Shown here piece after piece: positions 1 to 29,951 of a stretch of 29,951 nucleotides of DNA. The stretch is from an uncultured Myxococcales bacterium (GTDB lineage: Bacteria > Myxococcota_A > UBA9042 > CAIXZC01). The position numbers were made by a program, and so were the translations under genes. Location of the stretch: assembly GCA_964576155.1 (NCBI GenBank), contig CAZNWW010000002.1:1-29951 (forward strand), read 5' to 3'. The notes beneath the pieces are model-generated. The model was not told the origin of the DNA, ran no database searches, and saw nothing but the letters and a program-made list of their open reading frames with translations. How positions within the stretch are numbered: the stretch's first letter is position 1; the number at the start of each line of letters is the position of its first letter.

Positions 1-253
1 GGCCCGAAATCCCGAGGAGGGCGCGGATCACCAGATCCCGTCGGTTGACCGCAACGGTGATCCTCCCGTTCCGTGCCCGCTCCCAGCCCGTCAGGGCCAA
101 CCAGGGCACGACCCCACGAAAGAACACCATCATGAACAGCGGAATGTCGTCCCCTATTATCTTGGCCAGCGCGCTGAAGGTGGCGAAGGACACCGCTGCG
201 CCCATCATGCACGCGACCCCATACAGGTTGTCCCTCGCCTGGCTCAACGGCAC
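1..253 (-). CDS. DMT/EamA-family transporter, N-terminal part (runs off the window start)
   Basis: Not in the ORF track. Manual translation from GTG at 253 gives MPLSQARDNLYGVACMMGAAVSFATFSALAKIIGDDIPLFMMVFFRGVVPWLALTGWERARNGRITVAVNRRDLVIRALLGISG. The G..MM.A..F...ALAK...P....FFR pattern is typical of the first EamA repeat. Confidence 0.75.
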   Translation of the reverse strand, partial: MPLSQARDNLYGVACMMGAAVSFATFSALAKIIGDDIPLFMMVFFRGVVPWLALTGWERARNGRITVAVNRRDLVIRALLGISG

Positions 254-385
254 CTCCGAGGAGGGAACGATACAGCCCGGCACCTGTCACTGGCAAGCCC
301 TAGCCACCGGCCCGGCCGGTGACTATCATCCATAGGCATCAAGAAACCTGGGCCTCCCATCTCGACCCGTAGCCAAGGTCGCTCC

Positions 386-523
386 GTGAGAGGCCCTTCA
401 GGGCCGACTCTTTCCTGCTGTGGGAGGCCCTTCAGGGCCGACTCTTTCTTACTGTGGGAGGCCCTTCAGGGCCGAAGATTGTCGGGGCTGAAGCCCCTCC
501 CACAGCAAGAGTCGGGGCTGAAG
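386..523. repeat. Cluster of GTGG-type REP hairpins (BIME-like)
   Basis: Three direct copies of (T)GTGGGAGGCCCTTCAGGGCCGA with a 34-bp period (AGGCCCTTCAGGGCCGA at 391, 425, 459). These are followed by an inverted variant GTCGGGGCTGAAGCCCCTCCCACAG (481-505) and a partial copy (511-523). Each unit has a 5-bp GC stem and a TTCA loop; the cluster is intergenic. Confidence 0.8.
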
Positions 524-526
524 GGG

Positions 527-1192
527 TTACTTCCAGCGGATGGTCAGGGTGAGCTTCGTGTACCTCAGGGCGGCGCACTTGCATTTCGAGCCTTTGGGGC
601 AGCGGCAGCCTTTCATGGCCTCTGCGCGCAAGAGGCGGATGTTGAGGCCCTTCGGCTTCCAGAGTGCCTCCGAGTCGTTCTCGGTCTCCCTGACGGTTTT
701 GGGCGCCCCCCAGGTCTTGACGCACCAGGCACCAACCGGGGTGTCGAGGAGGGGGGATGCCTCCACCTTTGCGTGAGGCTTGCCGCCACGTGGGGCAGGC
801 TTGCCTCCGGGCAGTGCGGGGAACTCAATCTCCAGGCTTACGAGGCGCTCCGAGAGCTCGTCTATTGGCGCGACCCGGGCGGCGATACGCGCCGGGATCC
901 CCGCTACCTCCCCTCTGAGGTAGACAACATCAGAGGGTTTGGTCGCCATGGCATAGTACTTCTCCGCGATCTCAGCGCTGCAGCATTCGTCGAAGGTGTC
1001 GCACAAGGCAGCGCATTCTTCCGCCGTCTCGAGGCGGAAGCCGGGGACATCCTTGAGGTCCATCCGGGGGATCCCGTACTTGAAGCCCAACACTTCCGGC
1101 ACCGGGACAGGCTTCTCGTCGGCGACGGCTGCACCACTCCAGGCCAGGAACAAACAGGGCAGGATGCCCAGGATCAATCTTGTCGTCTTCAT
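527..1192 (-). CDS. Hypothetical secreted protein with short Cys clusters
   Basis: ORF 527..1204. Preferred start is the ATG at 1192 (GAGG 6 nt upstream). Sec-type signal MKTTRLILGILPCLFLAWSGAAVA; Cys clusters CAALCDTFDECC and CRCPKGSKCKC. No family recognised. Confidence 0.7.
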   Translation of the reverse strand: MKTTRLILGILPCLFLAWSGAAVADEKPVPVPEVLGFKYGIPRMDLKDVPGFRLETAEECAALCDTFDECCSAEIAEKYYAMATKPSDVVYLRGEVAGIPARIAARVAPIDELSERLVSLEIEFPALPGGKPAPRGGKPHAKVEASPLLDTPVGAWCVKTWGAPKTVRETENDSEALWKPKGLNIRLLRAEAMKGCRCPKGSKCKCAALRYTKLTLTIRWK

Positions 1193-1360
1193 CGTTGACC
1201 TCAATTCATGTCAGACATCTACCAAATCTACACGGTCAGGGGGGCGGTCGCCAGGGTTCATGAATCGAAGGGAGCCGTGGCAGCCCTATGCTCCTCTCCA
1301 TTGCATGGATCGCCTCTTGTCCGTAGGATTGACGCAATCGATCCCGCGCAGGAGCAAAAA

Positions 1361-3043
1361 ATGTCCCACGAGCCCGAGAAGATCATCTACTCCATGATGC
1401 GGGTGGGCAAGGTCCACGGCACGAAGCAGGTCCTCAAGGACATCTCGCTGTCCTACTTCTACGGGGCCAAGATCGGCGTCCTCGGGTTGAACGGCTCGGG
1501 GAAGAGCACCCTGCTCAAGATCATGGCTGGGATAGACACGGAGATTCTGGGCGAGACCGCGTGCGCGCCGGGATTCACAATCGGCTACCTGGAGCAAGAG
1601 CCCCTGGTGGATGAGGAGAAGACCATCCTCGAGGTGGTTCAGGAAGGCGCAGCGGAGACCATCGCCCTCCTGAAGGAGTTCGAAGACATCAGCATGTCCC
1701 TGGGGGAGCCCATGTCCGACGAGGAGATGGACAAGGCCATCAACCGACAGGGGGATCTCCAGGACAAGCTGGACGCGACGGACGCGTGGGACCTGGATAG
1801 CCGCCTCGACCAGGCCATGGACGCGCTGCGCTGCCCCCCGGGTGAGACCTCCGTGAAGATCCTCTCCGGCGGAGAGCGGCGCCGGGTGGCCCTCTGCCGG
1901 CTCCTCCTGCAGAAACCGGATATCCTGCTCCTGGACGAGCCCACCAACCACCTGGACGCGGAGACGGTCCATTGGCTGGAGCAGCACCTCCGCCGCTACG
2001 AGGGCACCGTCATCGCAGTGACCCATGATCGGTACTTCCTGGACAACGTGGCCGGCTGGATCCTGGAGCTGGATCGGGGCCACGGGATCCCGTGGAAGGG
2101 GAACTACTCCTCGTGGCTGGAGCAGAAGTCCCGCCGCCTGGCCCAGGAGGATCGTTCAGAGGACAAGCGCCTCCGAACCCTAGAGCGTGAGCTGGAGTGG
2201 GTCCGTCTGAGCCCCAAGGGCAGACGGGCCAAGGGCAAGGCCCGAATCAATGCCTACAACGACCTCCTCTCCCAGGAGATGGAGAAGCGTCAGGAGGACC
2301 TGGAGATCTTCATCCCCGCGGGACCCCGCCTGGGGGACATCGTCATCGACGCAGACGGCGTCCGCAAAGGCTTCGACGATCGGCTCCTGGTGGACGACAT
2401 GACCTTCCGGGTGCCCCCCGGCGCCATCGTGGGCATCGTCGGTCCCAACGGCGCAGGCAAGACGACCCTGTTCCGCATGATCACCGGAGAGCTGGCGCCC
2501 GACGCGGGGACCTTCCGTGTCGGCGAGACCGTTAGCCTCGCCTACGCGGATCAGATGCGCAGCAGCCTCGACGGAGAGATGACGGTCTACGAGGCGATCT
2601 CCGGCGGGAACGAGACGATCCAGCTCGGACGGTGGGAGGTCAACTCCCGGGCCTACGTGGCCCGGTTCAACTTCAACGGTGCGGACCAGCAGAAGCCGGT
2701 CTCCGCTATCTCAGGCGGAGAGCGCAACCGGGTCCACCTGGCCTGCATGCTCCGCCAGGGGGCCAACGTCCTACTCCTGGACGAGCCCACCAACGACTTG
2801 GACGTGAACACCCTGCGTGCCCTCGAGGACGGCCTCGGTGCCTTCGCTGGCTGTGCCCTGATCATCAGCCATGATCGGTGGTTCCTGGACCGGGTCTGCA
2901 CACACACCCTCGCGTTCGAGGGCGACAGCGAGACCCTCTGGTTCCCGGGGACCTGGACCGAGTACGACGAAGACCGTCGCCGACGCCTCGGCGCGGACGC
3001 AGACCGCCCGCACCGTATCCGCTACCGAACTCTGACGCGTTGA
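1361..3043 (+). CDS. ettA: Energy-dependent translational throttle protein EttA (ABC-F ATPase)
   Basis: Two ABC domains (GLNGSGKST/LSGGERRR/LLLDEPTNHLD and GPNGAGKTT/ISGGERNR/LLLDEPTNDLD), no TM segments, and the EttA-typical ELEWVR.SPKGR.AK linker. Start placed at ATG 1361 after AGGAG, giving 560 aa. Confidence 0.93.
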   Translation: MSHEPEKIIYSMMRVGKVHGTKQVLKDISLSYFYGAKIGVLGLNGSGKSTLLKIMAGIDTEILGETACAPGFTIGYLEQEPLVDEEKTILEVVQEGAAETIALLKEFEDISMSLGEPMSDEEMDKAINRQGDLQDKLDATDAWDLDSRLDQAMDALRCPPGETSVKILSGGERRRVALCRLLLQKPDILLLDEPTNHLDAETVHWLEQHLRRYEGTVIAVTHDRYFLDNVAGWILELDRGHGIPWKGNYSSWLEQKSRRLAQEDRSEDKRLRTLERELEWVRLSPKGRRAKGKARINAYNDLLSQEMEKRQEDLEIFIPAGPRLGDIVIDADGVRKGFDDRLLVDDMTFRVPPGAIVGIVGPNGAGKTTLFRMITGELAPDAGTFRVGETVSLAYADQMRSSLDGEMTVYEAISGGNETIQLGRWEVNSRAYVARFNFNGADQQKPVSAISGGERNRVHLACMLRQGANVLLLDEPTNDLDVNTLRALEDGLGAFAGCALIISHDRWFLDRVCTHTLAFEGDSETLWFPGTWTEYDEDRRRRLGADADRPHRIRYRTLTR

Positions 3044-4689
3044 GTGACGACGCTGCCTTCCTGACCCGGGCGGAGGACGACTACTACGGGGCGGGCGTCG
3101 TCGGGCCAGGTCAGCTCCAGGGCCTCAAGGGTTCCGTCCGGGCCGGCCCGTGGCACCAGGTACCCTTCGCCACAGGGGTGGGCTCGCCCGATCTCCACGT
3201 CCGTCCCCATGGTCAGGAACATTCGGATCAGGTCCTCCTCCAGCCATCCCGGCGGGAGGTCGAGACGCATGGTCCCCGGCGCGGAGCGCACGATGTCGGG
3301 CACCGGGCCGGGCCCGAAGGGCTCCGAGGAGGTAGTCACGAGATGGGTGCGGAGGCCGTCGGCTCCGTGGAGCAGGCGCAGGCGCTGTCCAGTGTGGGCC
3401 GCAATGAACGGCAGGTTGACCAGGTAGAGATCCTGGTCGCCATCCCGCACCTCAGGGGCCACTTCGAGCACCCGCTGTGCGATCTCACGGTTGCGGGCTT
3501 CGAGGCTGTGATAGGTGAAAAAACCCTGGAGTGCGTGGGCCCCGAAGAGGAGGACCGTTGCGATGAAGAAGAACGTCCGCAGGCGGGGACGCGGGATCCA
3601 TAGCAGGATGCCCGCAGCAAGGACTGCTACTCCTACGTTAGAGAGGTAGGTGTAATGGTTGGACGCCATGAGGGGGAGGGTCGGGATCAGGCCCGCCGCG
3701 GTCCAGGCCAGCCAGGCAGGGGTGCCAGGAGCCCGGCGAAGGATCCGGGCCACCGCGATCCAGCCGGCAATGGTCATCCCGGCGACGGCGGCGAGGGCCA
3801 GGGGCGTCTTGTAGAGAAATGCCACCGGCGCTACGGGCATTATCGGCACGGAGACGAGCCACGCGAAGTAGTAGTAGACGAGCTTTACCGCAGCGAAGGC
3901 TGGGAAGTCCGGGTCCGTCGGTGAGATGTAGTAGGGCTTGGGCGGGTGGGACCCCAGACCCATGACGCCCAACCGAAGTCCGAGATAGAGGACCGTGAGG
4001 AGGACGACCGGCCAGAGTCGGGCAGCGGCTTCACGGATGACCTTCGACACCGGGAGTCCGGGCTCCCGCCGCATCCATTCGATCAGTACGAGGAACACCG
4101 GAAGGGTCACCGCTCCCTCTTTGGTAAAAAAAGCAGCCGCCGCGCAGGCGAGCGAGCCCAGCCGCGCAGGGACGGAGCGGTCCCCGTCCAGGGCGCGGGC
4201 GTGGAGGAGGAGTGCTCCCAGGACAAAGGTCGCCATGAGCACCTCGGTCCGTCCCGAGATCCAGAGCACCGCAACGGTGTGATGCGGGAAGGCTGCGAAG
4301 AGGCAGGCAGCCAGGAGCGCATGCCCGGGTCCGATGCCCAGGCGCAGCAGGAGGCGCCGTACCATCACCGCGTTCAGACAGTGGAGCGCCAGATTGGTCA
4401 GGTGGTAGCCGAAGGCCGTGAATCCCCACACGGCGTGGTCCAGCTTGAGGCTCAATACGAAGAGGGGACGCAGGAAACGCACGGGCTCCTGGTCGAGGCA
4501 CCAGACCTCGATGGTGGCCGGGTCGAACACGGAGAATCCCTGCGCCAGCCCCTGTAGGCTCCAGGGCGCGGTCAGGGCCCTCTCGAGGTTGTGGAGGTCA
4601 TCCAGGAAGAAGCCGAGGGCGAGGGCGCACGCCCAGAAGAGGAGCGCCACTCCGAGGACGACCAGATCTTCGTTCGCAGGACGCTTCAT
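3022..4689 (-). CDS. GT-C-fold polytopic membrane glycosyltransferase-like protein (TMTC/PMT-like membrane core, no TPRs), paralogue 2
   Basis: Acidic FLDD motif after TM1; RPLFVLSLKLDHAVWG..AFGYHLTNLALH; LFAAFPHH..AVLWISGR; FTKEGA. About 11-13 hydrophobic segments followed by a soluble C-terminal domain. Confidence 0.72.
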   Translation of the reverse strand: MKRPANEDLVVLGVALLFWACALALGFFLDDLHNLERALTAPWSLQGLAQGFSVFDPATIEVWCLDQEPVRFLRPLFVLSLKLDHAVWGFTAFGYHLTNLALHCLNAVMVRRLLLRLGIGPGHALLAACLFAAFPHHTVAVLWISGRTEVLMATFVLGALLLHARALDGDRSVPARLGSLACAAAAFFTKEGAVTLPVFLVLIEWMRREPGLPVSKVIREAAARLWPVVLLTVLYLGLRLGVMGLGSHPPKPYYISPTDPDFPAFAAVKLVYYYFAWLVSVPIMPVAPVAFLYKTPLALAAVAGMTIAGWIAVARILRRAPGTPAWLAWTAAGLIPTLPLMASNHYTYLSNVGVAVLAAGILLWIPRPRLRTFFFIATVLLFGAHALQGFFTYHSLEARNREIAQRVLEVAPEVRDGDQDLYLVNLPFIAAHTGQRLRLLHGADGLRTHLVTTSSEPFGPGPVPDIVRSAPGTMRLDLPPGWLEEDLIRMFLTMGTDVEIGRAHPCGEGYLVPRAGPDGTLEALELTWPDDARPVVVVLRPGQEGSVVTQRVRVR

Positions 4690-6383
4690 GGACCGCAGAG
4701 CCGGTGAACCAGGGGGCCTTCGCCGGTATCGTAGAACGAGTAGATCCGGATACGCTCGGCATCCAGGGACTCGTCGAACCGCAGCTCCAAGGCGTCGACC
4801 TGGTCTTCAGTCCATCGTGGCGTCGCGGTCAGCCCGGGCACGTTGCGGTAGCTCCGGCCGGGGACGAGGGGTATCCGGAACAGGTGCACGTTCCATTCCT
4901 CCGGTGTCTCGAAGAGTGCCCGGTGTCCCGGAGGGGGACCGATGAGTACCGCATAGGGAGAGAGGCACTCGACCGTGGGGCCCTTGGTGGGGGTCTCCCA
5001 TTCCGGGGTGAACGTACCGAGGGTGGCCTGGATGTCGCCGTGTCCCGCGCGGAGTCGCAGGTGGGAGGCCACGTGGGACGCAGCCACGGTGAGGTTCACC
5101 AGGACGAGATGCGTCCCCTCGGATGGTGAACCGCCGATATCCCGCTCGATGTCCTCCATGGCCGTACGGTCCACGACGCCCTGCATGTGATAGAGGAGGC
5201 CACGCCCCGTGAACCCCACGAGGTAGAAGCAGACCAGGACGACCAGGGCGATTCGGCGCCGGCGGGTCGGTCGAGCGAGCGCGGCTGCCAGGATAAATGC
5301 GAAGCCTATTCCCGGAAAGTACAGATAGAGATCCGACGCCAGGATCGGCAGGGTAGGGAGGAAGGCCGCGGCCATCCAGAACCCACCGAAATAGCGACCT
5401 CGCTGTCCCTGTCCGGCGCGGTGTACGCCCACCGCAATCAGCACTGTGAGCAGCACCACACCAACGATCAGCCCGGGGTGCTCCAGGAGGAAGGCCGTGC
5501 CGAAGATCGGGACGACCGGCGCCATGGTGAGCACCGCGGCCGAGTAATGCGCCAGCTTCGCAACCGCGAAGGCCGCGAAGCCGGGATCTGTCGGCGCGGT
5601 GAAGTACGGCTCGGAGAGGGTCCCGGCGGAATCGAACAAGAGCAGGCGGTACGCGGTGAAGGCCACCAGAAGGGTTGCGAGGGGCAGGAGCGCGATCAAC
5701 GAACCGCGCCACCGGGTTCGAATCGGTCCGGGGCCCTCGAGGATCTCATAGAAGGCCGCCAGAATCCCCACCAGGACTGCGCTCTCTTTGGTGAGGCAGG
5801 CCAGCGCGGTGAAGAGCAGGGCCCAGCCCTGCAGCGTCGGACGGCGGGTCTGACGGGCGGTTACGTAGCTAAGAAGCGCAGCGACCATCCACATGGCGGC
5901 CATGCTCGTGGTCCTGCCCGCGGTCCAGCAGACCGCGGCGACGTTGTGTGGTTGGATGGCGAAGAGGATCGCAGCGATCCGCCCGAGGCGGTCGTTCCCG
6001 GAGATCCTGGTTGCGAGCTGCCCCACGAGGATCACGGTCACGAGATGCATGGCAAGGTTGATGGCGTGGTACCCGAAGGGCGCCAAACCCCATAAGGCCA
6101 GGTCCACCTTGAACGAAGCCATCACCAGCGGCCGGAAGTAGTGGTAGGCCGGCGCCGCGGGGAGGTTCCAGGTCGAGATGGACGTCGGGTCGAGGAAGGT
6201 GAAGGCGTCCCGGAGTCCCTCCCAGGTCCAAGGGGCCTGGGAGGCCCTCCAGAGCAGGTGCCAGTCGTCCAGGAACATGGGACTGGCAATCCAAGGGGCG
6301 CACGCGACCGCTGCCAGGACCATTGCCGGCCACGCGCGCAGGACAGCAGCTCGAAAACCGTGGGTCGGGACGCCACCCGTCAC
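4686..6383 (-). CDS. GT-C-fold polytopic membrane glycosyltransferase-like protein, paralogue 1
   Basis: Same motif series as the neighbour: MFLDDW; YFRPLVMASFKVDLALWGLAPFGYHAINLAMH; LFAIQPHNVAAVCWTAGR; LTKESA. Start and stop overlap both neighbours by 4 bp. Confidence 0.72.
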   Translation of the reverse strand: MTGGVPTHGFRAAVLRAWPAMVLAAVACAPWIASPMFLDDWHLLWRASQAPWTWEGLRDAFTFLDPTSISTWNLPAAPAYHYFRPLVMASFKVDLALWGLAPFGYHAINLAMHLVTVILVGQLATRISGNDRLGRIAAILFAIQPHNVAAVCWTAGRTTSMAAMWMVAALLSYVTARQTRRPTLQGWALLFTALACLTKESAVLVGILAAFYEILEGPGPIRTRWRGSLIALLPLATLLVAFTAYRLLLFDSAGTLSEPYFTAPTDPGFAAFAVAKLAHYSAAVLTMAPVVPIFGTAFLLEHPGLIVGVVLLTVLIAVGVHRAGQGQRGRYFGGFWMAAAFLPTLPILASDLYLYFPGIGFAFILAAALARPTRRRRIALVVLVCFYLVGFTGRGLLYHMQGVVDRTAMEDIERDIGGSPSEGTHLVLVNLTVAASHVASHLRLRAGHGDIQATLGTFTPEWETPTKGPTVECLSPYAVLIGPPPGHRALFETPEEWNVHLFRIPLVPGRSYRNVPGLTATPRWTEDQVDALELRFDESLDAERIRIYSFYDTGEGPLVHRLCGP

Positions 6384-7765
6384 GTGGTTCGTCCCCGCCT
6401 ACCGACATCGGTCACGAGGGCCGCCAGGGTCTCCTCGTACCGATCGGCCAGTCCCGCGATCATGGGTGTGTCCACCATGCTCGCCTTGTGATTGAAGTTG
6501 AAGCAGAGGCGGCCGCCGTACCGGATCACCGTCGTGTTGACGCCCTGGAGCCATGCACAGGGGGTCATGATTCGGAGATCCTCACCGATCCAACGGCGGG
6601 TCCCGAGCCGGCCCCCGTTCTCCGAGGGTGAGATAGCGACGAGGTTGCTGAACGGGAAGTTGAGCATGGTCCGCTTCGGTGCGAACACCGCCTGTCGGAT
6701 CCGGCCAAGCGGCATCAGGCGGGCGACCAGGATCTCGGCGAGGACCTTGGTGATGTGATCCCGCCGCCGGGCCTGCCGGTGGATCTGTCTGCGCAGGCTG
6801 TCCAGGAGATCCAGCGGACCGCTGTAGCGATCCATGTGGAAGTCGACAAGGAAGGACGAGAGGTGATTGGCGAAGGACTCCATGGTCCACGGCCGCGGAC
6901 GGACGTCCGCAGGGATCAGGAGGTTGAAGCGGCGAACCGGGTGTCCGTGGTCGCCGCTCCAACCGGCGAGGGCCAGCGCCAGGGCCGACGAGAGGACATC
7001 GTTGGTGGAGACCCCGGCGGCGCCTCGGAGCGCGCCGATCCCGGAGATCTCCTCCGGCTCCATCCAACGGTGATGGACCTGGTTGTGGCCCGTGTAGTCG
7101 CCGGGGAGGTTGCTCACGAGCTGGTCCGGGGGCCACAGGGAGTAGCGAATGATGTTCCTCATATGCAGGAAGGTCCCGATGAACCGTGCGCCGAAGCGCC
7201 GCAGGGCGCTCGGCTCCGCGACCACCGCCTCCGGGATCCGCTGGATGGGCTCGATCTCCTCAGGAAGCGTCCCCTCCGCAGCCTGATCGTAGAAGGCGCA
7301 GAAGTCCTCGAGGCAACGCCAGAAGGCCCGACCGTCTGCGATTCCATGGTGCTGCTGGAACATCAGCACGCCGCGGGATCCGCTGCGTCGCACCCAGGTG
7401 ATCCGGGCGGGGTAGTCCGTCGACATGTCGATGTAATGGTCGAAGATCTCCTGCTGGACTGCGGGGAACTGCGCTTCATCGCCGGTGAGATCCACGACCC
7501 GGAAGAGATCGTCGAGTCGGGGCGTTGGGTCGACCTCGTACACAATGCGCCGGGAGGCCTCCAGGGTGTTGCCGTCCTTCACCGGCACAGCGCGGGAGAC
7601 CAGGACCGGATAGCGCCGGGCCAGCACGGCCACGGTCCGTCGGGTGATGTCTTCGTCCAGATCCCCGTCTATGTGGAGCTGCCACACCGGTGCGGAGGAG
7701 ATCCCGTGCTCTCGGCTGGTGGCCGCAAGACAGATCGTGTCGAGATAGTCGAACGGGAATCGCAT
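6380..7765 (-). CDS. Stand-alone condensation-domain / CoA-dependent acyltransferase (HHxxxDG)
   Basis: FQQHHGIADGRAF catalytic motif; typical second-half features (STNDVLSSALALAL, IPADVRPR, FANHLS, NFPFSNL). 461 aa with no adenylation or carrier domain. Confidence 0.82.
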   Translation of the reverse strand: MRFPFDYLDTICLAATSREHGISSAPVWQLHIDGDLDEDITRRTVAVLARRYPVLVSRAVPVKDGNTLEASRRIVYEVDPTPRLDDLFRVVDLTGDEAQFPAVQQEIFDHYIDMSTDYPARITWVRRSGSRGVLMFQQHHGIADGRAFWRCLEDFCAFYDQAAEGTLPEEIEPIQRIPEAVVAEPSALRRFGARFIGTFLHMRNIIRYSLWPPDQLVSNLPGDYTGHNQVHHRWMEPEEISGIGALRGAAGVSTNDVLSSALALALAGWSGDHGHPVRRFNLLIPADVRPRPWTMESFANHLSSFLVDFHMDRYSGPLDLLDSLRRQIHRQARRRDHITKVLAEILVARLMPLGRIRQAVFAPKRTMLNFPFSNLVAISPSENGGRLGTRRWIGEDLRIMTPCAWLQGVNTTVIRYGGRLCFNFNHKASMVDTPMIAGLADRYEETLAALVTDVGRRGRTT

Positions 7766-7778
7766 AGGCTTGGAATCA

Positions 7779-8831
7779 TTACGGCAGCAAGTGGTGGGCG
7801 AAGTCCAACAGGATCTTGTACGAGGGCCCGTCGAAGCCCCCCTCTACGATGGCCATGACACCGAAGCAGAGCGTGCCCCCGAGGACCGACGCCCAGGCCA
7901 CCCGCAGAAAGAGCTCCCAGTTTCGCCGCTGCGGCGTCAGATCATCCCGGTCCTGAAGCGCGAAGACGAAATACGAGAACGGGAGGAACGCGCCGAACCA
8001 GGCGGCGTAGTTGAGCACAGGGACACCCAGGAGCAGGGCGGGGAGAGTTTCGTTCCACTGCCAGAACACCCCGGACATGGACGCCAGCGGGTCGAGCTGA
8101 GCGTCCATGCTGAGGGCCAGGGCCGTGGTGACCACGGCCCGGCGCCATGCGTTGACTTTGAGCCAGGGGATCCACTCAGCGAGCTGCTCTACGAGCACGA
8201 TGGTGATGTAGAAGACCAGGCTCCAGCCGAGCATGGTGCAGAGTGGTGCCGGCAAGGGGCCCAGGTAGAGGCGGAAGCTGGGCTCGGAGAAGAAGCCCAT
8301 GATGATCCCCGTGTTCTCGAGGATCAGGCCGTATAGGAAGGTGACCCCGAAGAACATCAGGAAGCCATGCCAGCCGCGGGTAAGGACCACGTGCGCGACA
8401 AAGATCAGGACCCAGAAGAACTGGGTCCCCTCGAAGAGGGTCGTGAGCGCGTCGTGGGAGAGCGGATGGGGTCGGTGGAGCAAGGTGACCAGGAGCGGAA
8501 AGCCCACAGCGAGGCCGGCCAGGGCCGCGTAGGCCTTCCATCGATTATCGAGGCGCCCGGAGCGCCGGACCCGCAGCACGAAGAAGAACACGAACCACGC
8601 CATGGGGAACGCAATGGTGGGCACGAAGTCCATGCGGGACAGGCCCAGTGCAGAGAAACCATCCTGAGGGAAGTTGGCCAGAGCCGCGTGCAGAAGTCCC
8701 ACTGCAGAGAGGAAGATGAACCAGACTGGCATGAATCGCAGGAACTCGTCCTTGAGGCCGGCGGCCGAGACGATGTTGGGCTGCGCCCGGGAATCGGGCA
8801 TTGCGAAAGTGCCGGTGTCCGTGTTCTCCAA
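7779..8831 (-). CDS. CruF-like (carotenoid biosynthesis protein / DUF422-type) membrane hydratase with extra N-terminal TM region
   Basis: LYGLILENTG..G, LGPLPAPLC.MLGW, ALSMDAQLDPLA....FWQW and GVPVLNYAAWF match the CruF family pattern. Start is TTG 8831 or ATG 8801. Confidence 0.75.
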   Translation of the reverse strand: MENTDTGTFAMPDSRAQPNIVSAAGLKDEFLRFMPVWFIFLSAVGLLHAALANFPQDGFSALGLSRMDFVPTIAFPMAWFVFFFVLRVRRSGRLDNRWKAYAALAGLAVGFPLLVTLLHRPHPLSHDALTTLFEGTQFFWVLIFVAHVVLTRGWHGFLMFFGVTFLYGLILENTGIIMGFFSEPSFRLYLGPLPAPLCTMLGWSLVFYITIVLVEQLAEWIPWLKVNAWRRAVVTTALALSMDAQLDPLASMSGVFWQWNETLPALLLGVPVLNYAAWFGAFLPFSYFVFALQDRDDLTPQRRNWELFLRVAWASVLGGTLCFGVMAIVEGGFDGPSYKILLDFAHHLLP

Positions 8832-8863
8832 GGCATCCCCCCCAAAGAAGAAACGTTCCCGTA

Positions 8864-8893
8864 TTTATACTGGAAAGGGGTGACTCGAATCAA
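8864..8893 (-). promoter_or_regulatory. Putative sigma70-type promoter for the CruF-like/acyltransferase/GT-C operon
   Basis: Minus strand reads TTGATT-N18-TATAAA in the AT-rich gap between the rSAM stop (8905) and the next start (8831). Confidence 0.4.
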
Positions 8894-8904
8894 GTGGATG
8901 GTCG

Positions 8905-9969
8905 TTATCCGGAGAGGTCCTTGTAGTGGCAGCGGACCGGGCCGCCGGTCTCGGGATCGTAGAGGTGGAGTGAGTTACCCTGGCACCGCTTCCATTCCCG
9001 GCAGACCGCGCACTCGCCTTTGCGTAGCCAGGATCGGTCGCGGTAGGGCTCGAAGCCTTCTTCCCAGATCGTCATGAGATCATCGGTGCGGACGTTGCCC
9101 TGGACCAGGGCCCTGTCGATGTTCGGACAGGCCGAGATAGCGCCGTCGTGGAGCACCGAAGCGATGCAGATCCCGGCGCGGCAGAAGTAGGGCTCGTCAC
9201 GGACGGCGCGGTCCACTGCGGGGGGGAGATAGCCCTCGCAACAGAAGTCGGGATGGAGAGCCTCCGTCCTTCGACGGGACGCGATCCAGTCCATGAGGCG
9301 CCCCAAGCCATCCGCGTCGAAGATGAGCTCCTCGTCCTCCCTGGCACGGCCCTTGGGGAAGATCGGGAAGATACGCCAGCGGCGGACGCCGACGTCATGA
9401 AGGAGGTCTCGGAGGTCGTCGAGCTCACTGAGGTTCCCGGGGAAAGTACAGGTGACCACGTCGAGGGCCGTGGCGCGGAGCTCCACCAGGTGCCGGAGTC
9501 CATCGATTGCTCGGCGCCAGGAACCCTCTCGACCCCGGAAAACATCATGGGTCGCTTCGAGACCGTCGATGCTCAGGGTGACGCTCTTCATGCCCAGGCT
9601 GAGGAGGGTCTGGGCCCGCTCCCGGGTCAGTGGCCAGCCGTTGGTCACCATCCCCCAGGGGATGCTACGGGTCTGTATCCTGCCGACGATTGCGCCGAGG
9701 TCGGAGTGGCAGAGGGGCTCACCGCCGGTGATCACGATTTGGAGGCCCTCACGGGGCGCGGTGTCGGCTACCTTGTCGATGACCTGGAGCCATTCTTCGG
9801 TGTTCAATGCTCCGGTGCGAGCGTCAGCGCTGCAGTCGCTGCCGCAATGACGGCAGTCGAGGTTGCAGACCTGCGTGATTTCCAGAAAGAGATACCGCAG
9901 GGGATGGACCTTGGACTCCAGATGTCGGTAGACGGGATGGACGATGCGCCGGAGGGACGGCGGGCTCAC
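8905..9969 (-). CDS. Radical SAM/SPASM enzyme, rSAM/lipoprotein-system type (TIGR04133-like)
   Basis: CNLDCRHCGSDC (CxxxCxxC), ITGGEP, VTNG, LSIDG. SPASM cysteines in FCRAGI...DGAISACP and CAVCREWKRCQGNSLH...C. The YRDRSW..KGEC segment is as I recall it from TIGR04133 members. GTG start overlaps the upstream TGA. Confidence 0.9.
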   Translation of the reverse strand: MSPPSLRRIVHPVYRHLESKVHPLRYLFLEITQVCNLDCRHCGSDCSADARTGALNTEEWLQVIDKVADTAPREGLQIVITGGEPLCHSDLGAIVGRIQTRSIPWGMVTNGWPLTRERAQTLLSLGMKSVTLSIDGLEATHDVFRGREGSWRRAIDGLRHLVELRATALDVVTCTFPGNLSELDDLRDLLHDVGVRRWRIFPIFPKGRAREDEELIFDADGLGRLMDWIASRRRTEALHPDFCCEGYLPPAVDRAVRDEPYFCRAGICIASVLHDGAISACPNIDRALVQGNVRTDDLMTIWEEGFEPYRDRSWLRKGECAVCREWKRCQGNSLHLYDPETGGPVRCHYKDLSG

Positions 9970-10163
9970 TCTTTGGCGGCGTCAGGGGCGAGGAGATTCC
10001 CCGCCTTGATGTCATTCGCCGGGGCCTCCTTGCCGTCCTTTTTAGTGTCCCCCTGTAGCGGTAACGTATCCTCGGGGTAGTACTGAGGACCGTAGCAGGC
10101 CGCCAGGATCACGGGACTGATGACACAGATGGCACCCAGGAGCAGCTTATGGATCCGCTTCAC
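9966..10163 (-). CDS. Small lipoprotein with Cys-Tyr-Gly at the lipobox; probable rSAM substrate (TIGR04134-like, minimal)
   Basis: GGAGG RBS then GTG; basic N-terminus, hydrophobic stretch, lipobox ILAA-C23, then YGPQYYP. The mature part is 43 aa, hydrophilic and low-complexity. 4-bp overlap with the rSAM gene. Confidence 0.82.
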   Translation of the reverse strand: MKRIHKLLLGAICVISPVILAACYGPQYYPEDTLPLQGDTKKDGKEAPANDIKAGNLLAPDAAKE

Positions 10164-10281
10164 GTGAATCCTCCGAGATCGGGCTGACGTTCAACATAAC
10201 GAAATCGCTCCTTGGTGATCCCCGCAACCTCTTTGGACTCCCGGACCCGGGACGCCTACACTCTCCCAGCGGAGGTTGTCC

Positions 10282-12069
10282 ATGAATCGTTCGACCGAAC
10301 TGCTGACCGTTTCTTCGATTGGGATGGTCTTGCTCCTCGTCGTGGGGGTCCTGTGGATGGACGCCTGCACCATCGAAGAGGAGGCCCCCAAGCAGCACGA
10401 TGTGCTCGACCCCTCGGATGTGATCGATGAGGACGCGTCTTCACCCGACATCATCGAGGTGCCGCCGGAGTGTGGAGACGGGATCTGTGACTTGGCCGAG
10501 GACTGCCTGACTTGCACCGATGATTGCGCCTGCGCCGAGCTGGCTGCGACCCCTCCCATGGGCTGGAACTCCTGGAACCTCTTCGCGTGTGACATCGACG
10601 AGGCGCTCGTCAGGGAGATTGCGGACGCGATGGTCGGCAGCGGGATGAAAGACGCTGGCTACGAGTACGTGAACCTGGACGACTGCTGGCAGACGGACCG
10701 GGATGAGGACGGCGTCATCGTCACGGATCCGGAGCGCTTCCCGGGCGGCATAGCGGCGCTGGCAGAATACGTCCACGAGCGGGGCCTCAAGTTCGGCATC
10801 TACACCTGCGCCGGGACGCTCACCTGCGAAGGTCGGCCCGGCAGCTTCGGCTATGAGGCCCAGGACATGCAGACCTACGCAGATTGGGGCGTGGATCTCG
10901 TAAAGGTGGACTGGTGTTACACCGATGGTCTGGACTCCGCGGAGCGCTATGAGCTGTTCCGGGACGGCATCCTCGCATCAGGACGGGAGATCCTGTTGAG
11001 CATCTGCAACTGGGGCTACCAGGAGCCATGGGTCTGGGGGCCGCAGACCGGGCAGATGTGGCGGACCTCGATGGACATCAAGGATGGGTTTTTGCCGTTG
11101 ATGTTCAACCTCAAGGCCGTGGAACCCCTGGCAGCCTTTGCCGGGCCCGGCCGCTGGAATGATCCCGACATGCTCGAGGTAGGGAACGGCGGCATGACCG
11201 ACGACCTCTACCGCGCCCACTTCGGGCTGTGGGCCATGCTCGCTGCCCCTCTTATAGCGGGCAACGATCTGCGAGACATGTCCCCAGCGACCCTGAAGAT
11301 CCTCACCAATCCGGAGGTCATCGCAGTAGACAAAGATCCCGCGGGTCTGCAAGCGGTGCTCCTCAGGGTGACCGACGATGTCCGGGTCTACGCACGACCG
11401 CTCACCGAGGACGGGTTGCGGGCCGTGCTCTTCTTCAACACCTCCCAGGACGTTGCCCGGACAGCGTCCATCACCTGGGACGAGTTGGGATTGTTCCAGG
11501 GTACGGCTTCGGTCCGGGATCTCCTTGCGCAGGAAGAGCTCGGTGCGTTCGTCGACCATTTCGACGCTGACATTCCGTCTATGAGCGCAGTGATGGTCAC
11601 CATCCGAGGCACGGAGCCCCTGCCCGGCGTTGGCATCCAGTACCTCTCTGATCTCCCGTTGAAGTACGCAGCGTCCTATGGCGGCCTGGTCGCGCTTGAC
11701 CGTGGGTTCAGCCTCGAGGATGAGGCGCCTGGTCCGATTATTACGCTGGGCGAGCAGGTCCACGAGAAGGGCCTCGGCGTCCCTGGTGGATCCGTGGTCG
11801 TGGTACACCTGGGAGGTCGCTGCGACATCTTCGAGGCGACCCTGGGGCTCACGAGCAACGCCGGCCCCGAGGGATCCGTGGTCTTCGAGGTCTGGGGCGA
11901 CGGGGTTCGCATCTGGTCGAGCGACGTGGTCACCGTCGACACCGAACCCAAACCCATCCAGACCAGCATGAAGGGACGGCAGAATCTCAAGCTCGTCACG
12001 ACCCCGGCAGGTGATTCCACCACCGGCGATCGGGCCGCGTGGGCCCACGCACATCTCACCTGCGAATAG
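10282..12069 (+). CDS. GH27 alpha-galactosidase with N-terminal Cys-rich module and C-terminal NPCBM-like domain; probably membrane-anchored
   Basis: TPPMGWNSWN, YVNLDDCW, LVKVDWC (nucleophile Asp), MWRTSMDI (acid/base Asp), GRWNDPDMLEVGNG, APLIAGNDLR. C-terminal YLSDL...KGLGV...FEVWGDG...TGDRAAWA resembles NPCBM/NEW2. Start at ATG 10282 after GGAGG. Confidence 0.88.
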   Translation: MNRSTELLTVSSIGMVLLLVVGVLWMDACTIEEEAPKQHDVLDPSDVIDEDASSPDIIEVPPECGDGICDLAEDCLTCTDDCACAELAATPPMGWNSWNLFACDIDEALVREIADAMVGSGMKDAGYEYVNLDDCWQTDRDEDGVIVTDPERFPGGIAALAEYVHERGLKFGIYTCAGTLTCEGRPGSFGYEAQDMQTYADWGVDLVKVDWCYTDGLDSAERYELFRDGILASGREILLSICNWGYQEPWVWGPQTGQMWRTSMDIKDGFLPLMFNLKAVEPLAAFAGPGRWNDPDMLEVGNGGMTDDLYRAHFGLWAMLAAPLIAGNDLRDMSPATLKILTNPEVIAVDKDPAGLQAVLLRVTDDVRVYARPLTEDGLRAVLFFNTSQDVARTASITWDELGLFQGTASVRDLLAQEELGAFVDHFDADIPSMSAVMVTIRGTEPLPGVGIQYLSDLPLKYAASYGGLVALDRGFSLEDEAPGPIITLGEQVHEKGLGVPGGSVVVVHLGGRCDIFEATLGLTSNAGPEGSVVFEVWGDGVRIWSSDVVTVDTEPKPIQTSMKGRQNLKLVTTPAGDSTTGDRAAWAHAHLTCE

Positions 12070-12226
12070 GAGCGGGTTGTCGAGGAGGAGACGCTTGGGC
12101 CTCCAGGGGATAAACCGGTCCAGCCGGCTCGGACCTCGCACGAAGTGAGGTCCCGCTTGCGTTACATCGAGGTTTTGATCAACCTAGACATGTGGACTGC
12201 ACACAACTCACCCCGGGGGAAGAGCG

Positions 12227-15200
12227 ATGAGCCGTATCTCGATGCAGGTCTTCGGGGCCTGCCTGGTTGTACTTATTGGGTGCAATGGTGGTGGCGGTCT
12301 CACCGTCAATCTGGATTCGATTGGAGAGATCGGCCAGGACCTGGGCGCCGGCGTCGACCTGGAGCATGATCTGATCCACGACGCTACCGCTGAGGCGGAT
12401 CTCACCGACGAGGCGGCTCCACCCGAGGTCTGGGGCCCGGCCCTGGAGAACCCGGCGCAGCTTGTGACGACAACGGTGATTGCCTGTCGGGTTGGTGCGT
12501 GGAGGCCGAGGACGGTTGGGTCTGCACGCAGGAATGTGAGACCGAATGCCCCCAGGGGTGGCAATGTGTCCCCACCGGATCCGGGCCTGACGGCCTCTAT
12601 CTCTGCATTCCGTCTTTCGCTACCCTCTGCCGCCCGTGCGACGGGGACGAGGAATGTCGCCAGTTCTCCGGCGGCGATGAGTTTTGCGTGGACTACGGGC
12701 CCGGCCAAGGCAGCTTCTGTGCAGGGGCCTGTGACGAGCTCGAGTGTCCGGGAGGATACCAATGCCAGCTCTGGCTCCTCGGAGATGGAACCGAGGCGCA
12801 GATGTGTATCCAGGATGACTTGACCTGCGGTTGCGCGAAGAAATACCTGGGGATGGACCTGAGCACCTCCTGCTATGAGGCGAACGAGTACGGCATTTGT
12901 TGGGGGGAGCGGGTCTGTCTCGACGGAACCCTGACGGCCTGCGACGCGATAGTGCCCGCCGCCGACGATATCTGCAATGGCGTCGATGACGACTGCGACG
13001 GCCAGGCGGACGAGGACTTCCTCCCGGCCGAATGTGTGCTGGAGAACGAGTTCGGGATCTGCCCCGGGACCACGGCCTGCACGGACGGTGACGAGATCTG
13101 TGAGGGCCAGGTCCCGGAGGCCGAGGTTTGCGACGGCGCGGACAACGATTGCGACGGCGAAGTGGACGAGGACTTCCCGGATCTGGACGATGACGGCGAA
13201 GCCGACTGCCTGGACGATGACGATGACGGCGACGGGATCCCTGACGAAGCAGACAACTGCCCCAAGGTCGCCAACCCGGCGCAGGACAACCACGACCTCG
13301 ACACCCAGGGGGATGCATGTGATCCCGACGACGACAACGACCTCGTCGCGGATGAGGAGGATTGCGAGCCCTTCAACCCGTCGATCTATCCAGGCGCCCC
13401 GGAGCTCTGCGATGGCGTGGATCAGGACTGCGACGGTGAGGTGGATGATGGGGCGTTGGATACGGACGGGGACGGCGAGGCCGATTGCATCGACGCGGAT
13501 GACGACGGCGATGGAGTCCTCGACGGAGACGACGTCTGTCCCCTGGTTCCGGACCCGGCGCAGCTGGATCTTGACTCCGACGGCCTGGGAGACGCCTGCG
13601 ACGATGACGACGACGGCGACGGAGATCCGGACCTCACCGACTGCATGCCGTTGGACCCCACAGTGGGTCATGGTCTCCTGGAGATCTGCGACGGCGCAGA
13701 CCAGGACTGTGACGCCGCGGTGGACGAGGGGTTCCCGGATCTGGATGACAACGGCGTGGGGGATGCGTGTGACGACGACAAGGACGGTGACCTGGACCCC
13801 GACGACACCGACTGCGCCCCCCAGGACCCGTCGATCCACCACGGCGCTGTCGAGGCCTGCAACGCGGTGGACGACAACTGCAACGGGATCATTGACGAAG
13901 GTTATCCGGACACTGACGGGAACGGTCAGGCGAACTGCATCGACGTCGATGACGACGGCGACGGGGTCCCCGACGATGAGGACAACTGCCCCGCGGTGGG
14001 GAACCCCGACCAGGCGGATACTGACGGGGACGGGGCGGGCAACGCCTGTGATCCCGACGACGATGGTGACGGGGATCCCGATACCACCGACTGCAAACTC
14101 CTGGACCCTGCGGTGAATCCCGACGCCACCGAGGTCTGCAACGGCGTCGACGACGACTGCGACGGCCTCGTGGACCCCGAAGACGCGGGCGGCTGCGAGA
14201 CGTACTACTACAGCGGAGACGGTGACGGATTCGGGTTGGACCTGTCCAAATGCCTCTGCACGCCGCTGGCCCCGTATCTCGCGCCGGAGGCCGGGGATTG
14301 CAACGACAACAACGCCGGCATCCACCCCGGCGCGACGGAGTTCTGCAACGGTATGGACGACGACTGTGACGGCGCCCTCGACGAGGAGGACGCGGTGGGC
14401 TGCACCGGCCAGTTCGTCGACGGAGACGGCGACGGAGCCGGCGCAGGCGCTGCCCTGTGCCTCTGCGGCTCCCCGGCGGGATATGCCAAGAACGCCGGAG
14501 ACTGCGATGACGACGACCCGCTCGTTTCACCGACCGTGCTCGAGCAATGCAACGACAAGGACGACGACTGCGACGATCTGGTGGACGAGGTTGGTGCGGT
14601 GGGCTGTGCGCCCTACTACCACGACGGTGACGGAGATGGTTACGGGATCCTTGGGAGTACAAAATGCCTCTGCCAGCCGGAGGGGAGCTTCGCCGCGACG
14701 GTCCCCGGGGATTGCGATGACGACGCCGACGCGATCCATCCCACCGCGCTGGAGCTCTGCAACGGCGTAGACGACAACTGCAACGGCCAGGTTGATGAGG
14801 GCGTGAAGACCACCTACTACAAGGACAACGACGGCGACGGATACGGGACCCCGAACGACAAGCTCGACACCTGCGCGGCACCTCCCGGCTACGTGGACGC
14901 AGGCACCGACTGCAACGACTTCAACCCGGAGATCCACCCCGACCGGGCTGAAGACTGCAACGGCATCGACGACGACTGCGATGGCGTCGCCGATGAGGGG
15001 ATCCCGACAGTGGCTGTATACGTCGACCTGGACGGGGACGGGCACGGCGCAGTCGGCGCCGTAGCGGTGCTGGATTGCCTGATCGACGGCGACCAGGTGC
15101 CGGACGGATTCTCATTGGTCGCAGATGACTGCGACGACTCCGCTTCCACGGTCCACCCCGGCGCTGCGCTGATTTGCGATGGCAAGGACAACGACTGTGA

Positions 15201-16926
15201 TGGTGTCGTGGACCGGTACTGCTTCACGTCCTGCCCGGGCGGCTGGCCCTTCCAGCAGACCTTCCCAGGGAGCAGGCCACAGGCGATGCCCGCGGACCTC
15301 GACGGGGATGGCGTTTACGAGGTGATCGTCCAGAGCAACTTCGGCTTCGCCATCCTGGACGATCAGGGCACGGCGCTCCACGACTATTCGGCGCCCGTAC
15401 ACAACTTCTCACGGGGGCGGGTGGTGCTCGCGGACATCGACGACTACGACACCTGGTCCGTCCCAAACCAAACCCTCGAGGTCCTCACGGGCAACGGGAG
15501 CATCCCGAGGTTCTACAAGCTCTTCCCCGACGGCACGGTGACCGTGACCGAGAACGCCGGTGTCTCCATCTACGACGCCAGCCGGTTCCTGGCAAGGGAC
15601 GTGGACTATGATCGGCGCCCGGAGTTCTTCACCACCACCTGGTGCAACCCGTCAGCGCTGATCCGTGCGTTCCGCTTCAACAAGGCCGGTGGGACCATCG
15701 AGCTGGTCTCTTCTGAGCCCGAGCCCTATGGGATCTGTGCATACACCGCGGGGCGATTCCTGGGAGACCTGGATGGGGATGGGATCCCGGAACTCGTCAC
15801 CGGAAACGGCTGGGCGGAGCCTGCGACGCCGTCCAAGTGGGGCGGGTTCGTGCTCCCGTACACCTTCGACGATCTGTCCTCCCTGGACATGTCCCCGTTC
15901 TGCACCTTCGAGGATTGCTTCCCCACGGACGTGGAGGGAGTGTTCCAGGGACAGGTGCGGGAGATGCTCTTCTTCGTCGACCAGGTTCGTGCGAACGTGG
16001 GCTACTTCCTGTCAAAGGAGGAGGGCCAGGCAAACCCGTGCGCCGGGGCCTGGCGATGGGCCTGGGATTCGTCGGGGGAGGTCGCTCCCCAGGCGCCGAC
16101 CCAGGACGGCGGTCTCTTTCCGCTTTACCCCACCGACGTGGACGACGACGGCGTTCCGGAGCAGGTATCGCACGTCGCACGGATCGGTCTGTTCGACATT
16201 GACGGGGACGGCTTCCCTGATCGGGTGCGCACCGTGGGGACCGAGCTGCTCCTGGACTTCTGGGATCCTGAGATCGGTGGATTCGCCTCCAACCCGGGCT
16301 CCTCCCTGGAGGTGAGCGGCGAGAGTCTGCGGCTCGGTGGCCTGTGGGATCTGAACGGCGACGGACGGATAGAAGCCCTCGTCAGCGACGATCAGGGGCA
16401 GGTCTTCTGCTATGCGCTCGGTCAGGGTACCTGGAATCGACACAGCTCGCTGCCGCCTCACCTGACGCCGGTCCTGGCCACCAACCAATGGGACAACTTC
16501 GAGCCCAACGACGGGGCGGACCTCGACGACGACGGCCTGCCCGACCAGGTGGTGCACGTCCCGTCGGCGCTCACCGCAGAGGGGAACTTCTATTCCTACC
16601 TGACCACCGCCGAGGATGAGGACTTCTTCCTGGTGAACACAGACTGGGGTGGCGGGCTCTGTCTCAGGTCGCCGCCGGGCCGAAACTACGGCGTGGCGGT
16701 CTACTCGTATGCGGACAAGATCAACGAGGCCGCCGGCGCGCCGGGGCAGGACGGTCTCCCGGACGGTCTCGTCTGGGAGAACACCTCCGGGGCAACCACC
16801 AAGTGTTTCAGCGGCTCCCTGGTCTATCCCTATCGATATGGCGAGTACCGGTTCATCATCCGGATCTGGTCATTGGACGGCACATCATCACCCTACTGGC
16901 CTTACTGGCTCGACGCGCCGAAGTAG
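12227..16926 (+). CDS. Giant Ca-binding surface lipoprotein (MopE-related CxGxDxDCDG repeats, thrombospondin type-3-like repeats, FG-GAP propeller); frameshifted near 12432-12438
   Basis: Signal peptide and lipobox (LVVLIG-C) lie in the frame starting at 12227; the body lies in the frame open from 12394 to 16926. About 11 E.C[ND]G.D[DNQ].CDG..DE motifs, DGDG.PD..DNCP...NP.Q.D.D.DG.GDACD repeats, DLDGDG FG-GAP motifs and a terminal DNFEPND/PPC-like domain. Confidence 0.82.
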
Positions 16927-16942
16927 GGCTTGGGAGGAAAAC

Positions 16943-17758
16943 ATGCCCTGGAACCTCTGTCTCGTAGCCCTGTTTCTCGCCGCCCCACAGGTGGTGGACG
17001 CGCCGGGCTTCCCGTACCGGGCAAAGGACGTCGTCTCCTGCAAGGGGAACGCTGTCCGGTTGAAGCGCGTCTCGAAGAAGAAGAACCAGATCACCGACGA
17101 CCACGTGTGGAACGCGGACAATGACCTCGTCCGTCCTGCCGGGGCCCTGGACGCGGGCCATGATCAGGTGCCCCAGGAGACCCGGTGGGGACGGATCTCC
17201 TTCTACCGCGACAACGGCGCCGGGCTCACCGTGGGGATCTACGTGAAGGTCGGACAGCGCCTAGGCGCAAAGGACGAGCGCGGTTTCTCGTCGATCTATG
17301 ACAAGGAGTTCGACTACACCGTGGTGGTCTTCGATGCGGAGCGGGTCCCTGGGACGGTCTACCCCCTCACCGCTTTCCATCCGGGGATCCTGGAGATGGG
17401 TCACGCGACGCTGGTCGGTGACGTCCTGTACTTCGACGCCAACTACAATGGCTACGCGTCCATCGCCAAGGAGAAGACCGGCTACCTCGTAGCGCTCGAC
17501 CTCGCGGACGGACGGGTGCTCTGGACCACGAAGAACCTCACCGCGTCCTGGCGAGGCTTCATCGTCCACGGCGACGTGATCGTCGCGGGGTACGGGTTCA
17601 CCGCAGAGCCCGATTTTCTCTACCTCATCGACCGGCACTGCGGCAAGGTCTTGCAGAAGATCCACCTGAAGACCGCGCACGAAGTCCTCATCCAGCGCAG
17701 CGACCGCCTTTACGTCCGCACCTACGATCACGACTACGTCTTCGATTTCGTGGAGTAG
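16943..17758 (+). CDS. Secreted protein with partial PQQ-like/beta-propeller repeats
   Basis: The ORF track starts at 16649, but ATG 16943 follows GGGAGG and begins a signal peptide (MPWNLCLVALFLAAP). YLVALDLADGRVLW and LYLIDRHCGKVLQ are propeller-blade-like. Confidence 0.65.
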   Translation: MPWNLCLVALFLAAPQVVDAPGFPYRAKDVVSCKGNAVRLKRVSKKKNQITDDHVWNADNDLVRPAGALDAGHDQVPQETRWGRISFYRDNGAGLTVGIYVKVGQRLGAKDERGFSSIYDKEFDYTVVVFDAERVPGTVYPLTAFHPGILEMGHATLVGDVLYFDANYNGYASIAKEKTGYLVALDLADGRVLWTTKNLTASWRGFIVHGDVIVAGYGFTAEPDFLYLIDRHCGKVLQKIHLKTAHEVLIQRSDRLYVRTYDHDYVFDFVE

Positions 17759-17848
17759 CGCCCGGCTGCTGCCGGCAGGTCCTGCTGGACTCTGACGTCG
17801 TTTCAGGTAGTTTGATCAATCAATGATCTGCAGTGCAGGGGCACGGCG

Positions 17849-19267
17849 ATGAGCAGCAGCGGTGATGTGAGTGGTGGAGGCTGGCGTTTCTCTCGGGCCT
17901 TCTGGGCGGCCAACTTTGTGGAGCTCCTCGAGCGGGCCGCCTGGTACGGCGTCTTCGTGGCGCTCACCCTCTACCTGTCCAGGATCCTGGGCTATTCGGA
18001 CATGGAGGCGGCGACCACCTCCGGCGTCTTCGTCGCCGGGCTCTACTTCCTGCCGCCGTTCGCCGGTGCATACGCGGATCGCATCGGATTCCGCAAGGCC
18101 CTGCTCGTGGCCTTCGGTTTGCTCACTATCGGCTACGCGAGCATGTGGCTTCTACCGACCCTCCTCGAAGGAGCCGGTCTGGCGACCTACGGGCAGGAGG
18201 TGGAGTTTCACGGCCTGAAGACGAGCTGGCACAAGTGGCTCTTCGTCCCCGTGATGATGGTGGTCATGGTGGGCGGGTCCTTCATCAAGTCCGTGATCAC
18301 CGGGACCATCGCCCAGGAGACCACCGAGGCCAGCCGCGCCCGTGGGTACTCGATCTTCTACGCGATGGTCAACGTGGGCGCGTTCACGGGCAAGACCGTG
18401 GTCAAGCCCCTGCGGGAGGCCATGGGCAACGAGGGCCTCATCGTCCTCAACCTCTTCGCTGCGGCGTTGACCCTCCTGGCCTTCGTGTCGATCCTGTTCC
18501 TCTACAGGGCGACCCGGACGCCCGAGACGAAGCGCTCCATGGCTGATACCTGGCGCTCCCTCATCGCTGTCTGCAGTCGCTGGCGGCTCGTGACCTTGAT
18601 CCTGCTGGTGACGGGGTTCTGGATGGTCCAGCACCAGCTCTATGCCACCATGCCGAAGTATGTGCTGCGCATGGCGGGGGAGGGGGCCAGCCCCTCCTGG
18701 TACGCGAACGTCAACCCGGCGGTGGTGGTGCTCACCGTGGGGGTGGTGACTCAACTCATGCGCCGTTGGTCAGCCCTGACGTCCATGACCGTGGGCATGT
18801 TCATCATGCCAATCTCCGCGTTCTGCATGGCCCTTGGAAACATGACGGATGGGAGCCAGATCCTCGGCCTGAACCCCATCGCCTTCATGATGATCGTGGG
18901 CATTGCGTTCCAGGGCCTCGCTGAGAGCTTCATCTCTCCCAGGTTCCTGGAGTACTTCTCTTTGCAGGCGCCCAAGGGCGAGGAGGGCCTCTACCTGGGC
19001 TTCTCGCACCTCCATTCCTTTATCTCCGCCATCGTCGGCTTCGGCCTCTCCGGGGTTCTCCTCAGCCGCTACTGTCCGGACCCCAAGACCCTCTCGGAGG
19101 TGGAGCAGGCGCAACGACTGGCAGCGCTCGGTGGGACCGGTGAGATGCCCGCAGCCTACGCCAACGCCCACTACATCTGGCTCGTCTTTGTTGGGATCGC
19201 AGTCGCATCTGCCGTGGGCCTCATCGTCTACGGCGTGGTCGTGAGGCGCCTCGACGCCCGCAGGTAG
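17849..19267 (+). CDS. MFS transporter (POT/peptide-transporter-like)
   Basis: NFVELLERAAWYG (ExxER motif), GAYADRIGFRKAL MFS loop motif, GGSFIK, GYSIFYAMVNVGAF; about 12 TM segments. Confidence 0.85.
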   Translation: MSSSGDVSGGGWRFSRAFWAANFVELLERAAWYGVFVALTLYLSRILGYSDMEAATTSGVFVAGLYFLPPFAGAYADRIGFRKALLVAFGLLTIGYASMWLLPTLLEGAGLATYGQEVEFHGLKTSWHKWLFVPVMMVVMVGGSFIKSVITGTIAQETTEASRARGYSIFYAMVNVGAFTGKTVVKPLREAMGNEGLIVLNLFAAALTLLAFVSILFLYRATRTPETKRSMADTWRSLIAVCSRWRLVTLILLVTGFWMVQHQLYATMPKYVLRMAGEGASPSWYANVNPAVVVLTVGVVTQLMRRWSALTSMTVGMFIMPISAFCMALGNMTDGSQILGLNPIAFMMIVGIAFQGLAESFISPRFLEYFSLQAPKGEEGLYLGFSHLHSFISAIVGFGLSGVLLSRYCPDPKTLSEVEQAQRLAALGGTGEMPAAYANAHYIWLVFVGIAVASAVGLIVYGVVVRRLDARR

Positions 19268-19276
19268 TCATTTCGC

Positions 19277-20428
19277 TTACTGGGATGGCAGGAGCTGGAA
19301 GAGGACCTCCGCGTCGCCGAAGATGCCGCAGCTGCCGACCAACATTGCGTTGAAGTCCTCCTCGAAGATTACGAAAGAACAGGAGGTAACCGACTGATCC
19401 TCGGTATCGTCTGCGTCGAAGAGCTCAACCGCGAGGCCCTCGTCCAGGAGCTCGGTCGTGGTTACGCTGAAGAGCACCACCTCGTCCCAGTAGGGGTAGA
19501 GGGTGTCGTACACCACCGCGGTAGAACCAGTGAGGCCCCAGCCCTCGTCTTCGAGATAGAACATCGAGAATTCGGCGAAGAGATCCGGATCGGTGCCGTC
19601 GGGGTCCCACTCGCCGCCGGGAGGCTCCATGTAGACCTCGCCCTCGACGCCGTCCACGTCCCAGAAGGCATCGGGATCGAGTTCGCATTCGTTGGCCGGG
19701 CACCAGTACCCGGGGTCGCAGGTTTCCTCGCAGCCCTGCTGGATGGTGTCCTCACCCGGGATGGTGTCCTCGCCCGGGATGGTGTCCTCGCCGGGGAAGG
19801 TGTCCTCGCCCGGGATGATGATCGACAGGCGGCCGTGTCCCTCCTCGCTCCTCGCCTTGTTGCTTCGCCAGTGCTCCAGGTCCTCGGGTCGATCGATGTC
19901 ATGGAGCGTGGGGAGCGTTCGTATCCTGAGCCCGAGGTCCCTCGCCCGGGCAGCGGTCTCCTCGAATACGGTATCCCCGCCCCACGGTATGCCATCGAAG
20001 AGCTTCGAGGCCCCGGCGTGATAGCCGCTTCGGCTCAACCCCACGAGGTAGTAGCCGCCGTCCGCGGCCGGGCCCAGGACCAGATCGTTGGATGCCAGGG
20101 CTTCGAAGGCTGCTTGCAGGATCTCGGTTGTCAGCTCCGGGCAGTCCGTGCCGATTAGAACCCCAGTGCGATTTCCGTCGGAGAAGTTCCGGGCGAAGGC
20201 TGCAGCCATGCGGTCTCCCAAGTCGCCCTCGACCTGGGCGAGGTAGAGGAGGTCGTGGCCGAGCCAGTCACGCATGGCGTCGCGCCGTCCTCCGGTGAAG
20301 TGGACACACAGCCCGGACGGATGCGGTCCGGAGAATCGACGCGCGGTGAGGCGGGTCTTGACAGCGCCCGGCACCGGGTACCGGGTGAGGATCATCAGCC
20401 GCCGGGCATCGGACACGTGCCTGTTCAT
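19277..20428 (-). pseudogene. Chimeric ORF: arsenosugar-cluster glycosyltransferase (TIGR04282/DUF2064-like) plus the first strand of a GT2 domain, fused to the C-terminus of an unrelated acidic C2-like protein
   Basis: TRYPVPGAVKTRL, Q.EGDLGDRM, IGTDCPEL, LGPAADGGYYLVG and HDIDRPEDL identify the GT. RLSIIIP is the GT2 start. The sequence then switches abruptly to (GEDT[IF]P)x4, a Cys knot and WDPDGTDPDLF...VVYDTLYPYWDE...VELFDAD. Confidence 0.72.
19741..19817. repeat. 18-bp tandem repeat (4 full copies plus 5 nt) encoding PGEDT[I/F]
   Basis: GGATGGTGTCCTC[A/G]CCCG-like units start at 19741, 19759, 19777 and 19795, with a partial unit at 19813. Confidence 0.92.
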
Positions 20429-21394
20429 TTACGTCCTCGCCTCCAATCAGCGCACCGGCGCAACTCGATCCGCTCCCCGCCGTGCAGCCGAAGCAATGTG
20501 GGCCGGTGACGATTCTGCGGCCGGAGAGCGTCTTCAGGCCTTCGCCCTCGATGTGGTCGGGAGCGCCGTGGCCCACCGACAGGCCCAAGGCCAGGTTGAA
20601 GTCGCAGTCGTAGATTATTCCGTCCCAGCGGATGCTTACCTGGTGACGACACATGACATCGGAGACCGTCGCTGGGTTGAAGCTCGTTTGGAGCAGCGAG
20701 AGATAGTTGTCATACCCGCCGGACGCAACGAGTCCGTCCTTGAAGCGGCCGATGGGCATGTTGGTGATCACGAGGAGGCGGGTGAAGCAGACGCCGAAGC
20801 GCTCTTTCAGCTCCCGCTTGTAGTCCGCCTCGAGGGCATTCTGGGATGGCGGCAGGACGGCACCACCCGGGTTGTAGACGAGATCGAGGGGCAGATCCGG
20901 GTCGGTCCCGTATCCGAGCTCGTTCAACGACCGGATGACGGCCACGCTCTTCTCGTAGCACCCGGGACCGCGCTGGGCGCGGACGTTCTCCTCCAGATAG
21001 CACGGCATAGAGGCGACGAGGTGGACATTGTTTCGCCGGTAGAGGTCGGGGAATCGCTCCATCCCCGGCTCGGCCAGGACCGACAGGTTTGTACGCACCT
21101 GGATGATGACGCCTGTCAGACGCAGGGCCTTGATGAATGGAGGCAGATCAGGGTTCAACTCCGGTGCCCCGCCCGTGATGTCCACCAATCGGCACCCGAG
21201 GTCGCTGGACATCTCCACGATCCGCTCCATCACCGGCCAACCCATCACCTCGGAGCGGCCGGGCTTGCCTCGAGATGGCAATGGGTGCAGGCCTGGTTGC
21301 AGATCGCCCCGATGTTGACCTGCAGCGTCTTGATGTCTCCTGCCTGAAGGCCTGCACCAGTAGCGTTCAGTACAGCTATTTCAAATTCGTTCAT
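20268..21394 (-). pseudogene. arsS: Arsenosugar biosynthesis radical SAM protein ArsS (TIGR04167-like), frameshifted
   Basis: From ATG 21394: MNEFE...TLQVNIGAICNQACTHCHLEASP. The frame changes near 21260 and continues RSEVM...VDITGGAPELNP...ASMPCY...LVYNPGG..LPP.Q..LEADYK...ITNMPIGRF...MCR...WDG..YDCDFN...HCFGCTAGSGSSCAGAL. The conserved end is at about 20448 but the first in-frame stop is at 20268. Confidence 0.85.
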
Positions 21395-21468
21395 CGAGGT
21401 TCTCCGGCGAACCTGGGGGTCGTTCCTGATACTGCCCTATACTCTGGTTTGGATCAAAGTCATGCGCG

Positions 21469-21597
21469 TCAGTCGATCCGGGCCGGCTTGAGGGACCAGG
21501 AGGTGCCCTCGCACGCTGGGCATCCCAGATCCTCGAGCATCTCCAGGGTCTCCGGCATGGAGCGCCCCGCCGGAACCTCGACCTGGGTCCCCGCTAC
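21469..21597 (-). pseudogene. Coding-like fragment with a CPAC motif, downstream of the MITE
   Basis: Reads VAGTQVEVPAGRSMPETLEMLEDLGCPACEGTSWSLKPARID* with strong G/C at third codon positions; preceded directly by an in-frame TAG at the element border. Confidence 0.45.
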
Positions 21598-21600
21598 CTA

Positions 21601-21778
21601 GCCCCAAATCAAGCGAATCTGCCTACTGCGGCGGCCGATCTGCCAATGCTGAACTGCGTCGAGACCGTTCGCCATGCTCACCCGAACTCAACGATACTCT
21701 GCATCGCCTCCGTTCGCTCTCCTTGTCAGCATCAGCATCTCAACCACCTCGCTTCGGCATCTTCGCTTGTTTTGGGCC
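21601..21778. mobile_element. 178-bp non-autonomous element (MITE / internally deleted IS)
   Basis: Left end GCCCCAAATCAAGCGAA (21601-21617) versus the reverse complement of the right end GGCCCAAAACAAGCGAA (21762-21778): 15/17 identity. TA flanks both sides (CTAG at 21598-21601 and 21778-21781). The interior is less GC-rich than the flanks and has no transposase. Confidence 0.78.
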
Positions 21779-21942
21779 TAGCGGACGTCATCCGCCGACA
21801 GGGTCACGGCCTCCGCGGCCGCGTCGCCTCCGCCGACATCGCCGCCGTCACTTTCGCCACTGTCGCCGCCGCTACCTCCACACCCGGCGAGACCCACCGC
21901 AGACACGACCGGCGCCACGAGAACACATCGTAGGAGTTTCAT
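21778..21942 (-). pseudogene. Lipoprotein N-terminal fragment ending at the MITE border
   Basis: MKLLRCVLVAPVVSAVGLAG-CGGSGGDSGESDGGDVGGGDAAAEAVTLSADDVR*. LAGC lipobox plus Gly/Asp linker, with the stop codon falling exactly on the element end. Confidence 0.6.
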
Positions 21943-22115
21943 GTGGCCCGACACCTCCGGCAAGCACCACTAAATCCGCACACCGGCATGGAGCCATCCC
22001 CGATCCGGAAAGTCAACCAGGCGGGATGCAAAGCAGTTGGTAGCGGTGAGTTACCCTGGGCACAGGTCGTCGACCTGGGCAAGACACGAGATTGGGCATC
22101 CCCACTCTGCGAAGC

Positions 22116-22145
22116 TTGACACTCTCGAACCCGAACTCCGATACT
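22116..22145 (+). promoter_or_regulatory. Putative sigma70 promoter upstream of the Cys-rich giant lipoprotein
   Basis: TTGACA-N18-GATACT about 90 nt upstream of ATG 22238 (RBS GAGGAG). Confidence 0.4.
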
Positions 22146-22237
22146 TGGCACGATGCCGAGAAACACGGATGATGCGTCTTACCCGCAGAAGCCCGGCCTG
22201 ACCAACTTTTGGAGCATCCCTGAATTGAGGAGAGCCC

Positions 22238-25200
22238 ATGTTACGCAGAAATCTCGTCGTCCTGGTTGCCCTTATGTTCGTTGCCCTGAGCTGTAACGGC
22301 GCGTCATCCGTCAACCTCCCTGATCCCGATGGGTCTTCCGGGGATCTCACCTGGGGGGACACGGGAGCCGAGGTAGTCCCTGATCTCGAAACAAAATCCG
22401 ACGCTGGCCAGGACACGCTCCTTGATTCTCTCCAGGATCTCGACCCTGGTGAGGTCATCCCTGCCTGCAACCCCGACGATGGTTGCTTCGGTAACCCCTG
22501 CGTGGACAACAAGGACTGCCTCTCGGGCTGGTGCGTGGACCACCTCGGTGGGTCCGTGTGCACTGACACCTGCCAGGAGGACTGTCCCTCCGGCTGGAGC
22601 TGCAAACAGGCCGGAACCGACCCGGACGTTGTATGGGTCTGTATCTCCGACTTCCCGACTCTCTGCGCTCCCTGCGCTATCGGCGCCGACTGCGCCAGCA
22701 GCGTCGTGGGCACTCAGGCGCCTTGCGTTGAGTATGGGGACGAAGGCTCGTTCTGCGGCGGCGGATGCGGCCAAGACGACGACTGCCCCGCCGGCTTCGA
22801 GTGCAAGGGGATGACCGTGGTCTCCGGCGGGACCTTGCTCCAGTGCGTCTCCGAGACCGGGACCTGCTCGTGCACCGACAAGTCAATAGGGCTGGCCCTG
22901 GCCACGCCCTGCTCGACGGAGAGCGAGTTCGGGTTTTGCGAGGGGTTCCGGACTTGCACCGAATATGGCCTCTCCGCCTGCAACGCGGGCGATCCCATCG
23001 CTGAGATCTGCAACGGCCTAGACGACGAGTGTGACGGCCTGGTCGACGAAGACACGTGCGACGACGGCAACGCGTGCACGAATGACATCTGCAACGGCAC
23101 GGACGGCTGCGAACACATTGCGTTGGACGATATCGAGTGCCCCGACGGAGACCTCTGCACGGTCAGCGACATCTGCAAACAGGGGATCTGCGTGGGTACC
23201 CCCATGGACTGCGATGACGACAACATCTGCACAGATGATGTCTGCGCCCCGGAGACCGGGAACTGCCTTTACGCGTACAACGCCCTCGACTGCGACGATG
23301 AAGACCCCTGCACTGTGGCGGACGAATGCCTGAACGGTGGCTGCGTGGGCGTTCCCATCGACTGTGATTGCGTAGTGGACTATGACTGCGGCCAGCTCGA
23401 GGACGGGGACCTTTGCAACGGGACCCTGTACTGCGACACCCTCATGAACCCCCACCTCTGCAAGGTGGATCTCGATACGCTCATAGTGTGCCCGGACTCT
23501 GAGGGCCCCGACGCGCCCTGCCTGGAGGCTGCCTGCGATCCCGAAACCGGCGCGTGCGGCTTCGCTGAGGCCAATGAGGAGGGGCCCTGTAACAACGATG
23601 ACCTCTGCACCGTTACTGACTATTGCGAGAATGGCGAGTGCCTCGGCGGCTCTAACGTGAACTGCAACGACGGCAACGTCTGCACCGATGACTCCTGCCA
23701 TCCCGACTCGGGCTGCGTCAACGAAGCCAACACCCTGCCCTGCAGCGACGGGAACGCATGTACCCTCGGCGACATCTGCGACGGCGGGAACTGCGTAGGC
23801 GACATGGTCATCGACTGCGATGATGGCAACCCATGCTCCGATGACTCCTGCGACCCGGACAGCGGCTGTGTCCACACGGACAACCTGGCGATCTGCAGTG
23901 ACGGTAACGCATGCACCCTGGGGGATGAGTGCCTCGGTGGGAGCTGCCAGCCGGGCGGCGCATTGAACTGCAACGACGACAACGTATGCACCGACGATCA
24001 CTGCGATCCCGCGCTTGGTTGTACCTATTCAGACAACAGCCAGCCCTGCAGTGACGTGAACGCGTGTACATTGAGCGACGTTTGCAGCGAGGGCATCTGT
24101 CAGGGAGGCAGCGCTGTCGACTGTAACGACGGGAGCGTCTGCACCGACGACTCCTGCAGCCCTCAACTCGGCTGCGTCAACACGGCCAACACCGCGCCCT
24201 GCAACGACAATAACGCATGCACCTTTGATGAGGCCTGCACAGCCGGCGTCTGTCAGCCGGGGACTCCGGTGGACTGCGAAGATGGGAACGTATGCACCAC
24301 GGACTCCTGCACTCCCACCGAGGGCTGCGTGAACCTGGCGAACACCGCGCCCTGCAACGATGACGACACCTGCACCCTCGGGGACATCTGCGCTGACAGC
24401 GTCTGCGTTGGCGGGGCCACCCTGAATTGCGACGACGGCAACGTGTGCACCGACGACTCCTGTGACCCGGACACAGGCTGCGTCCACGAGAACAACACCA
24501 CTACGTGCGATGACCAGAACACCTGCACCACCGGGGACGTCTGCGCCAATGGGACCTGCACGGGCGCAGGGTCCCTCGACTGTGACGACGCGAACCCCTG
24601 CACCAAGGACATCTGCCTCCCAGGCGGCGGCTGCGACCACGAGGACATCGCCGGCTCGTGCTCCGATGGGGATCCCTGCACCCTGAACGACTCCTGCCTA
24701 GCCGGGGAGTGCGTCCCCGGTGCGGCGCTGGATTGCGATGACGGCAACCCCTGCACCGACGATGCGTGTGACCAGGGCGGCTCCTGTGCCCACATGAATA
24801 ACACCGCTGCGTGCGATGACGGGAACGCCTGCACCACCGGGGACGCGTGCTCGAACGGGAGCTGCGGCCATGCTGGGCTCCTTGATTGCGACGACGGCGA
24901 CGTCTGCACCACAGGCTCCTGCGATCCTGCCTCAGGCTGTGTCTCCACCATCAACACCGCACCCTGTGACGACGCTAACGTCTGCACCATCGGGGACAGC
25001 TGCACGGATGGTGTGTGCGTTGGCGGCGTGCTCCTTCCCTGCGACGACGGAAACACCTGCACCGATGACTCCTGTGACGAGGACACGGGCTGCGTGTACA
25101 CGCCGAATAATGAAGCGTGTAATGACGGGAACAAGTGCACAGACGGAGATAGCTGCGCCGGTGGAATCTGTTTGCCCGTCTCCGCTGTGAACTGCGACGA

Positions 25201-26332
25201 CAGCGAAACCTGCACGACTGACTCCTGCAGCCCTGCATCGGGCTGCGTGAACACGAACAACACGAACCCCTGCACGGACAACGACCTCTGCACCACGGTC
25301 GACTTCTGCTCGGAAGGGGTGTGCGTGGGGTCGGGGGATCTGACCTGTGATGACGGCAACATCTGCACAGACGATTCCTGCGCTCCCGCCACGGGCTGCG
25401 TCTTTGCGGCCAACACCGAGCTCTGCAACGATGGGAACTCGTGTACGACCGGGGAGAGCTGTTCCGCCGGGTCCTGTAGCGGTGGCGCCCCGGTGACCTG
25501 TGACGACGACAACCAGTGCACGACCAATGCTTGCGATACCGACACGGGGTGCACCTACACTCCGGTTGGAGACGGAACGCCATGCAGCCAGAACGGCGGC
25601 ACAGCCTGCTTGACCGGGTTCTGCGTTGGCTCGCCTGGCGGCAGCCAGACATTCACGTCTTCCGGCACCTTCACGACACCGGCGGGGGTCACCTCGGTGA
25701 GGATCGTCGTCGTCGGAGGTGGCGGTGGTGGTACGGGAAGCCACTGGGGCGCTGGAGGCTCGGGCTGGGTGCGTTATTCGACCTGCTCTGTAAGTGGAAA
25801 CGTCTCCGTCACAGTGGGCTCCGGCGGTACCGGAGGAATCTGCTGCACCAATGCAGCGCCGGGAAGCAACGGCTCGGCTTCCACGTTCGGCTCCTGCCTC
25901 TCGGCCAATGGCGGTGACGGCGGCTACGCGATGGGGAGCCCGTACGGTGTGGGTGGCTATGGCGGAAGCGGTGGCGGTGGCGGAGGTAACGCAGGCTGTG
26001 GCGGCGCTGGTGGTTCCGGTGGTTCAAATGGAGCCAGTGGATGCACCTACGCAGGCGGGGTGGGAGGACACTTCGACAGCCTCGCATCCATCACTGAGGA
26101 CATCTTGACCGCGGGTGCCGGTGGCGCACCAGGCACCTCCTCACACGCGGGTGGCGGCGGTGCCGGCGGGCTTCTCATCAATAGTGGGGGACCCAACGCC
26201 GGAAATGGCGGCGCCTCGTGGAGCGGTAAGGGTGGCAAAGGCTATGGCGCCGGAGGCGGTTCCGGAGGGTACAACGGCGCGCGCCCCACCGGTGGAGCAG
26301 GAGCCGCCGGAGTCGTCTACATTGAGTGGTAG
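22238..26332 (+). CDS. Giant Cys-rich surface lipoprotein (CDDGNxCTxDxC repeats) with a C-terminal glycine-rich domain
   Basis: Lipobox VALS-C; about 30 C[DN]DGNxCTxDxC-type half-repeats alternating in two forms; terminal QTFTSSGTFTTPAGVTSVRIVVVGGGGGG...GAAGVVYIEW domain. Confidence 0.88.
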   Translation: MLRRNLVVLVALMFVALSCNGASSVNLPDPDGSSGDLTWGDTGAEVVPDLETKSDAGQDTLLDSLQDLDPGEVIPACNPDDGCFGNPCVDNKDCLSGWCVDHLGGSVCTDTCQEDCPSGWSCKQAGTDPDVVWVCISDFPTLCAPCAIGADCASSVVGTQAPCVEYGDEGSFCGGGCGQDDDCPAGFECKGMTVVSGGTLLQCVSETGTCSCTDKSIGLALATPCSTESEFGFCEGFRTCTEYGLSACNAGDPIAEICNGLDDECDGLVDEDTCDDGNACTNDICNGTDGCEHIALDDIECPDGDLCTVSDICKQGICVGTPMDCDDDNICTDDVCAPETGNCLYAYNALDCDDEDPCTVADECLNGGCVGVPIDCDCVVDYDCGQLEDGDLCNGTLYCDTLMNPHLCKVDLDTLIVCPDSEGPDAPCLEAACDPETGACGFAEANEEGPCNNDDLCTVTDYCENGECLGGSNVNCNDGNVCTDDSCHPDSGCVNEANTLPCSDGNACTLGDICDGGNCVGDMVIDCDDGNPCSDDSCDPDSGCVHTDNLAICSDGNACTLGDECLGGSCQPGGALNCNDDNVCTDDHCDPALGCTYSDNSQPCSDVNACTLSDVCSEGICQGGSAVDCNDGSVCTDDSCSPQLGCVNTANTAPCNDNNACTFDEACTAGVCQPGTPVDCEDGNVCTTDSCTPTEGCVNLANTAPCNDDDTCTLGDICADSVCVGGATLNCDDGNVCTDDSCDPDTGCVHENNTTTCDDQNTCTTGDVCANGTCTGAGSLDCDDANPCTKDICLPGGGCDHEDIAGSCSDGDPCTLNDSCLAGECVPGAALDCDDGNPCTDDACDQGGSCAHMNNTAACDDGNACTTGDACSNGSCGHAGLLDCDDGDVCTTGSCDPASGCVSTINTAPCDDANVCTIGDSCTDGVCVGGVLLPCDDGNTCTDDSCDEDTGCVYTPNNEACNDGNKCTDGDSCAGGICLPVSAVNCDDSETCTTDSCSPASGCVNTNNTNPCTDNDLCTTVDFCSEGVCVGSGDLTCDDGNICTDDSCAPATGCVFAANTELCNDGNSCTTGESCSAGSCSGGAPVTCDDDNQCTTNACDTDTGCTYTPVGDGTPCSQNGGTACLTGFCVGSPGGSQTFTSSGTFTTPAGVTSVRIVVVGGGGGGTGSHWGAGGSGWVRYSTCSVSGNVSVTVGSGGTGGICCTNAAPGSNGSASTFGSCLSANGGDGGYAMGSPYGVGGYGGSGGGGGGNAGCGGAGGSGGSNGASGCTYAGGVGGHFDSLASITEDILTAGAGGAPGTSSHAGGGGAGGLLINSGGPNAGNGGASWSGKGGKGYGAGGGSGGYNGARPTGGAGAAGVVYIEW

Positions 26333-26349
26333 TCCGGGACAGAAGATGA

Positions 26350-26640
26350 CTATGGAAGGGGAGGCATCCAGCACCCGTCAATCGGCTCGAATACGCACTG
26401 CAAGTCGACGCATTTGTCCTGTGTGCAAGGATCGCAGTCCCAGCACTCCTCGTTCGAGTGGCAGCACTGAAAATCCAATTCGGGGTTCGGCGAGATGTTG
26501 AAGCAGCAGTCAATGCCGAATCCAAAGATACATAAATCCAAGGTGCAGGGGTCATCGTCAATACAATCCGAATCGACGAAGCAGCAGCAGACCTTCGCTG
26601 CGTGGTAGCAGGTCTCCCCCGTGCCGACCGGGTTGTTTGG
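26350..26640 (-). pseudogene. Start-less, lower-GC fragment of a Cys-rich repeat gene
   Basis: ...TCYHAAKVCCCFVDSDCIDDDPCTLDLC...CCHSNEECWDCDPCTQDKCVDLQC.F.PIDGCW. The same CxDxDPCTxDxC repeat type as the neighbour, but there is no credible start or signal peptide and many A/T-ending codons. Confidence 0.5.
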
Positions 26641-26659
26641 CTGGGATTGTGACTTGGGA

Positions 26660-26686
26660 GTCGGGGCTGGAAAGCCCCTCCCACAG
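26660..26686 (-). repeat. Isolated GTGG-type REP hairpin
   Basis: GTCGGGGCTGGAAAGCCCCTCCCACAG, identical to 481-505 except for a 2-nt longer loop. Confidence 0.8.
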
Positions 26687-26875
26687 GGTTGGCAGTGAAG
26701 GTGACTTCGACTGTGTGAAGGTGAAGTCAGCTGACGCCGATTCCTATCCGCAGATTCCATTGGGATCGAGTGTGATCATGACCCCGGGTCGTAGCTCGGA
26801 AGTTGGAGCATTTCATGCAATGGACATGGGAACGAACTTGGTCTACGTTACTCCAAACTGAACAGGAGGTGGCTC

Positions 26876-27256
26876 ATGAAGTATCTCATCGTGTTTCTCA
26901 TGGTACTCGGCTTCGCGACCGTGGCTCAGGCCGGCGCGCCCAAGGTAGGGGACAAGGTCTGGGCGCAGTGGAAGCCCAACGCCTGGTACCACGGAAAGGT
27001 GGACAAGGCCTGTGACTGGGGGCTTCACGTCCAGTTCGACGACGGGGACAAGGGTTGTTTCCACTCGGATCTCATAGCGGTGGACAAGCCCATGCCCGCG
27101 GCCGATGTCAAGCCCGGCGCTCGGGTGCTCGCCCTGTGGTCCAACAAACTCTATCCTGCGACGGTTACCGGTAAACCCGCCGGCGACAAGGTCAAGGTCT
27201 TCTTCGACGATCGGACGGACACCACCGCCCCCTTAAAGGGCATCATCGCCCGATAA
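26876..27256 (+). CDS. Secreted protein with tandem Tudor/Agenet-like domains
   Basis: AGGAGG RBS; signal peptide ending AQA; two repeats, VGDKVWAQWKPNAWYHGKV...VQFDDG and PGARVLALWSNKLYPATV...VFFDD. Confidence 0.7.
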   Translation: MKYLIVFLMVLGFATVAQAGAPKVGDKVWAQWKPNAWYHGKVDKACDWGLHVQFDDGDKGCFHSDLIAVDKPMPAADVKPGARVLALWSNKLYPATVTGKPAGDKVKVFFDDRTDTTAPLKGIIAR

Positions 27257-27280
27257 ATCCACATTTCTCTCCAGAAGTCG

Positions 27281-27778
27281 TCAGTCCCTGGCGGCCAGGT
27301 ACGTCCGCTCGATGAGATCGCAGAGGCCTTCGAAGTCGTTGATGTCGAAGGTTGGGACGCCGAGATCCAGGTCGAGGTCAGTGGCCAGGGCGATCATCTC
27401 GTCGACCGCGCAGACCGGCTCGGAGGAGCGGGCTGCACGGACGACCTCGATCTTTGGTTTCGCTGCGGTCTTGTAGCCCTCCGTGAGGACGATATCCGCG
27501 TCGTCACCGAGCAACGCGACGAGCTGATCCAGGTTCAACTCCGCGTCGACCCGGTGGACCATGGCGAACTTGGCCGGGGATGAGATCAAGGTTGCGTGGG
27601 CGCCGGCCTGGAAATGGCGCCAGGTGTCCTTTCCCTCGTGATCGATGTCAAAGGAATGTGCGTCGTGCTTGATCGTGACCACGCGGTGGCCGCGACGGGT
27701 CAGCTCGCCGATGAGCTTCTCCAGCAGGGTGGTCTTCCCGCTGTTCGATTTTCCGACCACAGAGACGACTGGGATCAT
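27281..27778 (-). CDS. mobB: Molybdopterin-guanine dinucleotide biosynthesis protein B
   Basis: VVGKSNSGKTTLLEKLI, IKHDAH.FDIDHEGKDTWRH, DIVLTEGYK, PKIEVVR. Confidence 0.93.
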   Translation of the reverse strand: MIPVVSVVGKSNSGKTTLLEKLIGELTRRGHRVVTIKHDAHSFDIDHEGKDTWRHFQAGAHATLISSPAKFAMVHRVDAELNLDQLVALLGDDADIVLTEGYKTAAKPKIEVVRAARSSEPVCAVDEMIALATDLDLDLGVPTFDINDFEGLCDLIERTYLAARD

Positions 27779-27793
27779 GGAGGCCCTCCTGGT

Positions 27794-29041
27794 CTATAGG
27801 GGTACGTCTTCCGGGTAGATGACCTGTACCACACCTGTGTCGCCCGCGGCGACCTTGTCGGTGTCTTCGGGGAGCACCAGGAGCCCGTGGGCCCGGGTCA
27901 TCGCCCGCAGCGCGCCGGAGCCCTGTGTCCCGGCAGGGCGTGCGACGAGGCGACCGTCCTCTCGGGACAGCACCACGCTGACGAAGTAGCGGAGCCCTGG
28001 ACGCTTCCTGAGATCCTCGCCGATGGTGACCTCGACCAGTTGGCGCTCGGTGACCGGACGCCCCGACATCTCGAGGATCGCCGGGCGGACATACTGCTCG
28101 AAGCTGGTCATCGCCGCTGTCGGGTTGCCAGGTAGGCCGAAGAGTGGAGTCTCCCCGATGATCCCGAAAGCCATCGGCTTCCCCGGGCGCTGCTTCACCT
28201 TCCAGAAGAGCATCTGCCCGAGGTCGTCGAGGATCGTCTTCACCAGATCATAGTCGCCCACGGAGACACCGCCACTGGTGACGATGGCGTCCGCAGTGCA
28301 GGCACGGGCGATCACTGCCCTGAGGTCTTCCTCGGTGTCTCGCGCTATCGGCTCGATGCGTGGCACGGCGCCGCATTCGAGCACCTGAGTGGCGAGGGAG
28401 TAGGCATTGCTGTTGCGGATCTTCCCCGGCTGAAGTGGTTCACTTACATCGATGAGCTCGTCACCGGTGGAGATCACCGCAATCACGGGCCTCGGGATCA
28501 CCCGGATCTCCGGACGACCGAGGTTGGCGAGCATGCCGATGGCGCCGGCTCGGAGACGCATGCCCCTGGGCAGTATCTCGTCACCCACGGCCACGTCTTC
28601 ACCGGCTCTGCGTATGTTCTGTCCGTCCCAGGCGGCCGCGAAGACTCGGACGATCCCGTCGCTTGAATCTGTCTCCTCGACCTTGACCACCGAGTCAGCG
28701 CCCTCGGGCACCGGGGCGCCGGTCATGATTCGGATCGCCTCGCCTGGTCCCACCTCGTGGGTGGCGACCTGGCCCGCGGGCAGATCCTCAAGGACCCGGA
28801 GCGTTACCGGTCGGTCCCGAGAGGCATCGGAGATATCGTTGTGCCGTAGTGCGTAGCCATCCATGGCCGAGTTATCGAAGAGTGGGAAGGGCTCGCCCGC
28901 GATGACGTCCTCTGCGAGGACACACCCCCACGCATCCATCAGCGGGACGGTCCGCGCCGGGAGGGTGTCGACCTGACCAAGGATCAAGGTCTTCACGTCA
29001 TCGACGCCGATCCCTACTTTCGGCTCACCTTTATCACTCAT
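27794..29041 (-). CDS. moeA: Molybdopterin molybdotransferase MoeA
   Basis: PLFDNSAMDGYA, IRIMTGAPVP.GAD.VV.VE, ISTGDEL, TSGGVSVGDYD, QRPGKP, GLPGNP, QGSG.L. Confidence 0.95.
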   Translation of the reverse strand: MSDKGEPKVGIGVDDVKTLILGQVDTLPARTVPLMDAWGCVLAEDVIAGEPFPLFDNSAMDGYALRHNDISDASRDRPVTLRVLEDLPAGQVATHEVGPGEAIRIMTGAPVPEGADSVVKVEETDSSDGIVRVFAAAWDGQNIRRAGEDVAVGDEILPRGMRLRAGAIGMLANLGRPEIRVIPRPVIAVISTGDELIDVSEPLQPGKIRNSNAYSLATQVLECGAVPRIEPIARDTEEDLRAVIARACTADAIVTSGGVSVGDYDLVKTILDDLGQMLFWKVKQRPGKPMAFGIIGETPLFGLPGNPTAAMTSFEQYVRPAILEMSGRPVTERQLVEVTIGEDLRKRPGLRYFVSVVLSREDGRLVARPAGTQGSGALRAMTRAHGLLVLPEDTDKVAAGDTGVVQVIYPEDVPL

Positions 29042-29069
29042 CGGGTATCACTCGTGCCCGGTGGAGAAC

Positions 29070-29951
29070 TCAAGAATGCGTGGGCCTCCTCTTGGCCTGA
29101 GGCAGGGCCCGCTGGACCCGATCGACCAGGATTCCAATAACGAACGCCAACGCCAGATTCGACGTTACCAGACCGACGGTCCCGATCGCCAGGGCCAGGG
29201 TCAACTTCCATCGGTAATGGAGCATGTCCTTCATCAGGCCGATGTGCTGGAGGCCGATGTAAGCCATGAGTACACCGATGGTGACCGGCGGGATCGCCAG
29301 GAAGAGTGTGTGTGTGGAGCCGCCGAAGATCAGGGCCAGCAAGATGAGGCCGATACCCAGCATCACGGGAGCTGCGCCGCTGCGTGCGCCGAGCCGATAA
29401 TGCGCAGTGAGGCCGCCCGATCCGTGACACATGGGCATGCTCCCCACGAAGGCGGCAAACCAGTTGCCCACGGCCAGGGTTGTTGAGAGACGGGTGGACG
29501 TGACGTGGTTTCCCTTGTCGCCGAAGTAGGTCTTTGCGCAGTCTTCGGTGGCGACGATAGCGTTTCCGAGGGTCAACGGGATCTGAGGCACCGCCAGGAC
29601 CGTGATGCCCAGGACCCAGTTGGACCAGGACGGGAACACGGCCTGAGGCGTCTGGGGTCCGAAGCTCAAGTCGGGCAGGACGGCCCAGCCGCCGAATACA
29701 AGAACCACGAGACCGGACGCGAAGAGGATCAAAAGGACCGACGGGAAGGTCCTCCATTTCTGGCCGAGGAGCAAGAACCCCCCAACACAGATCGCAAGGA
29801 CGATCGCAACCACGCCTGGGAGAGCAATGCTCCCGGCAGAGAAGGTCGGCTGGAGACCGAGCAGGAATCCCTTCTTGAGGAGGATCAGCCCGACCCCGAG
29901 CTGGATGCCGCGAACGATCGGACGCGTGAAGAGGCTCGAGAGCTTCCCGGC
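29070..29951 (-). CDS. MOT1-type sulfate/molybdate transporter, C-terminal part (start outside the window)
   Basis: The frame is open from 29951: RPIVRGIQLGVGLILL, VPQIPLTLGNAIVAT, MPMCHGSGGLTAHYRLGARSG. These are MOT1-family signature motifs; the gene lies immediately upstream of moeA-mobB. Confidence 0.85.
   Translation of the reverse strand, partial: AGKLSSLFTRPIVRGIQLGVGLILLKKGFLLGLQPTFSAGSIALPGVVAIVLAICVGGFLLLGQKWRTFPSVLLILFASGLVVLVFGGWAVLPDLSFGPQTPQAVFPSWSNWVLGITVLAVPQIPLTLGNAIVATEDCAKTYFGDKGNHVTSTRLSTTLAVGNWFAAFVGSMPMCHGSGGLTAHYRLGARSGAAPVMLGIGLILLALIFGGSTHTLFLAIPPVTIGVLMAYIGLQHIGLMKDMLHYRWKLTLALAIGTVGLVTSNLALAFVIGILVDRVQRALPQAKRRPTHS

Follow-up and report, generated by a model that had tools for sequence, protein, structure and literature searches.

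A rare four-gene operon predicted in uncultured marine myxobacteria joins a divergent CruF-family protein, a condensation-type acyltransferase and two TMTC-like GT-C enzymes

To our knowledge, proteins of the PF04240 (CruF) family carry the annotation 'carotenoid biosynthesis' everywhere, and we know of no bacterial TMTC-like GT-C enzyme with an assigned acceptor. A carotenoid acyl-glycoside route composed of CruF, CruC or CruG, and CruD has been described in Rhodothermus, Salinibacter, Chlorobi and cyanobacteria (PMC7414004). TMTC enzymes have 11 transmembrane (TM) helices in an N-in/C-out topology (PMC7801869), and the bacterial GT-C enzymes ArnT and RgtA-D, which carry a periplasmic C-terminal domain, decorate lipid A or the LPS core from undecaprenyl- or dodecaprenyl-phosphate sugars. 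His-dependent acyltransferases acylate glycolipid sugars, and the superfamily of PapA5, PapA1-3, WS/DGAT and fungal MAC acts on lipid alcohols or glycolipid sugars (PMC10619693). In PIM synthesis, acylation by PatA takes place at the cytoplasmic face and the GT-C enzyme PimE acts outside (PMC8519569; bioRxiv 10.1101/2024.09.17.613550; PMC12041525). Here, we analysed a locus in which a CruF-family gene, an acyltransferase gene and two GT-C genes are adjacent. An earlier note on this DNA had not recognised the combination from any described cluster, and the literature that we searched on these enzyme families likewise held no description of the four-gene cassette. Judged from sequence, the cassette is a rare predicted operon of four genes, carried by uncultured marine myxobacteria, and an undescribed variant assembled from known enzyme families.

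The DNA analysed, hereafter the window, is a stretch of 29,951 nt (contig CAZNWW010000002.1, positions 1-29,951) from an uncultured Myxococcales bacterium; three genomes of its genus were scanned. DNA runs tied to the contig are marine, seawater and hydrothermal-vent metagenomes. The cassette consists of four minus-strand ORFs at positions 3022-8831, namely gene 1 (7779-8831), gene 2 (6380-7765), gene 3 (4686-6383) and gene 4 (3022-4689). Direct reading of all three junctions confirmed the 13-bp gap and two 4-bp overlaps that had been claimed: the TAA of gene 1 is separated by 13 nt from the ATG of gene 2, genes 2 and 3 overlap in GTGA, and genes 3 and 4 overlap in ATGA. The promoter-like element claimed upstream of gene 1, TTGATT-N18-TATAAA, was also located, at 8893-8864 on the minus strand, and parts of it are kept in two related loci. 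This putative element was not among the sites reported by a strict sigma-70 consensus scan, because its second hexamer ends in A. A G-rich, ribosome-binding-like run, GGGGGGG (8837-8843, minus strand), lies 5 nt ahead of the TTG start codon of gene 1 at position 8831. We found that the block CTTG...GTATAAATACGGGAACG...GGGGGGG..GCCTTGGAG is kept across the window, L001 and L006; all three loci share the -10-like block and, from the -35-like block, the CTTG, and neither GCCTTGGAG nor the GGGGGGG run varies among them. The DNA farther upstream is unrelated, and the conservation of this block amid unrelated sequence supports the TTG start, the G-rich ribosome site and a dedicated promoter, with the block as the cassette's own candidate promoter.

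The co-occurrence of the four families, to which the earlier note drew attention, proved to be conserved. The combination was found in at least seven loci with 43-88% identity, unrelated flanks and one change of gene order: all four families stand side by side in the window, L001 (genome G040), L006, L008 (genome G237), L009, L059 and L057, and in L057 the CruF-like gene comes last rather than first. The first GT-C gene of L057 looked split, but it carries an in-frame insertion inside one ORF without a frameshift, and a split was rejected. Two to four further loci retain only the acyltransferase with two GT-Cs (L004/5 and L007) or with one (L002/3 and the distant L058), and the CruF-like gene is absent beside this core in L002, L004, L007 and L058. 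Every carrier is either an uncultured Myxococcota MAG or a metagenome contig, and a comparison of nine loci revealed no gene common to them beyond the cassette families. The trees of the two GT-C orthogroups are congruent, indicating that both GT-Cs were inherited as a pair. The single GT-C of L002 nests within the 'second' (P0001-type) orthogroup among loci with both GT-Cs, which suggests that the shorter cassettes arose by loss and that the four-gene form is probably ancestral.

Gene 1 encodes P0004 (350 aa), a divergent, long-form member of the PF04240 family. P0004 matched the Pfam profile with an E value of 2.5e-13 and 50.9 bits (cut-off 25) over residues 143-317 and profile positions 13-184 of 209, and the cassette gene scored 52.7 bits in the genome scan. 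The AF2 model (pLDDT 92.8) is polytopic with about nine TM helices, and differs from ordinary CruF in three extra N-terminal helices. In the Atlas search, P0004 matched PF04240 clusters at TM scores of 0.52-0.89 (0.89 for a Myxococcota cluster and 0.52/0.57 for a Bacteroidota cluster), together with an AveC_like match (0.48/0.61). The claimed CruF-like hydratase is thus borne out at the level of family, though as a divergent member. A Foldseek search of the model against the PDB and Swiss-Prot models returned nothing significant, PF04240 being without a solved structure for comparison, and VIA-align gave only middling helical-bundle matches, all under the tool's reliable level (the mycobacterial Insig homolog led with Z 7.7, and RND and sterol-sensing transporters reached Z 4-5.6). 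Residues E134, E172, N173, E183, D243, Q245, D247, W257 and W259 are invariant. The conserved Glu and Asp residues are intramembrane, and loop charges predict a periplasmic position for the conserved acidic and aromatic residues; psi-end water addition would be putative here. Relatives of gene 1 also stand alone in other genomes, and elsewhere adjoin lipid-transport genes (MMPL, FadL-like).

Gene 2 encodes P0003 (461 aa), a soluble, stand-alone O-acyltransferase of the condensation/WS-DGAT/PapA5-like type. Its motif HHGIADG occupies residues 139-145, and in an alignment of 36 relatives H140, D144 and G145 are invariant and H139 is kept in at least 90%. The PF00668 match (E 1.3e-7) reached 31.2 bits, barely above the 30.6 cut-off, and Pfam gave weak WS_DGAT_C and PapA_C matches. 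Together, motif, profile match and invariance uphold the HHxxxDG condensation-type assignment made previously, and the Atlas features matched stand-alone condensation-domain clusters at 0.99. An orthologous relationship with WS/DGAT (TIGR02946, E 2.6e-11, 43 bits, cut-off 310) or PapA5 (NF006787, E 8e-9, 35 bits, cut-off 396) was rejected, both scores falling far under the family cut-offs. Like PapA5, PapA1-3, WS/DGAT and fungal MAC (PMC10619693), gene 2 is of the stand-alone, two-lobed type with a catalytic His; unlike PapA5 and WS/DGAT, it has no PKS, FAAL or MmpL neighbour and is partnered with a GT-C. All examinable relatives with at least 37% identity adjoin a GT-C of the cassette's family, while homologs at 29-35% identity, in about 20 genomes of the phylum, stand alone without conserved neighbours or a functional clue. 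Neither a signal peptide nor a TM segment was detected in the gene 2 sequence, and the enzyme is predicted to be cytoplasmic.

Genes 3 and 4 encode paralogs with 33% identity, P0002 (565 aa; 'first' orthogroup, support 100/100) and P0001 (555 aa; 'second' orthogroup). P0002 combines a TMTC/PMT_2-like 11-TM domain with a C-terminal periplasmic domain, and P0001 carries DD at residues 30-31 and a C-terminal beta-sandwich at about residues 420-552. A search of this very large GT-C superfamily gave 24,788 matches, only 21 of them at E<=1e-30. DD, RP and KE are invariant in the GT-C alignment, and D30 and D31 of P0001 in 80 relatives. The AF2 model of P0001 (pLDDT 95.1, pTM 0.94) matched STT3, PglB, AglB, AftD, AftA, Pmt4 and ArnT in the PDB, each with a Foldseek probability of 1.0 and all significant matches being GT-C. 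Among Swiss-Prot models TMTC1-4 ranked top (E 3.5e-10 to 9e-8, TM 0.51-0.56, residues 1-445), and ArnT and RgtA-D matched less well. AF2, Foldseek and the alignments thus agree with the claim of a GT-C pair, in fold and DD motif, for both paralogs. The topology of the membrane proteins was predicted from loop charges by the positive-inside rule: P0001 would have 11 helices with alternating loop charge, N-in/C-out, its DD-bearing first outer loop being net acidic and the flanking loops K/R-rich. As in TMTC1-4, PMT and TMEM260 (PMC7801869), there is an 11-TM core with a cytoplasmic N-terminus, a DD in the first outer loop, a conserved TM7-TM8 loop and an outside C-terminal domain. Unlike those enzymes, the cassette GT-Cs carry a beta-sandwich of about 135 residues instead of a TPR or MIR domain and invariably occur together with a cytoplasmic acyltransferase. 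P0001 and P0002 had no Pfam match at all, PMT_2 (PF13231), TPR and MIR included, whereas 18 of the 80 aligned relatives matched PMT_2 (best E 1.7e-11). Membership of the TMTC family proper was rejected, as both lack a DUF1736 match and TPR repeats and end in a beta-sandwich; the modelled fold makes them TMTC-like, outside the TMTC family. An Atlas feature search with the C-terminal domain found unnamed Myxococcota clusters only, and PDB sequence searches with the cassette proteins returned nothing useful. Going by the fold alone, we infer that the donor would be a polyprenyl-phosphate-sugar.

Starting from what was observed directly (gene structure, families and folds, catalytic motifs, co-inheritance and the missing carotenoid backbone genes), we infer substrates, donors, step order and product as follows. 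With a probability of about 0.4, the cassette is a self-contained operon, vertically inherited among uncultured marine Myxococcota, whose enzymes act from both sides of the inner membrane on an amphiphile embedded in it. The acyltransferase is predicted to be cytoplasmic and the other three active sites periplasmic, so that the likely order is acylation, flipping, then hydration and glycosylation. This conflicts with the order previously claimed, in which hydration and glycosylation precede acylation. On the cytoplasmic side, gene 2, with His140 as the base, would use acyl-CoA or an acyl-carrier thioester to esterify a hydroxyl of the lipid or of its head group, and the acylated product would then reach the outer leaflet. 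There, gene 1 may hydrate an isolated C=C, with acid/base catalysis by its intramembrane cluster of Glu and Asp close to the periplasmic surface, or alternatively remove water instead of adding it. Genes 3 and 4 would each attach one sugar from a polyprenyl-phosphate-sugar, the beta-sandwich perhaps positioning the acceptor. Most likely, the scaffold would be an envelope lipid of polyprenyl type or one that is otherwise olefinic or hydroxylated, and in this genus not a carotenoid or squalene derivative. A shared pathway is supported by how closely the four genes are coupled and by the cassette's own conserved element upstream. As in the PIM pathway of PatA, flipping and PimE, cytoplasmic-face acylation would be followed by outer-face GT-C glycosylation of the same glycolipid; PatA belongs to another acyltransferase family and homology ends at the GT-C fold, so the analogy is one of mechanism only. 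The cassette contains no gene for a GT2 polyprenyl-phosphate-sugar synthase, a flippase, an acyl-activating enzyme or a lipid backbone, and, unlike ArnT and RgtA-D, its GT-Cs are not accompanied by ArnC/RgtE-type GT2, deformylase or flippase genes.

The lack of a backbone gene is explained if gene 2 acylates a polyprenyl-phosphate-sugar, which is flipped and from which the GT-Cs move the acyl-sugar to a periplasmic protein, lipoprotein, LPS or polysaccharide, because such a route would draw on the cell's general donor pool. An acylated donor would also explain why the minimal, two-gene cassette strictly pairs a cytoplasmic with a periplasmic enzyme, agrees with the predicted topology, and fits the two more superfamily members in the genome. 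However, it leaves no natural role for the CruF-like protein, a part of the probably ancestral four-gene form, and the literature searched described no GT-C with an acylated donor. Complex prediction of gene 2 with the P0001 membrane domain (residues 1-420) scored 0.00, which speaks neither way. We consider this route unlikely.

The closest characterised GT-C relatives (TMTC, PMT and TMEM260) glycosylate proteins rather than lipids, and the nearest folds are protein O-mannosyltransferases. The GT-Cs might accordingly modify envelope proteins, with the acyltransferase and the CruF-like protein in a side function. One candidate substrate lies upstream of the cassette: a 65-aa lipoprotein (9966-10163, minus strand; lipobox ILAA-C), whose stop overlaps in GTGA the start of P0005, a TIGR04133-like radical SAM/SPASM enzyme (8905-9969, minus strand; E 8e-114, 380 bits against a cut-off of 425). 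The lipoprotein has a 74% identical counterpart in L006, and a 60-aa lipobox ORF takes the same place in the distant L058. The pair of radical SAM enzyme and lipoprotein recurs less than 2 kb upstream in two independent lineages (window/L006 and L058); among 401 genomes of the phylum, only 51 have the radical SAM family. But the pair is absent from most cassette loci (L001, L002, L004, L007, L008, L009, L057 and L059), the same-genus genome G040 having only a 34% paralog of the enzyme elsewhere, and the conserved promoter-like element belongs to the cassette itself. P0005 is probably a separate unit. Moreover, protein O-glycosylation leaves the obligate pairing with a cytoplasmic acyltransferase unexplained, and the GT-Cs lack a protein-binding TPR or MIR domain; we likewise regard it as doubtful.

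A carotenoid or other C30/C40 isoprenoid scaffold, taken through the steps of the earlier note, would call for CruF hydration, glycosylation and then acylation of the glycoside, comparable to salinixanthin- or myxol-type acyl glycosides. The PF04240 membership of gene 1 and the known CruF-CruC-CruD logic (PMC7414004) favour it; in both systems, a PF04240 membrane protein goes with one function for sugar transfer to a lipid and one for acyl transfer. The cassette departs from that route in its periplasm-facing GT-Cs with lipid-phosphate-sugar donors, where CruC and CruG are cytoplasmic GT-A/GT2 enzymes, in an acyltransferase of the condensation/WS-DGAT/PapA5 type in place of CruD, and in the step order that the topology implies. 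If acylation came last, it would fall at the wrong face of the membrane. Scanning three genomes of the window's genus, G000 (84% complete), G040 (95%) and G264 (89%), we found no PF00494 (phytoene/squalene synthase) and no CrtI above cut-off, so that the carotenoid reading fails for the genus and a C30/C40 scaffold is not supported. Another cassette carrier, G237, does encode one phytoene/squalene synthase and three CrtI genes. It also holds a second PF04240 gene, apart from the cassette, that reached 115 bits where the cassette copy reached about 47, and the cassette protein was rejected as that genome's ordinary CruF. A CrtI-family-like gene 6 kb from the G237 cassette was dropped as a partner, the CrtI-like genes of the window's genus being 31-34% identical to it. 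A carotenoid product is hence highly improbable, and that of the proposed acylate-flip-hydrate-glycosylate operon is probably a sugar-bearing envelope lipid.

That the four genes are mere neighbours without a common pathway is hardly credible: the CruF-like family also occurs alone, but the junctions are translationally coupled, the GT-C trees are congruent, and the families recur together in at least nine independent loci whose flanks differ, once with the genes rearranged, so that the arrangement is not due to chance.

Follow-up of the operon is limited by its uncultured hosts; with four genes and clear catalytic residues, the cassette is nevertheless a tractable route to learning which acceptor a bacterial TMTC-like enzyme uses. 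It links both PF04240 and the bacterial TMTC-like GT-Cs to defined, conserved partner genes, and cautions against automatic 'carotenoid' annotation of PF04240 proteins. In carriers apparently lacking carotenoid synthesis, it also gives access to what CruF-like proteins may do beyond carotenoids. We tentatively raise the possibility of a new class of envelope acyl-glycolipid in marine Myxococcota, for which the CruF-family protein would act at the outer leaflet on a non-carotenoid lipid (e.g. the omega-end of a polyprenyl chain) and the TMTC-like pair would glycosylate a small lipid instead of a protein. If true, this would be the first role of PF04240 outside carotenoids, and the TMTC-like branch of the GT-C enzymes would gain a new class of acceptor.

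The cassette at 3022-8831 of the window consists of four minus-strand ORFs of 350, 461, 565 and 555 codons, with the junctions read from the sequence as a 13-nt gap (TAA ... ATG), then a GTGA overlap and then an ATGA overlap. No terminator-like site was found between the four genes, all sites listed by the scan falling within coding sequence. A promoter-like TTGATT-N18-TATAAA was read from the sequence at 8893-8864 on the minus strand; a strict consensus scan passed over it, as its second hexamer has A as the last base. All three loci compared (the window, L001 and L006) retain the block that runs from the -35-like CTTG through GTATAAATACGGGAACG, a seven-G run and GCCTTGGAG. Since this block is conserved despite unrelated DNA further upstream, namely the end of a radical SAM gene in the window versus intergenic sequence in L001 and L006, the comparison supports an operon with its own promoter, a G-rich ribosome site and a TTG start at 8831. 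The last gene and a convergent gene for an ABC-F type ATPase with two ABC_tran domains (1208-3043) share 22 bp at their 3′ ends (window 3022-3043), and L001 and L006 have this convergent neighbour too. A gene that diverges from the cluster (window 10276-12069, plus strand) encodes a GH27 alpha-galactosidase bearing an NPCBM domain at its C-terminus; it holds this position in L001 and L006, but more distant cassette loci do not have it there.

Preceding the operon is a pair of genes (window 8905-10163, minus strand), one for a TIGR04133-like radical SAM/SPASM enzyme and one for a 65-aa lipoprotein. Such a pair also lies near the cassette in L006 (3683-4958), where a gene on the opposite strand intervenes, and in the distant locus L058 (5010-6307). 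The pair was found less than 2 kb upstream of an acyltransferase/GT-C cassette in two independent lineages, which is notable because this radical SAM family occurs in 51 of 401 sampled phylum genomes. All remaining cassette loci lack the pair, and no ortholog of the radical SAM gene was found in the same-genus genome G040. Given these absences, and since the operon keeps its own promoter-like element, we regard the pair as a unit of its own that may be loosely linked to the cassette. The lipoprotein gene (60-68 aa across the window, L006 and L058) overlaps the start of the radical SAM gene, and the mature lipoprotein has CYGP(Q/M)YYPED as its first residues in the window and L006, whereas in L058 it starts with CGEPAPKYG.

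P0004, the product of the first gene, hit the CruF family model of Pfam (PF04240, Caroten_synth), the match covering residues 143-317 with E 2.5e-13. Its AF2 model was confident (pLDDT 92.8) and no counterpart was found among solved structures or Swiss-Prot models, VIA-align giving weak bundle matches only. In the ESM-Atlas, P0004 superposed on PF04240-bearing clusters (TM 0.52-0.89), with weaker superposition on clusters of AveC-like spirocyclase/dehydratase proteins; together with the Pfam match, this bears out the assignment to the CruF family made in the earlier note. P0004 is a long form with about three additional N-terminal helices, and E134, E172, N173, E183, D243, Q245, D247, W257 and W259 are invariant in an alignment of 42 family sequences, 32-86% identical. 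The subfamily was found in 7 of 401 sampled genomes of the phylum. Outside the cassette, genes for a TSP3 protein and a FadL-like channel accompany it in two cases, and an MMPL transporter gene adjoins it in one. Two of these stand-alone relatives, in L051 (1-3035) and L052 (4351-7950), are 73% and 60% identical; the FadL-like (Toluene_X) outer-membrane channel and TSP3_bac protein lie on the same contig, about 5 kb off in L051 and directly adjoining in L052. In L052 the next gene encodes an MMPL/sterol-sensing transporter, and on the upstream side there are genes for a ceramidase and an aminotransferase.

The second product, P0003, carries the motif HHGIADG, in which H140, D144 and G145 are invariant among 36 relatives. 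It passed the Condensation model threshold narrowly, and its weak WS/DGAT and PapA5 matches were far under the cut-offs of those families. As Atlas features also group it with stand-alone condensation-domain proteins, the call of an HHxxxDG condensation-type acyltransferase holds. No signal peptide or membrane segment was found in it.

The third and fourth products, P0002 and P0001, are paralogs (33% identical), neither of which has a Pfam match of its own; PMT_2 was matched by 18 of 80 GT-C relatives. All PDB matches of the P0001 AF2 model (pLDDT 95.1) were GT-C enzymes (STT3, PglB, AglB, AftD, AftA, Pmt4 and ArnT), and D30, D31, R74, P75 and E191 are invariant across the 80 relatives, in agreement with the proposal that both genes encode GT-C enzymes with a DD motif. 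The best Swiss-Prot model matches of P0001, over residues 1-445, were the protein O-mannosyltransferases TMTC1-4 (E down to 3.5e-10), but where TMTC proteins carry TPR repeats the C-terminal 135 residues of the P0001 model form a beta-sandwich. From loop charges averaged over family alignments, the GT-Cs were predicted to have 11 TM helices with the N-terminus inside and the DD loop, the TM7-TM8 loop and the C-terminal domain outside, the same topology as TMTC (PMC7801869). In the CruF-like protein, K/R-rich loops alternate with acidic loops, which would place its conserved Glu/Asp/Trp cluster on the periplasmic side. Since the sites of these three proteins are predicted outside, the acyltransferase would be the sole cytoplasmic enzyme of the four.

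The co-occurrence of the four families, on which the earlier note's pathway depends, is conserved. The genes adjoin in the same order in L001 of G040 (79-88% identity), L006, L008 of G237 (45-59%), L009 and L059 (44-61%), and with the CruF-like gene last in L057. In this rearranged cassette, about 76 codons are inserted in frame in the first GT-C gene (L057 6393-8414), between the parts corresponding to P0002 residues 360 and 362. In G264, of the same genus, the three downstream genes lie on a short contig and a CruF-like fragment at the end of another. The acyltransferase accompanies both GT-Cs in L004/L005 and L007, one GT-C in L002/L003, and one in the distant L058, where the acyltransferase is 38% identical and the GT-C fits the family profile along its entire length (hhalign probability 99.7%). 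When nine loci were compared all against all, no further common genes were found. In the GT-C tree, the P0002-type and P0001-type genes form two well-supported orthogroups with identical internal branching. Because the lone GT-C of L002 nests in the P0001-type orthogroup beside two-GT-C loci, the four-gene form is probably ancestral and the shorter forms reduced. Cassette relatives were found only in metagenomes and MAGs, mostly labelled Myxococcales or Polyangia; two MAGs labelled Pseudomonadota and Rickettsiales were assigned taxonomically to the genus and phylum of the window. Of 401 sampled phylum genomes, four, from two genera, have the cassette-type acyltransferase, and homologs of this enzyme at 29-35% identity stand alone with no conserved neighbours. 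In 185,579 species genomes, a pattern scan picked out four loci besides the window's own genome.

In the minimal and full forms alike, a single acyl transfer in the cytoplasm is combined with steps at the outer face, so that the shared substrate must, on the predicted topology, be membrane-embedded and cross the membrane. In our preferred reading (probability roughly 0.4), a hydroxylated or olefinic envelope lipid would be acylated on the inside by the acyltransferase and flipped; the CruF-like protein would then hydrate it, and each GT-C would add one sugar from a polyprenyl-phosphate donor. PIM synthesis by PatA and PimE follows the same logic (PMC8519569; bioRxiv 10.1101/2024.09.17.613550 = PMC12041525). 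That the GT-Cs are instead protein O-glycosyltransferases, as their nearest relatives are, appears unlikely. It is similarly doubtful that the acyltransferase acylates a lipid-linked sugar donor, from which the GT-Cs would pass the acyl-sugar to a periplasmic acceptor.

The carotenoid route raised in the earlier note is very improbable, since searches of the window's genome (84% complete) and two genus-mates (95% and 89%) gave neither PF00494 (phytoene, dehydrosqualene and squalene synthases) nor a CrtI above the family cut-off; the PF00494 search detected control genomes as expected. A full-length CrtI-family-like flavoprotein under the CrtI cut-off is present in these three genomes (G000:C346, L060 2307-3845; G040:C57; G264:C189), 81-85% identical, with no phytoene/squalene synthase found. 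G237 is the sole cassette carrier with PSY and CrtI genes. A PF04240 gene elsewhere in that genome scores 115 bits, against about 47 bits for the cassette copy, so the cassette protein belongs to a subfamily of its own and is not the usual CruF of the organism. The 115-bit match lies inside a 1333-codon open frame, possibly a fusion protein, and is one of two PF04240 matches separated by about 300 bp at G237:C1:1297-2774.

The CruF-CruC-CruD pathway has been described (PMC7414004). Our literature search found the GT-C and acyltransferase families described and the four-gene combination not, consistent with the earlier note, which recognised it from no described cluster. Each part of the cassette is of a known enzyme type; the undescribed features are the combination, the beta-sandwich-bearing branch of TMTC-like GT-Cs and a CruF-family member in an apparently carotenoid-free genus.

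Follow-up and report, generated by a model that had tools for sequence, protein, structure and literature searches.

A start-coupled radical SAM/lipoprotein gene pair with Tyr-Gly at the lipobox cysteine, a candidate for splicease-like modification before export

Two kinds of described system come close to the locus analyzed here. The first are the spliceotide systems, in which a radical SAM (rSAM)/SPASM enzyme is encoded beside a precursor peptide with an X-Tyr-Gly motif. Type I spliceases are represented by PlpX/PlpY-PlpA and by PcpXYA from Pleurocapsa, and type II by the binary enzymes RhaX, RasX and RcsX from Rheinheimera (PMC11414181, PMC10533398, PMC11626197). The binary enzymes work without a Y protein, and the leader helix acts as the activator (PMC11414181). 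Validated splice sites have the form X-Y-G, and the splice tag of PlpA, PLYGLPI, can be written as x-Y-G-x-P (PMC10533398, PMC11626197). The second is a family of rSAM/lipoprotein gene pairs that is already catalogued in NCBIfam as hypothetical equivalogs, TIGR04133 for the enzyme and TIGR04134 for the lipoprotein. No experiments on any TIGR04133 member were found in the open literature, which also returned nothing relevant on splicease or tyramine chemistry in connection with lipoproteins, TIGR04134 or the YG motif. A splicease survey by Scott et al. (2022, Chem 8:2659), with reportedly 27 systems tested and 939 predicted, may already cover the TIGR04133-type system. For the comparisons below, we take NCBIfam TIGR04103 to be the family of the PlpX/PcpX-type spliceases.

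The window, a stretch of 29,951 nucleotides from an uncultured Myxococcales bacterium, carries on its minus strand the gene for a 65-residue lipoprotein precursor and putative substrate (9966-10163), followed by the gene for a 354-residue rSAM/SPASM enzyme (8905-9969). An Rfam search of the whole window found no RNA family. The peptide ORF begins with a GTG codon (10163-10161) behind a GGAGG ribosome binding site (10174-10170) with a spacer of 6 nt. Its TGA stop codon (9968-9966) and the GTG start codon of the enzyme gene (9969-9967) lie in a shared stretch of four base pairs, GTGA. This overlap, like the Cys-Tyr-Gly codons at 10097-10089, is as an earlier note on this DNA had described it. 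When codons 2-33 of the peptide ORF were compared with those of locus L090, a relative of 81% identity, pS was 0.48 and pN 0.076; the same comparison for the enzyme gene gave 0.54 and 0.11. Because pN is far below pS and metagenome gene callers predicted five homologues of 63-68 residues, these data indicate that the 65-residue ORF is a real gene under purifying selection. Seven homologues were available for alignment (alignment A1).

The precursor reads MKRIHKLLLGAICVISPVILAA up to the predicted lipobox cleavage site and continues with CYGPQYYPEDT. Judged from sequence pattern alone, residues 1-22 (10098-10163) form a lipoprotein signal peptide with a basic n-region (MKRIHK), a hydrophobic core (GRAVY 1.5) and the lipobox L-A-A in front of Cys23. 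Sixteen of these 22 positions are invariant in the seven homologues while the mature tail drifts, and the signal peptide may also be a recognition leader. Cys23 (10097-10095), the predicted lipidation residue, is followed by Tyr24 (10094-10092) and Gly25 (10091-10089), the predicted site of modification, and the three codons (10089-10097) are invariant in the alignment. The remaining mature peptide (9969-10088) consists of a PxYYPxDT segment and an acidic, fast-evolving tail that holds a conserved (D/N)LLxP[DE] patch. In all, the mature part comprises 43 acidic, hydrophilic residues (GRAVY -1.0, pI 4.6). That it has no apparent fold, as had been noticed at the outset, was borne out: it matched no Pfam or NCBIfam profile, and AlphaFold assigned pLDDT values of 38-47 to residues 21-60.

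The enzyme matched the Pfam Radical_SAM and SPASM families and aligned with TIGR04133 over profile positions 10-349 of 350 (380.2 bits, E 8e-114), below the cut-off of 425 bits; the second-best family was TIGR04053 with 132 bits. In a quick maximum-likelihood tree of 90 rSAM enzymes it fell within a 63-row TIGR04133 clade (SH-aLRT 99) and grouped with L089 and L090 (SH-aLRT 100). Given the full-length alignment at 380 bits and this placement, the pair is assigned by sequence to the TIGR04133-type rSAM/lipoprotein system. An 81%-identity relative carries the IMG label 'radical SAM enzyme (rSAM/lipoprotein system)'. The earlier note had suggested a TIGR04133/TIGR04134 pair, which holds for the enzyme and fails for the peptide, as the latter gave no match to TIGR04134 at E<=0.1 (cut-off 39.8 bits). 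Its other suggestion, a PlpX-type splicease, was not upheld: the TIGR04103 score is 121.2 bits against a cut-off of 725, and the splicease clade joins other rSAM/SPASM lineages (SH-aLRT 98) and not TIGR04133. Neither HMM score nor tree thus places the enzyme among the PlpX-type spliceases.

The CxxxCxxC motif (C35, C39 and C42 in CNLDCRHC, 9844-9867), assigned to the radical SAM [4Fe-4S] cluster, has the same three cysteines in each of the 81 TIGR04133-type and TIGR04103-type enzymes that were aligned. The SPASM auxiliary-cluster region (residues 263-347, 8929-9183) was recognized by the conserved cysteines C263, C281, C320, C323, C329 and C347. The fourth Cys of its CX2CX5CX3C motif is kept by spliceases but is not conserved in the TIGR04133 clade, where the commonest residue at this position is Gly (43%) and where the present enzyme has Ser333; conversely, C46 and C244, both present here, are conserved in the TIGR04133 clade only. 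The clade probably ligates its auxiliary cluster I in a different way from the spliceases. Seven alignment columns (G43, M107, A154, A209, position 249, I278 and H335) are common to the TIGR04133 and splicease clades and absent from the eight outgroup sequences. His335 alone stood out, and with eight outgroup sequences for comparison it is a weak lead as a signature of the two clades.

AlphaFold modeled the enzyme mostly with pLDDT above 90. Foldseek retrieved SkfB, BlsE, SuiB, PqqE and anSME as the nearest solved folds, and sequence and fold searches of the PDB returned generic rSAM/SPASM maturases only and no solved splicease. The enzyme shares with the rSAM/SPASM or twitch RiPP maturases SkfB (6efn), SuiB (5v1q), PqqE (6c8v) and anSME (4k36) a partial TIM barrel and a C-terminal auxiliary-cluster domain (Foldseek E-values of 1e-16 to 1e-10, sequence identity 14-24%), but these enzymes have other substrates and carry out other reactions. 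SuiB also has an RRE domain, whereas none was found in the present enzyme with Pfam profiles or in the AlphaFold model.

An adjacent lipoprotein with a YG site was present at 48 of the 63 loci of the clade. The partners have unrelated architectures (mini-peptides, a beta-sandwich domain or 5-9 repeats) and YG is their sole shared feature, with a consensus over 130 sites of [VLMEKC]-Y-G-[PVA]-P. YG occurs 1.38 times per 100 residues in the lipoproteins beside related enzymes, compared to 0.17 times in background ORFs (8-fold), and 43% of Tyr residues in the partners precede a Gly, compared with 8% in the background. Ten enzymes, including the present one, form a subclade (SH-aLRT 93) in which all eight readable partners have YG at the lipobox, and C-Y-G or C-x-Y-G is kept at this position in all close relatives whose partner gene could be read; variants with C-Y-G, C-C-Y-G or C-A-Y-G were seen at L009, L011, L012, L025, L047, L090, L091, L094 and L095. 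The last two come from the taxonomic family of the host, L094 reading CYGPGYGYFPEDT and L095 CYGPQYYPMDT. Among the mini-peptides, all seven retain LAACYGPxYYPxDT, with C23-Y24-G25 identical in 7/7, as their tails diverge. Loss of YG from the peptides beside close homologues had been named beforehand as a refuting outcome, and it was not observed among the readable partners. Within the host's own 5.0-Mb genome, C-Y-G occupies positions +1 to +3 in 1 of 446 lipoprotein-like ORFs, namely that of the 65-residue peptide. This rarity and the YG enrichment in partner lipoproteins argue that the C-Y-G site is more than a chance occurrence.

The locus and the described TIGR04133/TIGR04134 pairs have in common a full-profile alignment of the enzyme, its position in the clade and a start-coupled small lipoprotein gene with Tyr-Gly near the N-terminus. 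In contrast to those pairs, the enzyme scores below the cut-off, the peptide has no beta-sandwich domain, YG adjoins the lipobox Cys itself where theirs lies about 5-40 residues downstream, and the DNA belongs to a marine Myxococcota-like MAG where theirs comes from gut Bacteroidales. The absence of a TIGR04134 match is explained by the missing domain, a folded C-terminal unit of about 90 residues that is typical of that family. TIGR04134 scores were 90.7, 80.9 and 46.8 bits for the partners at L019, L026 and L013, and 34.0 and 17.4 bits for the closer ones at L025 and L011. A beta-sandwich domain was found at L009, L011, L047 and L091, and L095 couples the same site to a CarboxypepD_reg-like domain (weak PF13620 match). 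Since L095 combines site and domain, the comparison indicates that the mini-substrate is a derived form that arose by lineage-specific loss of the beta-sandwich domain.

The earlier note had held a myxobacterial-like host to be unusual for this pair, and here the homologues pointed the other way. Among the candidates scored, 3948 homologues of the enzyme were found at E<=1e-40, and because many of those carrying a name are assigned to Deltaproteobacteria, Polyangia or Anaeromyxobacter, such a host is not unusual for the rSAM/lipoprotein system. The sequencing runs listed are all DNA metagenomes, from marine, seawater and vent samples, and include no RNA run. The 5-Mb genome contains one other YG-dense ORF, a lipoprotein with eight [VL]YGP[QP]P sites that adjoins a second TIGR04133-type enzyme (the pair occupies 858-1445 and 1459-2598 of locus L002), and a third rSAM enzyme is fused to a lipobox and six YG sites.

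With the spliceotide systems the locus shares the rSAM/SPASM enzyme beside an X-Tyr-Gly precursor, and the x-Y-G-x-P consensus of the wider TIGR04133 family matches the PlpA tag. As in the binary systems, no Y-like gene adjoins the pair. It differs from them in the low TIGR04103 score, the separate clade and the auxiliary-cluster Cys pattern, in having a Sec/lipoprotein signal where their precursors have a Nif11 or NHLP leader, and in that X would be a lipidated Cys. Because the enzyme lies outside the splicease family, it is the X-Tyr-Gly(-x-Pro) motif common to both that carries the splicing reading. A second lineage with a comparable site consists of TIGR04103-like rSAM enzymes of about 420 residues from Sandaracinus, Myxococcales and Leptospira (L070, L072, L080 and L082; TIGR04103 430-475 bits, TIGR03913 350-398 bits). 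Their partners carry almost the same site, a hydrophobic helix followed by (L)MA|C-Y-G-x-x-Y or LSA|C-Y-G. These enzymes are, however, much closer to the spliceases, and in their partners the hydrophobic segment is flanked by an N-terminal zinc ribbon on one side and by MopE-like Cys/Asp motifs on the other. Next relatives are the bona fide TIGR04103 enzymes L073 and L077 (824 and 838 bits), which have Nif11-xYG precursors.

We propose a self-contained two-gene unit of the TIGR04133 type in which the site would be modified in a splicease-like manner before export, a model to which we give an even chance. The cytoplasmic enzyme would bind the newly made 65-residue precursor, with the signal peptide probably serving as the recognition helix because the enzyme has no RRE domain, and would modify the invariant Tyr24-Gly25 behind Cys23. 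That the precursor is the substrate of the adjacent enzyme and Tyr-Gly the site we consider very probable. The most likely chemistry would be the splicease reaction, in which a tyramine unit (C8H9NO, -135 Da) is lost; on the strength of the motif, we judge tyramine excision to have an even or slightly better prospect. The modified precursor would be exported and processed by Lgt, LspA and Lnt to yield a 42-residue acidic peptide that is anchored in the membrane through its modified N-terminal Cys and exposes a ketoamide at the surface of the membrane. That the altered Cys is lipidated, and that the product might inhibit proteases, we infer without attaching a probability. A peptide-X-enzyme read-through, built artificially as a proxy for a complex (alignment A3) and modeled with AlphaFold2, had the peptide at pLDDT 40-58 with no confident docking; the signal peptide (residues 2-24) was predicted to be helical at pLDDT values of only 57-58. 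A more specific proposal is that the lipobox Cys itself is the X of an X-Tyr-Gly splice site, giving a triacylated N-terminal alpha-keto-beta-amino acid and hence an electrophilic ketoamide at the membrane, with an ordinary Sec/lipoprotein signal peptide doubling as RiPP leader or activating helix, and that this holds in two separate rSAM/SPASM lineages, the TIGR04133-type and the TIGR04103-like. We offer it tentatively, as a possibility somewhat on the doubtful side.

The strongest alternative keeps the pair and the Tyr-Gly site and assigns them another radical chemistry: a crosslink of the Tyr ring to a nearby residue (a Y-G-P three-residue cyclophane or a bond with the conserved Tyr/Phe at +4 or +6), C-beta hydroxylation, epimerization or Tyr C-alpha/C-beta cleavage. 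The separation of the TIGR04133 clade from the spliceases in tree and HMM score and its own auxiliary-cluster Cys pattern fit such a chemistry, as do the crosslinks made by SkfB, SuiB and PqqE, which are among the nearest solved folds, and the aromatic residue that recurs +4 or +6 after the Tyr in the lipobox-YG subclade. Against it, Gly follows Tyr at 130/130 sites, as it does at splice sites, while the residue next to Gly varies (P/V/A/F/T/I), Pro mostly stands two after Gly and there is no fixed partner residue family-wide. In addition, enzymes with YG partners stand to either side of the deepest split in the tree, and one of these sides is that of the proven spliceases. We regard another chemistry as rather unlikely.

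That the lipoprotein is not a substrate at all, the rSAM enzyme acting on a lipid or cofactor and the lipoprotein being a partner, chaperone or chance neighbor whose Tyr-Gly behind the lipobox serves structure or sorting, appears quite improbable. In its favor, 13 related Bacteroidales rSAM enzymes from one clade have no convincing adjacent YG lipoprotein, and at L010 the enzyme is intact while its partner gene is reduced to 14 codons. These points have to be set against a pairing that holds across phyla despite unrelated partner architectures sharing only YG, the translational coupling of the two genes, the natural enzyme-substrate fusion in the same genome and the observation that C-Y-G is no general continuation of the lipobox there (1/446).

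Still less favored, and very unlikely in our judgment, is the reading that the pair opens a six-gene hybrid cluster (3022-10163), whose CruF-like protein, condensation-type acyltransferase and two GT-C-like proteins would tailor the exported lipopeptide. All six genes point the same way with a gap of 73 bp, a terminator scan of the coding strand found none, and the two 81%-identity relatives retain synteny with the Caroten_synth and condensation genes. However, the four downstream proteins were found beside the rSAM gene in 0 of 80 other loci (6-kb flanks), none of them stands beside the A. oryzae homologue, an opposite-strand gene of 246 residues separates the rSAM and Caroten_synth genes in L089, and the pair recurs as a two-gene unit in many different neighborhoods. 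As the arrangement is not conserved, we rejected the cluster and consider the four downstream genes not to be part of the system. A thioether on Cys23 of the sactipeptide or ranthipeptide kind was rejected for the family, because V, L, M, E or K stands at most X positions and most YG sites have no conserved Cys nearby.

As a single-site precursor of 65 residues with its site on the lipid-anchor Cys, the peptide is about the simplest test object for the family, and the eight-site paralogue and the enzyme-substrate fusion allow internal comparisons within one genome. The locus also raises the question of whether Lgt, LspA and Lnt can handle a Cys with a carbonyl remodeled into a ketoamide. Ketoamides are warheads known from protease inhibitors. 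TIGR04133-type enzymes number in the thousands, and if splicing is what they do, reactive ketoamide residues would be a feature of many lipoproteins on bacterial surfaces. Should splicing at the lipobox Cys prove true, these products would form a widespread and so far undescribed class of lipid-anchored peptides and proteins with a ketoamide.

The small gene upstream of the radical SAM (rSAM)/SPASM enzyme (9966-10163, minus strand) encodes a 65-residue lipoprotein precursor and has a GTG start with a GGAGG ribosome-binding site 6 nt upstream. Its stop and the start of the 354-residue enzyme ORF (8905-9969, minus strand; Pfam Radical_SAM and SPASM domains) share four bases, GTGA, confirming the overlap described in the earlier note. 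The peptide, MKRIHKLLLGAICVISPVILAA/CYGPQYYPEDT... (slash, lipobox cleavage point), combines a basic n-region with a hydrophobic core and the lipobox L-A-A-C23, and Tyr24-Gly25 follows the lipobox Cys directly, at exactly the codons claimed for it. The mature part of 43 residues, said to lack an apparent fold, is acidic and hydrophilic and gave no family match. Lipoproteins, here and in relatives, were recognized by sequence pattern only; in the organism's own genome, C-Y-G occurs at the lipobox in a single one of 446 lipoprotein-like ORFs. Codons 2-33, compared with the related locus L090 (pS 0.48, pN 0.076), are constrained like the enzyme gene, and five homologues of 63-68 amino acids were called independently in metagenomes; the small ORF is therefore a real gene. 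A search for RNA runs gave none.

The best NCBIfam match of the enzyme is TIGR04133, 'rSAM_w_lipo' (380 bits; second-best family, 132 bits). The alignment covers the whole profile, and the score stays below the curated cut-off of 425. The further proposal of a PlpX-type splicease did not hold: against TIGR04103, which we take to be the PlpX splicease family, the enzyme scored 121 bits versus a cut-off of 725, and in an ML tree from a quick search on 90 enzymes, sampled by similarity to the query, the TIGR04133 clade lies neither inside nor next to the splicease clade, which clusters with other rSAM/SPASM lineages (SH-aLRT 98). C35, C39 and C42 are conserved, as are six cysteines of the SPASM region. 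Across the TIGR04133 clade the fourth Cys of CX2CX5CX3C is missing; Gly is commonest at this position (Ser333 in the window), and Cys46 (97%) and Cys244 (83%) are clade-specific. Spliceases show the reverse pattern (Ala46, Asn244, Cys333) and, like other SPASM enzymes, retain the fourth Cys; this reversal suggests that auxiliary cluster I of the TIGR04133 clade is ligated differently. AlphaFold2 modelled the enzyme part confidently, with SkfB, BlsE, SuiB, PqqE and anSME as the nearest solved folds. The enzyme has no RRE domain. In an artificial peptide-enzyme read-through modelled in place of a complex the peptide was not confidently docked onto the enzyme.

Homologues of the enzyme are numerous in the protein database (of the candidates that were scored, 3948 reach E<=1e-40), and several, including an 81%-identity relative, already carry the IMG name 'radical SAM enzyme (rSAM/lipoprotein system)'. 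Since many of the named homologues derive from MAGs of Deltaproteobacteria or Polyangia, and one belongs to Anaeromyxobacter oryzae, the host lineage is not unusual for the family, contrary to what had been supposed. A scan of species genomes yielded 80 loci with related enzymes. At 48 of 63 TIGR04133-clade loci a Tyr-Gly (YG)-bearing lipoprotein-like ORF adjoins the enzyme gene, with the site consensus [VLMEKC]-Y-G-[PVA]-P (130 sites). YG density in these partners is 8-fold above background ORFs, and 43% of their Tyr residues precede Gly, versus 8% in background. Their architectures range from mini-peptides through ~90-residue beta-sandwich domains matching TIGR04134 to 5-9 acidic repeats, and only the signal peptide and YG are common to all. 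The own genome holds a second such system on contig C326, where a 195-residue lipoprotein (858-1445; lipobox IIG/C) with eight [VL]YGP[QP]P sites lies directly upstream of a 379-residue TIGR04133-type rSAM/SPASM enzyme (1459-2598; 291 bits); this lipoprotein is alone in the 5-Mb MAG in combining four or more YG with a density of two or more per 100 residues. Thirteen TIGR04133-type enzymes form a Bacteroidales clade (L020, L022-L024, L028-L031, L033, L035, L037, L046, L049). No convincing adjacent YG lipoprotein was found at these 13 loci, and the substrate may be encoded elsewhere; an Rfam search upstream in L023 gave zero matches.

In the tree, the window enzyme groups with L089 and L090 (81% identity) within a 10-member subclade (SH-aLRT 93). 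Conservation of YG beside close homologues, which the earlier note had proposed as a check, was found in every readable partner: A/C-Y-G in L009, L011, L047, L025 and L090, C-C-Y-G in L091 (A. oryzae) and C-A-Y-G in L012. The partner of L089 is cut by a contig end. That of L010 (~5930-5985) is a 14-codon remnant (MKRAVRVEPTPGP*), in which the beginning of the L011 gene runs straight into its end. It lies next to an intact rSAM gene and reflects a recent deletion within the gene or else an artefact of the assembly. Across seven aligned mini-peptides LAACYGPxYYPxDT is invariant, and the tails diverge except for a (D/N)LLxP[DE] patch. In the same taxonomic family, L095 encodes CYGPQYYPMDT followed by a CarboxypepD_reg-like domain, and L094 a second domain-less form, CYGPGYGYFPEDT. 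The window peptide is therefore a derived domain-loss form that retained the anchor and site alone.

Downstream of the enzyme gene lies a tightly coupled four-gene set (3022-8831, minus strand), encoding a CruF-like membrane protein (PF04240), a condensation/WS-DGAT-like acyltransferase with the motif HHGIADG, and two large proteins of ~560 residues each that have no Pfam match; an L089 homologue of one gives a weak PMT_2 match. We rejected these genes as part of the system for lack of conservation: synteny of the Caroten_synth and condensation genes is limited to L089 and L090, with an opposite-strand gene intervening in L089, and next to every other enzyme homologue examined all four are absent.

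An enzyme-substrate relation, with modification at the YG site, is very likely. As to the chemistry, published spliceases remove a tyramine unit at X-Tyr-Gly (PMC11414181, PMC10533398, PMC11626197), the PlpA splice tag PLYGLPI conforms to x-Y-G-x-P (PMC10533398, PMC11626197), and in binary systems lacking a Y protein the leader helix acts as activator (PMC11414181). True TIGR04103 enzymes, paired with Nif11-xYG precursors, also occur in the more distant homology matches. At least two rSAM/SPASM lineages grouping with spliceases, L005 and L064b, are tied to YG-rich proteins. L005 (own genome, contig C30, 258-1919), which the tree places on the splicease side, is a 553-residue rSAM/SPASM protein whose C-terminus runs into a lipobox-like segment (ALSLGTAS/C) and six x-[DE]-Y-G sites, and looks like a natural enzyme-substrate fusion. 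Locus L064 encodes a 290-residue protein with 25 YG (3993-4865; repeats RMMYGIFPV and SPYGGSTYG) and, downstream, two tandem rSAM/SPASM genes (5950-7068 and 7072-8163), one TIGR04133-like (235 bits) and the other, L064b, on the splicease side. Finally, upstream of TIGR04103-like rSAMs (430-475 bits, roughly 420 residues) from Sandaracinus, Myxococcales and Leptospira lie proteins in which an N-terminal zinc ribbon is followed by a hydrophobic segment and MopE-like Cys/Asp motifs (L070 4897-5271 and 5510-5950; L072 5513-5896; L080 5588-5959; L082 5412-5969). Their hydrophobic segments end in (L)MA/C-Y-G-x-x-Y or LSA/C-Y-G, nearly the same site as in the window peptide, so a splicease-like lineage is paired with a window-type site. 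YG partners are thus found either side of the deepest split in the tree, a distribution that, short of proof, raises the odds of a shared chemistry. We regard tyramine splicing as the most likely chemistry, with a chance of about one in two.

According to reviews, Scott et al. (2022, Chem) screened the reference proteomes for YG-rich neighbours of every rSAM/SPASM protein and found such neighbours in 189 genera; 27 pairs were confirmed and 939 were predicted. That survey may already include the TIGR04133-type family. We found no experiment on this rSAM/lipoprotein system in the open literature. The window pair belongs, as a variant, to an already catalogued kind of rSAM/lipoprotein system, for which it provides a convenient minimal test case.
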